From assembly GCA_963809485.1 (NCBI GenBank), contig CAWEJX010000016.1, positions 1 to 64,000 on the forward strand: 64,000 nucleotides of DNA. The letters are read 5' to 3'. The notes beneath the pieces were generated by a model. The model was not told where the DNA came from and made no database searches. It worked only from the letters and a program-made list of their open reading frames with translations. The stretch is from an uncultured Acidobacteriota bacterium. GTDB taxonomy: Bacteria; Acidobacteriota; UBA6911. Of this stretch, positions 1 to 64,000 are shown one piece after another; the stretch's first letter is position 1, and each line of letters begins with the position of its first letter. The position numbers were made by a program, and so were the translations under genes.

Positions 1-84
1 GGTGAATTGCAGGCCCCGGAGAAGCATGGCGGCGCCCAATACCATGAGAATAACCGCCATGATTTTTCGAAATCGGATCCTCAT
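1..84 (-). CDS. small membrane protein, 5' part only (runs off window)
   Basis: ATG at 84 reads MRIRFRKIMAVILMVLGAAMLLRGLQFT, a hydrophobic segment directly downstream of the permease. Confidence 0.45.
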   Translation of the reverse strand, partial: MRIRFRKIMAVILMVLGAAMLLRGLQFT

Positions 85-138
85 CAGGGCACCACGGTTT
101 TTGAAGTGGAGCCGCTGGCTTTTTTCTTCCGCTCCACT

Positions 139-1643
139 TCAATTTTGAACTGCTCCAGGAGTTCCCACTCCCCTGTATCTGCCAGGATCTCCCAGCTGCT
201 CCGCATCCCAATCGTGCGGGGTGCTCCGGAAAATGGGCAGTTTGCTTTTATACCGATACCAGATGTAGTATCCCACCCATGCCGCCACCCACAAAGGACC
301 CAGGACGCGCGCGACAGCGTGAGTCCACAAAACGATGACGAGCATTCCCGCCGTCCCCAGAATTGCCAAAAATCCGAGCACGGGAATGTCCTTGCCCCGC
401 CACTGAATATTGAGCGGCACGCGGTACGCCCGCGGCGTGCGCGGCTCGCGGATCCTCAACGCCACCAGGGCCATGCTCGCAAGGAGATCACCGAGCATGG
501 CGCCGAAGGCGTACATATCCGCCATGGTCTCTAGAGCCCTCTCGCCGGTCAGGAAACCAAACAGGGCTTCGAGCGCAGCAACGCATGCGAAGACCACGAT
601 GGCGCGCACCGGCGTGTGGTACTTGTGATGAACATGGGACAGCCACTTCCCGATGAGGCCCATTTCGGACATGCTGTATTCCGAGCCGGCTGCAGCCCAT
701 AACACCCGTATTCGCCGAAATCAGCACAATGGTCGCGGCAAGTACTGCCGCGATGGGACCGGCGAGAAATCCTATGTAAGGCAATTGGCTTGCAAGGTGC
801 GCGACCGGATCGCCTTCGCGCGATGCAAGGTCCTGCCACGGAAGAATTCCCAGGGCTCACTACCGGAAACGCCATGGCAAAGAGCAGGACTACCACGATC
901 AGTGCCAGCGAGGTTCGAGGTATGACTGTTCCCGGGCGGATCGTCTCCTGAGCAGCCTGGGACACGGACTCCAAACCGACAAAGGAAATCACCGCGATGC
1001 TGACGGCATAAAGGATCTGTTTGGTTGGAGGGAACGCCGTATGCCACTGGTGCAGGAAAAGGTTCGGATGCCAGGCGAAGGCAAATCCCAGAATCACGAT
1101 GGAGGCTTCCATCGCCATATCCAGAACGCCCAGGATTTCGTTAAACAGCGACGATTCGCGGACACCCCTAATATTAAGCACGATCAGGAAGCCGATAAAA
1201 ACCATCGACTCGGCAAGCCAGATCAGGTTCACATGGTGGAAGGGACCAAAATCGACGGCAAAATTTCGGATGGCCGGGAAGAAGAAATTGACGTATCCTG
1301 CTGAGGCCATGGCAAACAGCGCGATGTCGACCGTGTAATCCAGCATGAGCGCGGCACCCGTCACGACGCCCCAGAAGTCGCCCATGCCACGGAAGGCAAA
1401 ATACTGGCCGCCCCCTGCAACAGGATAGGCCGCAGCCAATTCCGTGTGCGCCAGGCCCAGACAAAAATGTATACGATGCCGGCGATCGGCAAAAGCCAGC
1501 GGCGTGGCGCCCTGGGCCGCGGCGATGACCAACCCTAGAGCGACGTAGACATCGGCTCCGACATCCGCGTAACCCCACGAGGTAAACGATCCCCAGACCG
1601 TAACCTGCCGCCTCAGCTTGACCTTCGGTTCCTGCGTTGCCAT
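139..1643 (-). CDS. APC-family amino acid permease, split by several frameshifts
   Basis: ORFs 549..1670, 488..784 and 139..705 carry consecutive parts: GADVYVALG, ELAAAYPVAGGGQY, SFVGLESVSQAAQE, SANTGVMG, LRIREPRTPRAYRVP. Confidence 0.8.
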
Positions 1644-1729
1644 GAAGCAAACACTCCGGACAGACGGCAAAGCTTAGTCCTGAAGGGTAATAAATTCAAT
1701 AGATGACGCATTTGAAAACGCCACCTATT

Positions 1730-3243
1730 TCACGAATTATAAGTCTTTTTTAATTCACCTTTCAGGATTTTTCCGAGGTCATTGCGGGGCAGGGAGTGCC
1801 TGAATTCCACAGCTGAAAGCCTTTGATAGCCGGCCAGTCGGGCATTGGCCCAGTCCTTGAGGGTAATTTCTCCAAGGGGAGAGTCCAACTGCTTTTTCAC
1901 TACCAGGGCCAGAGGGCTTTCGCCCCACTCGCTGTGGGGTATACCAATGACGGCAGCCTCTGCAACTTCCGGGTGTTTCAAAAGAACCTCCTCGATGTCG
2001 CTGGGATAAATATTGATGCCGCCGGAGATGATGAGGTCCTTTTTGCGGTCCAGTATGTAAAGGTAGCCGTCTTCGTCCAGCCTGCCGATATCGCCGGTTC
2101 TGATGTAGAGCCTTCCCTTCTTATCGGGCCAAAGGATTTCCCTGCTTTTTTCCGGATTTTTGTAATATTCCGCCATCATGGAAAAGTTATATCCGGCGAT
2201 TTCACCGGTTTCTCCTTGCGGAGTTCCCGGCCTTCGTCGTCGATGATTTTTATGTCGCCGCCCAGACGCGGCTTCCCTACCGAGCCCAGCTTGGAGAACT
2301 GTTCATTCGGCCGCAGAACGGTGCTTATCCCTTCGGTAAGGCCATAAAGCTCCACAAGTTTGGATTTAGGAAATTTGCGCAGGATCTCGCTCTTAGTCGA
2401 CTTGCGCAAGGGCGCGGCGGCGGATAGAAAAACCTCGATCGATGATGTATCGAATCGGCTGAATTCCGCATAATCCATGATCCTGATGAATTGAGTAGGA
2501 ACCAGAAATGCGTGCGTGCATCTTTCCTTTTGAACCAGATCCAGGAATGCGCCCGGGTCGAAGGAACCCATGAGGACCACGGTGCCTCCAGCCAGAAGCG
2601 TGGGAAGGTAGATCAGCTGGGTACCGTTGGCGTAAAGCGGCGTGCTGACAAGGCTGACAGCGTCGTTGTGAACACGGAATTCCAGGCCGCAGGTCATTGC
2701 GAAATCGAGTCGGGCCCGGTGCGTGTGCACGATCCCCTTGGGCGCCCCGGTTGTGCCGGAACTGTAGACGATGTTGTAGAGATCTTCCGGCGTAATCACC
2801 ACCTCCGGCTCGTCGCCGGATGACGCGCCGAGAAAATCATCGTAATCCGTCCAGCCTGCAGCGGGTCCTTCCAGCACAATCCTTTGAGCGATAGAACTGC
2901 AGTTTCCCACGAGGTCCAGAACCGATCGTGCTGCAAAAAGGGCTTTGGGGCACGCATCCCTCAGTTGGAGGGCGACAGTCTCTTTTTTCAGCATGGTCGA
3001 GAGGGGGACGATGGCAGCTCCGGCTTTCAGCGCGCCGAACATGATTTCCGGATATTCGAGACAGTTGCGGCTCAGGATCGCCACCCGGTCGCCTTTGGAG
3101 ATACCAAGCGCGATCAGGCCGTTGGCAATTTTGTTAATCTTTGGTTGAGCTTTTTCCAGCAAGACCTCATCCCTTCATAAATAATTGCACGTCTTGTCCG
3201 GATACCATTTCGCATGCCCCGCCATGAATTCCGTCAATCCCAT
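1730..3243 (-). CDS. AMP-dependent acyl-CoA synthetase/ligase, frameshifted near 2180 and 3170
   Basis: YSSGTTGAPKG, YGLTEG, TGDIG..DRKKDLIISGGINIYP, PRNDLGKI motifs across ORFs 2176..3162 and 1730..2179; start approximate. Confidence 0.85.
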
Positions 3244-3403
3244 GAACTTCTCTGGTATTAGCGCCAATGCCCGTTCTCCAATAAGACAAATATGCCAGGA
3301 TTTTGCGTTACTCGATATATTCTGAAAACCAGACCCTTGACTGTAAAAATTTTAAGGTAGTTTCATAAAATCCAGTAGTTTGATTTCCTGTTGAATGATT
3401 AAA

Positions 3404-3469
3404 TTGTCAGCGTTCATCAGCGGCTTTGTCAGCGTATATCAGCGTTATCAAATGCTGGAGCCGTCAAAC
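3404..3469. repeat. degenerate partial copy of the core of the IS200-like non-autonomous repeat
   Basis: gtcagcg...tcagcgttatcaaatgctggagccgtcaaac resembles tcagcgtttcaaaatacggagctgtcaaa in the copies at 14441, 48307 and 52947. Confidence 0.5.
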
Positions 3470-3614
3470 ACCAAAAGCCATCCATCAGAGCCGAGGGATT
3501 AACGACGATTTCCCTTGTAGCAAAGGACTTCAGGGTTTCAAGGTAGTATTCGCGAAGGCCGATGTCGGAGTGTTCGCCAAAGAGGCAGACACGGCCCGGA
3601 ACGAAAATTTTCAT
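3429..3614 (-). pseudogene. remnant of a GHMP/galactokinase-like gene
   Basis: MKIFVPGRVCLFGEHSD is a galactokinase-type N-terminal signature, but the ORF is only ~61 codons. Confidence 0.6.
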
Positions 3615-3728
3615 AGCAACCCCCTGGGATGCAGCCAAGAATCTACACGAATCCGTGGAATCCGTGCCGTTTTTTCTTTAAAACATTCCCGAATTTGGCA
3701 ATATTGTGTCTCCGGAGGCCACCTATCT

Positions 3729-5120
3729 ATGATAACGATGAAATTCGGCGGGACTTCCGTCGGGGATGTCCAGCGGATCAACGATGCCGCCACGATTGTC
3801 CGATCGCATTTGTCCAGGCACGCTGTGGTTGTGGCATCGGCCATGGGCGGGGTAACCAACACCCTGCTGGATACCGCGCACATGGCCGCGCGCCGTGAAA
3901 CCCGCCGGGTCGAGGCGAATATCGAGGGATTGAGGCAAAAGCACCTCCAGGTCGCGCATATGGTAGAGCAACCTGAAGCCCGCAAAGCCCTCATCGATCG
4001 CCAGGCGCGCCTCATCGACGAACTCTCAAACCTTTGCCGCGGCGTCAGCCTGCTCAAGGAACTGACCGTCCGCTCTCTCGACGCGATATCGGCTTTTGGA
4101 GAGGTGTTGTCCTGCGTGCAGCTGGCGGCGATACTGAACAGCCGCGGCGTGGATGCCGAATTCATCGACTCCCGGGCGATCGTCCGGACGGATGATCATT
4201 TCGGGGAAGCAGCCGTGGATTTTTCCGCAACCAAGCGTAGCGCGCGAAAGAGGCTTTTGCCGCTCGTGAAGAGAAACATCGTGCCCATTGTCACGGGCTT
4301 CATCGCAAGCACGGAAGACGGCCTCACAACGACTCTGGGCCGCAGCGGATCGGACTATACGGCTTCAATTATCGGCGCCGCGCTCGACAGCGAAGAAATC
4401 TGGATATGGACGGATGTGGACGGGGTCATGACAGCCGATCCCCGCGCGGTCAAGAAGGCGACTGTGCTGCCGGAGATCACCTATCGCGAGGCGGCGGAGA
4501 TGTCCTACTTCGGCGCGAAGGTGATCCATCCCAAGACCATGATGCCGGCCATCGAAAACAACATTCCTATCAGGATCAAAAACACATTTAATCCCTCTCA
4601 TCCCGGGACGCTCATTTCGAAGACGGCCAACCAGACGGAGAGAGTGGTAAAGAATGTTACTTCGATCGACAAACTCAGCCTGGTGTCGATCGAGGGAAAC
4701 GGAATGGTGGGGGTGCCCGGAATTTCCGCAAGGATTTTTGCGGCGCTGGCGCGGGTTCAGGTGAATGTGATGATGATCTCGCAGGCGTCTTCGGAACATA
4801 ACGTCTGCCTGGTGATTCCCCAGAATGACTGCAAACGGGCGCTGAAGGCGCTCCGGGGGGAATTCGAAATCGAATTTGCGAAAAAGGCTATCGACGATAT
4901 CAAGCTGCACGATAACGTATCCATCGTTGCGGTTGTGGGCGCCGGGATGAAGGGCACGCGCGGCATCGCCGCAAAGACATTTACGGCCGTGGCAAGCGCA
5001 GGGGTGAACATCATGGCGATTGCGCAGGGTTCGTCGGAATTGAATATTTCCTTTGTCGTCGCACAGTCGGAGGCCCGCCAGGCCGTGCAGGCGATCCACG
5101 ACGCGTTTCATCTGGCGTAG
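3729..5120 (+). CDS. lysC: aspartate kinase with two ACT domains
   Basis: MKFGGTSVG, TTLGRSGSDYTA, WTDVDGVMTADP, EAAEMSYFGAKVIHP; C-terminal QASSEHN and QGSSELN ACT repeats. Confidence 0.93.
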   Translation: MITMKFGGTSVGDVQRINDAATIVRSHLSRHAVVVASAMGGVTNTLLDTAHMAARRETRRVEANIEGLRQKHLQVAHMVEQPEARKALIDRQARLIDELSNLCRGVSLLKELTVRSLDAISAFGEVLSCVQLAAILNSRGVDAEFIDSRAIVRTDDHFGEAAVDFSATKRSARKRLLPLVKRNIVPIVTGFIASTEDGLTTTLGRSGSDYTASIIGAALDSEEIWIWTDVDGVMTADPRAVKKATVLPEITYREAAEMSYFGAKVIHPKTMMPAIENNIPIRIKNTFNPSHPGTLISKTANQTERVVKNVTSIDKLSLVSIEGNGMVGVPGISARIFAALARVQVNVMMISQASSEHNVCLVIPQNDCKRALKALRGEFEIEFAKKAIDDIKLHDNVSIVAVVGAGMKGTRGIAAKTFTAVASAGVNIMAIAQGSSELNISFVVAQSEARQAVQAIHDAFHLA

Positions 5121-5217
5121 CATGGCAAATTGGCTGGGGGATATGCATAAGACATCAATCGGACGGCGGTGGAAAGCTGCCCTTACGAATTATTAGAGGA
5201 AGTCATACAACGAGGTC

Positions 5218-6117
5218 ATGATGCTGATACATTCTATTCTGGATGCCGTCGGAAACACTCCGTTGATAAGTCTTAAAAAGCTGTCTTCAGGCAATGTATT
5301 CGTCAAAGCCGAGCACCTAAATCCCGGGGGCAGCGTCAAGGACCGCGTCGCCAAGTACATCATCGAGTCTGCGGAAAAACAGGGAAAGCTCAAGCCCGGG
5401 ATGATAATCATTGAAGCGACCTCCGGAAACACGGGAATAGGCCTGGCGCTGATAGGCAGGATCAAGGGCTACGAGGTCGTTTGCATCATGCCCGAGAACA
5501 TGAGCGAAGAACGCAAGAAGATCATCCGGGCATTCGGGGGAGAAATCGTCTTCAGTCCGGCCGAGGGGAGCCTGTCGGCAAGCCTCAAGAAGCTAAAAGA
5601 AATCATTGGTCCGGAACCGCAGAAATATTTCGTCGCCAATCAGTTCAGCAATCCGGACAATCCGGAGGTTCATTACCTGCAAACAGCTCCGGAAATCTGG
5701 AAGGACGCAGGCGGCAGCATCGATGTTTTTGTAGCCGGAGTGGGAAGCGGGGGAACGCTTCAGGGCATCGGGAAGTTTCTCAAAGAGAAGAAGCCTTCCA
5801 CCAAAATCGTCGCGGTGGAACCGAAGAACAGCGCGGCATTGCTCGGGAGGGAACCGGGGCTTCACAACATCCAGGGAATCGGGGACGGATTCATTCCGGA
5901 TGTCCTCGATGTGAACCTCGTGGACATGGTGTTCACGGTTTCCGACGAAGAAGCTATCGAAACAACCCGAAGGCTCTCCCGCGAAGAAGGATTGCTCGTA
6001 GGGACCTCTTCCGGGGCCAATGTTTTTGCGGCTCTCCACATGGATAACGGCCACAACAGGATTGTAACCATACTGCCCGACCGGGCGGAGAGATATTTCA
6101 GCACAGCTTTGCTGTAA
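5218..6117 (+). CDS. cysK: cysteine synthase A
   Basis: NPGGSVKDR PLP lysine, EATSGNTG, GVGSGGT, GIGDGFIP, ERYFST. Confidence 0.93.
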   Translation: MMLIHSILDAVGNTPLISLKKLSSGNVFVKAEHLNPGGSVKDRVAKYIIESAEKQGKLKPGMIIIEATSGNTGIGLALIGRIKGYEVVCIMPENMSEERKKIIRAFGGEIVFSPAEGSLSASLKKLKEIIGPEPQKYFVANQFSNPDNPEVHYLQTAPEIWKDAGGSIDVFVAGVGSGGTLQGIGKFLKEKKPSTKIVAVEPKNSAALLGREPGLHNIQGIGDGFIPDVLDVNLVDMVFTVSDEEAIETTRRLSREEGLLVGTSSGANVFAALHMDNGHNRIVTILPDRAERYFSTALL

Positions 6118-6334
6118 TTCCTGCCCAAATGCATCCCTGGCCCGGGAAGCATATTGCCATCTCTCCCGAACAGCGACTATGGCTAAAGCCTCCTTTTATC
6201 CACCGTTTGGTCCGCGCAATGCGTGCCAGTCATCGGACTGCCCGTGGGACCTATCGCTGCAGAAATCAATAATCGCGGAAATGTCGGATAATTTTGCAGT
6301 CAGGAATTTTTTCGGCTGGCTTATACCCGGTCTC

Positions 6335-7703
6335 TTATAGAAACAGCTTGCCGGGATTGAAGAGGCCTTCCGGGTCAATGAGCGTCTTAAGCCTTTTCAT
6401 AAGTTCAAGGCTGTCTCCGTGCTCTTCGGGTAGGAAGCGGCGCTTGCCGATTCCAATCCCGTGCTCCCCGGTGCAGGTGCCTTCGAACGCCAAAGCCTGT
6501 TCTACGATGCGTCGATTCGCATCCTCAACCCTGGCCCATCGCGTGCTGTCGGCGGGCGACATCCATGACAATGACGTGGATGTTGCCGTCCCCGGCGTGG
6601 CCGAAAACATAGGCCAGGAGATCGCGCACTTCCTGCTTGATGAAGGCCACCATATCGCTGTAGCACGAAAGCGGGACCGCAACGTCCATGATGAGCGGCA
6701 GCAACCCGGGATTCTGCCGCTTGATGGACTCGAAGGTGAGGTGGCGCATTTCCCACAGACGGTCCCTTTCCGTCTGACCGATGCCCTTATCGATGAATGT
6801 GCTGGAATTTTCCGTGCAGATCTCTTCGATATAGGCCATCTCTGCCCGGAGACCTTCCTCGCTGAAACCAGTGAACTCCATGAGCAACGTAGGCTGTTCC
6901 TGCATATTTAGTTCCCTGTCCCGGTTGAGCACACCGATCACGTTGCTGTCGAGGAATTCCATTGCCGCAGGGGAGAATCCGGAACTCATGACCTGGAACA
7001 CGGTGTCCGTGGCATTCTTTATCTCAGGGAAGGTGATGCGCAGCGCCATGAAATTTGCAGGCAGGCCGGCAAGCCTCAAGGTCGCTTCTGTGATGATGCC
7101 GAGAGTGCCTTCAGAGCCCACAAAAAGGTGAATGAGGTCGTAACCCGATGAGCTTTTTCGAGCCCTATTCCCTGCCCTGATGACGTTTCCTCCGGGCAGG
7201 ACAACAACCAGACGCAGGATATGGTCCTTTGTCGCCCCGTATTTCACCGTTCTGATGCCGCTGGCGTTATTCCCGATCATCCCGCCGATAGTGGCTGCCG
7301 CGCCGGGATCGGGCGGGAAAAAGAGACCGTGGCGGCTAAGAGCTTTGTTCAGGTCCTTATACACCACCCCTGCCTGCACATCGACCTGGAAGTCCTGCGG
7401 GTGGACCGCAAGTATTCCCTGCATTTCCTGGAAATCGAGGACAATGCCATGGCTCACGGGGATCGGATTGCCCTCGAGGCTCGTTCCCACTCCCCAGGCG
7501 GTTACAGGGATCCGGCGTTCGAAAGCATAGCACGCAATCCGGCTGACCTCTCCGGTGCTGTGAGGCCAGACCACGATGTCGGGAAGAACCGGCGGATGAT
7601 AGGACTCGTCGTGGGAATGCAGGCTGAGGACCGATTCGCCCGTGGAGACGAACTGCTCGCCGACTATGGCCTTGAGATTGCCGAGATCATCGTGCGTAAT
7701 CAT
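6335..7703 (-). CDS. FAD-linked oxidase of the GlcD/D-lactate dehydrogenase family, one frameshift near 6545
   Basis: PPDPGAAATIGG, GSEGTLGIIT, GHAGDGNIH, and in the second frame TGEHGIGIGK...DPEGLFNPGK. Confidence 0.88.
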
Positions 7704-7863
7704 GGTTGCCTCCGCTGAATTCCTCTAAAGAATCTATCCGCTTCGGAAAATGCTGGCAAATCAAGCGAAATAAAATGAACTGAAATAAGCCTTATACGCC
7801 GAAAAGTATATTGGAAACAAGACGCGAGGGGTGTGCGTCGATTCAAAAGCTGTGAGGGCCGAA

Positions 7864-8145
7864 ATGTCAACCTGGCATCTGGTTATTCTGCTTGCTATAT
7901 CAGCCTGCGTAGTTGCATGCCTTCTGGGAATCTGCAAGGCTGTCGAAAAACTGGCGAAAGGCGTTTTCGTTGTTGGGGCTGAGCTTAAAAAGTTAGGCGC
8001 AAAACTGGAAAGCGTCGAGGCGGTCAGCAAAGATGATTCCGAAAAATCTAAAAGCGAAGATGAGCCCGACTCCTCGTTTGAAGCGATAGAGGCCGCCATC
8101 TCCAATTTCGAAAAGCTGAAGCGGATCGATCTATCGAAGCTGTAA
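7864..8145 (+). CDS. hypothetical single-pass membrane protein
   Basis: N-terminal hydrophobic helix followed by an acidic coiled region. Confidence 0.55.
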   Translation: MSTWHLVILLAISACVVACLLGICKAVEKLAKGVFVVGAELKKLGAKLESVEAVSKDDSEKSKSEDEPDSSFEAIEAAISNFEKLKRIDLSKL

Positions 8146-8242
8146 CAAAAGGGGACGGGCGCCAGTGTCCCCGATGGGGCGCAGGAATACCTATATTCTT
8201 CTCATCGATTGGAGAATCTTTCGACTATCCCTCTTCGTTTTC

Positions 8243-9553
8243 TCATTCCCGGGCCATCGCATATTGCTTCGCCGGTGCGGCTCCCTTCAGCGACGGATGT
8301 GCCGGGGGCTTTGTGAATATCAGGCAGCATAGGCCGGCGGTAATTATGACGATCGCCGCCTGGAAGGCGGGTATATAGCTGCCGGCCGATTCACGGATGA
8401 ACCCGGCGATTGGAGCGCCGAGGCCTCCGGCGAAGGTCCAGAAAAGCCTTACAAAACCCATAATTTTGGGGTAATTCGAGGCTCCGAAGTAATTCGGAAA
8501 CATGTTCATGGTTGCAGCCATCGCAAGCCCGAAACCCAGTCCGAGTACAACCATATATAGAAAAACAAAGGGAAGCGTTTTGGCGAAAAGCAGCAGCAAC
8601 ATACCGGCTATCTTGAAGACCTCTCCGCCAATGGCAATGGACTGTACGCTGAATTTTGACCCGAGGTACCCGACACTTAACTGCCCGAATGCCATCACGC
8701 CCGACATGACGCTTAATGCGGCAGCGGCCAGAGTGGCGCTTATTCCGATGTCGAACAGATAAGCCACCTGGTGTGTCATCAATGCCTGCATCGCCAGCAT
8801 ATTCATGCAGAAGTAAGCAATCAGCAGCCAGAGGCACCGGGTCCGCATCGCTTCCCCTGCGGTGAATTCCACGGACGTTTTATAACCGGCTTTGGGCGGC
8901 ATGCCGTGACCGGCGGTCACAGATCTCGAATGGGCCGGTCCATCGGGCATCTGTCCAAGGTCCTGGGGCTTGTTCCGGATCAGAAACGACGGCAGGATAA
9001 TGGCAAAAACCAGGACCAATAAAGCAATGACCATTGTAGTAATGCGCCAGCCGAACTTTTCAATCACACGCATCATAGCCGGGCCCATCACAACTCCCCC
9101 GGCGCCTCCGGAAGCCAGGAAAACGCTTAATGCCAGATGCCTTTTCCTGACAAACCAATTGTTGACCACAGTAGTGGTGGCGAGCATTCCGCCGAAACCC
9201 GCTCCGGTCCCTACGAGCAATCCCCAACCCAAAAACAGCTGCCAGAGCTGAGAATGCCAATACAGCAGGAGGAATCCGGCGCCCGCCAAAATGTTCCCCA
9301 GGACGATTGCGCGCCTGGCGCCGAACCTTCCGATGAACACTCCGGCGATCGGGCCGGATATCCCCAGCGCGATCAGATTGATCGTCGCGGCATAGGAAAC
9401 GGTCCCTCTATTCCAGCCGAAGTCCTTGATCAGGAAAGGGAGAAAGTAGCCGAACGAAATTATGTAGAAACCCGCAATTATGCCCAGGACCGCACATACG
9501 GTAAGATTGATCCACCCATAAAAGCCTTTATCGCTGGTAAAGCTCACCGGCAT
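8243..9553 (-). CDS. MFS transporter (OFA/MCT-like)
   Basis: About 12 hydrophobic segments, GRFGARR motif A, WFVRKR, strong SD (GGAGG) before ATG 9553. Confidence 0.88.
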   Translation of the reverse strand: MPVSFTSDKGFYGWINLTVCAVLGIIAGFYIISFGYFLPFLIKDFGWNRGTVSYAATINLIALGISGPIAGVFIGRFGARRAIVLGNILAGAGFLLLYWHSQLWQLFLGWGLLVGTGAGFGGMLATTTVVNNWFVRKRHLALSVFLASGGAGGVVMGPAMMRVIEKFGWRITTMVIALLVLVFAIILPSFLIRNKPQDLGQMPDGPAHSRSVTAGHGMPPKAGYKTSVEFTAGEAMRTRCLWLLIAYFCMNMLAMQALMTHQVAYLFDIGISATLAAAALSVMSGVMAFGQLSVGYLGSKFSVQSIAIGGEVFKIAGMLLLLFAKTLPFVFLYMVVLGLGFGLAMAATMNMFPNYFGASNYPKIMGFVRLFWTFAGGLGAPIAGFIRESAGSYIPAFQAAIVIITAGLCCLIFTKPPAHPSLKGAAPAKQYAMARE

Positions 9554-9960
9554 GCTCCTTCCTCCTTCCGTTGTCATCGATGGTATTGCACGAGCAGTTC
9601 TTTGGGTTATATGGTAGTCGTCCCCAGGATACAAGCTGAAAGTGGGGCTCGTGTTCTTTTTATAAGGAAAAGGGATCTTTCAGAAGCCGCGCAACAAGCG
9701 ATGCCGGCATGGACGTAAAACGCTATTTGCGCGGTTTCCGAAAGATTGGCTTGAATCAATATGTCAACTTTCTTGGACACCTGTATGCGATTCGTGAAAG
9801 ATCCCCCGACAGGTGGACAGAAGGTAATACTGAATTTTACAAACCTCTCCGTCTGCAGCCGCTTGCCTCAACTTCGCAGAACGCGGTTTCGGCGAAATTG
9901 CTCTCTACTAATTCACCTTATGGATTATGCAATCAACGGGCGCCACGATTGGCGTTATAG

Positions 9961-10356
9961 TTATTGATACAAGCGTAGAGATGAATGGCGCGCAATAGGG
10001 ACAAAATGCTTGTCCAGAGTAAACAAGGAGAGGTTATTCGCTATTGAAATCTGCGCTATCAGAAGATCGACTGTGCCGACTGTGATCCCTTGCTGGGCAA
10101 GAGCATACCCTAGTTGTCCCGCCGCCTGAAAATCTTCCTCCCGGGTTTCAATGCATTCGATCGACGTCAACAACTCGGCCAATGCCTTGGTTTCCTTCCT
10201 TGATTTTGCCGCTCGATATAATTCGGTTTCGATGATTCCGGTATAAACAGGAGCCCCTGATTTCAGAAGCTGCCTGAGACGAGCGGATACTTCAGAACCG
10301 GCGCTCCTGAAGAAAGAAATCCATACGGACGTGTCCACGATCACGCTATCGCTCAT
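9961..10356 (-). CDS. vapC: VapC PIN-domain toxin
   Basis: VDTSVWI, E in helix 2, DLLIA, LFTLDKHF PIN motifs. Confidence 0.9.
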   Translation of the reverse strand: MSDSVIVDTSVWISFFRSAGSEVSARLRQLLKSGAPVYTGIIETELYRAAKSRKETKALAELLTSIECIETREEDFQAAGQLGYALAQQGITVGTVDLLIAQISIANNLSLFTLDKHFVPIARHSSLRLYQ

Positions 10357-10540
10357 ATCGCGCCTTCTCCCAGTGGTCGGAAAATTGCAGCGTGCCTTCC
10401 AGCTTCATGATATTTTCGATGTTCTTGCGCCGGATATATTCCTTCATTGCCGTCACAATTGCTTCGGTCTTGGTTTTGCTCCCCGACAGCTGCATGGTCT
10501 TGCTTACCAGGTCGTCGGGTATGTTTAATGTCGTTTTCAC
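10346..10540 (-). CDS. vapB: VapB antitoxin (ribbon-helix-helix type)
   Basis: MKTTLNIPDDL..KTKTEAI; overlaps the vapC start. Confidence 0.85.
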   Translation of the reverse strand: MKTTLNIPDDLVSKTMQLSGSKTKTEAIVTAMKEYIRRKNIENIMKLEGTLQFSDHWEKARYER

Positions 10541-10709
10541 GATACCTCCTGATGCTTGAGTTCAGGATTGACATTATAGCAGATTACGTACATATCATAA
10601 ATGCGAAATATACATACAGCGGGGCACGGGTTCGGATCGTATCGCGACAGAAACTGATTAGAGAACTGTTGATGAAGGATTCGCCGCTATCTCCGGCGGA
10701 AGGACTCTC

Positions 10710-11084
10710 TTAGACAGCTTTGGCTCTCCGCCTTCCGCCAATGAAACCGCCCGCCGCTCCTCCCAATATTTTTGTAACGTGAGAGAGGTAGAAGAAGACA
10801 CTGTGGCCAGCCAGATGCAGTTGCCCGCGCAGGACGTCGCCGACGGTGTAAAAAACAATAGCTGCGATCCCAACCAGAATTCCGTGCAGGACAAAGCGAG
10901 ATTCAATTTTTTGTGCCGCCCAAAGTGCAGCCAATAACATGAAGACGAAGCCGCCGCCTAAACCAATAGTGGCGCCCACCAAGGAGGTTAAGGGCTGAGA
11001 AACGATTAGAAAAACAGCAATAAGCAAAATTTCCGCCAGAAAGCCCGCAATCACGATGCGTCCCCAATGAATCTTCATTCGCAA
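10710..11084 (-). CDS. four-TM hypothetical membrane protein
   Basis: hydrophobic segments, LHGILVG, GGAAGG near the C-terminus, SD upstream. Confidence 0.7.
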   Translation of the reverse strand: MRMKIHWGRIVIAGFLAEILLIAVFLIVSQPLTSLVGATIGLGGGFVFMLLAALWAAQKIESRFVLHGILVGIAAIVFYTVGDVLRGQLHLAGHSVFFYLSHVTKILGGAAGGFIGGRRRAKAV

Positions 11085-11134
11085 AGCCTCCGTTGTTTAG
11101 TCAATAGCAAAGCGGGCATTTAGGATGTTGCCGA

Positions 11135-11546
11135 CTAAGATAGGCCAATCTTTCCAAATGGGGCGGGATCGAGATAGATCCAATACCGCGCCATCAAACC
11201 AGCATCATTAACCTCCCATATTGAACAGCCCAATATCTCCAGATGGTGCTTGACCGAGGTTAATCGCCACTCCAATGAGGCAAACGGGGGTTCTATAATG
11301 ACACGCTCGATCTTCCGGTGATAGTCCTCCAGGGCTCCAAACAATCCGCGCTCGAATTCCCGTTCCACATTCCGGTTTGGGCAATGCTTACCGTTTGTCC
11401 ATCCCTCAACTGTGGAGGCCATCAATGAGTCGATCCCCGTGATGGTTTCCTCCACAGTTTTCGTTGGACGCGCGTTCTCTATTTCAAATATCCTTCTTAT
11501 GAGATTTTCGATTTGTTCACGGGTCACTGTGGTCGTTTGGGTCATA
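11135..11546 (-). CDS. SnoaL/NTF2-like small protein
   Basis: FGALEDYHRKIERVIIE..ASLEW..GCSIWEVNDAGL..YWIYLD pattern; GGAGG SD before MTQTTT. Confidence 0.6.
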
Positions 11547-11580
11547 TTGCCCTCCGCACAAGTGCCAGCGTTTATCCAAA

Positions 11581-14274
11581 TCACTTTACCGGCGCCCGTT
11601 GCTTCAGCTCTTCTGTCCAGTTCAGGACGATGTTGATTCGGCGGGGGCCGGCGGCCGCAGACCTAGCCGGCGGAGGCTCCTTCATCATCAGGAATCGCTT
11701 GCCGTCCGGGCTGATGTCCCATGGGGTCCCCCCTCCTACTGTTGATCCCACACAGGTGCTTCGAAAAAGGCTTTTGGGGGTGCCGAAGCTAAGCGTTGGC
11801 TCTGTCTCCACTGATACGACCATCACAGAATTGTCGTCAGTGAGATAAAACAATTCCCGACCATCCGGCGACCACAGCGGACTGCTTCCACCACTCGTAG
11901 AGACTTGCCACTTGCCCGTATCCACCTCCGGAAACGGACGCACATAGACCTCACCGCGGCTTGACTCGTTTGAAGTATATGCCATCCATCGACCATCCGG
12001 CGAGAGCTTCGCCTGCATTTCTGTGGCACTTTCATGCAACAGCGGCTTTCGTGCGCGATCTCCTTCGATCGAAAGAGTTCCTATATCCCATTTTGAGCTC
12101 CCGTCCGTTTCCTGCGTAACCAAAGTTTTCCCATCCCGTGACCATGACCATGGCATAAGTATGAGCTCCGGCGCAGAAGCAAGCCGTTCAATCCCTCCCG
12201 TGCCATCCGCTGCCTTCCAGCAGACATCATTGGGCACGGAGTTGCCGGACATAAAAACGATTCGCTTGCCATCGGGAGTCCAAATGGACTGTAATTCGGG
12301 CTTTTCGTCAAAAGTCAGTCGGGTCAGAGTTTTTCGAGTCAAGTCCCAGACCCAAATGTCCACATTAGCTCCGCCAACGGTCACGGCCACTTTCATTCCG
12401 TCCGGAGAAATCTTGGGATACATGTAGCTGTTGGGCGGAGCTCCGAGCGGCTCTTCCTTCCCATCCCGGTCTACCCATACCAGAGTGCGTGCGGCCGCAG
12501 AGCCAGCCGCTGTTCCAGGTATATAAGCCAACGTCCCCGAGTCCGATATCGCATACTGCAGCACGCCCCCGGCACTAAAAACGCCTTCGACTACAGGAAC
12601 AGGTCCACCGGCAACCCTAAGCTGGTCAGGATCAAATGGGACGGCGAAAAGATTATTGTTATTTGCCAATTGATAGACCACATGTCCGGTCGGGAGATAC
12701 CGCGCAATAACTCCAGCGAATAGCTCCTTTGGCTCTCCCGATTCCAGCGGCTTCGCCATAATCCTCATCCGGCTGGCAACTATAGCAGCGGCGTCGGTGT
12801 ATAGCATCGATTTCCCATCCGGCAGGATTTGCGGGAAGAGGAGAGCCGCGGACTTTGCCTTTATGACTGATGCCGGAGTTCCCCCATCAGCAGAAACTCG
12901 CATAATCCCATTGGCAACGGAGAGGGCAGCATATAGAATCGTGTCATCCGCAGCCCAACTCGCACCCGCCAATGATGGGCTATCAAACAGAGTTATCGGT
13001 GCGCCTCCGTTGATAGATATTTTCTTTACCTTCTGGTCGCTTACAGAAAGGTAACCGATCCACTTGCCATTGGGCGAGTAGAATGGTTGGGCCGTAGGTC
13101 CCTCCGTGCCGGTAATAAGTCTGGCGGTCAATTCGTCCACGGAGCGCGAATAGAGCCCATTTGTTGTGCTATAGACTAATTGCCTCCCATCTGGGGAAAT
13201 GGCAAGAACGGGCAGCAAAGGAGAGGTGAATTGCTGATCATCAGGCAGGTCGTGATAGAAACGCATTATACGGGGCTGTTCAGGCGCTCTTAGCTTCCAT
13301 ACAACCGCTCCGGCGATGATAGCAGTCAAAATAACTGCGGCCGCAATCCACGGCAGCATGGTTCCCATCCTCGTCCGGGGCCGCGCTGCCGGGATCGGCG
13401 GAACCAAAACGCCACTGGGATCCGTTAAAATCCTCTGAATATCAGCCTTTACGTCGGAGATGTCATGGTATCGGTCTTTGGCATCCTTCTTCAGACAGCG
13501 TTCCAGCACCTCCCGTAGCCGCCAATGCAGGTTGCCTGGGAGGCTGTTCCATTCGGGCTCCGAACGGATTACGGCTGCAAGAATGTCTGTTACATCCTTG
13601 CCGGAGAATGCGGCACGTCCCGTCAGCATCTCGAACAGCACGCAGCCGAACGCCCAAATGTCGGCCCTCTTGTCCACGGCCTTCCCGCGCGCCTGCTCCG
13701 GCGACATGTATGCCGCCGTGCCGAGAATCACGCCTTGCTGTGTGGCTGCGTCGCTCAGCGTAGGGGAATTCGAAAGGTTCACCTCTTCCCTGCCCCCCGC
13801 ATACGCCTTTGCCAACCCGAAATCCAGCACCTTCACTTTTCCATCGGGCGTTACTTTAATATTGGAAGGTTTCAAATCCCTGTGAATGATGCCTTTCTCG
13901 TGGGCGGCTTCAAGGGCTTCGGCGATCTGGAGGGCTAATTTCAAAGATTCTTCAACCGGGACCGGACCAGTCTTTATCCGATCTGCAAGCGTCTCGCCCT
14001 CAACAAGCTCAAGGACAAGGAAGTTTGTTCCCTCGGATACCTCCAGCCCGTAGATGGCGGCGATGTTGGGATGGTTGAGAGAAGCCAGCAACTTTGCTTC
14101 CCGCTGGAACCGGACAACCCGATCCGCGTCCTTGGCGAACTCTTCGGGCAGGACTTTGATCGCCACCTCCCTGCCGAGCTTGTGGTCCTTCCCTTTAAAG
14201 ACTTCTCCCATTCCCCCGCGGCCTATGGGAGCCGTGATTTCGTAATGTGCGAGTGTTTTCCCGATCATGGACAT
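11581..14274 (-). CDS. Hanks-type Ser/Thr kinase - TM - TolB/PD40 beta-propeller receptor (copy 1)
   Basis: GRGGMGEV, VAIK, HRDLKPSN, DFGLAK, YMSPEQ; TM at about aa 310; repeated SPDG motifs. Confidence 0.93.
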   Translation of the reverse strand: MSMIGKTLAHYEITAPIGRGGMGEVFKGKDHKLGREVAIKVLPEEFAKDADRVVRFQREAKLLASLNHPNIAAIYGLEVSEGTNFLVLELVEGETLADRIKTGPVPVEESLKLALQIAEALEAAHEKGIIHRDLKPSNIKVTPDGKVKVLDFGLAKAYAGGREEVNLSNSPTLSDAATQQGVILGTAAYMSPEQARGKAVDKRADIWAFGCVLFEMLTGRAAFSGKDVTDILAAVIRSEPEWNSLPGNLHWRLREVLERCLKKDAKDRYHDISDVKADIQRILTDPSGVLVPPIPAARPRTRMGTMLPWIAAAVILTAIIAGAVVWKLRAPEQPRIMRFYHDLPDDQQFTSPLLPVLAISPDGRQLVYSTTNGLYSRSVDELTARLITGTEGPTAQPFYSPNGKWIGYLSVSDQKVKKISINGGAPITLFDSPSLAGASWAADDTILYAALSVANGIMRVSADGGTPASVIKAKSAALLFPQILPDGKSMLYTDAAAIVASRMRIMAKPLESGEPKELFAGVIARYLPTGHVVYQLANNNNLFAVPFDPDQLRVAGGPVPVVEGVFSAGGVLQYAISDSGTLAYIPGTAAGSAAARTLVWVDRDGKEEPLGAPPNSYMYPKISPDGMKVAVTVGGANVDIWVWDLTRKTLTRLTFDEKPELQSIWTPDGKRIVFMSGNSVPNDVCWKAADGTGGIERLASAPELILMPWSWSRDGKTLVTQETDGSSKWDIGTLSIEGDRARKPLLHESATEMQAKLSPDGRWMAYTSNESSRGEVYVRPFPEVDTGKWQVSTSGGSSPLWSPDGRELFYLTDDNSVMVVSVETEPTLSFGTPKSLFRSTCVGSTVGGGTPWDISPDGKRFLMMKEPPPARSAAAGPRRINIVLNWTEELKQRAPVK

Positions 14275-14374
14275 TGCATCCTCTCCCGGAAAATCTGGCT
14301 GTTATGCTGCTTGTCGATCTGTTAGCTCATTATAGGGGTGATGAGGCAAATGGATGAAGAAAAATTGACGGGAA

Positions 14375-14417
14375 GCACACCCAGCAGGATTCGAATCTGC
14401 GACCCTCTGCTTGGAAG
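14375..14417 (-). other. degenerate copy of the 3' half of tRNA-Arg(UCU); putative att junction of the island
   Basis: 38/43 identity to 28192-28234; all mismatches are transitions. Confidence 0.8.
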
Positions 14418-14440
14418 TCGGGACAAAGCAAAGACTGAGT

Positions 14441-14678
14441 CAGGCACCTCCGGCAAAGCCGGAGGCTTGAAAGATTGGAACCGCTCAAAGCAGTTGGCGG
14501 AGTTACGCCGATCCTGAACGCAGACGCACGCTGAACGGACGCCGACCCACGCCGAAAAAATTTTTTATATTTTTTCAGCGTATGTCAGCGTCATGTCAGC
14601 GTACCTCAGCGTTTCAAAATACGGAGCTGTCAAAATCTTTGAGTCCCCCGGCAGAGCCCGGGTTTACCAATGTAATTA
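14441..14678. mobile_element. non-autonomous IS200/IS605-like element (copy A)
   Basis: terminal hairpins CCTCCGGC-AAA-GCCGGAGG and CCCCCGGCAGAGCCCGGG; second hairpin AACCGCTCAAAGCAGTT; no tnpA; near-identical ends at 48307 and 52947. Confidence 0.65.
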
Positions 14679-14811
14679 TTTGCTTTCTTGAATCAATCCT
14701 CAGAAGAAGCCTACGCAGCAATTTCCGCTATTTCCAGATTTTTCCCATCTCGTCCGATGCGACCGGGCACAGTGCCGGGCGCAATAGGATTTTGGATCGG
14801 AGCCTTTCAGG

Positions 14812-15054
14812 TTAGCCGCACGCCTTTACCCTGTCGTGAAGAAATTCGGGAGCGAGATCGGCGCCCGTAGGCCAAACGATTGTGTGCAGCTCCGGGTGCA
14901 GCACGAACGAGCGAAAAACTTCCATATCGCGCAGAGGCTCGAAGACTTCCCCATCGAGCTCGTCCGCCAAATCGACTTCGCCCGCTACGCCGTCGCTGAA
15001 ACGCAGCCAGATTGCATAATCCCTGAGATAGGAGGCTTCAAGAATTCGATACAT
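14812..15054 (-). CDS. DUF2442 antitoxin (DhiA-like)
   Basis: LRFSDG..GEVDL..VFEPL..F..TIVWPTGADLAPEFL. Confidence 0.85.
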   Translation of the reverse strand: MYRILEASYLRDYAIWLRFSDGVAGEVDLADELDGEVFEPLRDMEVFRSFVLHPELHTIVWPTGADLAPEFLHDRVKACG

Positions 15055-15059
15055 ACTGG

Positions 15060-15317
15060 TTACTCCAACGGAAGAATTCGCTTGAGAGGCTTACGGAGCC
15101 TTGCTAACTCCCAATTCTCGCGTAGCTCGTCCTGGTGCACCTGATACCACTCGAGAACGAGCCCAAGAGCTCGCCTCGGAAACTCCCCCCTCACCAGCCC
15201 ATCCTCGATTCCCACCGTGATTTCGTATTCGCCGTAGGTGGCGTGGAAATGCGGCGGTTGATGATCCCGGTACAAAATGGCGATCACAATTCCGAGAAAT
15301 CGACTGACTTCAGGCAT
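15060..15317 (-). CDS. DUF4160 toxin (DhiT-like)
   Basis: MPEVSRFLGIVI..DHQPPHFHA..ELRENWE..IxPLE. Confidence 0.88.
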   Translation of the reverse strand: MPEVSRFLGIVIAILYRDHQPPHFHATYGEYEITVGIEDGLVRGEFPRRALGLVLEWYQVHQDELRENWELARLRKPLKRILPLE

Positions 15318-15493
15318 GACTTATTCTAGCACTTCGTCGGTTTCTACGGGAGTTGAAACCGATTGCAGGAAAGGGCAGGGATCGCCCATAAAGCGGATTT
15401 ACAGGCTCGACACGAGCGCATTTCTTCTCGGAGACCCTGAGGAACGATGGAGGTCCTGGAAAAGATTGATTGAAACAATGTTTCCAAGCTATG

Positions 15494-15523
15494 GGGAAGC
15501 CGTTGCGGAATCTACGGCTTCCC
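15494..15523 (-). terminator. hairpin immediately after the stop codon of kinase copy 2
   Basis: 10-bp stem GGGAAGCCGT/ACGGCTTCCC; no clear U-tract. Confidence 0.4.
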
Positions 15524-15525
15524 GA

Positions 15526-18219
15526 TCACTTTACCGGAACCCTTTGCTTCAGTTCCTCAAACCAGTTCAGGACGATGTTGATTTTCTGTGGACCAGCCGC
15601 CGCCGCGGGAGCTGCGCCGGTAGAAACGGGCGGCTTCATCATCAGGAAACGCTTGCCGTCCGGGTGAATGTCCCACGGAGTGCCGTCCGGACCGGGGAGA
15701 GCACTGACATAGGTTCCCCGAAAAAGCATCTTGGGTGTGCCGACGATGTTGAAACTAGGTTCTGTTGTTACCGATACCGCCATAGCCGCGTCATTGCTCC
15801 GGAAGAACAACTCACGGCCGTCGGGCGACCACAGCGGACTGTCTCCGCCGCTCGTGGATACTTGCCAGCGCCCTTTGTTCACATCGGGAAACGAGCGCAC
15901 ATAAATCTCATGCCTCCCTGATTCAGTGGATGCATATGCGATCCATCGCCCATCAGGGGAGATCTTGGGCTGAAGCTCCAAATAGGGCTGCTGAAGCAGC
16001 GGTTGTCGTTCGTGGTCACCTTCCATTGACAAAATTCCGATGTCAAATGTCTGGCTGTCTTGCGTTTCCTGTCCGGCCAGGATTTTTCCATCACTGGACA
16101 GGGAAAATGGATTGAAGGTTCGGTCCAATTTCGCGTTGAGCGGCTCGTCCTGCCCGGTACCGTCAGCAGCTTTCCAATAGACGCCCAGATAACTTCCGCT
16201 GGCACGTCCGGAAGACCAAAAGACGATCCGCTTGCTGTCGCGGGTCCAAATGGGCGTTATGTTGTTACCTTCAAATGTGAGCCGCGTCAATGTCTTACGC
16301 ACCAGATCCCAAACCCAGATGTCGCCGCCTGATCCAAGTCCGACGGTCAGAGCCACTCTGGTCCCATCGGCAGAAATTGAGGGAAAGCGGTAATTATTCA
16401 GCGGGGCGGCAAGAGACTCTTCGTGACCCTTGTGATCCACCCACACCAGGGTGCGTCCCGAGGAAGCTGCGCTCTCGGAAGCTGCAGCGCCTGGTGCTTG
16501 CGGTATATAGACCAGTGTTCCCGCCTCGGAAACGGCAGCTTGCCGCAGATTTTCAACTATGGGAACCGGCCCCCCCTTTATCTCGAGCTTTTCAGAATCA
16601 AACCCGATGGCAAAGAGATTGTTGTTGTTTTGCAGTCTATAAATCAGGTGTCCGGGTGGGAGATATGTGGCGCTGTTACCCGCAAACAATTCCTTCGGCT
16701 CTCCCGACTGGGGCGACTGCACCATAATCCTGCTTTGAGTGAGGCTGGCGAAGGAAGAAAAGAGCACCGTTTTCCCATCCGGCAGAATTTGCGGCATGGC
16801 GTGAATCTCGGACTTAGGTTTTGTTATGGCTTCCGGAGTCCCCCCGTTGGCAGAAATCCGCATGATGCCGCTACCGGGGAGCTGACCATATACAATAGAG
16901 TTATCTCTGTTCCACCATGCACCAGCAAGCTGCATGCTTCCGCACAAGGTCACCGGAGCACCTCCGTTGATGGCGATCTTCTTCAACTGTCTGTCGGTTA
17001 CCGAAAAATACCCGATCCATTTACCGTCGGGCGAAAAGAAAGGCTGCTGGGTGCTCCCTTCGGTCCCGGCAATGAGCTTGGCGGTCAATTCGTCGACGGA
17101 GCGTATGTAAAGACCATTGGTTGTGCTGTAGACGAATTGCCTGCCATCAGGCGAAACAGCCAGCACAGGCAAAAGAAGGTTACTGAATTGCTGGCCGTCG
17201 GGCAGTTCGCATTCAAAACGCATGACCTGGCGCGGTTCGGAAGGCTTCATTTTCCACGCGATGAATCCAGCGATGATGATGCCGAGGACCGCTACTGCCC
17301 ACGGCAAAGCCGTCCGCACCATTGACCGGCGAGCTATTGTGGCAGCCGGCTGCGCTGACACTCCGCTGGCATCCGTCATAACTCGCTGAAGATCCACTCT
17401 CACGTCCGAGATGTCGTGATAGCGATCTTTCAGTTCTTTCTTCAGACAGCGTTCCAGCACCTCGCGCAACCGCCAATGCAGGTTTGCGGGAAGGCGGATC
17501 CACTCCGGTTCCGAGCGGATCACGGCCGCAAGAATGTCGGTTACGTCCTTGCCGGAGAATGCGGCGTGTCCCGTCAGCATCTCGAACAGAACGCAGCCGA
17601 AGGCCCAGATGTCGGCCCTCTTGTCCACGGCCTTCCCGCGCGCCTGCTCCGGCGACATGTACGCCGCCGTGCCGAGAATCACACCTTGCTGGGTGGCTGC
17701 GTCGCTCAGCGTAGGGGAATTGGAAAGATTCACCTCTTCCCTGTCCCCGGCATATGCCTTTGCCAGCCCAAAATCCAGCACCTTCACTTTTCCATCGGGC
17801 GTTACTTTAATATTGGAAGGTTTTAAATCCCGATGGATGATGCCTTTGTCATGCGCGGCTTCGAGGGCTTCGGCGATCTGGAGGGCAAGTTGCAGGGATT
17901 CCTCGACAGGGATCGGACCGGCTTTGATCCGATCCGCCAGCGTTTCGCCTTCCACCAGTTCCAGGACAAGGAAGTTGGTGCCGCCGGATTCCTCCAGCCC
18001 GTAGATGGCGGCGATGTTGGGATGGTTGAGAGAAGCCAGCAATTTGGCTTCCCTCTGGAACCGGGCAACCCGATCCGCATCTCTGGCGAACTCCTCGGGC
18101 AAGACCTTGATCGCCACATCCCTGCCGAGCCTATGGTCCTTCGCTTTAAGGACTTCCCCCATGCCCCCGCGGCCTATGGGGGCTGTGATTTCGTAATGCG
18201 CGAGTATTTTCCCGATCAT
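15526..18219 (-). CDS. Hanks-type Ser/Thr kinase - TM - TolB/PD40 beta-propeller receptor (copy 2)
   Basis: same motifs as copy 1; GGAGG SD before ATG 18219. Confidence 0.93.
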   Translation of the reverse strand: MIGKILAHYEITAPIGRGGMGEVLKAKDHRLGRDVAIKVLPEEFARDADRVARFQREAKLLASLNHPNIAAIYGLEESGGTNFLVLELVEGETLADRIKAGPIPVEESLQLALQIAEALEAAHDKGIIHRDLKPSNIKVTPDGKVKVLDFGLAKAYAGDREEVNLSNSPTLSDAATQQGVILGTAAYMSPEQARGKAVDKRADIWAFGCVLFEMLTGHAAFSGKDVTDILAAVIRSEPEWIRLPANLHWRLREVLERCLKKELKDRYHDISDVRVDLQRVMTDASGVSAQPAATIARRSMVRTALPWAVAVLGIIIAGFIAWKMKPSEPRQVMRFECELPDGQQFSNLLLPVLAVSPDGRQFVYSTTNGLYIRSVDELTAKLIAGTEGSTQQPFFSPDGKWIGYFSVTDRQLKKIAINGGAPVTLCGSMQLAGAWWNRDNSIVYGQLPGSGIMRISANGGTPEAITKPKSEIHAMPQILPDGKTVLFSSFASLTQSRIMVQSPQSGEPKELFAGNSATYLPPGHLIYRLQNNNNLFAIGFDSEKLEIKGGPVPIVENLRQAAVSEAGTLVYIPQAPGAAASESAASSGRTLVWVDHKGHEESLAAPLNNYRFPSISADGTRVALTVGLGSGGDIWVWDLVRKTLTRLTFEGNNITPIWTRDSKRIVFWSSGRASGSYLGVYWKAADGTGQDEPLNAKLDRTFNPFSLSSDGKILAGQETQDSQTFDIGILSMEGDHERQPLLQQPYLELQPKISPDGRWIAYASTESGRHEIYVRSFPDVNKGRWQVSTSGGDSPLWSPDGRELFFRSNDAAMAVSVTTEPSFNIVGTPKMLFRGTYVSALPGPDGTPWDIHPDGKRFLMMKPPVSTGAAPAAAAGPQKINIVLNWFEELKQRVPVK

Positions 18220-18337
18220 GAGGAATCCTCCACGTCGACAGCCGGCGCGATGCAATATGAGCAGATAAAAAAGGTGGGGCTATTTTAGCTGAATTGGATC
18301 TGGTTTGACAGGGGAATGGAAGACGAGCCAATTTGGA

Positions 18338-18772
18338 CTACGCCGCGTCTCGAACGTCCACAGTCATTCGTTTTCCCAAGGCAGCCAGTGCGCCCTGGAT
18401 TTTTTCCGCTTTGGTTGCATGCTGAGGATCGAGCATTCGCCGAATCACGCGCTCATGGACGCCAAGGCGCCGAGCCAGTTCGGAATTACTGATCCGCTGA
18501 TCCCGCATTGCCAGATGGAGCGCCAGTTTCGGCGCCAGCCAAAGAGGAACGGGAACCAGACGACAGCCGCGTCTGACGAGGGAGGGAACTGGGATATCCT
18601 CCCGGCGGCTCAGGCGGATGGAAAGATCAGAACCCAGTGCATCGATCGCCTCTTCCATGGCCTCACGCTCATCAGCGCCGTCAGTCGCGACGCGCGGAAG
18701 GTCGATGAACTCCACCAGGATGCGGCCATCGCGGCCGGCAGTAAATCTCGCGGGATATGCCAACGCAGACAT
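18338..18772 (-). CDS. hicB: HicB-family antitoxin with C-terminal HTH (no HicA partner seen)
   Basis: YPARF..VEFIDLP..TDG..EA..EAIDAL..IPVPS..SELARRLG..RRMLDP.HATK. Confidence 0.8.
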   Translation of the reverse strand: MSALAYPARFTAGRDGRILVEFIDLPRVATDGADEREAMEEAIDALGSDLSIRLSRREDIPVPSLVRRGCRLVPVPLWLAPKLALHLAMRDQRISNSELARRLGVHERVIRRMLDPQHATKAEKIQGALAALGKRMTVDVRDAA

Positions 18773-18789
18773 CCGGATCACCTCACAGT

Positions 18790-19010
18790 TCATGCCTGCC
18801 ATTTTCGGACATTCGATCTGTCACGGCGAGCCGATTTTCCGCGGCACTCGTATTCTGGTGGCCGACGTGCTGGAACAGGTGGCCACCGGAATGGCGTGGG
18901 AGGCTATTGTTGATGAATGGCGCGGAACGGTAACCAAGGAGGCGATAGCCGAGGCAGGCCGCTTGGGGTGCGCAAGCTTGCCTGCGCTTTGGATCGAGTC
19001 CCGAGCTTAG
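18790..19010 (+). pseudogene. DUF433 antitoxin fragment
   Basis: ICHGEPIFRGTRILVADVLEQVATGM motif without a proper N-terminus. Confidence 0.6.
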
Positions 19011-19089
19011 GGTCCGCGCCAAAATGTTGTTTCTGCGCGGGTCCTAATCAGCTGCGGCACCCCAAAGCACTTTGCGTTTGGCCGTTCTT

Positions 19090-20673
19090 CTATTGGCCGC
19101 GGCTTTTCTTTGCCTGCTCTCTGCGCCAGGAGTAGTAGTCGTCGAATGCCTTCAGCTTTTCCAGGTTTGGTATCGGTCTGGCGATTGCAGTATCATCGAA
19201 GAACATCACCTCCTGATTTTTTTCGGTAAAGACAGGCCACAGCGGCAATCCAGATCCGTTGGGATTTCCTGTTCTGGCGAAGTTGATCCAATAGGTGCGA
19301 ATTACGTCTGACAGCGTAAGATCCTCCGGTCTGGGTGCACCTCCGGAGCCGCTGAAATTCCCGAACACATACGGGATCTCTGCTCCATGGTTTGCCCCGT
19401 CCGGCGAGGCGGGCGTGCGATGGTCGAAGTAGTATACGAATGCCTTCCCTTTACCTTTCTGGGACTGCATCCGTGCCCAGGCCCAAGTGGGCCAGGCAAA
19501 AGCAGATTCGCGGAAGACATCCGCAGATGCCCGGGCCGCTTCCGCATCGGTCGCATGCGGGTACGCCTTCAAAAGAACGTCGGCTCTTTCGCCGTAGCCT
19601 GACCGAATCTGCTTCTCGAACGAGGCCGGCGTTGAGGGCCCGCGCTTGAACAATCCGCCTTCATTGGAATTTGTACCGACGAGGATAGGGGTATCATTGA
19701 AACGGCCGTTTTCGTATAGCTCGTACGGATCTCCGGGCAAAACATTTCCATCGGCAACCGGCCAAAAGCCGGCGCCTCCTCCCATTCCGCCGCCTGCAGA
19801 TTTCTGTACCTGTTCGGCAAGCAACGCCCGCGCAGCCTTGATGTCGGCGGCTCCAAGTTTCTTCAGGAAGCTTTCACCGTTTGACTCCGCGAGCTTCAAT
19901 GTCGCGACATTCTGGCCCGCCTCATTCGAAATACGTGGCGGTGCAAACGAGCCGCCGCTTTCCGAAATTGCGCGTTGGAAAAGTCCCTTGGCCTGAGGGG
20001 CCGCCGAAAGCATTCCGACGGCAATCCCTCCTGCGGACTCCCCGAAAATCGTCACACATGAAGGATCGCCCCCGAATTGTGCAATATTGTTCTTCACCCA
20101 CTGAAGGCCGGCGATCATGTCCTGAATTCCGTACGTTCCCGATCCTTTGCCGCTTTCGCGACTCAGTTCCGGGTGCGCCATGAACCCCAAGACACCGAGG
20201 CGATAGGCAATGCTTACCAGTACCACACCTTTCTGTGCGAGTTTCGTTCCATCGAACATCGGAGTGCCCGTCATCCCGCCGACGAATGCGCCGCCGTGAA
20301 TCCAGACCATAACCGGCCGTTTTTCTGCTGCATTTTGGGCAGCCGTCCATACGTTCAAGTACAAACAGTCTTCGGAAACACTCCCCGCAGCCCCCCCCAT
20401 CTTGACCATACTTAAGTCCTGCATGCAGCCGGGTGCGTAGGTATCGGCTTTTCGTATGCCCGTCCATGGTTTCGCAGGCTGCGGAGCCTTCCAGCGCAGA
20501 TCGCCCACCGGAGGTGCGGCAAACGGAACACCCTTAAACGAAGCCACTCCGTCGGCAACAACGCCCTGCAATTCGCCGCCACTCGATCGTACACTCTGTT
20601 TCTGCGAAAGCGCAAAAGGCACAAATGCGAATATGGCTGCTAAAGCAAACCCAGGAACCAAACTTTTTCTCAC
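19090..20673 (-). CDS. secreted type-B carboxylesterase
   Basis: signal peptide, FKGVPFAAPPVGDLRW, SEDCLYLNVW, HGGAF, GESAG nucleophile, HGAEIPYVF. Confidence 0.92.
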   Translation of the reverse strand: MRKSLVPGFALAAIFAFVPFALSQKQSVRSSGGELQGVVADGVASFKGVPFAAPPVGDLRWKAPQPAKPWTGIRKADTYAPGCMQDLSMVKMGGAAGSVSEDCLYLNVWTAAQNAAEKRPVMVWIHGGAFVGGMTGTPMFDGTKLAQKGVVLVSIAYRLGVLGFMAHPELSRESGKGSGTYGIQDMIAGLQWVKNNIAQFGGDPSCVTIFGESAGGIAVGMLSAAPQAKGLFQRAISESGGSFAPPRISNEAGQNVATLKLAESNGESFLKKLGAADIKAARALLAEQVQKSAGGGMGGGAGFWPVADGNVLPGDPYELYENGRFNDTPILVGTNSNEGGLFKRGPSTPASFEKQIRSGYGERADVLLKAYPHATDAEAARASADVFRESAFAWPTWAWARMQSQKGKGKAFVYYFDHRTPASPDGANHGAEIPYVFGNFSGSGGAPRPEDLTLSDVIRTYWINFARTGNPNGSGLPLWPVFTEKNQEVMFFDDTAIARPIPNLEKLKAFDDYYSWRREQAKKSRGQ

Positions 20674-21112
20674 GGTTGCCTCCCTTCAATTTAGAAACTC
20701 AGGTTGGGGTCGGTGCTTACGCTAAAGACTAAAACCAAACGCAGCTCCTCATCAAGCACCTTCCTGGTCACGATAGTAAACTCGAGAACCTAATGTACGG
20801 ACATACACCAGTCCCGTGGGACTTCTCCCTCGCGGGCCGTATTATAGCTAATTTACCGGAATACCAAGGATAGAGTCTATATCTATGACTTCTTTGCGTT
20901 TTGCATAGAAGTTTTTCTTCCCTTTTAGAATCAAGCACTTTGGCGCTTATATTTGGAAGCTGAGCGCTGAAAGCTGACAGCTGAACGCTTCCGGGTATAG
21001 AATTCGTATTTCCCAAAAAACGCCACGAATTTCCCGGATTGAGTTCCTGAAATTCGTGGCGACCTGAAATCGGTTGCAACCAAGGCAAATTATCCTCATC
21101 CGCCTTGGCTCC

Positions 21113-21991
21113 CTACTCCCAGCCGGATCCTTTATCCGATGGCATGTAGCGGATAAATGCTTCGACTGCGTGGATCACGCCGCCATATATCTTGAATTCC
21201 TCCCACACGACTAGTGTTTTGCCCGGTCCATAGGACTTTGTTTCGCCAAAATCCAGGCGCATCAAAACGATTCCCATCTCCTCATCCACGGCTCTGACGC
21301 GGTAGCTGAGTCCAGGATGTTGCATGTTCTTCTGGGTCTTTATATTCTCGCATGCCGTAAGTATGCAGCCGGCGCCGGCTGTAATTGCGCCGTTCTCCAT
21401 GCGGTCCGCGTTGGAGGCGAACGGCACATCAACCGCAACGAAGCTTCCGACCTTCAGGCCGGCGGGATAGGTTTCTGCTATTTTAACCATTTCCTCGCGC
21501 GAGACGCGTTGACCCCGTTCCGGCACAAATGACCATTCTTTTCTCCGTTCCTTCAGCGCATCCGGGCTAAAGAATGCACCCTCCTTCTTATTGCGCACGG
21601 TCATCGTTTCGACTTCGGTGATTTGTTTATTGAGAATTTTCAGCCTCAACTGCAGAAGCACTGGCGACCCTGCTTCCTCAACCACGACTTTAGTAGCGGC
21701 GACGCCTTGACGAACGTCCAGAACATCACGGCGGGGTGGACGAATAGCGGACACGCTCTTCCAAAGCCCTTCGCCCAGCTTCATTGATTCCGAATCTTCT
21801 GTGAACTTCAAATCGGCGGAACGTGGCAAGAGGCCTGGATTGTGCGCCAACATGGCATCCAGGTATTTCGAAATGAAGCCGCCCAGGCATTCCCGGTTAC
21901 AGCGCGTATCTGCTGCCGGGGAAATAGCGAGCGTGATAGCCAAAACGTCCACGAAAAACAAAGCTAAAAACCGGAATTTGATTTTTCGCAT
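21113..21991 (-). CDS. secreted hypothetical protein
   Basis: signal peptide then CNRECL..YLDAM; two-domain appearance (RMENG, EEFKIYGG..AVEA). Confidence 0.75.
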   Translation of the reverse strand: MRKIKFRFLALFFVDVLAITLAISPAADTRCNRECLGGFISKYLDAMLAHNPGLLPRSADLKFTEDSESMKLGEGLWKSVSAIRPPRRDVLDVRQGVAATKVVVEEAGSPVLLQLRLKILNKQITEVETMTVRNKKEGAFFSPDALKERRKEWSFVPERGQRVSREEMVKIAETYPAGLKVGSFVAVDVPFASNADRMENGAITAGAGCILTACENIKTQKNMQHPGLSYRVRAVDEEMGIVLMRLDFGETKSYGPGKTLVVWEEFKIYGGVIHAVEAFIRYMPSDKGSGWE

Positions 21992-22294
21992 ATTCTAATT
22001 CCCTCTGGATATGCATTTTGCTGCAATCCGTACTTTTCGAATATACAGCAGTCCGTCCAATTTCCATGCTTGAATTAAACTGCCTGCAAGCACTACCACG
22101 GTTTTATAGGGTTGGGGCACAGCGGGCGGACGGCTGCGGCCCGGAAAGGCGCGTCCCGTGGCCTTTACTGAATCTGGTGCCATGCCTTTTTCGACCTGCC
22201 TTGCATTCCCAGTGAGATAGTGGCCTGATGGGAGAATTGCCCGCCCCGGGACTTGGAAGCTTTCCGGGGCGGCGACAGTACGGCTGGGGTAGGT

Positions 22295-22694
22295 CTAGAA
22301 GTTGATACGGGCATCGAGTTGGCCGCTGCGCTGCCCACCGGCGTTGATCCAGCGCGAAGAAAATCCGAAGCCGGATGCATAAGTGCCGTCAGCATTTTTA
22401 CCCGGAGGGAATCTGAACGTGTTTGAGGGAGTAGGAATACGGATCCGGTTGAATGCGTTATTCAACTCAACGCGGACGGTTAGAGTCCTGGTCCCTTCCT
22501 TGGACATCCGGAATATTCGCTCGACGCTGAAATTCTCTGTCGGAGCGCGACGGTAACGGTGGTCGTTATAGTATCCCGAACCGACCCCGAACGGACCATT
22601 GGGTGGATCCTCCCACACATTCGAATTCAGAATAAGCGTGTGGCCGGGATCATAGTGGGAATTGATGTCCTGTGTATACAGAGACACTCCCGGC
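22295..22694 (-). pseudogene. 3' fragment of an Oar-like TonB-dependent receptor, cut by an IS end
   Basis: RVELNNAFN...RSGQLDARINF with terminal Phe; homology stops exactly at the IS inverted repeat at 22695. Confidence 0.72.
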
Positions 22695-22989
22695 GGTGCT
22701 TCTGCCGTCGACTGTTGGCAGCGCGACCGTAACTCCCACACATGGTATAGTTTGAGACTCAATTCCATGCAATCAGTTCCATCATTGACACGGTTCAAAA
22801 CCAATGAAGAGTCTCAGCTGCCCAAACAGGGAATGTCCACTGGCGGGCAAAGCCGCTTTCGGAAACATCATCGGCCACGGATTCTACAAAACTAAGTGGG
22901 GGCGTCGTCGTCGATATCGTTGCGGCACTTGCGGCAAAACCTTCTGCTCCAATTCCGGCACGCCCTACCATCGACTTCAGCATCGTCGA
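22695..22989 (+). mobile_element. truncated 5' copy of the IS1-family element
   Basis: near-identical to the first ~295 bp of the full IS (from 25719), including the IR and transposase start MKSLSCPNREC. Confidence 0.88.
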
Positions 22990-23155
22990 GGTGCTTCGGC
23001 TGTCTACTGTTGCTGGATCTCCCGCATCTCTTTCTTCCGGAAGTACTTATGTCCGTTCTGCCACAAACTGGAACCGTTGAAGCCAAATTTAGCTGTAATG
23101 TCTTGCTCTATATCGCTTTAGGTTAATTCCAACAACACTCGATGACGAAAGCACC
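22990..23155. mobile_element. 166-bp MITE-like element with IS1-type terminal inverted repeats
   Basis: left GGTGCTTCGGCTGTCTACTGTTG; right end reverse-complemented GGTGCTTTCGTCATCGAGTGTTG; both resemble the IS IRs. Confidence 0.65.
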
Positions 23156-23215
23156 CTTTAAACTTTATTTTATGCAACATTTAGGTAGACTGTCCTCCAA
23201 CGGATCGCGAAATCC

Positions 23216-25240
23216 CTATGGCCGCGGTCCCCATATCGGCAGCGGCTGCCCAACCTCCAATGCCCCAAGATCCGGAGCCTTCCCGATAAAGCCATCGTTA
23301 ACATTGGGAAGGACGCACCCCGCATCAACAGCGACGGCATTCGGCTTAAGCCGGAAATCCAGTTCATCGCGTGTATATACCCTTGAAAATTCCTTTAAAT
23401 CCGCCTTTTTCACGTTTTCAAATATATCGTAGTCTACCATTATCCCATGGCACTCCTGTCCCAGTGCTTTGCAGAAATCCTGTAGGGTTTTGAAGGAATG
23501 CACCTCCCTGGGATTCTTATAGTCGCGCATCGCGCCACCAGCAGGGGAGAGCCACATGAATTGATCAGACTTCCCTTCATTGGGACGGAACCCATTATAG
23601 TCAGAGCTTGTATAGGAAGTGTAGGTATCCACATAGTAAATACCTCCAAAATCCTTGTTAAGGTGATTTTTCATCGAATCAGGGTTTTCTCCCAGCATGA
23701 GGTTGTTGCGGAAATGCAAGTTGGAAGCGCCTAGGCTGCCATTTAGACTTTTTCCGCGTTGCCCAACGTACACTTCGCTGCAGAATGTATTCTGATACAT
23801 AATCACGCCTGCCGCTCTGTCAAACATCTTTATAGCTCCCGCATCCGGGACATGGTACACGATATTCCGTATAAAATACGCCGGTCCCCCATAAATAGGC
23901 TGGCAGCTCAAGGAAGCATGTCCGTTGTTGAGGCAAAGGTTGCGCATGATACGGATGTTGTGCGTGCCAGTGTCGGTTTCGAAAAAATTGTCGTACGTAT
24001 TACAAATGTAGTTATTGTAGAAGTCGATATTGGCATGCGGCCCGCCGTGCTTTCCCGGTTTCGGCGAGCCGGCTGCTTGATCGACGCAAATTCCATCCCA
24101 GAAATTCTCAAGACGGTTGTAACACACAGCGTGGCCCTGCCCTGCCACCGTGACCGCATAGAAGGAGCCAGTGGGGCCGCCTATTCTCAAGGGCGGGCCG
24201 GGCAGATTTTTGAATGGAACAACGTCACTGCCAATATTCCCCCTCAGTACCTTTGGATTGAATCGGCCGATGAACACGTTATCAGCGATGTAAAAGTTTT
24301 TTGATGCTTGATATGTGCCCCAGATGGCCATGCATACGTTCTCAAAGCGGCATCCTTTGACTGTCAATCCGCTGGCGCCAAGCACGTCCTTTGCACCCGT
24401 ATAAATAGCCGCCTCGGTGTTGCGGAAGGTTAGGCCCTCGAAATACAGATAATTTGCCCCCATGACATCGAAGAGAATAGCACCGCCGCCGCCGTCGAAA
24501 ATGGCCTCGCCATCCCCTGCGCTTTTTATCACAATAGGCTTCTCGGGCGTGCCGCTCTTAGTAAGCCTAGTCGTTCCAAGCCCATCCGATCCGACCCCGG
24601 TTCTAAGATAGTTATTGTATCTGGTACCATCACTCTGGTAAACGCCCGCGTGCACCAGGATAGTATCGCCAGGTTCAAGATCCCCCCTGAAAGCCATTAT
24701 CAGTCCCACAACGGCCGGTTCTTCTTTGGAACCTTTGTAATCGCCGGGGTACGCGTGCAAGATCCGTCCGCCCGCGAAAGGTTTTGGTTCAGGACGTGTG
24801 CGCACAGTTACCATTTTCTGTTTAATTCCATCCACGCCGTCCGGATCGGACATCTGAAATTTGCACTCATATTCCGTATCGGGTTCCAAATCCAATATGC
24901 TTCCCGCAAACATATTGGGAACCACATATGCGGGAGTTATACTCCCGCCGGCTTCCTCATTTTGAAGGCGCAGAAGCGGCAGCCCCTCTTTCCAGGCGGT
25001 CGTCCCTTTTTTGCGGTACTGGACCGCCACAGCGGCGTTATGGTTATCGTCGCCCTCAATGTTCCACTCAAATCCAAGGCAAATAAGCGTTGGATCTCCA
25101 ACTGCAAATTGTCCGGCTTTTACTCTATTTCCACTTTTTGCAGGTACGAGGCCAGGAGCAAAGCTCGCCAGACCTGAGAAAAATAGAAAGATAGTTGAAA
25201 TAGTTGAAATCATCAGAAAAACACTTCTTCCCCTTTTCAT
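23216..25240 (-). CDS. secreted right-handed beta-helix (pectin-lyase fold) protein with an N-terminal FN3-like domain
   Basis: signal peptide, DLEPDTEYE (FN3-like), PGDTILVHAGVY, GTPEKPIVI, repeated xNNx beta-helix rungs, terminal APDLGALE. Confidence 0.78.
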   Translation of the reverse strand: MKRGRSVFLMISTISTIFLFFSGLASFAPGLVPAKSGNRVKAGQFAVGDPTLICLGFEWNIEGDDNHNAAVAVQYRKKGTTAWKEGLPLLRLQNEEAGGSITPAYVVPNMFAGSILDLEPDTEYECKFQMSDPDGVDGIKQKMVTVRTRPEPKPFAGGRILHAYPGDYKGSKEEPAVVGLIMAFRGDLEPGDTILVHAGVYQSDGTRYNNYLRTGVGSDGLGTTRLTKSGTPEKPIVIKSAGDGEAIFDGGGGAILFDVMGANYLYFEGLTFRNTEAAIYTGAKDVLGASGLTVKGCRFENVCMAIWGTYQASKNFYIADNVFIGRFNPKVLRGNIGSDVVPFKNLPGPPLRIGGPTGSFYAVTVAGQGHAVCYNRLENFWDGICVDQAAGSPKPGKHGGPHANIDFYNNYICNTYDNFFETDTGTHNIRIMRNLCLNNGHASLSCQPIYGGPAYFIRNIVYHVPDAGAIKMFDRAAGVIMYQNTFCSEVYVGQRGKSLNGSLGASNLHFRNNLMLGENPDSMKNHLNKDFGGIYYVDTYTSYTSSDYNGFRPNEGKSDQFMWLSPAGGAMRDYKNPREVHSFKTLQDFCKALGQECHGIMVDYDIFENVKKADLKEFSRVYTRDELDFRLKPNAVAVDAGCVLPNVNDGFIGKAPDLGALEVGQPLPIWGPRP

Positions 25241-25718
25241 GTCTGGCCTCCTCAATTTCTATATAATCATCTGTTCTGACGTTGTACCTTACGATTGACG
25301 CCACATGAGGCAACCAAAGATCTGCGTGACGAAAACGCGAGTGTGCATAATAAGCACTTTCTAATATGCATTGTGCATTGTCAAGCGAATAGGGGCGTGC
25401 GACATTGAAGTGGGGTAAATCACTGCGCCCTGCTCTCCCAGTAGTCTTCGTGCCGGCCGGATTTCATTACGCACCGCAATGAGATTATCGCATTGGCGCC
25501 ACGCAGCGACCATTCCATGCCCGATTGTTTCATCCGCAATCACTGCTGTCCAAATTAGCGCCGAAATCGCTATTTTAAACAGGCTAAACCGTTGAAAACA
25601 AAGGATCATGGAATTTTGCCCGAGATGAGGTTGCCGTTCCCTGAAAAATGCTGTCCAAATTGGAGCAGGGCGGCAAAACTTGTTCCAAATGCCCTAAAAG
25701 CCTCTTCAATGGCCGGTC

Positions 25719-26915
25719 GGTGCTTCTGCCGTCGACTGTTGGCAGCGCGACCGTAACTCCCACACATGATATAGTTTGAGACTCAATTCCATGCAATCAG
25801 TTCCATCATTGACACGGTTCAAAACCAATGAAGAGTCTCAGCTGCCCAAACAGGGAATGTCCACTGGCGGGAAAAGCCGCTTTCGGAAACATCATCGGCC
25901 ACGGATTCTACAAAACTAAGTGGGGGCGTCGTCGTCGATATCGTTGCGGCACTTGCGGCAAAACCTTCTACTCCAATTCCGGCACGCCCTACCATCGGCT
26001 TCAGCATCGTCGAGCGACCTTTGACGAAGTTGCTGTCCTGAGTGTTGAGGGCCTGAACAAATCTGCAATTGCACGGGCAAAGCGAATCGCCTGGAATACG
26101 GTCGATCGCTGGCTGCAAAAGGCGGCGTACTCTTGCCGCCGCTTCAACGATCAAAAGATAGATAGGATCGCCATCTCAGAGCTTCAGGCAGATGAGATTC
26201 GCACGATCATCCGTGACAAGGAACAGCCGATTGGGATCTTTGCTGCGATTGAGGTCTGGTCTCGTCTTTGGCCTTCAACCGTTGTTGGAAGGCGAAGCTA
26301 TAGAAACACACTCACCCTCTTTCGAGATATCTCCAGTCGATCGAATCTGGAATGTGTTCCTCTAATTGCCACGGACGGATTTGCTTTTTATGCGAAAGCT
26401 ATCCGCCGTGTCTTTGGACCAGCGTGTCTGTATGGCCAGGTCATTAAGACCCGCAGAAACGATCGTGTTATCAAGGTGGAGCGAAGAGCCGTGATCGGCG
26501 CCGCCTGGCGATTTGAACAGGCATTGTGTGACTCCGAGGATTCCTCGAAACTGAATACATCCTTTATCGAACGGCTGAATCTGACGATCCGACAGGGCTC
26601 GGCGTATCTATTTCGGCGGACGATATGCCATGCGAGATGGGAGGAGCGACTCGAAGATCATCTCGAGTTACTTCGCTGCTATTACAACTTCGTCAGGCCC
26701 CACCGGGCGCTGAAATTCGGGCCCGAGATCAGGACACCGGCGATGCAGGCGGGATTGCTTTCTAAACGACTCAGCTTCAGGGAGGTATTCGTGGCGGTGC
26801 CAGAGAGAATTCTTTTTGTGATCGTTTTCATCGTCGTAACAGACGTAACGGTAGAGTCACATGGAGTCAGAGAGCAGCGAATAGCAGCGTAACAACATTA
26901 GATGACGGAAGGACC
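25719..26915 (+). mobile_element. IS1-family insertion sequence, 1197 bp
   Basis: IRs GGTGCTTCTGCCGTCGACTGTTG / GGTCCTTCCGTCATCTAATGTTG (17/23); no target duplication visible. Confidence 0.82.
25828..26892 (+). CDS. single-ORF IS1-family DDE transposase
   Basis: zinc ribbon CPNREC..RYRCGTCGKTF, HTH, LQADE, ATDG, NTSFIERLNLTIR. Confidence 0.85.
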   Translation: MKSLSCPNRECPLAGKAAFGNIIGHGFYKTKWGRRRRYRCGTCGKTFYSNSGTPYHRLQHRRATFDEVAVLSVEGLNKSAIARAKRIAWNTVDRWLQKAAYSCRRFNDQKIDRIAISELQADEIRTIIRDKEQPIGIFAAIEVWSRLWPSTVVGRRSYRNTLTLFRDISSRSNLECVPLIATDGFAFYAKAIRRVFGPACLYGQVIKTRRNDRVIKVERRAVIGAAWRFEQALCDSEDSSKLNTSFIERLNLTIRQGSAYLFRRTICHARWEERLEDHLELLRCYYNFVRPHRALKFGPEIRTPAMQAGLLSKRLSFREVFVAVPERILFVIVFIVVTDVTVESHGVREQRIAA

Positions 26916-27163
26916 GGCGTGTTGATATTGATTTTGGGAACGCGGCCACCGAAAAAGTGAGTCAGGGACCCGCGAGCCTTGTTTTCGGTGTCGAGGTCCA
27001 GCAATTTGATAGGAATCTGATTCTCGTCGAACCACTCGGCCAGACCAGTCATGACGGAGGTCTTCCCGACTCCTCCTTTCCCACCCATGGATAAAATGAC
27101 TCGTTTGATAACATCTGTTTTGGTGCTCGGCAATTTTGTATCAGGCAATACAGATTTACTCAT
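26916..27163 (-). pseudogene. ParA/MinD-like ATPase, truncated by the IS
   Basis: deviant Walker A GGKGGVGKT and LLDLD; sequence switches to the IS at 26915. Confidence 0.78.
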
Positions 27164-27254
27164 TTGAGCCTCCCATAAGAAAGCCTCATCTCATCATCCG
27201 GCAATAGTAATTTCTCGCGGTCATCCGGCAGCTTTCACTTGGTTGCACATAAGT

Positions 27255-27434
27255 TCATTCCTGTTCACACGCGCGCTTCTTGATCCATTCTTCAACCTCG
27301 CTTTCAAGCCAGGCTGCGGCGGCCTTCCCAATCCGATGGCTTTTCGGGAAGCGGCCTTCCTGCACCATCTTCCAGATGGTTGTTCTCCCTAACGGGATTC
27401 GGGTTCGAAGCTCTTTGAATCTGATGTATCGCAT
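27255..27434 (-). CDS. AlpA-family regulator/excisionase, 59 aa (below the ORF-track cutoff)
   Basis: MRYIRFKELRTRIPLGRTTIWKMVQEGRFPKSHRIGKAAAAWLESEVEEWIKKR; GGAGG SD. Confidence 0.85.
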   Translation of the reverse strand: MRYIRFKELRTRIPLGRTTIWKMVQEGRFPKSHRIGKAAAAWLESEVEEWIKKRACEQE

Positions 27435-28122
27435 GTTTCCGCCTCCATTCCTGTTTTCGAAAATTTATCTCCCTATATATGTAAGAGTCATAAAACGGGC
27501 AAAACCTTACCCAACTATTTTTAGGAATTGTATTTATTTCACATCCCTTCTATTCATGCGTATTCACTGCTTTTCTCTTCAGTCCCTCCCCGTACAGCTC
27601 CATTGCAATCAGTCCTATACAGTCCTTTCGGTTTCCAGAAAAACTTCCACATCAGATAGGGTAAATGAGATCAACAAAACTTACCTTGTTGAGATCAATT
27701 TGTTTGTTGGAAGCGCACGGGGGGATTGAGGAGGCTTGGTGAAACTTACATCTCGTTAATCTATAAGCGAAAATCAGCGACGGTTAGCAGGTTGTCCTTT
27801 TATGGGTTTGCGGGGATTTATCGGTAAATCCTTAGGCTTCATTTTCATTTGCAGAAGGTGCCACCTGGAATCCCTTTTTGCAAACGACAGCGCTATTTCC
27901 AAAGCATAAGAATGCGACCGCAGTTACCCTTGTTAAGCAGATCCAGCCAGAGTTCCTTAATGATCTTCACTTACACCAGAGATTGATCCAGCCGGCTCCT
28001 TGCATTTGATTGGGGAGCCGGGCTCCCATCATCCGGCAAGATCTCGCTAAAAATTATCAGTTTTTCCTTTCGGCTGTGGCGGACGTAAAAGGCCGCTCTG
28101 ACACGGCGATCGCGCTTGCCTT

Positions 28123-28143
28123 TTGTTAACCCCTTGTTAACCC
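28123..28143. promoter_or_regulatory. tandem TTGTTAACCC repeat, possible integrase arm-type site
   Basis: two 10-mers (28123-28132, 28134-28143) about 50 bp inside the tRNA 3' end. Confidence 0.4.
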
Positions 28144-28189
28144 TGCTGGTTTCTTTGATTTTGTCTGAAACTGTAAGTCTTTTGTTTTG

Positions 28190-28266
28190 TGGTACGCCCA
28201 GCAGGACTCGAACCTGCGACCCTCTGCTTAGAAGGCAGATGCTCTATCCACCTGAGCTATGGGCGC
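28190..28266 (-). tRNA. tRNA-Arg (anticodon TCT)
   Basis: GCGCCCATAGCTCAGGTGGATAGAGCATCTGCCTTCTAAGCAGAGGGTCGCAGGTTCGAGTCCTGCTGGGCGTACCA, a 77-nt cloverleaf with encoded CCA. Confidence 0.97.
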
Positions 28267-28547
28267 ACATTTATGATGCTGAAGTATAGCAGATCCGCAA
28301 AAGATTTGACCATTTGAATGCTTCACCTCAAATAGGGAAAGCTTACATAATTCCATAATTCTGCTTTCCAGCATGACACGCCCCTTCTGCGGCTTCGGTT
28401 GATGTATATCTTGAGCGATCCTGCTGTAAGGCTTTGAACAGAGCGCATGTCAACGTTCGGAAAATGTCCGACCGGCGTAATGACAGTTACGTCCCGGGAT
28501 CTCCTGCAGAGCGGATCGCTATGGTCTGGCCGTTGACGCGGGGACGA

Positions 28548-28627
28548 CTCAGGAGGCCCGCCCATAAATTTTTACGCTGACGTACGCCGATAAGCGCTGA
28601 CGTACGCTGAAAAATTATCAATAAATA
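28548..28627. repeat. REP-like/ACGCTGA intergenic repeat family, copy 1
   Basis: ggaggcccgcccataaatttttacgctgacg...acgctgaaaaattat, shared with 34575 and (inverted) 47231. Confidence 0.6.
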
Positions 28628-28641
28628 TTATTTACTCAGCC

Positions 28642-29763
28642 TTAATCGCCGAAGCTGGTGCCTACGCGGCGGGCGCTCTCGATCCAGGAGTGGTCGAGCG
28701 GGACGGTCCGGATCTTGCCCACTACCTGTCCCAGCGGAACAGGCTCTGCCTTGTCCCCGTGCGCGGCAAGCATTACCCCGAATACGCCTTTGTGAATCAT
28801 GGCCGCGCACGCCGTTCCCAGCCGTGTCGCCAGGATGCGGTCCGCGGCCGAAGGAGTGCCGCCGCGTTGCAGGTAACCCAGGATCGTAACGCGAGACTCG
28901 AGCCGCGTGATCTCCTCCAACTGCTCCGCCAGCTTCAGTGTGTTGCCGCCGTGCACGTCGCCCGGCAAATCCCGCTCGCGCAAGGTTCTTGCCTTGCTCT
29001 CTTTCGCTTTTGTAGGTTTTTTCTTTTTGCTTGCCTTTTCCGCTGCGGCGGCCTGCTTCACCGACATTGCACCTTCTGCAACCGCCACGATGCTGAAATG
29101 CTTGCCGCCGCGGTGCCGGCTCAGAATCGCTTGCCCGACTTTCTCAACGCTGTACGGAATCTCCGGGATGAGGATCACATCGGCGCCTCCCGCCACGCCG
29201 GCGCCCAGAGCAAGCCACCCCGCGCGGTGGCCCATGGCCTCGACCAGAATGATGCGGTGGTGGCTGTGGGCTGTGCTGTGCAGCCGGTCCACCGCTTCAG
29301 TGGCTATTCCCAGCGCCGTATCGAAGCCGAAAGAAACATCCGTCATCACCACATCGTTGTCAATCGTCTTGGGCAGAGTAATGATGTTCAGCCCCTTTTG
29401 CATCAGACGATAGGCGTTTTTCTGCGTTCCTCCGCCTCCAATACAGACCAGGGCATCCAGATGGTTGCGGCGATAATTCTCCACAATCGCATCGGTCATA
29501 TCCATGTACTTCCCTCCCACCAGCATGCGGTGGGGTTTTTCGCGGCTGGTTCCCAGGATGGTTCCGCCCAGCGTCAGGATGCCCGACAACGCAGATTCAT
29601 CCAGATCCATGGTCCGGTTTTCCATCAGGCCTCGAAATCCATCCCGGAAGCCGATCACTTCCATCGGGAAAAACTCCTGCGCAGCCTTGCCGATGCCCCG
29701 GAGAACGGCATTCAAGCCCGGGCTGTCGCCTCCTGCATTCAAAACGCCGATGTGCCTGGTCAT
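28642..29763 (-). CDS. pfkA: 6-phosphofructokinase
   Basis: [42 protein letters not shown]. Confidence 0.93.
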
Positions 29764-29914
29764 TGGGTGCAACCTCCGGATCTAACATAAACCTGTCGCT
29801 TGCACAGATCAACACTGCTGCGCCGCAAACCGATGCTGTTTGGTATACTGCGGTTATCATAATCTCACAGCCCTCCAGAATCTGCACCTGGGGACGGCCT
29901 CGATAGGAGAAGCC

Positions 29915-32407
29915 ATGCCGGACCAGCGTTCGACTCGATGCAGACCGAAAGATTGTGAGAAGCTTACCTCCCATCTTGCTCGCTCCGGACCGGGGCTTGT
30001 CCTGTGGCTGATCCTTGCCGCCTCATACACAGCAGGTGCGCCCCAGCAGGTGATTCTGCGCGGCAGCGCAGTGGACGAAGCCGGCAAGCCGGTGGAAGGA
30101 TTGGAGGTCGTCATCCAGTCGCCGTCGGGAGAGACACAGATCGGTCACACCGATATCGCGGGCGCCTTCGAGTTTCAAACTCCCATCGCAGGCGAATACC
30201 ACCTGAGCTTCAACAAAAGCGGATTTTTCCGCATTACCGGTCAGAAGATACTGCTGGACGCAGGAGTGAACGAAGCATCCTTCACGGTTTTTCACGAGAC
30301 CGAGATACATCAGGAAGTCGAGGTCTACTCATCCTCCGAAGACATCCAGCCCCTGGTCACCACACATTCCGATTCCCTGGTCGCCCGTGAAATCCGCGAT
30401 ATCCCGGTCTCGTCAACGCACGATCTCAAAAGCAGCCTTCAGGTTCTGCCCGAGGTCGTGCGCGACCGTTCGGGGCAGCTGCATGTCTCCGGGGGACGCA
30501 CGGAGGAAACCCAGTACCTCCTGGACGGATTCGATATCGGAGACCCTTCCACCGGCAACCTTTCCCTCGGCATCAACGTCGACAGCGTGCGCGACGTCGA
30601 GGCTGCGTCCAGCCGATACGGCGCGCAGTACGGGAATGCCGGCGCCGGAGTGCTGGGGCTGAACACCGCAACCGGAGACGATCGCTGGCGGGCCGGCGCT
30701 ACCAATTTTTTCCCGGGAATCAGCGCCGAGCGCGGCCTGCATCTGACCAGTTGGTATCCCAGGCTTACGCTCTCGGGCCCGCTGCGCAAAGAGCGTGCCT
30801 GGTTTTATGAGACGCTCAGCGTCCAGCACACCCTCAGCCTGGTGCACGAACTGCCTCCGGACGAAGATTCGGTCAGCCAGTGGGCAGGCGACAACATGCT
30901 GCGCACACAGGTAAAGTTGAATCCGAAAAACATGCTCCAGGGCAATTTCCTTTATAACCAGCGCAAAGCATCGAACCTTGGTTTGGGTCCATTTGCCCCG
31001 GCTTCCACGACTCGGGGATTGCGGGCTTATCGATCCTTCTACTCCGTAAAAGACCAGATCTGGAGCGGAAGAACTTTTTATGAACTGGGCATGGCCGCCG
31101 ATTTCAGCCACAGCGAAAGCCTGCCCCATGGATTTGAACCCTATATACTCACACCGGATGGCGCAGCCGGCAACTATTTCGAGACCCTGCGCCAGAAGGC
31201 CTCCCGCTGGCAGGGCACCGGCAGCGTCAGCATGCCGGCCCGCCGCTGGCATGGGACACACGACCTTCAATTCGGATTCCATGCATCGGAAACCGCATGG
31301 GAACAGTCTGCGGAGCGCGGCGCTATAGAGGTCCTAAGGGCCGACGAGACTCTTTCACAGAGCACGAGCTTCTACGGCCCCGGCAAATTCAAGCTGACGG
31401 ATACCCGCCTGGGCATTTACGGCAACGACATCTGGCGCATCGTTAAGCCGCTGGTCCTTCAGGCAGGAATGCGCATCGATTGGGACGGCATTTTGCATAG
31501 AGCCACTCCATCGCCGCGCATCTCACTGAATTACCTGCCATTCGAAAACGACCGCACAAAATTCACGGCATCCTGGGGAGTATTTCTGCAGCCTGCGATG
31601 CTCTCGAAATTCGGCCCGGCCTACGACCAGATGCGCCTGGACACCTTTTACAGCCCGGGTGGGCTTCAGCCGGTATTCGGCCCGGTGACCAGCCGATTTG
31701 AATTGCCGCAGCACCATCTGGAACAGCCGCGTTTTTACACTTTCAGCCTTGGGGGCGAGCAGAAGATCGGAAATAACTCCTATGCGGAAATCAATTTCAC
31801 AAGGAGGCACGGCGGTTTTGGCCTGGCATATGAAAGGGCGGTCCCGGATCCCGCTGAGAGTCTTTACATGCTTCAAAACAACCGCCGCGATTACTACCGC
31901 TCGGTTAAAATATCATTCCGCCATGCGTTCAGCGATAAAAGCTCCATTTCGTTTAGCTATACGCGATCCGAGGCCCGAACCAACCAGGTCTACGAATATT
32001 CGCTCTCCACGCCGGTGTTTGTCCCGCAGGAACCCGGTCCGTTGGATTGGGACGCGCCGAATCGTTTTGTCTCCTGGGGCTGGGCTCCGGCGCCATGGTG
32101 GGGCTTGCTTTTGAGCTATTTCTTTGAATATCGGACCGGATTCCCCTTCAGCGTGGTCGATGAACGGCAGCAGCCTGCAGGACCGGCAAACGGAGAGCGA
32201 TTCCCAGATTATGCAATTCTGAATTTCGGGATAGAAAAGCGCATCCATCTATTCAGGCGGGAATGGGCGATACGGCTGACAATTCTGAATGTAACCAGTC
32301 ACGCGAATCCCGATGGAGTCATCAATAATGTGGATTCGTCCGATTTCATGAAGTTTTCCGGAGGTCAGAAGCTCTCGCTCACTGCCCGTATCCGTCTGGT
32401 CGGGTGA
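29915..32407 (+). CDS. TonB-dependent (Oar-like) outer-membrane receptor with a carboxypeptidase-regulatory-like N-domain
   Basis: LRGSAVDEAGKPVEG, GGRTEETQYLLDG, YGAQYG, SPRISL barrel motifs; start uncertain. Confidence 0.82.
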   Translation: MPDQRSTRCRPKDCEKLTSHLARSGPGLVLWLILAASYTAGAPQQVILRGSAVDEAGKPVEGLEVVIQSPSGETQIGHTDIAGAFEFQTPIAGEYHLSFNKSGFFRITGQKILLDAGVNEASFTVFHETEIHQEVEVYSSSEDIQPLVTTHSDSLVAREIRDIPVSSTHDLKSSLQVLPEVVRDRSGQLHVSGGRTEETQYLLDGFDIGDPSTGNLSLGINVDSVRDVEAASSRYGAQYGNAGAGVLGLNTATGDDRWRAGATNFFPGISAERGLHLTSWYPRLTLSGPLRKERAWFYETLSVQHTLSLVHELPPDEDSVSQWAGDNMLRTQVKLNPKNMLQGNFLYNQRKASNLGLGPFAPASTTRGLRAYRSFYSVKDQIWSGRTFYELGMAADFSHSESLPHGFEPYILTPDGAAGNYFETLRQKASRWQGTGSVSMPARRWHGTHDLQFGFHASETAWEQSAERGAIEVLRADETLSQSTSFYGPGKFKLTDTRLGIYGNDIWRIVKPLVLQAGMRIDWDGILHRATPSPRISLNYLPFENDRTKFTASWGVFLQPAMLSKFGPAYDQMRLDTFYSPGGLQPVFGPVTSRFELPQHHLEQPRFYTFSLGGEQKIGNNSYAEINFTRRHGGFGLAYERAVPDPAESLYMLQNNRRDYYRSVKISFRHAFSDKSSISFSYTRSEARTNQVYEYSLSTPVFVPQEPGPLDWDAPNRFVSWGWAPAPWWGLLLSYFFEYRTGFPFSVVDERQQPAGPANGERFPDYAILNFGIEKRIHLFRREWAIRLTILNVTSHANPDGVINNVDSSDFMKFSGGQKLSLTARIRLVG

Positions 32408-32408
32408 A

Positions 32409-32446
32409 AACGTTGAAACGTTGAAACGTTTGAACGTTAAAACGTT
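32409..32446. repeat. five palindromic AACGTT hexamers at exact 8-bp period
   Basis: at 32409, 32417, 32425, 32433 and 32441, filling the gap between convergent stop codons. Confidence 0.85.
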
Positions 32447-33763
32447 TTAGAAGAGCAGGCGGGTGCGGATGCTGGTATCGAGCAACTCGATCTGTTCGCC
32501 GATGTTGCGCGACAGGCTGCGCTCCACGTCCATGATCAGGTAGCCGACGCCGTTGCGCGTGTTGTACGACTGCGCCTTGATGTTCACGCTCATGCCGGCG
32601 ATCAAGCCGTTGATGCGGCTGAGCACTCCGGGAACATCTTTGTGAATGTTGAGCACGCGGTAACTGTCCTCGAGAACGGGCATCTGCACTTCGGGCAGGT
32701 TTGCGCAGTTGGTCGTCCCGCCGGTTTGCGCGTAGGTAATGAGGGAATCGGAAACCTCGAGCCCGATATTCCGCTGTGCCTCTTCGGTGCTGCCGCCGAT
32801 GTGCGGCGTCAGGATCACGTTCTCCAGCCCGCGCAGTTCCGATACGAAGGGGTCCTTGCCGGAACTGGGCTCTTTGGGGAAAACGTCCAGGGCGGCGCCG
32901 GCCAGGTGGCCGCTTATCAGGGCTTGCCGCAGGGCGGCAATATCCACAACCGATCCCCTGCTGAGATTGAGGAGGTAGCTATTTTCAGGCATTATGTTCA
33001 GCTGCTTGCGGCCGATCATGTTGCGCGTTAACGGCGTGTCCGGAACGTGAAGCGTTACAAAATCGGATATTTTCAGCAGCTCATCGAGATTGGACACCTG
33101 GCGCGCATTGCCGAGAGGAAGCTTTTTCAGGATGTCGTGGAAAACAACTCTCATCCCCAGCGATTCGGCCAGGAGGCCGACCTGAGGACCTATGTGCCCG
33201 TATCCCACGATGCCGATCGTTTTGCGCCGGACTTCCATGCATCCTTGGGCCGATTTCTCCCAGCGTCCGCTGTGCAGCTCCATCGAGCGCTGCGCAGCGC
33301 GGCGCGCCAGCATCACCACTTCGGCTATCGTCAATTCGGCGACGCTTCGGGTGTTGCTGAAGGGAGCGTTGAAAACCGCGACGCCCCGGCGGCTCGCGGC
33401 CTCCATATCCACCTGGTCGGTCCCGATACAGAAGCAGCCTATGGCGAACAACTGCGGGGCCGCGTCGAGAATCCGTTCGGTAATATGCGTTTTGGAGCGG
33501 ATTCCGAGCATGTGGATGCCCTGCAGCATCGCGATCAACTGATCTTCTCCGGCAGATCCCGCTTCCCTGCTAATATCGAAAAAATCGGCGGCCCGGAAAG
33601 CCTCCTCCGCGGCTGCATGAATTCCTTCCAACAGAAGGATCCTTATCGTTTCGCCGGAGTTTTTGCTTCCAGCCGGCTTACCCCTGGAGGCTTGGCTTCC
33701 CGCCTTTCGCGGCGCCCTGGTAACTTCCCGTTTCGGCTGCAATTTCCTTCCATTTTTCGACAT
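32447..33763 (-). CDS. serA: D-3-phosphoglycerate dehydrogenase with ACT domain
   Basis: GIRSKT, GCFCIGTDQVD, NAPFSNTRSVAE, GYGHIG, TPHIGGSTEEAQ, HKDVPGVL. Confidence 0.95.
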   Translation of the reverse strand: MSKNGRKLQPKREVTRAPRKAGSQASRGKPAGSKNSGETIRILLLEGIHAAAEEAFRAADFFDISREAGSAGEDQLIAMLQGIHMLGIRSKTHITERILDAAPQLFAIGCFCIGTDQVDMEAASRRGVAVFNAPFSNTRSVAELTIAEVVMLARRAAQRSMELHSGRWEKSAQGCMEVRRKTIGIVGYGHIGPQVGLLAESLGMRVVFHDILKKLPLGNARQVSNLDELLKISDFVTLHVPDTPLTRNMIGRKQLNIMPENSYLLNLSRGSVVDIAALRQALISGHLAGAALDVFPKEPSSGKDPFVSELRGLENVILTPHIGGSTEEAQRNIGLEVSDSLITYAQTGGTTNCANLPEVQMPVLEDSYRVLNIHKDVPGVLSRINGLIAGMSVNIKAQSYNTRNGVGYLIMDVERSLSRNIGEQIELLDTSIRTRLLF

Positions 33764-33782
33764 CGGATTTTTCCCGTAATCG

Positions 33783-34514
33783 TTATGCGTCGAGCTGAAT
33801 CTGCATGCAGAGATTCATGGCCGGAGTGACCTCCCCGAAGATTGCCATCATCGACTCAACCAGGTCCACTCCCGAGGAGGATTGAACCTCTTTTTCCGGC
33901 ATCGGATAATAAACCTGGAAACCCGCCCAGGAAGCTGCCGGAGCGTCTTCAAGGACCTTCTTCAGCTTTGCCATGCTGGGGAAATTGTTTTTTTTGAATT
34001 CCCCCATGCTGTCCCAGCCCGTGGCAGCCTCCACTATAAAACCTTCCTTAAAAACCAGCCGTTTAAGCTCCCGCGCCATGGCACCTGCGGGTTTCAAAGA
34101 CCCAAGCAGCCGGTGCCAGTCATAGTCCGGTTTTATTTCGGCTTTTGGAAAATCAGGCGGGGCCTGAAGAAATCCGCGCTCGACAGAGAAACCGCATCTA
34201 AAAAGCCTCTCTTCCGTGTCCACCGTGAGAAAGAACTTCGAGCACCCAAAGCTGACCTTTGAGGAAACCGGCTTGGCATCGCGGTTGGCGCGGGGCAAAA
34301 AGCCGATCCACTGCCAGTAGACGCCGCGGCCGTAGCGTTCCGTTACGAAAGGCTGCTGATACCGTGCCTCCAGGGCCAGCTTAAGGATGCGCGTGATCCG
34401 CTGGTTGTCCTCAAGGTTGCCGACGTGTATGCCTCTCTGAAAATCGAGATACTCCGGCTTGAACCCGATCGCAGTCCGCGGAAAAGCCTTCATTACCTGA
34501 ATCTTTGCTGTCAT
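33783..34514 (-). CDS. hypothetical protein
   Basis: long ORF with protein-like composition, co-oriented with its neighbours; no family recognised. Confidence 0.65.
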   Translation of the reverse strand: MTAKIQVMKAFPRTAIGFKPEYLDFQRGIHVGNLEDNQRITRILKLALEARYQQPFVTERYGRGVYWQWIGFLPRANRDAKPVSSKVSFGCSKFFLTVDTEERLFRCGFSVERGFLQAPPDFPKAEIKPDYDWHRLLGSLKPAGAMARELKRLVFKEGFIVEAATGWDSMGEFKKNNFPSMAKLKKVLEDAPAASWAGFQVYYPMPEKEVQSSSGVDLVESMMAIFGEVTPAMNLCMQIQLDA

Positions 34515-34574
34515 AGAGTGTTTAGGATAGCACGTTTGCTCCATCGGGAAAAATGTCACGAATGGCCGGACTTC

Positions 34575-34640
34575 CTCTGGGTGCCCGTCCATAAATCTTA
34601 ACGCTGACGAACGCTGAAAAAATTGCGAATAAATACCATT
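34575..34640. repeat. REP-like/ACGCTGA repeat family, copy 2
   Basis: ctctgggtgcccgtccataaatcttaacgctgacgaacgctgaaaaaatt. Confidence 0.55.
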
Positions 34641-34682
34641 TTCTCAGCAGACAGTCTCTGGACACCGGTCCACTGAAAACAA

Positions 34683-35372
34683 CTATAATATTAGCGGTTT
34701 GGGGATTGAGTTGGGTTGGTCCGAGCCCAGGGTAAGCACGTATCCCTGCAAGCTGCGCCACCAGCCGCAAAATTTCCGGGAGGATTCCAGGCAACGCCCG
34801 CTCCAGGCATTCCATTGGTCTTCCCTCGTCTCGGGATCGATAAGCACGCTGACACTGCGCGTATCCCGCCGCAATCCTTCCCGCAATATTTTGAGTATCG
34901 TTTCCTTGGCGCTCCAGATGAGATTAACAGTCAGCTGCCGGTCCACTGCAGGAGTCTGCTTCACATAGGATATCTCTTCGGCCGTAAAGTAGTCCTCGAC
35001 GAGCTCCACCTCGCGCGGCTCCATCCATTCCAGGTCGCAACCGACAGCAAGCCCGGCCGGGCCCACGACGCAAAGGCCCATATCCCGGCTGTGGCTGATA
35101 GATATGGAGACTCCACCGGGTCCATCTTTCCAGAAGACTTCGGGAGAGCCGTCAGACGCGGCTCGAATCTCAAGCGACGGCAGAGATGACGCGTCTTTGC
35201 CCCCATAGCCACAAATAGCCTGCTTGGCCGTCCAGCGACCCAGCCTCCAGTCGTTGCGCCGTTTCGGGAAACGCAGACCTTCGAGAATCTTGCGCTCTCC
35301 TTCGCTCAGCCAGCGGTCATACTCGGGCACATCTTTCTGGATTTGAATAAGCCAATGGAGACTTGTAGTCAT
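34683..35372 (-). CDS. Sfp-type 4'-phosphopantetheinyl transferase
   Basis: SISHS, VGCDLE, WSAKETILK motifs; adjacent to the PKS. Confidence 0.9.
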   Translation of the reverse strand: MTTSLHWLIQIQKDVPEYDRWLSEGERKILEGLRFPKRRNDWRLGRWTAKQAICGYGGKDASSLPSLEIRAASDGSPEVFWKDGPGGVSISISHSRDMGLCVVGPAGLAVGCDLEWMEPREVELVEDYFTAEEISYVKQTPAVDRQLTVNLIWSAKETILKILREGLRRDTRSVSVLIDPETREDQWNAWSGRCLESSRKFCGWWRSLQGYVLTLGSDQPNSIPKPLIL

Positions 35373-35382
35373 GGATTCGACA

Positions 35383-35428
35383 TTCGAGATTCGGGATTTA
35401 TAAAAATTTTTAAATCCCGAATCTCGAA
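35383..35428. other. perfect 18-bp inverted repeat between the PKS and PPTase genes
   Basis: TTCGAGATTCGGGATTTA / TAAATCCCGAATCTCGAA with a 10-nt AT loop. Confidence 0.85.
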
Positions 35429-35435
35429 ATGAATT

Positions 35436-38400
35436 CTACGCTTTTAGGGCGAGTGCGATCGGGTCAACCAGGTCCTGCTGAATCGGGTCGGGCAGATCCA
35501 TGGTCCGGTAACCCTGCAAGGTCAAATATACGTTCCCCTTTTCGTCGACGATTTTTGCGTCGCAGGCTCCGTCCGGTTTCGGAAGGACTATTGAATAGAA
35601 TTCCGCATTCTCCGCGTTCTCCGGTGCGGACAACAACTTCAAACTCCCGACAGAAAAGGGCAAGCCCAGGCGGGACTGAAGCCCAAGGCGGGACAGACTG
35701 CCCGTCTGGAAGCACAGTTCGACGAACCGCGGAGACGCGAATACGGGCAATTCCGAAGGCATGTGGTTTGCCGGCAGGTTTGCCGCAAATTTGCCAATCA
35801 CGCTGTCTCCCGACCGCCACGCACTATCAATCACCTGGTACGCCGGCCCGTGGAAAAACACCCGGTAAATCTGATCTGCGCCAACTTTCTCCGCCTTTTC
35901 CGGCAAAGGCTTCCGGCTGTCTTTCTCAGCCTGCGCATTGCCGGTAGTCAGCCGCACACGCGCCGTAAAGTGAGTCGTGATCTCCGGCTCCGCTTGTCCG
36001 TGCAGCGTGCGGGCCCCGAGCAGCCTGCATTCCGCGACGATATCTTCCTTGTCCGCTCGGAAAAACGCGTGGACCGTCAGACTCCTCGGCTGGCCGCGAT
36101 AGAATTTGAACGGCGTAAGAAAATTTATATCCTCTATGGCGCCGATGCTGCGTTCCGGGAAAAGGAACTTCGCCGCTTCAGCCATAGCCTCGATGCCCAT
36201 GACTCCGGGCAGAACCGGCGTCATGCTGATCTGGTGATCATACAGGAACGGCTGCTTCGCCGGATCGAACGAGGATTCGACGGTCAAACCGCCGTACACT
36301 CCCATCCCCAGGACCTCGCCGGTCATAATGCCCCGGTTGCGCAACAAGGGATCGAGAGGTCCGCCGGCGCTGGTATCCAGGCCGCCCTGAGGATCGAACT
36401 CCTTGACCAGGATCCCCAGTTTCCGGCCAATAACCAGTTCTCCGCTTGTGCCCGCAATCAGTTCCCGGCGGATAACCGGTATGCCGGCTTCAGGCGGCAG
36501 CATATCGATTCCGGCCTGTTTCATAATGGCCGGGATTGAGCCTCTGGCCGCCATCCCGATGCCGCTCCACGCGGTCCAGTCGATGGCGATGCCGCGGGTG
36601 GACGGGCGGGAGGACCGGAAATTGGAAATGCACTTGCACAGCAGGTCGTTTGCGCTGCTGTAGTCGGTCTGCCCGGAGTTGCCGAAACGGCCCGCTACAG
36701 AGCTGAAGACCACGGCAGCGCCGACGGGCATGCCGCCTATGCCGGACATCAGGTTGAACCAGCCGTCGCTCTTGACATCAAAGACCAGGTCGAACTCGCC
36801 CGGCTTTTTGTCGGGCAGCATATGGCTGATTTCCACCCCTGCGGCGTGCAGCAAGACATCGATGCGTCCGTGCCGCTCCGAGATCTCTTTCACAACCCGT
36901 GCGACAGAAGCCGGATCCAGCAGATCGAGACTGTAGTAATAAGCAGTGCCGCCGGCGTTGCGGACAGACTGGATTGCCGTGAGAGCCGCTTTGGAGCGCT
37001 CGAGAGACGCGAGTTCCCTGTCGACCATCGCGGGAGTGGCCCGTTCGCCGCGCAGCTTGAGCCGTTCGAAAATATCCCGTTTCAGGCTTTCCCTGTCCGT
37101 GTTCAGCCGCGCCAGGTCGCTGTTGCGGGCATCCGGTTCAGGCGTCAGATCGAGCAGGTAGAATATTCCGCCGGAGGCTGCTGCAAGATCCGCCGTAATC
37201 GCCGAAACGATGCTTCCGGCAGCTCCTGTAACCAGGAAAACGGTTTCCTCATCCAGCTTCACTGCAGGTTCTCCTGCGGCCGCCGCCTGCTCCTTCAATC
37301 CGATGGTCCAGCGCTGAGCATCTTTATATCCGACCTCCACGACACCGGGATCGCGCAGAGTTTCATCAATCAGCAGATCGGCGAGCGCGCTGGTTTTGCG
37401 GCTTGGCTCGAAATCGACGACTTTCACCGTCGCATCGGGCTTTTCACGCTTGAAAGCTTTGGTAAAGCCCGTTACGGCGCCTCCCAGCGGGTCTGCTGCA
37501 CCGGCATCGTCATAGCCGTGCAGCCCGCCAAGGCGCGTTGCCGACACGAGGAAGGTTCCCGCCGGCCCGACCTGATCATACAGGGCCTGCATGACGCTAA
37601 ACAGCAGCTTCGCCCGTACCCTGGTCGCTTCGCGCCACTGGGCCAGGCTCATGGCGGACACTTCACCCTGGCTGTCGAGAGCCGGGAGCCAGTACACACC
37701 CTGGATCGCGCCTTCAGCTTTCCAGCTTTCGAGATACCTGGCCAGAAACTTCGCGTCCGGCACGCCGTCAATCACCAGCGATTGGACGCCCAGCTTCTCC
37801 AGCCTGGCTGCAAGAGCTTTTCCGACCCCGCCCTGATCCGGCATGATGATGACGCGGCTTCCGGATTTCAAAGCTACGTCGGTGGATTTGCACAGCGATA
37901 ACGCCGGCCTCAGTTGCGGCACCGGTATCCGCCGCGGAACCGAGTTGGCGGCCTCCATGCTGCCTGCAATCACAGCCGGCGCCGCCTCGGCCCGCGCAAC
38001 CGCCGCAGGTTTGGACTCGGCCTGTGCTGCGGCTCCGCCCTTTTTCAGTTCCGGCTTGCGGTCATAGACAAACTGGATCGTGTGGGCCAGCGTCGGGAAA
38101 TCGCGCAGCTTCAGGTTGTCCTCGCGCGGGATATCGTAAGCGGCGCGTATGGCGGCAAACATCTCCGCCTGTTTGACGGTGTCAATTCCAAGGTCCGCCT
38201 CCAGATCCAGATCGAGGTCGAGCATATCGGGCGGATACCCGGTTTTCTCGGCGATGATCCGCAGGACAGTATCTTTGACAGAATCCCCTGCTGACCCCGC
38301 CGCCGGAGCAGGCCCTGCCTCAATAGCGGATGGTCCAGGCTCAGCGGCCGGTGTCGCTTTCTGAGCTTGAGCAACTGCTCCCGTGGCTGCCGCTTTCAGA

Positions 38401-41400
38401 TCCGGCCGGCGGTCGTAAACAAACTGGATCGTGTGGGCCAGAGTCGGGAAATCCCGCAGCTTGAGATTGTCTTCGCGCGGGATATCGTAAGCGGCGCGTA
38501 TGGCGGCGAACATCTCCGCCTGTTTGACCGTGTCGATTCCAAGGTCGGCCTCCAGATCAAGGTCGAGGTCAAGCATATCGGGCGGATACCCGGTCTTCTC
38601 GGCAATGATCTGCAAGACAGTTTCTTTTACCGAATCTTTTGAAGCTTCAACCGCAGAAGCGGGCACCTGTGCACTTTGGGAGGATTCAGGCACAGCGGCT
38701 GCCGGAATTGCGTTGGGAGCCTGGGCTGCTGCCGCGGAGGCGGCCAGCTTTAAATCCGGCCTGCGGTCGTAGACAAATTGTATGGCGTGAGCCAGTGTTG
38801 GAAAGTCGCGCAATTTCAGGTTGTCTTCACGCGGAATATCATAGGCCGCGCGAATGGCAGCAAACATTTCGGCCTGTTTCACCGTATCGATACCCAGGTC
38901 GGCCTCCAGATCGAGATCGAGATCGAGCATGTCGGTGGGATAACCGGTTTTTTCCGAAATGATCTGCATGACCTGAACCTGCACATCGTCAAGCATCCGT
39001 GCAGCAGGTGAAACAGCGGCGGATTCCACTGTTTTGGTTTCCGCTCGAAGCTCGGCCTGGAGACCTGCGACGGCATGTTGCGGCGCAGGCTCTGGCGAGG
39101 GTACAGACGACTTCGCGGCCTGCAGAGAGTTTGAGGCGCCGTTTTCCCTCCAGTCTGTCGGGCCCTGGTCTTTGGCACGCAATGTGCGCTGGACGATTTC
39201 AAGCTCAGGCGCCTCGTAACCCGTAAGGCGCTTCAGCCAGCTGTTCCAGGCTGCCGGGTCCTCAATGCGATAGCCGTAACCGAGAGCCGAGGGAGGCTGT
39301 CTCTTTCCATCGGGCGCAGGCGTCCATCGCATCAGGGTCATGGAAATTTGCGAACCGAAGCCTGCGCCCAGCCGCAGCGCATAGCGCATCGGCTGGTATC
39401 CTCCCCTGGACAGGTTCAGAGTGCCCAGTTCGGGGTCCACCTCCTTGAAGTTGGGAACGGGCGGAACGATCCCGGTCTCGAGCATTTTGACCGACACCAC
39501 ATCCTCGATGCCGACGGCCATCGGATGGCCGGTGGCGCCTTTCGTGTTGGCGACCAGAATCCGATCCGTGGCCTCTTTGAAAACGTGCCGCAGGGCGAAC
39601 ACTTCCGCGGAAGCGCTTCCTCCGCGGGCCGGAGTGTAGGTCTCGTGGGAAACGAAGACTGTTTCCGGAGCAATCTGGAACCGGTTAAGGCCCCATTCAG
39701 CTTCGGCATTGGCGATCAGCTTTTCCATGACATGCCGGATGTGGCTGACGTCGAGCCGAGTACCATGATACGCGCTGTTGGCGACCACGGAACCCAAGAC
39801 CTGGCAGATCGGGCGGATGCCGCGCTCGCGCGCAGCTTCCAGGCTTTCGAGCACGACAGCCGACGCACCCATCCCAATGAGCAGACCATGGCGCCTGCGG
39901 TCGAAAGGCGTTGCCGCGTCTTCCACCCTCTCGTCGGTCGCCGCGGATCCGGAAGCCAGGAAGCCCGAGCCGAACCAGCCCAACAGGTTGTCGGAAGTAA
40001 TGTCGTCGGCGGAAATAATGATGACACGGCGGCAGCGGCCGGTTCGTATCCAGTCGCTGGCCAGGCCGACAGCCTGCGTGCCGCTCGAGCAGGCGCCGTT
40101 GGTGGAGGTGTTCGGGCCGCGGGCGCCGATGTATTCGGCAAATTGCGAGTGGCCCATGGAAAGCACCCGGAAGAGGAACCTGCGGTCGAAATGATAGGTA
40201 TTCGCCTCGATTTCCTTGCTCAGAGCCTCGATGCGCCGCTCGATTTCGGCGGCGATGGCTGTGTCGCGTCCGGCCTGCAAGGCCAGGCTGCGCAGGCTGT
40301 CGAGTTCCGCCAGACGTTCGCGGCGGATGCGCTCCTGGTAGAAGCCCGAAATAATTTCGGCATAGGCGTCGTAACCGGGGAAAGCGGATGTGAAAAGTAT
40401 TCCGGTGTCATCCCGTATCGCATCCGGGAGCATCCATCGATCGGGGAGTTTGGTCCCCTTGGTGGTTGTCTTGTAGTGCATGACCAGGGGAATTCCGGCG
40501 TCGCGCAACGCATCGATCCCGGCGCCTATCGCCAGCTTGGTCACGCGATCGAGCGCGGGCAGCCGGTCTTCGGGAAAACCGAAATCGCGCACGAGGTCGA
40601 GGTCTCTGGAACGGGCAGCGAGCTTGATCACATCATCCAGGTGGTTGATGGATTCGAATCTTCCTTCACCGCCTTCCGTCTTGACCAGACGCGTGATGTT
40701 CTTCTCCACCATAGCCTCTCGCAGCCGCATGGGAATAGGCTCGATAAACACATCCCCGCGCAACATGCGTTCGACATTGGTATCGTCGAAAACGCGGTCG
40801 ACCCCAGGCAATCCCAGCGCGGCGCCGGTAACGCATATATCCACAGGGGCCTGCGAACGCTTGCCTCCCGAATAAATCTGGAATCCCCGGTCGAGGAATT
40901 CGGTAAACAGCTTCCCCAGTTCCACGTACCGGTCGGATCCGGCTTCGACAGGACGAGAGGCTTCCTGAGCCCTTTCGGCCCTATAGGCCGGCACGGAAGG
41001 CGCCGGCGCGGGCATGAAAGCCTGCGGGGCCGGGATCGATTCCCGGATTTCAGCTGTGGGCTTTTTTCCCTGTACTTTTGCCGCAATGCCCACACCCAGG
41101 CCCGCGGCATACAGGCCGCACAGGGCGAGATTGAGCGAGGCCGCCTCGCCGATTCTCGGATGGTTGGTGAACAAAGCGACAACGCCCTCGCGTTCGCCCA
41201 GAACATCCTCAACAAAACCGTAGAGGATTCTCTTGGGGCCCAGTTCGACAAAGATGCGCGCTCCGGCATCATACAGAGTATTGAGCCCCTTCACGAATTG
41301 GACCGGGGAATACACCTGCCTCCCCAGCAGGCCAATCATCTCCGGCACGACACCCGGGCCCATGGGATAAAAATCCCCAAGCACGTTGGAGATGATGGGG

Positions 41401-43883
41401 ATTTCCGGGGGACGCAGGTTCATGGTCCCGAGAATTGTGGCCAGGGATTCGCCCGCAGGCGCCACAATCCGCGTGTGGAAGGCGTGGCTGACCTGCAGCG
41501 GGCGCGCGACATAACCGCCATCGCGCACTGCCGCCATCGCTTTCTCGACGCCCGTCGTCGATCCGCCAATTACGGCCTCTTTGGTACTGTTGATGTTGGC
41601 GATGACGACATAGTCGTCGACCGTGGCCAGTATTTTTTCGATTTTGTCGATCGGCCCGAAGACGGCGGCCATCATGCCGTTGTCGTCCAGGGCGCATCGG
41701 GTCATTTCGTTACCGCGAGCGCTGACGGCTTTCAGGGCTTCCTCGAAGGATATGGCGCCGCACGCCACAAGCGCACCGTATTCGCCTAAGCTGTGCCCCA
41801 TGACCATGTCCGGGGCGATGCCGTAAGCGTAGAGCATGCGGGCAAGAGCGGTCTCGGTCGCCAGGACTGCAGGCTGGGTGATCGCCGTCTGCTTCAGTCC
41901 GTCTTCGGCAGCCGCGAGCGCCGCTTCATCCGATTTGTCGAGATAAATGCAGCTCGTCAGAGTTCTGCCCAGCAGAGGTTCCATGACGCGATCCGCTTCT
42001 TCATAGACTTTGGTCACAATCGGTTCGGTCGCCCGGAGCGTCTGGAGCATGTTTACGTATTGAGAACCCTGGCCGGTGAAAAGGAACGCCACCTTGGGGA
42101 CAGGGCCTTTGCCCAGGAAAATTCCTTTGGGCCGCAACGCTTTCCACCTTCCGGCCTGGTTCTCCTCGAATGCTTTCAGCGCTTTTCCGGCTTTGTCGGC
42201 CAGCTCTGCCGCGTTTCCATAATCGATGGCCACGCGCACATTGGACTGCAGATCGGACTCGAGGGGAGGCGCCGGTTCCGGTGCTTTCCCGGCCGCAGCC
42301 TCCCGGGCCACGGCTTTCAGCCGGGCGATCAGTGCAGCTTCCGACTCCGCACCCAATACGAAAGCTCCGCGCAGAGGCATCTTGAGATTTGCGGACGGTT
42401 TCGCGCCGAATGAGCCTTCGGGAACCGATACGGCCGCCTTGCGCTCATCCGCTATCCTTCCGGGGACATATTCCTCAAGGACAACGTGGAAGTTGGTTCC
42501 ACCGAATCCAAAGGCGCTGACTGCGGCCCGGCGTACATTCCCGGGCTTCACGTCCCAAGGCCTTAGCTCGGTATTAACGTAAAAAGGAGATGCGGAAAAA
42601 TCAAAATTGGGATTGGGCTGATTGAAGTTCAGGCTTGGCGGCAGTTCCCGCTTGTTCAGGGCGAAGGCCGCCTTCAGGATGCCGGCGGCTCCGGCTGCGC
42701 CTTTTAGATGTCCGACATTTGATTTCACCGATCCCAGTGCGATGGAACCTACGGGAAGTCCGATGTCTTTGAGGGCTTCCGACAGGCTTTCCAGTTCCGC
42801 GACATCCCCGACAGGGGTTGATGTGCCGTGCCCTTCGATCAGGTCTCCCTGGGCCGGGACGACACCGGCATTCTGCCAGGCTCGTCGGATGCAAAGCCTC
42901 TGTCCAACCGGATTGGGCGCCGTAATGCCTTTCCCCTTTCCGTCACTCGATCCCCCGATACCGCGTATCACAGCGTAGATCCTGTCACTGTCGCGTTCGG
43001 CATCGGCCAGTCGTTTCAACAGAAATACAACGGCTCCTTCGCCCATCACGAAACCGTCCGCGCCATCCGCGTAAGGCCGGGATCCCTTGCCGGAAAGGGC
43101 GCCGATTTTGCAGAACTTCACAAAGGTGGAAGGGCTCATGTTGGTGTCGATCCCGCCCGTCAGGACTGCGTCGTAGTCGCTGCCGCCCAATCCCTCGATA
43201 GCGGCGCTCATGGCCGCCATGGCAGATGCGCAGGCAGCGTCGGCGACGAAATTCGGGCCCTTGAAGTCGTACAGCGCGGCGATACGGCCGGCAACAATAT
43301 TGGCCAGCTCCCCGGGCATTGTGTCCTCCGTGATGGGAGGGGTCTTGCGGCGGACGCCTTCGTGCAGCTGTTCAAGGATTGCCTGGCGAACCGGAAGCGG
43401 CAAGGAAGAGTAGCTGGCAGATTTGATCAGCTCTTCGGCAAATTCGGGAAAGAGGATGCGGGCGGCGGAATACAGGTGCGTATCGCCGGCCATGGCGTTA
43501 CCCAGGATCACGGCTGTGCGTTCAGGATTCAGCGGGCGGCCCGGATACCCGTAGTCGCTCAAAGCCTCGCGGGCCGTAACCACGGCCCATTTCTGCGTAA
43601 GGTCCATCGCCAGGCTGACGCGCGGAGGAATCGGCAGCTTCCACTTCAGCGGATCCCATTCCCAGTCACGCACCCAGCCGCCGATTTTTGAATAGGTCTT
43701 GTCCGGCGCTTTAGGATCCGGGTCGTAATAGAGGTTCGGATCCCAACGATCGCGTGAGACTTCGGTGATGCTATATCGGCCCTCTCTGATGTTCTGCCAG
43801 AATTTTGGCGCATTGGCCGCGTCCGGCATCAGGGCTCCTACGCCGACAATCGCAACAGCTTTATCAGCCGCAGATACTCTCAT
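35436..43883 (-). CDS. type I PKS/FAS-like megasynthase, KS-AT-KS-ACP-ACP-ACP-KR-DH
   Basis: KS1 DAACAS/HGTST/KSNVGH; AT GQGSQY/GHSLG/HAFH; KS2 NGACSS/HETYT/TKGATGH; 3x [41 protein letters not shown]. Confidence 0.93.
   Translation of the reverse strand: [2815 protein letters not shown]
38050..38995 (-). repeat. three tandem ACP-coding repeats with Ala/Pro-rich linkers
   Basis: near-identical [55 protein letters not shown] units. Confidence 0.92.
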
Positions 43884-43934
43884 TATTCAAAAGCCTCCGG
43901 TAATTCCATGCAATGATTCGTGACCGTATCTTTC

Positions 43935-45593
43935 TTATTTCTTATCCCGTCCGTACAGGACGTCCGCCACATAATCCAGGTCCTGCACCAGTCCTGCCTG
44001 TGCAAGAAGCAATTGCTGGGAAAGTAATTTCTGGTTAAGCTTCATCGCATCTTGTTCGGGCAAGAGCCCGCCGATCCATCGGACGCCTTCGGCCGCTACT
44101 TTCATAGCAGCGTCCCGGGTGGAAATCCGGCTCAACGCGGCAAGATTTTCGGCAGTGAAACGGGCATGGGCTTTGGCGTTCACCTCTCCCCTGGCTGCGC
44201 GAGCCGCCCGGCGGGCAAGGCTTGCGGCGCCTTCGGCGTATGCGATCCATTCGCCCAGCCGGAAGAGGATGTGTTGATGCCGCGTAAGCCGCTGCGCGCG
44301 GGCCACCTCGAGCAGCTCCGCAAGGGCATGAAGCGCGTAGCTGACGGTCTGAGCGCCCACACGCTCGTTCTGCCGGTGCAGATCTTCCATCCCCCGCGCC
44401 ATAGCGTGATAAAACTGGCCGTGCGTTTTGAGATGAGATTGCCAGCGGTCACGGCTGATCGTCATCTCCATGATTTCAGACGTTCCTTCATAAATTGTCG
44501 TGATTCGGGCATCGCGCTTGATCTTTTCCACCATATACTCGCGCGTGTAGCCATAGCCGCCGAGCGCCTGAATGGAAGCGTCGGCCGCGAGGTTCCCCGC
44601 TTCGGTGGCGAGATATTTTGCGATGGCGCCTTCGGTATTCAGGTTGCCCTCGTCGCTGTCGATGCGTTCGGCCGTCTCCTCGATAAAGGAACGCGCGGTT
44701 TCCAGGCGTGCGGCGTGGGGCACGATGAGTTTGTGAGTGTATCCCTGTTTTTCGGAGAGCGGCGTTCCTCCCTGGATGCGCCCCATGGAATACGGGATGG
44801 CTCGGTCCAAAGCCGCCCAGCCCGATCCCAGACCGAAAGCGGCAACCATGAGACGGGTGTAGCCGAAAACCAGCTGGGCCTGGATCAGGCCCTGGCCTTC
44901 CACGCCTCCCAGCAGGCGGTCGGCGTCGACGTACACACCTTCCAGCGATACCGTAGCGGTATTGCTGGCGCGTATCCCGTGCTTATCCTCCGGCTTCCCG
45001 TGGCTCAGCCCGGGAGTGTCCTTTTCGACCACAAACCAGCTGGGGCCGCCGGGCGCCTTGGCCAGAACGCTGTACAGGTCGGCAAAACCGCCGTTGCTGA
45101 TCCACTGCTTGTTTCCCGTTATCTTGTACCCGGCCACTTTGCCGTCTTTTGTTACAGGATCAGCCACCGTGCGCAGAGCCGCAAGGTCGCTGCCCGCTTC
45201 CGGCTCGGTAGCGCCATAGGCCATAAGCAGCCCTTCCTGGCCGATGCGCGTCATCCAGAGTTTCTTCTGCTCGTGGGTGCCGCCGAAGATAATCGGGTCG
45301 CTGCCCAGGAATGTCGCCAGGACCCCTGTGGCGACACCCAAATCGACGCGGGCCAGTTCTTCGCAGACCCTGTAGACGTCAAAAGCGCCTCCCCCCATAC
45401 CGTCGAACTCTTCCGGGATGAAAAGGAGCTGAATGCCAAGTCCGGCACCGCACATTTCCCGCACGATATCCGAGGGAAATTCTTCGGTTGCGTCCAGTTC
45501 GAGGATCTTCTTTTCCGGCAGCCTGGCGGCGGTGAAGTCCTTGAGCGATTCCAGCGTCAAATCGAGAGTCTCTTTATCCAATCCTTTGTGCAT
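43935..45593 (-). CDS. acyl-CoA dehydrogenase family protein with C-terminal extension
   Basis: [42 protein letters not shown]. Confidence 0.92.
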
Positions 45594-45677
45594 ATTCAGG
45601 AAACCTCAAAAAGCGTGCCGCGAATCCCACGGACAGAGCTGTGAAATTTGCAGCGTTTTCGGGTGAATGCCCCCGCA

Positions 45678-46739
45678 CTACGCGCGCAGCAGCAGCGCCC
45701 CCCAGTTCATGCCTGCCCCGAATGCGACCATGAGCACCAGATCGCCTTTATGAATCCGGCCGGTGCGCGTGGCCTCGTCCCAGAGCAGAGGGATGGTCGC
45801 CGCCGTGGTATTCCCGTATTTGTGAATGTTGTGGATCACCTTTTCTTCCGGTATGTTCAGCATTTTCTGCACGCGTTCGTTGATGCGTTTGTTGGCCTGG
45901 TGCATCAGAACCAAAGATATGTTCTCCAGTTTCAGGTTGTTGCGTTCGAGGATCTCCTTTGTGACGGCCGCCATACTGTTTGCGGCGTTTCGGAATACGT
46001 ACATGCCGTTCATCACAGGTATATGATCCCCTCGTAGAAGCTGGCCCGAATCCACGTAGGGTCTATGTTTGAATCCGGCGCCCGGCACGTAGATCCTGTC
46101 GTATTCGCTCCCGTCGGTGTGCAGGATGCAGTCCAGAACGCCGCGGTCCTCCTCTTCGGCCTTGAGGACGACGGCGGCTCCCGCATCCCCGAACAGCACG
46201 GTCACGTTCCGGAACCGGGTGTTCCATTCATACTCCTCTGGCGTCGGGGGAACCGCCGTTTTCCCGTACATATAGCTGTAGTTTTCCGCAGTCCACGGCA
46301 TGAAGCCGGTATGCGTTTCGGCCCCGACCACCAGCACCGCTTTTGCCACACCTGAGCGTATCTGAGCATCCGCCAGTTGGATGCCGTACAGAAAGCCTGC
46401 GCATTGCTGCCGGATGTCGAAACAAGGAATGTCCCGGATTTCCAGCTTGGACTGGAGAAGCCCCCCGCACCCCGGGAAAAAATAATCGGGGGTCATGGTT
46501 GCGAAAACAATCATGTCCAGGTCGTTTTTGTCGATGCCGGCAGAGTTTATAGCCTCGCTTGCCGCCGCCACGCCAAGATCGGATGTTGAGATGCCTTCGT
46601 CGACATAGTACCGGGTCTCCACGCCGCTGCGCTCCCTGATCCAGTCGTCTCCGGCATCCATAATCCTGGACAGCATGCCGTTGGTTACCTTGTTGGGTGG
46701 GACGCAAGCGCCGCTCCCGACTATTACGGCTCGCACCAT
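45678..46739 (-). CDS. fabH: beta-ketoacyl-ACP synthase III (FabH-like)
   Basis: QQCAGF (Cys), LFGDAGAA, HQAN, YGNTTAA, FGAGMNWG. Confidence 0.88.
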   Translation of the reverse strand: MVRAVIVGSGACVPPNKVTNGMLSRIMDAGDDWIRERSGVETRYYVDEGISTSDLGVAAASEAINSAGIDKNDLDMIVFATMTPDYFFPGCGGLLQSKLEIRDIPCFDIRQQCAGFLYGIQLADAQIRSGVAKAVLVVGAETHTGFMPWTAENYSYMYGKTAVPPTPEEYEWNTRFRNVTVLFGDAGAAVVLKAEEEDRGVLDCILHTDGSEYDRIYVPGAGFKHRPYVDSGQLLRGDHIPVMNGMYVFRNAANSMAAVTKEILERNNLKLENISLVLMHQANKRINERVQKMLNIPEEKVIHNIHKYGNTTAATIPLLWDEATRTGRIHKGDLVLMVAFGAGMNWGALLLRA

Positions 46740-46918
46740 AAACCTTCTCCCTCAATCAAATCAAAGGGGTGATTGTAGCATGCCGAGAGGTCGAAGCCTG
46801 ACGAAAACTCATCGCTTTTTGGGGAACGGAGCCAATTCAGTGGTGTCAGGCAATTCCCCTAAACCCTTTGCTGATATCGGCCTGCCCTGTTTTTGTATCG
46901 TCGGCCTGAGGGCCGTTG

Positions 46919-47172
46919 CTATAAAATTTCCGGCATGGCAGCAAGCTCCGCATTGAGATGGCGGAGCATTTCCTCGAGCATTTCCCGATAGCGCGGGCTA
47001 CGGGCGGATTCAAGATCTTGAATTACCCGGATCCTCTGCAGCATTAAGCCCTCCCGCCGGCGGCGGCGCTCAATCTTGTCAGGCGGAAACGAATTCCGAT
47101 TTGGGGACTCGGACCGGCCGTGGGCTCCCTCAATTTGCATTTCGACGTTTTTGCTTTCCCATCCTCTTCCAT
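46919..47172 (-). CDS. small hypothetical protein, probable 1-bp indel near the start
   Basis: helical charged ORF; adding one G after ATG 47172 gives MGRGWESKNVE in frame. Confidence 0.55.
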
Positions 47173-47230
47173 AGGGATTTAATAATAGCCTTTTCTCGAA
47201 CCAGCGCCAAGAATTCGCCTCCTATTCCCT

Positions 47231-47380
47231 TTTTATAATTGTTCAGCGTACGTCAACGTTTATAGACGCTCGTCAGCGTTAAATTAATGGACGGGCCTCC
47301 AGAGCCGGTCTCAAAACGACTGTCCCGAAATCCTCGCCGGCAGTTTTGAGACGGTCTCTGGAGATCCGTGCTCACGAAAA
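47231..47380. repeat. REP-like/ACGCTGA repeat family, copy 3 (inverted), with long hairpin
   Basis: arms gacgggcctccagagccggtctcaaaac / gttttgagacggtctctggagatccgtg (47290-47370). Confidence 0.65.
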
Positions 47381-47425
47381 CCTGGGCAGAATCTCATTCT
47401 TACCCTTAGCCCATGCAATATTCAG

Positions 47426-48259
47426 TCAGATCGTGAGGTAGGAGCCGAGAACCTTGAAGTATGGGGTTAATTCGCGCAGGTGCCGGAGGGCGTTAAGGCA
47501 TTCGCGACTGCGGATGTCGCTCCGCAGGTCCAGGTAAAATAGATACTCCCATGGCTTTCCGCGAATGGGCCTGGATTCAATCTTGGTCAGATCAATGTTT
47601 CTCAATGCGAAGACCGACAGGGCCTTGAAAAGCACTCCCGGCTCGTCCTTAAGGCCGAAAACGACACTGGTCTTGGCGCCGCCTCGCGGGAATCTGCCCC
47701 GCCGCGTCAGTGCGAGGAAGCGCGTATAATTTTCCGGATCATCCTCAATCCCGCGGCGAAGCACTTTCATCCCGTAAATCCGTGCCGCATCTTCAGACGC
47801 GATGGCAGCCGCCTTTTTGAGCCCGTGATCCCGTATGAACTTGACGCTGCCGGCCGTATCGTAGAAGGAGACCTTTTCTATCGATCGCAGGCGGCCCAGC
47901 AACCGCTTGCACTGCTCCATTGCCGCCGGGTGGGAATAGATTTGCCGGATCTGCCTGAGGCTCGCCCCGGGATGAACAATCAGGCTGTGCTCGACGCGCA
48001 AAGAGGTTTCGGCAATCACATCCAGGGAATGCCGGGCGAGCAAATCGAAGTTCTGGTGAATGCTCCCGGCCAGGGAGTTTTCGATGGGAATGACGGCAAA
48101 CTCCGCCTTGCTCCGGGCGACGGTGCGGAAAACATCATCGAAAACAAAACACGGAACGGACTCGATTCTCTTCCCGAAGATTTTGCGAACCGCATGATGA
48201 CTGAAAGCCCCAGGTTCACCCTGGAATGCGACCTTTGATCCTGCCGCTACCTTAAGCAA
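47426..48259 (-). CDS. pheA: prephenate dehydratase
   Basis: AFQGEPGAFS, PIENSLAG, SHP, NYTRF, LTKIESRP, LGSY. Confidence 0.93.
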   Translation of the reverse strand: MLKVAAGSKVAFQGEPGAFSHHAVRKIFGKRIESVPCFVFDDVFRTVARSKAEFAVIPIENSLAGSIHQNFDLLARHSLDVIAETSLRVEHSLIVHPGASLRQIRQIYSHPAAMEQCKRLLGRLRSIEKVSFYDTAGSVKFIRDHGLKKAAAIASEDAARIYGMKVLRRGIEDDPENYTRFLALTRRGRFPRGGAKTSVVFGLKDEPGVLFKALSVFALRNIDLTKIESRPIRGKPWEYLFYLDLRSDIRSRECLNALRHLRELTPYFKVLGSYLTI

Positions 48260-48306
48260 TTTTATCCTCTGAGCCGCTGCTCCAAATTACGAATAACGAG
48301 GCAGTC

Positions 48307-48510
48307 GGCACCTCAGGCAACGCCGGAGGCTTGAAAGATTGGAACCGCTCAAAGCGGTTGGAGGAGTTACGCCGGTCTTGAACGCTGACTTACGCGGGCA
48401 AAAGCCGACACCCGCCGAACAAATCGGCGTTTGTCAGCGCTTTTGTCAGCATATCTCAGCGTTTCAAAATACGGAGCTGTCAAACTCTATAAGTCCCCCG
48501 GCAGAGCCGG
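48307..48510. mobile_element. non-autonomous IS200/IS605-like element (copy B)
   Basis: same terminal hairpins as 14441, shorter core, one end eroded. Confidence 0.62.
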
Positions 48511-48526
48511 CTGATCTCCCTCTGGA

Positions 48527-50080
48527 TCAGCTTTCTGCCGGTTTGTCCTTGTGGTTATGGGACTCCAACGCCGCTTGGTAATGGATCATCTTGTTAACCG
48601 CGTCGACATAGGCTCGGGCGCTCGCGTCCACGATATCCAAGCTGGCTGCCTTGCCGATGAAGGACACTTTGCCGAAGTCGACCTTCATGAACACTTCACC
48701 GACCGCATCGCCGCCCGTCGTTACGCTCTGGACCGTGTATTCCGTCAGCTTCCCTTCGAGGCCTGTGATTCTGTCGACGGCCTTAACCACCGAATCCACC
48801 GGACCGTCGCCCGTCGCCGAATCCTGGTAAAGCTTCCCCTCTTTTTCCAGCACAATGGTGGTGGTAGCGATGACCTGGTTGCCCGCAATGGAATGGATAT
48901 TTTTGATCTTATAGACCGGCGCGGTGATCCTTAATGCGTCGCGGACCGTCACGATCAGGTCTTCGTCGTACACCACCTTCTTCTTGTCTGCCACTTTCTT
49001 TATGAGGATATATGCTTTTTCAAGTTCGGCCGGGCTGAGGTCGAATCCCAGTTCCTGATATTTCTTCTTGAGGGCGTGCCGGCCGGAATGCTTTCCCATC
49101 ACCAGGTGGCTTTCTTTGATTCCGACGTCCTCGGGACGCATGATCTCGTAGGTGAGCTTCTCCTTCATGACGCCGTCCTGGTGAATGCCGGCTTCGTGGG
49201 CGAAAGCGTTTCTGCCCACGATGGCTTTGTTCCTCTGGACTATCAGTCCAGTCAGGTTGGTCAGCATCGCGCTGGAAGGATAAATTTCCCGCGTATTGAT
49301 CCCGGTTTCTATCCCGAAGAGATCCTTGCGCGTGCGCAGAGCCATCACGATTTCTTCCAGGGAGGCGTTCCCTGCGCGCTCTCCGATGCCGTTGACGGTG
49401 CATTCCACCTGGCGGACGCCATTTTGAATGGCGACCAGCGAGTTGGCCACGGCCAATCCCAGATCGTTATGGCAATGGACCGACAGGATGGCTCGCCCGA
49501 TGTTGGGCACATGATCGCGCAGGTATCGGATGCGCTCGGCGTATTCCGTGGGGAAAGTGTATCCGACCGTATCTGGAATATTAGCAACGTTAGCCCCGGC
49601 GTTGATAACAGCCTCCACAACTTTGCAGAGAAAATCGAGGTCGGAGCGCGTGGAGTCTTCCGCAGAGAACTCGACGTCGGGACAAAGGGACTTCGCATAT
49701 GCCACGGCGTTTGCGGCTTCAGCGAGCGCCTCTTCCCTGGTTTTCCTCAACTTATACTGCAAGTGAATGTCGGAAGTGGCGAGAAAAACATGGATACGCG
49801 GCTTTGCCGCAGCTTTAACGGCTTCCCAACAGCGGTCGATGTCCGCTTTGTTTGCCCGCGCCAGCCCTGCGATGGTGACGGAACGGATCGTTTGGGAAAT
49901 GCGCCGGACGGATTCGAAATCTCCATCTGAGGATATGGGAAATCCTGCTTCAATGACGTCCACCTGCAGCTTTTCCAGTTGCTGCGCCAGCCTCAATTTG
50001 TCCTCGATGGTCATACTGGCGCCGGGAGACTGCTCCCCGTCTCTTAACGTCGTGTCAAATACCAGTACTCGGTCTGTCAT
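48527..50080 (-). CDS. leuA: 2-isopropylmalate synthase
   Basis: [46 protein letters not shown]. Confidence 0.96.
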
Positions 50081-50410
50081 ACCTGGATCCTTTCACAAAT
50101 GTGCCTGGAAGCTTTGCCTTTAACCCAGCTTTTGCAGCGGAATCGCCGGGCGAAGGCGTAAGAAGGGCGCTCGAAGGAGGATTGTTCTAAGGTAGAAGAT
50201 TGCGTCACATCGGCTTGGCTTGTGAAGCTTCATAAAAACCTGTCTCGCGGTCCCTGGTTATTGCGCTCTCCCGTATCTTAGACTGGCATATGAGTTTGTC
50301 AAGACAAAACAGGCCGCCACAGCCGGTTGCAGGTTTCAGGTTGCAGGCCGCAGCGGATATACGCCGACCCCCGTATTTGTGGCCGGCGCATATCAGCAGT
50401 GCAGGCGGTT

Positions 50411-50977
50411 TCAGGGAAGAGCTGGCGAATTGGGGTCGAATGAAGGAACGCGCTGCATCGGGATAGCCGTAGGCCCGGGCACCATTTCGTCCCACGGATC
50501 TCGATATGGGATCTTTTTAACAACGGGGAAGGAAAATGGGGCGGCCGGTTCTGCCAGGTAAAACAGGAACCTCATCTTGCCTGTCACTGCTTCATCACTC
50601 ATGGGATAGGCTTCCACGGTGAAATCAGTCCTCAGGATATACAATACATGACCGCTGGAGGCGTCGTTAATGAACCGCAGCATAGTGACATAAAACTGAT
50701 TTTTGCCCAGATAGTGCCAGGTGCCGGTCGCTCCGACGGAAAGCCCTCCGAAAGAACTGGAGGGAAACTGATCAAATATGTAACTGGACCAAACGCTGCC
50801 GTCCTCGTGGAAGTTCACAAACTGGGTTGTGCATGCAAATGGCAAATTGTAGGGTTTCGCCTGACAGAATCCCATTGTCCAAACTCCAACGACGGCTCGC
50901 TTGGGATCACCGTCCGCGGCCAAAACCATGGTGGCGGACAAAAACAGAACCAGGAAAGCCAAAATTGCGCGTCTCAT
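50411..50977 (-). CDS. secreted hypothetical beta-rich protein
   Basis: signal peptide MRRAILAFLVLFLSATMVLA; VVGVW, FHEDG, GTW (lipocalin-like pattern); AGGAG SD. Confidence 0.65.
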   Translation of the reverse strand: MRRAILAFLVLFLSATMVLAADGDPKRAVVGVWTMGFCQAKPYNLPFACTTQFVNFHEDGSVWSSYIFDQFPSSSFGGLSVGATGTWHYLGKNQFYVTMLRFINDASSGHVLYILRTDFTVEAYPMSDEAVTGKMRFLFYLAEPAAPFSFPVVKKIPYRDPWDEMVPGPTAIPMQRVPSFDPNSPALP

Positions 50978-51181
50978 AGCAATGCTCCTTTCGATTTCTG
51001 GTTTTTTGTGGCAACAGTCTCTTATGATGCAATGACATATGATCGCCGGCCCTCGGGCATAAAACCAATAGACGCCGGCTGTATTCATCATGTAATTTCC
51101 CTTTCCACGCAAATTGCTGGTAGAATATAGTTAAGTGGTATTTTCATCAGCGCTGGATTCCCCCCTGCCTGGAGCCGGACA

Positions 51182-52933
51182 ATGCCCCAAGTGGTTCGCT
51201 TCGACTGCTTCGAAGTTGATCTGGACGCCGGACAGCTCCGCAAACGCGGCAACAGGATTCGTCTGCGCGATCAGCCTTTCCAGGTGCTCGCTGCCCTTCT
51301 GGAACACCCCGGCCAAGTGGTTACTCGCGACGCTCTGCGCCGGCGCCTGTGGCCCGGTGACGTTTTCGTCGACTTCGACAACAGCCTGAATATCGCCGTT
51401 GCCCGGCTGCGGTTGGTGCTGGGAGATCCGATCAAGCATCCTCGCTTTATCGAGACGCTGCCCAAGCGCGGATACCGGTTTGTTGGAAAGGTGTCTTCGC
51501 CGCCTTTCACCATCGACGAAGGGCCAGTCCGGAAACCCAGGCTGATAGTGCTTCCATTCCTGAATTTGAGCGGAGATCCGGCCCAAGAGTATTTCAGTGA
51601 TGCCGTGACCGATGAAATCATCGGCGCCCTGGCAAGCCTGGCACCGGAGCAATTGGCGGTCATTGCCCGCACCACGGCCATGCGTTACAAGGGCAGCCAT
51701 AAGGATGTATCCAGAATCGGCCGTGAGTTGGCGGTGGACTACATCGTGGAAGGATCTTTCCACCCTGCCAAAGAACAGCTTGTGATCAACGCACAGCTTA
51801 TTCAGACCAGCGACCAGGCTCATCTGTTCGCGCGGAGATACGAAGGAGACCTGCGCGACATCTTCCAACTTCAGAGCTCCATTGCACAAGATATCGCCGC
51901 AAACATCCCGGTGGTTGCGGGCAAGGTTGGCAGCGAGCAGGCCGCAAGGAAGCCAACGGAGAATCTCGCGGCCTACAACGAGTACATTAAGGGCCGTTAC
52001 GAGATGTGGAAGTGGACGCCGGAGGCTGTGGCGAAAGCGAAGCACCACTTCGAGGCAGCGCTCGACCTCGATCCCAACTTCGCCTTGGCTTGCGACGCTC
52101 TCGCCAATCTTTATGGCTACCTGGGGCTTTGGGGATTTCTTCCGCCCGATGAAATGGAACCGCTGCGCAGATTCTACGGAGTGCGTGCTTTCGAGCTCGA
52201 TCCCACGCTGGCCGAGCCCCGGACCCACGTTGCTTACCATCCACAGAAACTGCATTACGAAGACGCCTATTCCTATAACTGGAAGGAGGCCGAGAGGGAG
52301 ATGGCGCATGCGCGAGATCTGAGTCCCAATTCATCCTTGATCCGGGTCAGATACGCGAGTGTCCTGATGACGATGGGAAAGACGGAGCAGGCTGCCGCGG
52401 AATTGGAAGTTGCTCTTGAGCTCGATCCGCTTTCGATGGAGGTCTATTTCTGGCTGGTATTGGCGCTGTTCTTTGGCCGCCAATCCGAGCGCGCCCTCGC
52501 ACAGGCGCAGCAGATGGTCAAACTGGAGCCGGGAAATCATTTCTCATTCATGATGCTGGGTCTGGCTTACCTGGAGATGCAGAAATATGAGGAAAGCGTG
52601 GCTGCGTTTCGCGGAGCGTCTGAGCTATCAGGCGACTTCCCTCTCATGCTGGGATGGCTTGGACTGGCGTTGGGCCTGGGAGGACATACGGATGATGCCA
52701 GGAAGATGCTGGAGCGCCTCCGGACAATCGCCACCGAACGATTCGTGCTGCCGTCGAGTTTCGCCTGGATTCATCTCGGGCTCGGCGAGATCGACGAAGC
52801 CTTTGCCTGGATGGAGCGTGCCGCTGCCCACAACGACGAATGGGTCCATCCGCTGAAAACCTACTCATTCCTGGACCCGCTCCGGTCCGACCCGCGGCTT
52901 CATGTTCTTATGCACAAATTGAACCTGGATTAG
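51182..52933 (+). CDS. winged-helix (CadC/OmpR-type) - TolB_N-like - TPR transcriptional regulator
   Basis: RLRDQPFQVL, IETLPKRGYRF, VLPFLNLSGDPAQEYFSD, TPR helices, DPLRSDPR. Confidence 0.88.
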   Translation: MPQVVRFDCFEVDLDAGQLRKRGNRIRLRDQPFQVLAALLEHPGQVVTRDALRRRLWPGDVFVDFDNSLNIAVARLRLVLGDPIKHPRFIETLPKRGYRFVGKVSSPPFTIDEGPVRKPRLIVLPFLNLSGDPAQEYFSDAVTDEIIGALASLAPEQLAVIARTTAMRYKGSHKDVSRIGRELAVDYIVEGSFHPAKEQLVINAQLIQTSDQAHLFARRYEGDLRDIFQLQSSIAQDIAANIPVVAGKVGSEQAARKPTENLAAYNEYIKGRYEMWKWTPEAVAKAKHHFEAALDLDPNFALACDALANLYGYLGLWGFLPPDEMEPLRRFYGVRAFELDPTLAEPRTHVAYHPQKLHYEDAYSYNWKEAEREMAHARDLSPNSSLIRVRYASVLMTMGKTEQAAAELEVALELDPLSMEVYFWLVLALFFGRQSERALAQAQQMVKLEPGNHFSFMMLGLAYLEMQKYEESVAAFRGASELSGDFPLMLGWLGLALGLGGHTDDARKMLERLRTIATERFVLPSSFAWIHLGLGEIDEAFAWMERAAAHNDEWVHPLKTYSFLDPLRSDPRLHVLMHKLNLD

Positions 52934-52946
52934 TCCGCTGCAAATT

Positions 52947-53336
52947 CAGGCACCTCCGGCAAAGCCGGAGGCTTGAAAGATTGGAACCGCTCAAAGCGGT
53001 TGGACTAGTTACGCTGGTCTTGAACGCTGACTTACGCGGGCAAAAGCCGATGAGGCGCTTCCGATCCCCGCAGGGACCAGCGCTCCGCGCTGGACAGTTT
53101 TATGCGGCGGCACTGTGGCAAACGCCTGGTTTCTCATAACCGCCATCTCCTTGCCGCACGGCGCTTGCCACAGTGCCGCCGCATAAAACTCCATCGAAAG
53201 CGCCTCATCGGCTTTTGCTCGCCGACCCTCGCCGAACAAATCGGCGTTTGTCAGCGCTTTTATCAGCGTTTCGAGATACGAAGCCGTCAAACTCTTTGAG
53301 TCCCCAGGCAGAGCCGGAGGTTTGCCAATAGAATTA
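52947..53336. mobile_element. non-autonomous IS200/IS605-like element (copy C) with a nested long hairpin
   Basis: same ends as copies A and B plus a ~170-bp palindromic insert. Confidence 0.65.
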
Positions 53337-53602
53337 ACAGGTGACTGTAATCCATATTCAAAAAAGCAGCAGGTTGTTTTGGTTCGCCGCTCGCATGTCA
53401 CAGGTCACTGTTTACACGTTGCAGGTTTCAGACTGCAAAAAACCGGTTGCTGTTTGACCTGCAATCCTGGATCGTTGCCTCCGCTTCATTCGATAACATT
53501 TGCGTGTTCTCAAACAAATTATTTCTGTTTGTCCACAAATACTGCATGCTAAAGTTCCCTCGACTGGCCGAAACTGATTTCTCATGTTACGGGGAGTTCG
53601 CT

Positions 53603-55168
53603 GTGATAAAAAGCCGCTTGATATTCCTGATTCTACCGTTCTGCTGCCTGTGGTCCAGCACTGCATTTTCCGTGGAGGCGGGAAATCCGATGCTGAGCAT
53701 CGGGGGCATTGTGCAAAGCCCGATGCAATTGAGTTTGCCGGATCTGCAGAAGTTCAATCCGGTAAAAGTTTTGGCTCGTCCCAAGACCGGGGTGAAAGAG
53801 ACTATTCGATATGGCACTGTGCCGCTCAGGAGCCTGATCGAGCTGGCAAAAATTCGGGAGCCCTTTCAGGGACTTGCCATTTCAGTAAAAAACCATCAGG
53901 GCGAACAGACGGTTTTGTCGTGGGGAGAAGTATTTCTGGCGGGCCGCGATCGCATTTTTGTTGCACATTCCGTGAATGCCGGCGCCTCGGCGCCCTATCA
54001 GGATTTGCCGGCTCTGATCCTGGAACGGGATAAAAAAGCCAGCCTATTCCTCGGGAAGATAACCTTCATTGAAGTCATCCAGACAGCCCATTTCCAATCA
54101 GATCCTGCCTACTCGAGAAAAGCGGTGACATCCGAATCGGTCCGCGGCCGCATGCTGGAATCCGTGCTCGAGAAAATGGCTATCAAGCTCGAACGGACCG
54201 ATGTCCTCAGGATCACATCCGCAAATGGAAATGCAGCCATTGTATCCATTGGAGACCTTCAATCCGCGGCGGCTCCGGCCGTTGTCTCGCGGCCGGCAAA
54301 CCGCGCAGACGGAACCTCCTATGACCTCGTGTTTCCGGGTGACGCCTCTAAAGCCCGAGCGCTGGATAATATTTCCTTCGTCGAGGTTCTCAGCCTGAAA
54401 CAGAAGCCGATGCTTTATGTGTTAGGCGTGGGGTGCGGGGATCCGGACCTGCTGACCAATGAGGCTATTTCGGCCATGGGCAGGGCGGATGCTTTTATCG
54501 GCAAGGAGGACTACCAGAAGAGTCTTGCCGAATACATCGCAGGCAGGCCGGTGCTGTTCGATCCCTTCATGCAGCTTGCCCGGTATCAAAAGGCCAGGCA
54601 TCCCGAGTTTACCGATCAGGAAGCGGAGAAGACAGCGAATGCGGTTTATGCGGACAATATCGAAACGGCCAGGAAGCTGCTGAAGGAAGGCAGGATTATC
54701 GGGCTTCTTGAACCTGGAGACCCTACTTTGTACGGAGGCTGGCGAAACTGGCTGTCGGAATATATTCCGGCAGATCAGATAAAAATCATCCCGGGGATGA
54801 GTTCGTTCAGCGTCGCGAATGCCGTTCTGGGGGAATTCGACCTGACGGAAAATCCCATTGTCATCGTTGAGCCGGAAGATCTGAAAGCCGACGATGCGCT
54901 GATTCAGGCGGCAGCCCGCAACGGCCATACTCTCGTCGTGTTCATGGGATTAAACAGGATGAAGAGCCTGGTCCCTTTGCTCGGCCGGCATTTTCCGCCG
55001 GACACGCCGCTGTTCGTTGTGTATTACGCAGGCATAGATGGGAAAGAACACAGGCTGTCGACCACAATTTCGAAAGCAATCGATGCCACGGATGCAGAAA
55101 AGGAAAATTTTCTCGGGCTCATTTATGTGGGAAGAGAACTGAAAATTCCTTCGCGACCTTCGCCCTGA
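53603..55168 (+). CDS. signal peptide + molybdopterin-oxidoreductase-like domains + C-terminal tetrapyrrole (corrin) methyltransferase
   Basis: GTG start with GGGGAG SD; LSIGGIVQSPMQLSLPDL..VPLRSLIE; LYVLGVGCGDPDLLT, GDPTLYG, IIPGMSSF, LVVFMG. Confidence 0.72.
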   Translation: MIKSRLIFLILPFCCLWSSTAFSVEAGNPMLSIGGIVQSPMQLSLPDLQKFNPVKVLARPKTGVKETIRYGTVPLRSLIELAKIREPFQGLAISVKNHQGEQTVLSWGEVFLAGRDRIFVAHSVNAGASAPYQDLPALILERDKKASLFLGKITFIEVIQTAHFQSDPAYSRKAVTSESVRGRMLESVLEKMAIKLERTDVLRITSANGNAAIVSIGDLQSAAAPAVVSRPANRADGTSYDLVFPGDASKARALDNISFVEVLSLKQKPMLYVLGVGCGDPDLLTNEAISAMGRADAFIGKEDYQKSLAEYIAGRPVLFDPFMQLARYQKARHPEFTDQEAEKTANAVYADNIETARKLLKEGRIIGLLEPGDPTLYGGWRNWLSEYIPADQIKIIPGMSSFSVANAVLGEFDLTENPIVIVEPEDLKADDALIQAAARNGHTLVVFMGLNRMKSLVPLLGRHFPPDTPLFVVYYAGIDGKEHRLSTTISKAIDATDAEKENFLGLIYVGRELKIPSRPSP

Positions 55169-55252
55169 TCCTTGCCGCCCTGCTGCATCGGATCTCAAGC
55201 GTACATTGTCGTGTCAACCTGTAACGGGAAACCTGTAACAGAAAACGATAAG

Positions 55253-56494
55253 TCAAGAGATATAGCTGGCGTTGATGTCGACGTAGCCATGACTTAAATC
55301 GCAGGTCCAGACCTTTGCCGCGGCGCGGCCGCCTGCCAGGTCGACATCAATCTGCAAATCGTGGTTTTTCATTGATTTTTTCGCGCGGGCCCGGGTTGAA
55401 CCGACGGGAGATCCGTTGCGAAAAATAGGTATCCCATTCAGGCTCAATCCAACAGTGTCCGGATCAAACGGCACGCCGCTGTAACCCACGGCACACAAGA
55501 TACGCCCCCAGTTCAGTTCCTGACCGTATAGGGCGGTTTTCACCAGGCTGGAGTGCGCGATAGCCTTGGCCACTTTGCGGGCCGCCTCGAAATCGGCGGC
55601 GCCCCGCACCATTATTTCCACAAACTTTGTGGCCCCTTCCCCGTCCCTTGCGATGCTTTTGGCCAGCTCTTCGCAAACCAGGCTCAGGCCTATTTCAAAA
55701 AACGAGGCGGAACGACGGTCCGCGATAGAGGCGCCCGAAGCCCCGTTTGCGAGCGCCAGGACCGTGTCGTTGGTGGACGTGTCGCCGTCGACGGTGAGGC
55801 AGTTGAAAGTTCTGTCCGCGCTCCGGCGCAGCATGCGGCTCAATTCCCCCGGCGGAACCTGCGCATCCGTCGTGACAACGGCGATCATGGTGGCCATTTG
55901 CGGGTGAATCATCCCGGCTCCTTTGGCCATTCCACCGATGCGCACGGTTTTTCCCGCTATGCGCCCTTCCACGGCAATGGATTTCTCGCGTGTATCGGTG
56001 GTCATGATGGCCCGAACGGCTGCAGGGCCGCCCCGCGAGTTGAGCGCGCTGGCGGCGGCGCCGATGCCTTTCAACATCCTGGGTACGGGGAGAAAACTGC
56101 CGATCACACCGGTGCTTGCCACCAAAACCCGGTTGGGATGTACTTCGAGGCGCGATGCCAGACAGCGCGCGCTGATGCGCGCGTCGTGCATCCCGCGGTC
56201 CCCGGTGCAGGCATTCGCGCACCCGGAGTTGATAAGGATCGCGCGGGCGCGTCCACGGGAGAGCTTGAGGTGCTCCCTGCAAAGCAAAACCGGAGCCGCC
56301 TGCACGCGGTTGAGAGTAAAAACTCCCGCGGCTGACGATGGCTGTGAAGAAAACACAACGGCGAGGTCGAGCCCTTTTTTCTTGATTCCGGCGGCTACAC
56401 CAGCGGCAAGATAGCCCTGAGGCGCCGTGATGCCGCCTTCAGTGATCCGCCATTCAGCGGATGATTTGGATCGGGAAGCGTGCGTTCGTGTCAT
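55253..56494 (-). CDS. argJ: ornithine acetyltransferase
   Basis: NSGCANACTG, STGVIG, IMTTD, KGAGMIHPQMATM, DGDTSTND, DGEGATK. Confidence 0.95.
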   Translation of the reverse strand: MTRTHASRSKSSAEWRITEGGITAPQGYLAAGVAAGIKKKGLDLAVVFSSQPSSAAGVFTLNRVQAAPVLLCREHLKLSRGRARAILINSGCANACTGDRGMHDARISARCLASRLEVHPNRVLVASTGVIGSFLPVPRMLKGIGAAASALNSRGGPAAVRAIMTTDTREKSIAVEGRIAGKTVRIGGMAKGAGMIHPQMATMIAVVTTDAQVPPGELSRMLRRSADRTFNCLTVDGDTSTNDTVLALANGASGASIADRRSASFFEIGLSLVCEELAKSIARDGEGATKFVEIMVRGAADFEAARKVAKAIAHSSLVKTALYGQELNWGRILCAVGYSGVPFDPDTVGLSLNGIPIFRNGSPVGSTRARAKKSMKNHDLQIDVDLAGGRAAAKVWTCDLSHGYVDINASYIS

Positions 56495-57006
56495 ATGTGC
56501 AGGACCATGGCGAGTTCATCGCATTTATTGAATTTGGGGCAGTGGAAGCACTCGTTATACACCTTCAACGGCATGGTGCTGTGTTCGACCTGTATAAAAC
56601 CGAAACTGCCGAAAAACTTTGGTTCATAGGTAAAACAAAATACCTGCTCGATTCCCAGCGCCCGCGCCTCGGAGAGCAATTCCTCAACCAGGGCTTTTCC
56701 GATGCCTTTTCTTGCCATGCCGGGCGCCACGGCCAGTGCGCGTATCTCCGCGAGGTTCTCCCAGTAAATATGGAGGGCGCCGCAGCCCAGCACCTGGACA
56801 GGGTCCGAAGCATTCACGGCGACGCTGTAGTCGCGCAGGTTCTCATAAATCTGCAGCAGCGTCTTGGGCAGCATCTGCTGCTGATCGGCATAATAATTGA
56901 TGAGCCGACACATTTCACTTGCATCGGCGAGCCTGGCTTTACGGACCAGCGTCTTGAGACCGGCAGAGGATTCCAGCCCTTGCTGCGATTGAGCCATTTC
57001 AATCAT
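56491..57006 (-). CDS. argA: short GNAT N-acetylglutamate synthase
   Basis: MLPK..QIYENLRD, AEIRALAV, KGIGKALV, KVYNECFHC; operon context. Confidence 0.8.
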   Translation of the reverse strand: MIEMAQSQQGLESSAGLKTLVRKARLADASEMCRLINYYADQQQMLPKTLLQIYENLRDYSVAVNASDPVQVLGCGALHIYWENLAEIRALAVAPGMARKGIGKALVEELLSEARALGIEQVFCFTYEPKFFGSFGFIQVEHSTMPLKVYNECFHCPKFNKCDELAMVLHI

Positions 57007-57027
57007 TTGCGGCCTCCTTAAAGCCGG

Positions 57028-58248
57028 TTACGCGGATTCCAGTTCGCCCAAAACCTGGTCGAGAGCAACGAGGAACTCATCAATGTCTTTTTCCGAGATG
57101 ATAAACGGAGGAAGAAGCCGCAGCACCGTATCATGCGCAGCGTTCGCGATGAATCCTTTTTTCAGAAGGCGGTTCACCGCCTCTTTGGCAATGCTGCCGA
57201 TCTCGATGCCGATCATCAGCCCCATGCCCCGTATCTCTCCGATCGAGGGATGCTGCGGGGCCAGGCTCTGAATCCCGCGAACCAGGTATTTCCCCAACTC
57301 GGCGACTCTGGGGAGGAGTTTTTCATCGTCGATGATGTCCAGCACTTCCAGGGCAAGCCTGCAGGCCAGCGGTCCGCCGCCGAAGGTAGTGCCGTGGTCC
57401 CCGGGCTTCAGGCATTCGGCAACGCGCGCATTGCCCAGAACGGCGCCCAGCGGATATCCTGCCGCAAGGGACTTGGCCAGCGTCACAACGTCCGGCTTGA
57501 TTCCGTACTGCTCGAATGCAAAATATTTTCCGGTTCTCCCCAGGCCGCATTGGATTTCGTCCGCGACCAGGAGAGCGTCGTAGTGGTCGCAAAGCGCCCG
57601 GGCTGAGCCCACAAATGCCTGCGGCAAAGGAACTATGCCGCCTTCACCCTGGATCGGCTCCAAAACCAGCGCACACACTCTGTCCGAAAACGCCTTTCCC
57701 AGGCTCTCAGGTTTCAGATCCTCGATAATTTCAACGCCGGGCACCAGGGGACGGAAAGGCGCCTGGTATTTTTCCTGGGTCGTAATGCTTAGGGCCCCAA
57801 AAGTCCTGCCGTGGAATGAATTTTTGAGCGTCAGAATCACCGATTTTTCGCTGCTCCGGGCATGGCCATAGGCGCGCGCAATCTTGAGAGCCGCCTCGAT
57901 CGCTTCGGTTCCGCTGTTGGTAAAAAAAACTTTGGACATGCCGGAAATTGCCGCAAGCCTTTTGGCCAGAAGACCCTGGTAAGGGTGATAAAACAAATTG
58001 GAGCTGTGCACCAGGCGCTGCCCCTGTTCGGCCAGCACCCGCGCGATTCGCGGGTGGTTGTAACCCAGTGAGTTGACGGATATGCCGGCCAGGAAATCCA
58101 CATAGCGTTTGCCGGCAAGGTCATAGACATAAACGCCTGAACCGTGTGAGCAGAACAGATCGGATCTCTTATAGGTGGCGAAGAGGTATTGTTCTTCAAG
58201 AGCCTGTATTTCCTCCGCTTTGAGCGGTATCGCTTCAGTCTTTTCCAT
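57028..58248 (-). CDS. argD: acetylornithine aminotransferase
   Basis: NSGTEAIEAA, SFHGRT, EPIQGEGG, DEIQCG, TLAKSL, HGTTFGG. Confidence 0.93.
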   Translation of the reverse strand: MEKTEAIPLKAEEIQALEEQYLFATYKRSDLFCSHGSGVYVYDLAGKRYVDFLAGISVNSLGYNHPRIARVLAEQGQRLVHSSNLFYHPYQGLLAKRLAAISGMSKVFFTNSGTEAIEAALKIARAYGHARSSEKSVILTLKNSFHGRTFGALSITTQEKYQAPFRPLVPGVEIIEDLKPESLGKAFSDRVCALVLEPIQGEGGIVPLPQAFVGSARALCDHYDALLVADEIQCGLGRTGKYFAFEQYGIKPDVVTLAKSLAAGYPLGAVLGNARVAECLKPGDHGTTFGGGPLACRLALEVLDIIDDEKLLPRVAELGKYLVRGIQSLAPQHPSIGEIRGMGLMIGIEIGSIAKEAVNRLLKKGFIANAAHDTVLRLLPPFIISEKDIDEFLVALDQVLGELESA

Positions 58249-59032
58249 GTATTTCCGTTCCTTCCGTCAAGATGCCTTCTAAGAATCGTGTCAAAACATC
58301 CGGGCTGGAACCCGGGAGTATGCGGACCGATGCCACGCCTGCCGCAAGCGCTTCAAGGCATGATGAGGTTTTGGGCAGCATCCCTCCGGAGAGAATCCCT
58401 TTGGAACGCATGTCCTGGATTCCGGATTCTCCAATGCTTCTCACAACAACACCCTTTTCATCCCGGATGCCGGGGACATCCGTTAAATAGATCAGAGATG
58501 CACAGCCCGCACCTGAAGCGCACGCTGCAGCCATCTGGTCCGCATTTACATTGTAAAGCTCGTAATCGGGCCCCAGAGCGATGCTGGAGACAACGGGTGT
58601 CAGGCCTGCCCCGAGAACCAGCTCAAAAAATGACCGGTTCACATCGGATGGTTTTCCCACAAACCCGATGTCTGACGGGTATCCCGGCAGATGCGAGAGC
58701 TGCAGGCATCGGACCGCCCCGGCGTCCGCGCCGCAGATCCCTATGGCCCCGTTTCCCAGCCGGCTCATCTCCGCGACAATCTTCTTATTGACTTCGCCGG
58801 CGAACACCATCACGGCCACATCGAGTGTCTCGGCGTCTGTTACACGCAGTCCTTCTCTGAATTCCGATTTCATCTGAAGCTGAGACAGCCTCCGGCTCAG
58901 GCTTTTGCCTCCCCCGTGCACGAGAATGACTTCATGGCCTTTTGCGGCCGCCGCGCAAACCTGCGTAAGCAGATGCGTGCGTATGCCGACATCCTCCAGG
59001 ATGCTCCCGCCGAGTTTGACTGTGATGCGCAT
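58235..59032 (-). CDS. argB: acetylglutamate kinase
   Basis: VKLGGS, VHGGG, GLRVTD, NVNAD, LTDVPG, GGMLPK. Confidence 0.94.
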   Translation of the reverse strand: MRITVKLGGSILEDVGIRTHLLTQVCAAAAKGHEVILVHGGGKSLSRRLSQLQMKSEFREGLRVTDAETLDVAVMVFAGEVNKKIVAEMSRLGNGAIGICGADAGAVRCLQLSHLPGYPSDIGFVGKPSDVNRSFFELVLGAGLTPVVSSIALGPDYELYNVNADQMAAACASGAGCASLIYLTDVPGIRDEKGVVVRSIGESGIQDMRSKGILSGGMLPKTSSCLEALAAGVASVRILPGSSPDVLTRFLEGILTEGTEIHGKD

Positions 59033-59042
59033 CCGCGACTCC

Positions 59043-60068
59043 TTACAGAAGGCCCGTGCTTTCCTCAAGTCCGTGCATCAGATTAAAATTCTGCAGCGCC
59101 TGGCCTGAAGCTCCTTTAACCAGGTTGTCGATGGCCGAAAAAACCACGGCCCGCCTCCCGCCATGAGTCAGCCGCCAGCCGATGTCGCAAAAATTCGTGT
59201 GATTGACTGCGCGCAGTTCAGGCAAGCGCGACCCGCCGAGGATCCGGACAAACGGGCGATTGCCGTACCTGTTGCCATATTCGGTTTCGATTTCGGCCGA
59301 ACTGACCGGCCGGTGGAATTGGATATAGATTGTGGAGATGATCCCACGACTGACTGGCAGGAGGTGAGGAATGAACGTGAAGCTTTCCAGATTCCAGCCC
59401 AGTTCCTGGCACATCTCCGGGGCATGCCGGTGCGATACCGGGCTATAGGCACGGAAATTTTCCGCAACTTCCGAGAACATCAGTTCCTGCTTCACACCCC
59501 GGCCTGCTCCTGTCACGCCGGACTTGGAGTCGCAAAAAATTTCGGAACCCGTTTCGAGCATTCCGCCCCGTACCAGGGGTAGCAGCGCCAGGGTAACGGA
59601 AGTTGGGTAGCAGCCCGGATTGGCGATGAGCTGCGCTGGGGCGATCTGCCTGGCGTTCCATTCCGGGAGCCCGTAGACCGCCTTGCCCAGCAGTTCCGGG
59701 CTGGTATGCTGGAATCCATACCAGGACGGATAGCTGGCTTCATCCTTGAGGCGGAATGCTCCGCTGAAATCCACAACCCGGATACCGGCCGCCAGGATTT
59801 GCGGAACCAGCTGGTACGATACTTTATCGGGTGTGCAGAGGAATACCGTGTCCAGCCCGAGCGACGCCATGCGCCCGGCATCCGGAGTAAAGGTGACCAG
59901 GCTGCAGCTTCCGCGCAGGCCCGGATGAAGGTCCTGCACCTGCTTTTCGCCGATTTCCGCCGCATCCATGGCCGCCGCAAATTCGACGGCAGGATGCCGC
60001 AACACCAGCTTGATCAATTCCAGTCCGGCATATCCGCTTACCCCGATAATCCCTACTCTGATCTTCAT
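59043..60068 (-). CDS. argC: N-acetyl-gamma-glutamyl-phosphate reductase
   Basis: GVSGYAG, ANPGCYPT, SGVTGAG, HRH.PE, DNLVKGASGQA. Confidence 0.95.
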   Translation of the reverse strand: MKIRVGIIGVSGYAGLELIKLVLRHPAVEFAAAMDAAEIGEKQVQDLHPGLRGSCSLVTFTPDAGRMASLGLDTVFLCTPDKVSYQLVPQILAAGIRVVDFSGAFRLKDEASYPSWYGFQHTSPELLGKAVYGLPEWNARQIAPAQLIANPGCYPTSVTLALLPLVRGGMLETGSEIFCDSKSGVTGAGRGVKQELMFSEVAENFRAYSPVSHRHAPEMCQELGWNLESFTFIPHLLPVSRGIISTIYIQFHRPVSSAEIETEYGNRYGNRPFVRILGGSRLPELRAVNHTNFCDIGWRLTHGGRRAVVFSAIDNLVKGASGQALQNFNLMHGLEESTGLL

Positions 60069-60508
60069 TCCGCAAACTCCCTGATTCTGGCCATGACTTT
60101 CCTGCCGAAACGCCTGCTGCGCAGGAGTACGAAAATCGTATCGTCTCCGGCAACCGTGCCCAAGACCTCCGGCCACTGCGCGCCGTCCAGAACAACTCCG
60201 ACCGAATGGGCGTTGCCCGGAGCCGTCTTGATCATCACGATGTTGCCCGACAAGCCTGTTTGAACGATGAACTGCGAAAAGGCCCGGCGCAGCGTCTGGT
60301 CCGCGGTTTCAACGCGCACATCGCCGGGAACCTGGTACCGGCCGCGGACCTTGACCAGCCCCAGTTCCCGAATGTCCCTGGAGAGCGTAGACTGAGTGAC
60401 ACCGATCCGATCGCGGTTCAGGAGAGATGCCAGCTCCTCCTGGCTGCCGATCGGCCGTCTGCCGACAATTTCAAGAATTTTTGCCTGCCGTGCGTTTCTC
60501 GATTTCAT
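60065..60508 (-). CDS. argR: arginine repressor
   Basis: SQEEL, TQSTLSRD, GTVAGDDT. Confidence 0.95.
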   Translation of the reverse strand: MKSRNARQAKILEIVGRRPIGSQEELASLLNRDRIGVTQSTLSRDIRELGLVKVRGRYQVPGDVRVETADQTLRRAFSQFIVQTGLSGNIVMIKTAPGNAHSVGVVLDGAQWPEVLGTVAGDDTIFVLLRSRRFGRKVMARIREFAE

Positions 60509-60512
60509 GGTT

Positions 60513-60568
60513 TAAACATAATTATGCAATAAATTGCTTAATTATACAGATCCTGATTCGCAGTGCAA
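60513..60568 (-). promoter_or_regulatory. argR promoter with two tandem ARG boxes
   Basis: minus strand tcTGTATAATTAAGCAat-tt-atTGCATAATTATGTTta; TTGCAC-16 nt-TATAAT overlapping the upstream box. Confidence 0.75.
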
Positions 60569-60612
60569 GAAAAAGAAGCAGCCCCGCGGATTCCCCTGCG
60601 CCCTGCCATAAT

Positions 60613-60646
60613 TTTTCGTGAGGACGGTCTCTCCAGACCCGTCCGA
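60613..60646. repeat. REP-like hairpin related to 47231-47380
   Basis: ttttcgtgaggacggtctctccagacccgtcc. Confidence 0.5.
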
Positions 60647-60757
60647 TAATGCGCAAACCAGTCATCCGCCCATCCAAAATCGGACAGGGCTGTGCAGGCT
60701 TGGCACAAGCATTATCCGTGGAATGTGTCGGGTTTTTTTATGCTAGTCTATACTTCT

Positions 60758-61813
60758 ATGTACAAGGTCCACCCTGCGCTGGCGCCTGGGGCTTTTGCCG
60801 CCGGAATTCTCTACGAGGCGTTCCTGCGCGCCCGTAATGGCTTATATGCGCAGGGATTGCTGCACCAGCACCGGCTGGCGAAGCCCGTGATCAGCATCGG
60901 CAACCTAACCATGGGCGGATCCGGAAAAACCCCGCTGGTGATTCACGTCGCCCGGATCCTGGCGGAACTCGGGTTCGTGCCCGCCATTCTAAGCCGGGGA
61001 TACGGCAGGGATAAATCTGGACAAGAACACATTGTGCCTCCCGGCGAAAAAATTCCGGCCGCCGAAACCACACTCGGAGACGAGCCGGCACTGATTCGGC
61101 GACACCTCCCTTTCGTGTGGATGGGAATATCCAAAAACCGTTGCCGTACAGGCGCTGTCCTTTCCCGTCAACCGATGCGGGCCGTGTTCCTGCTGGATGA
61201 CGGGTTTCAGCATCGAAGGCTTCACCGTGATCTGGACATTGTCATCATAGATACGAGTCAGCCGTTGGCATCCAATCGCGTATTTCCGCGGGGAACTCTT
61301 CGCGAACCGCTATCGGAGTTGCGACGCTGCCACATGGTGGTGCTCAACGGCGAGCCTGAATCGGCTCATACGGTCGAATGCGAGGTCCGGAAGATCCACC
61401 CATTGGCCAGAATCCATCATTGCCGCCAGACAATCCGGGCTCTGGTGCCCTTTGCTTCCTGGCGGCTGGGCCAGGAACCTGCAGAGCATTCCGGCGGAGC
61501 GCTTTCGGCATTTCTGGCAGCTGCGCTCGGAAATCCTGAAAGGTTCCGGCGCGATGTCCTGCAATTGGGGATCGATGTTCGCGGGGTGCGCTTTTTTCGG
61601 GATCACTACCCGATCCGGCCGAAGGACTGGCTTGAGTGCGCCGCTGATGCACGCAGCAAGCGAGCGGATGCGCTGATCATCACGGAAAAAGATGCTGTTA
61701 AAATTTGGCATCCGCCTGATTTCCCCCTCCTGGTTGCGGTTCAGGAAACTGGGTTAACCGATGGGCAAGGATTTCAGGGCGTTCTGAGAGACTGCCTGAG
61801 GGAGTGCGAGTGA
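60758..61813 (+). CDS. lpxK: tetraacyldisaccharide 4'-kinase
   Basis: SIGNLTMGGSGKTP, SRGYG, GDEP, LDDGFQH, PRGTLRE, TEKDAVK. Confidence 0.95.
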   Translation: MYKVHPALAPGAFAAGILYEAFLRARNGLYAQGLLHQHRLAKPVISIGNLTMGGSGKTPLVIHVARILAELGFVPAILSRGYGRDKSGQEHIVPPGEKIPAAETTLGDEPALIRRHLPFVWMGISKNRCRTGAVLSRQPMRAVFLLDDGFQHRRLHRDLDIVIIDTSQPLASNRVFPRGTLREPLSELRRCHMVVLNGEPESAHTVECEVRKIHPLARIHHCRQTIRALVPFASWRLGQEPAEHSGGALSAFLAAALGNPERFRRDVLQLGIDVRGVRFFRDHYPIRPKDWLECAADARSKRADALIITEKDAVKIWHPPDFPLLVAVQETGLTDGQGFQGVLRDCLRECE

Positions 61814-62895
61814 GGCCAATACAGCCGGGCTCAGCCCGGAAGATTCTGATACGCGGCACCAACTGGGTCGGCGACGCCGTGATTTCCATCCCTGCGATGA
61901 AAGAGATCCGCCGGCTTTTCCCCGGCGCGCATATTTCCCTGCTCGTGCGCCCCTGGGTCCGGGACATCTATTCCGCGGCCGAATTCGTAGACGAAATCCT
62001 AGAGTACGACAGAGACGGTGTGCATCGAGGCCTCTCGGGATTTTTCCGCCTGATAGCGGATCTGAGGCGCCGCCGGTTCGACCTGGCAATTCTTCTGCAA
62101 AACGCCTTCGGGGCCGCCCTGATCGCCCGCTGCGCCGGGATTCCCGGCCGGATCGGATACGCTCGAGATGGGAGGAGCCCGCTGCTTACACACGCATGCC
62201 CCATAGATCCCGCCGTGCGGCGCGTCCATCAGGCGTATTACTACCTGGGCATTCTTTCCGGAATGGGGTGGCTGGAAGACCGCTTGTGGGAGAACCGCGG
62301 CTACACGCCATCCATCGGCGTACGGGTCCGTGAATCCGACCGGCTTGCGGCCGTCAAACTGCTGAGAGCCGCCGGCGTACGGGAAAAGGAAATGATCGTG
62401 GGCCTTAATCCCGGAGCCTTTTACGGTGAAGCCAAACGCTGGTTTCCCGATCGCTATGCCGCCGTAGCCGATGCACTGGCCCAACAATACGGCGCGCGCA
62501 TCGTCCTTTTTGGTTCGCCGGTGGATTTGCCCGTTGCCCGGGCGGTTGCCTCAAATATGAAGCAGGCGCCTGTCCTTTTGGCAGGCCGAACCACCCTGGG
62601 CGGACTCATGGGATTGATCCGCGAGTGCAGCCTTCTGATTACGAATGATTCGGGGCCGATGCATCTCGCGGCAGCGATGGACGTCCCGCAACTGGCAATC
62701 TTCGGGTCTACCAGCGATACGGCCACCGGGCCGCTCAGCCGCTATGCGACAGTCCTGAAGCATCCTGTCGAATGCAATCCGTGCTTTTTAAGAAAGTGCC
62801 CGACAGATTTCCGGTGCATGGAAGGCGTTTCGGTTGCGCAAGTCCTGGAAGCCGCCCGGGAGGCTCTTGATATTCAGGTCCGCGGCCGGGATTAG
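61804..62895 (+). CDS. waaF: LPS heptosyltransferase II
   Basis: NWVGDAV, LNPGAFYGEAKRW, TNDSGPMHLAAA, IFGST. Confidence 0.9.
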   Translation: MRVRPIQPGSARKILIRGTNWVGDAVISIPAMKEIRRLFPGAHISLLVRPWVRDIYSAAEFVDEILEYDRDGVHRGLSGFFRLIADLRRRRFDLAILLQNAFGAALIARCAGIPGRIGYARDGRSPLLTHACPIDPAVRRVHQAYYYLGILSGMGWLEDRLWENRGYTPSIGVRVRESDRLAAVKLLRAAGVREKEMIVGLNPGAFYGEAKRWFPDRYAAVADALAQQYGARIVLFGSPVDLPVARAVASNMKQAPVLLAGRTTLGGLMGLIRECSLLITNDSGPMHLAAAMDVPQLAIFGSTSDTATGPLSRYATVLKHPVECNPCFLRKCPTDFRCMEGVSVAQVLEAAREALDIQVRGRD

Positions 62896-63067
62896 GTCCG
62901 GTCATCCCCCAGGTGCCGGACGCCATCCGAATTCTCACGGCCGCGGATCTATCTCCACTCGCTGCCATTATATTTCCCGATCAGGGCGCAAAAAGTGATC
63001 CGGGTCACGTATAATAACGAATTGCGTATTCGGACGAAAAATTTGTTTCCCGTGAGATCTCATTGAT

Positions 63068-64000
63068 ATGCTGACACCCGAAATGCATCAGCAACTATGG
63101 AATATACTGAGTGGCTTCCCTTACCGGAAGATCCTTGTGGTCGGGGATCTCATCTCGGACGAGTTTCTTTACGGCCGGATCGCCAGGGTTTCGCGCGAAG
63201 CACCGGTTCTGGTCCTGGAGTACCGTGATCTGGTCCGCCTTCCCGGAGGTGCTGCCAACGCTGCGAACAACCTGCTGGATCTAGGCTGCAAAGTGGCAAT
63301 AGCCGGGGCAGTCGGAGATGATAAGCCGGGCAGAGACCTGGCAGCCATCCTGAAAGGCAAGGGCGCGCATACAGGCGGACTGCGCCTTATCCGCTCCATT
63401 GCCACGCCTGTGAAAACCCGCATCCTGGCGGGCGCACACCATTCCGCCCCGCAGCAGGTTGTCCGCGTGGACCGTGTACCCAATCCCGGCAGGCAGGCGC
63501 CTGCGGCGTGGAGCCTTATCCAGCGAAGTTTGCAGACGGCAGACGGGATCATCTTAAGCGATTACGGTTACGGCTCCATTTCCTCTCCCCTGACCGCCGG
63601 CCTGATCCGTGCAGCCAGGGAAAGGCGAATCCCGCTGGTCGTGGACTCAAGATTTTCGATGTCACAATACAGGGGCGTCACTTCCATCACCCCGAATATC
63701 ACGGAACTCGAAGCATCCACGGGCATCTCCATCGGCTCCGATGCAAAACTGCTGGCGAAAGTCGGCCGCCGTGTGCTGCATGAGCAGCGGCTGGGTTCCC
63801 TGCTGGTAACCCAGGGCCGGTTCGGCATGACGCTTTTTGAACCGCATAAGGCGCCGCTGCACATCCCCGTTTACGGCAGCGACGAAGTGGCGGATGTCAC
63901 CGGGGCCGGCGATACGGTCATCGCGGTCTTCACGCTGGCGCTTTCCTGCGGCGCCACTCCCGAGCAGGCGGCGCGGCTTGCCAACTATGCCGGAGGCATT
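63068..64000 (+). CDS. heptose-7-phosphate kinase (RfaE/HldE kinase domain, PfkB family), runs off window
   Basis: VVGDLISDEFLYG..RVSREAPV, PGGAAN, SDYG, TPN, DVTGAGDTV. Confidence 0.88.
   Translation, partial: MLTPEMHQQLWNILSGFPYRKILVVGDLISDEFLYGRIARVSREAPVLVLEYRDLVRLPGGAANAANNLLDLGCKVAIAGAVGDDKPGRDLAAILKGKGAHTGGLRLIRSIATPVKTRILAGAHHSAPQQVVRVDRVPNPGRQAPAAWSLIQRSLQTADGIILSDYGYGSISSPLTAGLIRAARERRIPLVVDSRFSMSQYRGVTSITPNITELEASTGISIGSDAKLLAKVGRRVLHEQRLGSLLVTQGRFGMTLFEPHKAPLHIPVYGSDEVADVTGAGDTVIAVFTLALSCGATPEQAARLANYAGGI

What the first reader, a model, noticed from the sequence alone, without database searches (positions are those of the whole stretch)
38050..38995. All three ACP domains of the PKS have Thr where the phosphopantetheine Ser should be
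Seen: each ACP reads LEADLGIDTVK. The Thr codons are ACG (38883-38885), ACG (38529-38531) and ACC (38178-38180) on the minus strand. Three copies with differing synonymous codons argue against sequencing error and suggest selection. Established: ACPs, including the tandem PfaA-type LGIDSI ACPs, are primed by PPTases on the Ser of GxDS. No other ACP is visible in the protein or operon, yet a PPTase is the next gene and the KS, AT, KR and DH active sites look intact. Inference: the operon may use threonine-linked phosphopantetheine installed by a specialised PPTase. I know of no characterised example.
Basis: partly seen in the sequence, partly recalled or inferred. Interest (0 to 1): 0.88.

Follow-up and report, generated by a model that had tools for sequence, protein, structure and literature searches.

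The report
Threonine-site carrier domains in lipid synthase
A giant fatty-acid/polyketide-type synthase, and hundreds of relatives across many bacterial phyla, carry threonine where every studied carrier protein has the serine that holds its swinging arm, and a dedicated arm-attaching enzyme travels with them, which points to an undescribed threonine-linked form of a universal protein modification.

Summary
ORF 35436-43883 (-) encodes a 2815-aa KS-AT-KS-ACPx3-KR-DH protein. Each ACP reads LEADLGIDTVK, with Thr codons at the stated coordinates.

It is a family trait, not an error.
- Relatives chosen by their second KS domain, not their ACPs, gave 317 Thr, 12 Ser and 9 other or gap in 338 ACP domains.
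- 75 species genomes gave 282 Thr in 286 ACP hits, using all four Thr codons.
- The few Ser forms sit nested inside Thr clades, so a hydroxyl is what selection keeps.
- In 151 genomes of the phylum, the same 7 that hold the synthase hold a close relative of the neighbouring Sfp-type PPTase (at least 134 bits); the best hit in the other 144 is 45 bits.
- Models put the Thr at the start of helix II, touching the PPTase's catalytic Glu.

The gene cluster was described in 2011 as the "Type R secondary lipid synthase" with unknown product. I found no report of the Thr. In E. coli, ACP S36T is the standard unmodifiable allele.

Best reading: threonine-linked phosphopantetheine, confidence about 0.7. 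This is supported by comparison only; no biochemistry shows it.

The parts
35436..43883 (-). Megasynthase gene, 2815 aa: KS1-AT-KS2-ACP-ACP-ACP-KR-DH. It is PfaA-like, of the 'Type R' kind.
   Evidence: ORF list, translation, Pfam. NCBIfam best match is PfaA TIGR02813 at 945.9 bits, below its cut-off of 1010.1.
42444..43862 (-). KS1 domain (aa 8-480) with Cys215, His350 and His387 motifs.
   Evidence: Pfam ketoacyl-synt, Ketoacyl-synt_C and KAsynt_C_assoc; motifs located.
41196..42086 (-). Acyltransferase domain (aa 600-896) with GQGSQ, GHSLG and HAFH motifs.
   Evidence: Pfam Acyl_transf_1, 148.8 bits; motifs located.
39294..40907 (-). KS2, the second ketosynthase-like domain, called 'CLF' in the 2011 description. 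It is the family's signature domain. It keeps Cys (NGACSS), His (SHETYTP) and His (GATGH).
   Evidence: Alignment A1: C273, H421 and H461 are invariant in 9 sequences. Its C-terminal half resembles FabF in the PDB, E = 1.4e-24. 653 cluster representatives match at E <= 1e-30.
38745..38999 (-). ACP domain 1 (aa 1629-1713). Thr1667 codon ACG lies at 38883-38885.
   Evidence: PP-binding match.
38391..38645 (-). ACP domain 2 (aa 1747-1831). Thr1785 codon ACG lies at 38529-38531.
   Evidence: AlphaFold2 model has pLDDT 87.2 and helix II starts at the Thr. The fold matches AcpP chains at TM 0.74-0.81.
38040..38294 (-). ACP domain 3 (aa 1864-1948). Thr1902 codon ACC lies at 38178-38180.
   Evidence: PP-binding match.
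36564..37007 (-). Ketoreductase domain (Pfam stretch aa 2293-2440) with the Tyr motif DYSSAN at aa 2407.
   Evidence: Pfam KR, 75.8 bits.
35478..36290 (-). PKS-type dehydratase (aa 2532-2802) with the His motif at aa 2548.
   Evidence: Pfam PKS_DH_N and PS-DH.
34683..35372 (-). Sfp-type 4'-phosphopantetheinyl transferase, 229 aa. It is the proposed Thr-priming enzyme.
   Evidence: - Pfam ACPS, 68.1 bits.
- AlphaFold2 pLDDT 93.6; the top fold match is the Sfp-CoA-PCP complex 4mrt at TM 0.75.
- GCDLE and WSAKE motifs are invariant in 17 cluster PPTases.
- It is the only non-AcpS PPTase in the genome.
- It co-occurs with the synthase in 7 of 7 genomes against 0 of 144.
43935..45593 (-). Acyl-CoA-dehydrogenase-family flavoprotein, 552 aa, directly upstream of the synthase. 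It is the likely enoyl reductase of the system.
   Evidence: Pfam Acyl-CoA_dh N, M and C domains. A homologue of at least 300 aa lies upstream in 70 of 80 related loci. The closest solved relatives are MCAD and butyryl-CoA dehydrogenases, including Etf-complex enzymes.
45678..46739 (-). FabH (KAS III), 353 aa, upstream. It is the only FabH found in the genome, so it may be the housekeeping copy rather than a part of the cluster.
   Evidence: NCBIfam PRK09352 scores 332.1 bits against a cut-off of 249. tblastn of the genome finds a single copy. It is present upstream only in the nearest relatives, L012 and L014-L016.
33783..34592 (-). 269-aa protein of no known family, downstream of the PPTase. 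It is conserved only in close relatives.
   Evidence: No Pfam or NCBIfam match. tblastn hits only in L014 and L015.

Best explanation
The three tandem domains are working acyl carrier domains whose 4'-phosphopantetheine arm is attached to a threonine, not a serine. The adjacent Sfp-type PPTase would transfer phosphopantetheine from CoA to the hydroxyl of Thr1667, Thr1785 and Thr1902, each at the N-terminus of helix II. The holo-ACPs would then serve an iterative type I lipid synthase: AT loads malonyl, KS1/KS2 condense, and KR and DH process the chain. The upstream acyl-CoA-dehydrogenase-like flavoprotein would act as enoyl reductase, with electron-transfer flavoprotein as its partner in many relatives.

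- **Shown:** the Thr is real, sits at the canonical position, and is kept by amino-acid-level selection across phyla. Ser is the only recurrent substitute. A dedicated PPTase clade co-occurs with the synthase and is syntenic with it. All catalytic motifs are intact.
- **Inferred:** the Thr is in fact phosphopantetheinylated, by this PPTase. The flavoprotein is the enoyl reductase. The product is a long-chain fatty acyl lipid.
- **Speculative:** Thr is preferred because it insulates these ACPs from the housekeeping AcpS or makes the phosphodiester more stable.
For: 1. **Position.** HMMER aligns DLGIDTV with DLGVDSI of the solved PigH tandem ACPs. The AlphaFold2 model (pLDDT 87.2) starts helix II at the Thr, and the fold matches AcpP structures.
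2. **Conservation, sampled without reference to the ACP.** The top 150 representatives found with KS2 gave 338 ACP domains in 119 proteins: 317 Thr, 12 Ser, 9 gap or other. Of 80 genome loci, 75 had ACP hits: 282 Thr of 286. In a word-biased search with the ACP region, 599 of 601 motifs in 121 proteins had Thr.
3. **Selection acts on the amino acid.** The site uses ACC 148, ACG 100, ACT 22 and ACA 12 times, and Ser is one base change away.
4. **A hydroxyl is what is kept.** Ser-type (P0181, P0251) and mixed (P0219: Ser, Thr, Ser) members sit at three separate places inside starred Thr clades of the KS2 tree.
5. **Dedicated PPTase.** In 151 genomes of the phylum, KS2 is found in 7. The same 7 have PPTase matches of 134-526 bits. 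The best match in the other 144 is 45 bits. A PPTase of this clade lies 9-96 bp after the synthase in 16 loci, and just after an intervening ACC gene in 18. That is 34 of the 35 loci where the position is in view.
6. **PPTase catalytic motifs are invariant** (D113, E115, W153, K156, E157), and the fold is Sfp-like.
7. **Complex model.** PPTase + ACP + CoA + Mg scored ipSAE 0.77 (runs 0.77, 0.77, 0.78) against a best control of 0.00. This mark was reached by 58 of 80 solved complexes and 2 of 110 mismatched pairs. Runs agree in at least 88% of contacts, and partner pLDDT is at least 81. Thr39 of the ACP touches Glu157. Like complexes are solved (4mrt, 6rcx), so this pass may reflect memory of them.
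8. **The other domains need a thiol-tethered substrate.** The KS, AT, KR and DH motifs are intact.
Against: - There is no biochemical evidence, and I found no precedent. In E. coli, ACP(S36T) 'cannot be post-translationally modified by 4'-PP' and cannot replace acpP (PMC3340395, passages).
- The PPTase's catalytic motifs look ordinary. I could not identify a pocket specialised for the Thr methyl group.
- This PPTase is the only Sfp-type enzyme in a genome that also has four Ser-type carrier domains in larger proteins. Either it handles both residues or AcpS serves those domains.
- Ser-type and mixed family members show that Thr is not strictly required.
- AcpP and AcpS are present, so service in trans by a Ser-ACP cannot be excluded.
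- The genomes in the co-occurrence count are relatives of one another (7 positives in 5 families), so 7/7 against 0/144 overstates independence. One of the 144 (G024) is an unpublished genome.
Confidence: 0.7

Rival explanations
1. The Thr domains are pseudo-carriers. They are never phosphopantetheinylated and serve as scaffolds or docking modules. The growing chain would ride on the housekeeping Ser-ACP (AcpP) in trans, or on CoA.
For: - E. coli S36T ACP is unmodifiable (PMC3340395).
- The genome has AcpP (GADSL) in a plsX-acpP context, and it has AcpS.
- The partner reductase belongs to an acyl-CoA dehydrogenase family.
- A FabH lies upstream.
Against: - A scaffold would not need a hydroxyl at this one position, yet 329 of 338 domains have Thr or Ser and none has Ala.
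- The ACPs are tandemly amplified, 2-7 per locus in the 70 of 75 loci with two or more ACP hits, as in PUFA synthases.
- The ACPs are very conserved: 78% mean column identity across phyla.
- A dedicated PPTase clade that tracks the synthase 7/7 against 0/144 would have no client. No other carrier lies on the contig.
Confidence: 0.17
2. The Thr hydroxyl is functional but carries something other than 4'-phosphopantetheine. This could be another phosphodiester-linked prosthetic group, or the acyl chain directly as an oxoester.
For: Selection keeps a hydroxyl. Nothing here identifies the attached group.
Against: - The co-occurring enzyme has the Sfp fold and the CoA/Mg-binding motifs.
- KS-type Claisen chemistry uses thioesters (established knowledge).
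- No other candidate modifying enzyme is conserved in the cluster.
Confidence: 0.08
3. The Thr codons are a sequencing or assembly artefact, or the mark of a decaying gene.
For: None was found. Two homologues have one degenerate copy each (Ala in P0036, Met in P0117).
Against: - The 2815-codon frame is open.
- The three copies use two different Thr codons.
- The same residue appears in 282 of 286 ACP hits from 75 independent genomes, with all four Thr codons in use.
Confidence: 0.01

Closest known systems
Type R secondary lipid synthase cluster (Shulse & Allen 2011, PLoS One, PMC3098273; passages read)
   Same: - The paper describes one pfaA homologue with KS-MAT-'CLF'-ACP(3-6)-KR followed by a PPTase gene.
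- It reports the cluster in Acidobacteria, Chloroflexi and Elusimicrobia.
- It reports an ACC gene between synthase and PPTase in Koribacter, as seen here in 47 of 60 long loci.
- The PPTase has the hShxH (P1b') motif; here it reads ISISH.
   Different: - The paper does not contain the words threonine or serine and treats the ACPs as ordinary.
- The 'CLF' here keeps the Cys-His-His triad.
- The paper's passages that I read do not mention the conserved ACAD or ETF partners.
- I did not check that the paper's named strains carry Thr.
PfaA of PUFA synthases (TIGR02813) and its tandem LGIDSI ACPs
   Same: The order is KS-AT ... tandem ACPs ... KR-DH. The acidic LEADLGID motif is shared. An Sfp-type PPTase lies in the cluster. 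PfaA is the best NCBIfam match, at 945.9 bits.
   Different: - The score is below the family cut-off of 1010.1.
- An extra KS2 lies between AT and the ACPs.
- Thr replaces Ser.
- An ACAD-family gene sits beside the synthase; PfaD, the usual PUFA-synthase enoyl reductase (recalled), was not searched for in this genome.
PigH tandem ACP didomain (PDB 5y08)
   Same: It is the only solved chain found by sequence with the ACP region (E = 5.3e-10). The core motif aligns residue for residue.
   Different: PigH has DLGVDSI with Ser. It belongs to prodigiosin biosynthesis, not to a lipid megasynthase.
Sfp-PCP-CoA complex (PDB 4mrt) and other Sfp-type PPTases (AASDHPPT, PptT/PptAb)
   Same: The fold matches at TM 0.75 to 4mrt. 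The Mg-binding D-x-E and catalytic W-x-x-K-E motifs are present. The modelled complex places the acceptor residue against the catalytic Glu.
   Different: - The sequence is so diverged that phmmer against the PDB finds only weak AcpS matches (E about 1e-3).
- The match to HetI is 42 bits against a cut-off of 370.
- The presumed acceptor is Thr.
E. coli ACP S36T, and 'DST'-motif ACPs
   Same: They concern the same site, or the residue next to it, and how PPTases cope with it.
   Different: - S36T is used as a null allele that cannot be modified (PMC3340395).
- The DST literature concerns Thr after the Ser, which hampers Sfp (PMC11744666 and PMC12391972, passages).
- Here Thr replaces the Ser itself, and it is the selected state.

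Membership tests
Acyl/peptidyl carrier protein domain (Pfam PP-binding, PF00550) | Match to the family profile above its curated cut-off | tested here: met
   65.5 bits against a cut-off of 20.8, in 3 stretches. The genome scan gives 27.5-30.9 bits per domain, all over the cut-off.
Acyl/peptidyl carrier protein domain (Pfam PP-binding, PF00550) | Small helical-bundle fold with the attachment residue at the N-terminus of helix II | tested here: met
   AlphaFold2 pLDDT 87.2. Helices span 5-18, 39-53 and 69-79, and residue 39 is the Thr. Foldseek TM is 0.74-0.81 to AcpP and other ACPs.
Acyl/peptidyl carrier protein domain (Pfam PP-binding, PF00550) | Conserved Ser of the (D/G)xDS motif as the phosphopantetheine acceptor | tested here: not met
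   All three domains have Thr. Thr is the family norm: 317 of 338 and 282 of 286.
Acyl/peptidyl carrier protein domain (Pfam PP-binding, PF00550) | Is actually converted to the holo form with 4'-phosphopantetheine | not testable with these tools
   This needs mass spectrometry of the protein with and without the PPTase.
PfaA, polyketide-type PUFA synthase subunit (TIGR02813) | Score above the NCBIfam cut-off | tested here: not met
   945.9 bits against a cut-off of 1010.1. The match falls in two stretches, the best covering residues 7-909.
Type R secondary lipid synthase (Shulse & Allen 2011) | Single pfaA homologue with KS-MAT-'CLF'-ACP(3-6)-KR | tested here: met
   Pfam gives KS, AT, a second KS-like domain, 3 ACPs and KR, plus DH. 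The description was read in PMC3098273.
Type R secondary lipid synthase (Shulse & Allen 2011) | PPTase gene downstream, with the P1b' hShxH motif | tested here: met
   The PPTase lies at 34683-35372, 63 bp after the synthase stop. ISISH is conserved (S91, S93 and H94 invariant).
Type R secondary lipid synthase (Shulse & Allen 2011) | Second KS-like domain is a chain-length factor, that is, lacks the active-site Cys | tested here: not met
   Cys, His and His are invariant in 9 aligned KS2 domains. The window has NGACSS, SHETYTP and GATGH. The label 'CLF' is the paper's own; I did not see its criterion.
Sfp-type (group II) 4'-phosphopantetheinyl transferase | About 230 aa, two-lobed pseudo-dimeric fold like Sfp | tested here: met
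   229 aa, pLDDT 93.6. The top Foldseek hits are 4mrt Sfp (TM 0.75), human AASDHPPT, and PptAb/PptT.
Sfp-type (group II) 4'-phosphopantetheinyl transferase | Mg-binding Asp/Glu and catalytic Glu/Lys motifs (residue roles recalled from Sfp work) | tested here: met
   In the 17 cluster PPTases, G111, C112 and D113 are invariant and E115 is nearly invariant (at least 90%) in the GCDLE motif; W153, S154, K156 and E157 are invariant in the WSAKE motif.
Sfp-type (group II) 4'-phosphopantetheinyl transferase | Transfers Ppant to Ser of its carrier | not testable with these tools
   The only carrier in the cluster offers Thr. Activity on Thr or Ser is untested.

The most novel reading that the evidence does not exclude
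O-(4'-phosphopantetheinyl)-threonine is a natural and widespread protein modification. A whole family of iterative lipid megasynthases, found in several hundred species-level genomes from at least nine phyla, would tether its intermediates through Thr-linked arms. A co-inherited clade of Sfp-type transferases would install them. The family would have switched to Thr in its ancestor to insulate these carriers from the housekeeping AcpS system. That would make the Ser-to-Thr change, used in laboratories as a null allele, a working and selected state in nature.
Probability: 0.62. Interest if true: 0.9.

Novelty: new variant of a known kind. Interest (0 to 1): 0.82.

Why it matters
Phosphopantetheinylation of a conserved serine is treated as a universal rule of fatty-acid, polyketide and non-ribosomal peptide synthesis. 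Motif rules such as GxDS, and the use of Ser-to-Thr or Ser-to-Ala as null alleles, rest on it.

If the threonine is the attachment site, several things follow:
- The chemistry of a universal modification would be wider than thought.
- A PPTase clade with new acceptor tolerance would become available. It could serve as an orthogonal carrier/PPTase pair for pathway engineering and protein labelling.
- Carrier domains without the Ser may currently be dismissed as inactive in annotation and genome mining; that assumption would need revisiting.

The finding also draws attention to a large, uncharacterised lipid pathway. Its parts are the synthase, an ACAD/ETF reductase, a single-chain ACC and a wax-ester/DGAT enzyme. 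It is common in soil Acidobacteriota, and its product is unknown. The question can be tested with one co-expression and a mass spectrum.

Tried and rejected
- **Wrong reading frames.** Searches used out-of-frame coordinates and gave stops or errors. I recomputed the coordinates and repeated the searches.
- **Protection from ACP phosphodiesterase.** I considered that Thr might protect the arm from AcpH. No PF04336 match exists in this genome, which is 95.67% complete. That reason finds no support here and was dropped to speculation.
- **Genomic context of the Ser-type member P0181.** I wanted to see whether its PPTase differs. A follow-up genome search failed because 'of' needs a G handle, and I did not pursue it. 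The question stays open.
- **FabH as part of the cluster.** It is the only FabH in the genome, and it is upstream only in the closest relatives. I list it as doubtful.
- **The AcpP next to etfB-etfA on contig C5.** I considered whether it is a dedicated trans-ACP. Its yceD-plsX-acpP context marks it as the housekeeping copy.
- **PPTase against the PDB by sequence** gave only weak AcpS hits. The fold search was needed to place it.
  - None returned a report of Thr-linked phosphopantetheine or of Thr at the acceptor site of a natural ACP.
  - The library lacks most subscription journals, and supplements were closed. So 'not found' is not 'not in print'.
  - PMC13291983 was checked by term search only and held none of the four terms.
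- **Complex prediction** passed, but like complexes are solved. I count it only as showing canonical geometry.

Full report
**What is in the sequence**

The minus-strand ORF 35436-43883 is open for 2815 codons. Pfam reads it as:
- KS (8-480)
- AT (600-896)
- a second, weaker KS-like region
- three PP-binding stretches
- KR (2293-2440)
- a PKS dehydratase (2532-2802)

A script placed the three GIDT motifs at aa 1667, 1785 and 1902. Each lies in LDLDLEADLGIDTVKQAEMF. The protein has no G-x-D-S anywhere.

The next gene downstream, 34683-35372, is a PPTase (Pfam ACPS, 68.1 bits). Upstream lie an acyl-CoA-dehydrogenase-family gene (43935-45593) and a FabH (45678-46739). The three domains are the only PP-binding matches on the whole 151,658-bp contig. 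The KS1, AT, KS2, KR and DH catalytic motifs are all present.

**Are these really carrier domains, and is the Thr at the acceptor position?**

- By sequence, the ACP region finds one solved chain, the tandem ACPs of PigH (5y08, E = 5.3e-10). Its DLGVDSI aligns with DLGIDTV here, Ser against Thr.
- An AlphaFold2 model of ACP2, built on an alignment of 17 family ACPs, has pLDDT 87.2. Helix II begins at the Thr.
- Foldseek matches the model to AcpP and other ACPs at TM 0.74-0.81.
- In the 17-sequence alignment no Ser is invariant. The invariant hydroxyl residues are T18, T39 and T68, and only T39 is at the canonical place.

**Is the Thr a family trait?**

- *Search with the ACP region.*
  - It returned 7370 proteins at E <= 1e-3 among the 8000 candidates scored.
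  - In the best 120 plus the query, 599 of 601 core motifs have Thr, one Ala and one Met.
  - This search selects by shared words, so it is biased towards the motif.
- *Search with KS2, the family's signature domain.*
  - To remove that bias I searched 1.84 billion cluster representatives with KS2. This gave 10,636 hits at E <= 1e-3 and 653 at E <= 1e-30.
  - Of the best 150, 119 contain ACP domains; the rest are fragments.
  - An HMM built from the window's ACPs finds 338 domains: 317 Thr, 12 Ser, 4 gaps and 5 other residues.
- *Scan of one genome per species with a KS2 alignment.*
The best 80 loci were kept.
  - They come mostly from Acidobacteriota. Others come from Bacteroidota, Calditrichia, Gemmatimonadota, Verrucomicrobiia, Binatia, Myxococcales and Acidimicrobiales.
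  - 75 of the 80 have ACP hits, and 282 of 286 have Thr. There are three gaps and one Ser, in a motif of another kind (DLGFDSMER).
- *Codon usage.* At the Thr site the codons are ACC 148, ACG 100, ACT 22 and ACA 12. So the amino acid is under selection, although Ser is one base change away.

**What the exceptions say**

The 12 Ser lie in five proteins:
- P0181, all Ser: five DSVK motifs plus one degenerate copy
- P0243, two
- P0251, one
- P0219, mixed: DSIK, DTVK, DSIK
- P0170, a truncated end

On a FastTree of 103 KS2 domains rooted with two KS1 domains, P0181, P0251 and P0219 sit at three separate places. Each is inside a starred clade otherwise made of Thr forms, and the earliest branches are Thr. 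P0243 was left out because its KS2 is incomplete.

Thr is therefore the family's old state, and Ser has come back a few times. Ala or other residues essentially never take over. What selection keeps is a hydroxyl at the acceptor position. This is what one expects if the residue is modified, not if the domain had become an inert scaffold.

**The PPTase**

- *In this genome.*
  - The genome holds only two PPTase genes: an AcpS-like one and this one.
  - The other carrier domains all have Ser.
  - They are AcpP (GADSL, in a yceD-plsX-acpP context), an A-T-TE protein, two AMP-binding-carrier-acyltransferase proteins, a carrier-aminotransferase protein and an 81-aa stand-alone carrier (TMDST, C7:781878-782120).
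- *Fold and motifs.* Its model (pLDDT 93.6) is closest to Sfp in complex with CoA and a PCP (4mrt, TM 0.75), then human AASDHPPT and PptAb/PptT. An alignment of 17 cluster PPTases keeps GCDLE and WSAKE invariant.
- *Synteny.*
  - A relative was found in 34 of the 80 loci. It lies 9-96 bp after the synthase in 16, and about 5.6-5.8 kb after it, behind one intervening gene, in 18.
  - In 31 further loci the held DNA ends in or just after that intervening gene.
  - 14 loci are too short to tell.
  - One locus (L085) has 4.7 kb of downstream DNA without a hit.
- *Co-occurrence.*
  - In 151 genomes sampled across the phylum, KS2 is present in 7.
  - The same 7 genomes have PPTase matches of 134-526 bits.
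  - Among the other 144, 18 have weak matches and the best is 45 bits.
  - The 7 fall in 5 families, so they are not independent.
  - One of the 144 (G024) is unpublished.

**The complex model**

PPTase + ACP + CoA + Mg scored 0.77 (runs 0.77, 0.77, 0.78), with a best control of 0.00. This mark was reached by 58 of 80 solved complexes and 2 of 110 mismatched pairs. The runs agree in at least 88% of contacts, and the partner's pLDDT is at least 81.

In the model:
- the Thr touches Glu157 of WSAKE and Leu167
- the following Val touches Trp153 and Glu115
- the acidic LEADLG loop sits on the conserved Lys37/Arg38

Sfp-PCP and PptAb-ACP complexes are solved, so this pass may come from memory. It shows canonical geometry, not binding or catalysis.

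**The system around it**

- An ACAD-family gene (HSP of at least 300 aa) lies directly upstream of the synthase in 70 of 80 loci.
- Of the 60 loci of at least 19 kb, 47 have genes for an Fe-S/CCG oxidoreductase, EtfB and EtfA before the ACAD gene, and a single-chain acetyl-CoA carboxylase (1863 aa in L072) between synthase and PPTase. 18 also have a WS/DGAT acyltransferase upstream.
- The window belongs to a compact form, ACAD-synthase-PPTase. The genome's only EtfBA pair found is on another contig.
- I infer a self-contained iterative lipid synthase in which the ACAD, with ETF, is the enoyl reductase. The product is unknown.
- KS2 keeps its Cys-His-His and resembles FabF in its C-terminal half. 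It looks like an active second KS.

**Comparison with what is known**

- *The cluster type is known.*
  - It matches the 'Type R secondary lipid synthase' of Shulse & Allen 2011 (PMC3098273; passages read).
  - The paper describes it as KS-MAT-CLF-ACP(3-6)-KR plus a downstream PPTase.
  - It reports the cluster in Koribacter, Solibacter, Elusimicrobium and Roseiflexus.
  - It notes an ACC gene in between in Koribacter and an hShxH-type PPTase.
  - The product is uncharacterised.
- *The Thr is not mentioned there.* That paper does not contain the words threonine or serine.
- *It is not a PfaA.* PfaA (TIGR02813) is the best NCBIfam match but falls below its cut-off: 945.9 against 1010.1.
- *Ser-to-Thr is a null allele in E. 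coli.* ACP(S36T) 'cannot be post-translationally modified by 4'-PP' and cannot replace acpP (PMC3340395, passages). It is still used as the Ppant-site mutant in 2026 (PMC13343975, passages).
- *The 'DST' literature is about a different residue.* It concerns Thr after the Ser (PMC11744666, PMC12391972).
- *No report found.*
  - Six searches aimed at Thr-linked Ppant found nothing.
  - The library misses most subscription journals, and supplements were closed.
  - That UniProt and RESID list only the serine form is my recollection, not a call.

**Verdict**

The finding is real, non-random and a hallmark of a large family. The best explanation is that the Thr is the phosphopantetheine acceptor, primed by the co-inherited Sfp-type PPTase (confidence about 0.7).

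The rivals are:
- pseudo-carriers served in trans by AcpP or CoA (about 0.17)
- another group on the hydroxyl (about 0.08)
- an artefact (about 0.01)

Points that weaken the main reading:
- There is no biochemistry.
- The E. coli precedent goes against Thr.
- The PPTase active site looks ordinary.
- The genome also holds Ser carriers that need a PPTase.
- Ser and mixed forms occur within the family.
- The genomes in the co-occurrence count are related to one another.

It is a new variant of a known kind: a known cluster type and a known modification, with a new acceptor residue. One co-expression and mass-spectrometry experiment can test it.

Noticed in passing
window 39294-40907 (-): The second KS-like domain was called a chain-length factor in the 2011 description of this cluster type. 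Here it keeps an invariant Cys-His-His triad (NGACSS, SHETYTP, GATGH), so it looks like an active ketosynthase. It also carries an insertion of about 100 residues, rich in Arg/Glu/Ala, before the Cys.
   Followed up: partly
L072:44-21607 and 46 other loci among L023-L090: In most Terriglobia-type relatives the synthase sits in a larger conserved cluster: WS/DGAT, an Fe-S/CCG oxidoreductase, EtfB, EtfA, ACAD, the synthase, a single-chain eukaryote-like ACC (1863 aa), and the PPTase. 47 of 60 long loci have Etf and ACC, and 18 have WS/DGAT. This suggests an ETF-coupled enoyl reduction and a storage-lipid or wax product.
   Followed up: partly
window 45678-46739 (-): The FabH upstream of the ACAD gene is the only FabH found in the 6.04-Mb genome by tblastn. 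The housekeeping plsX-acpP locus on contig C5 has no fabH, fabD, fabG or fabF next to it.
   Followed up: partly
G000:C5:29433-31616 (L096:5433-7616): The housekeeping-type acpP (GADSL) is followed directly by etfB and etfA, which is an unusual neighbourhood. This is the only Etf pair found in the genome with the L072 queries.
   Followed up: no
P0219, P0181, P0243, P0251 (proteins): These are rare family members with Ser at the acceptor site. P0219 mixes Ser, Thr and Ser ACPs in one protein. In P0181 and P0219 the residue four places on also changes, from DTVKQ to DSVKV, DSIKA or DSIKI. Their gene neighbourhoods could not be fetched.
   Followed up: partly
P0036 and P0117: Each has a single tandem copy with Ala (DLGVDAVK) or Met (DLGIDMVK) at the acceptor site, among otherwise Thr copies. 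These are probably dead copies tolerated within an array.
   Followed up: no
window 33783-34592 (-): A 269-aa ORF after the PPTase has no Pfam or NCBIfam match. It is conserved (65-75% identity) only in the two nearest relatives that reach that far, L014 and L015, where a SerA-like gene follows it as in the window.
   Followed up: no
L085 (Acidimicrobiales MAG): This is the only locus with several kb of DNA downstream of the synthase and no PPTase hit. Its ACPs still have Thr, 4 of 4.
   Followed up: no
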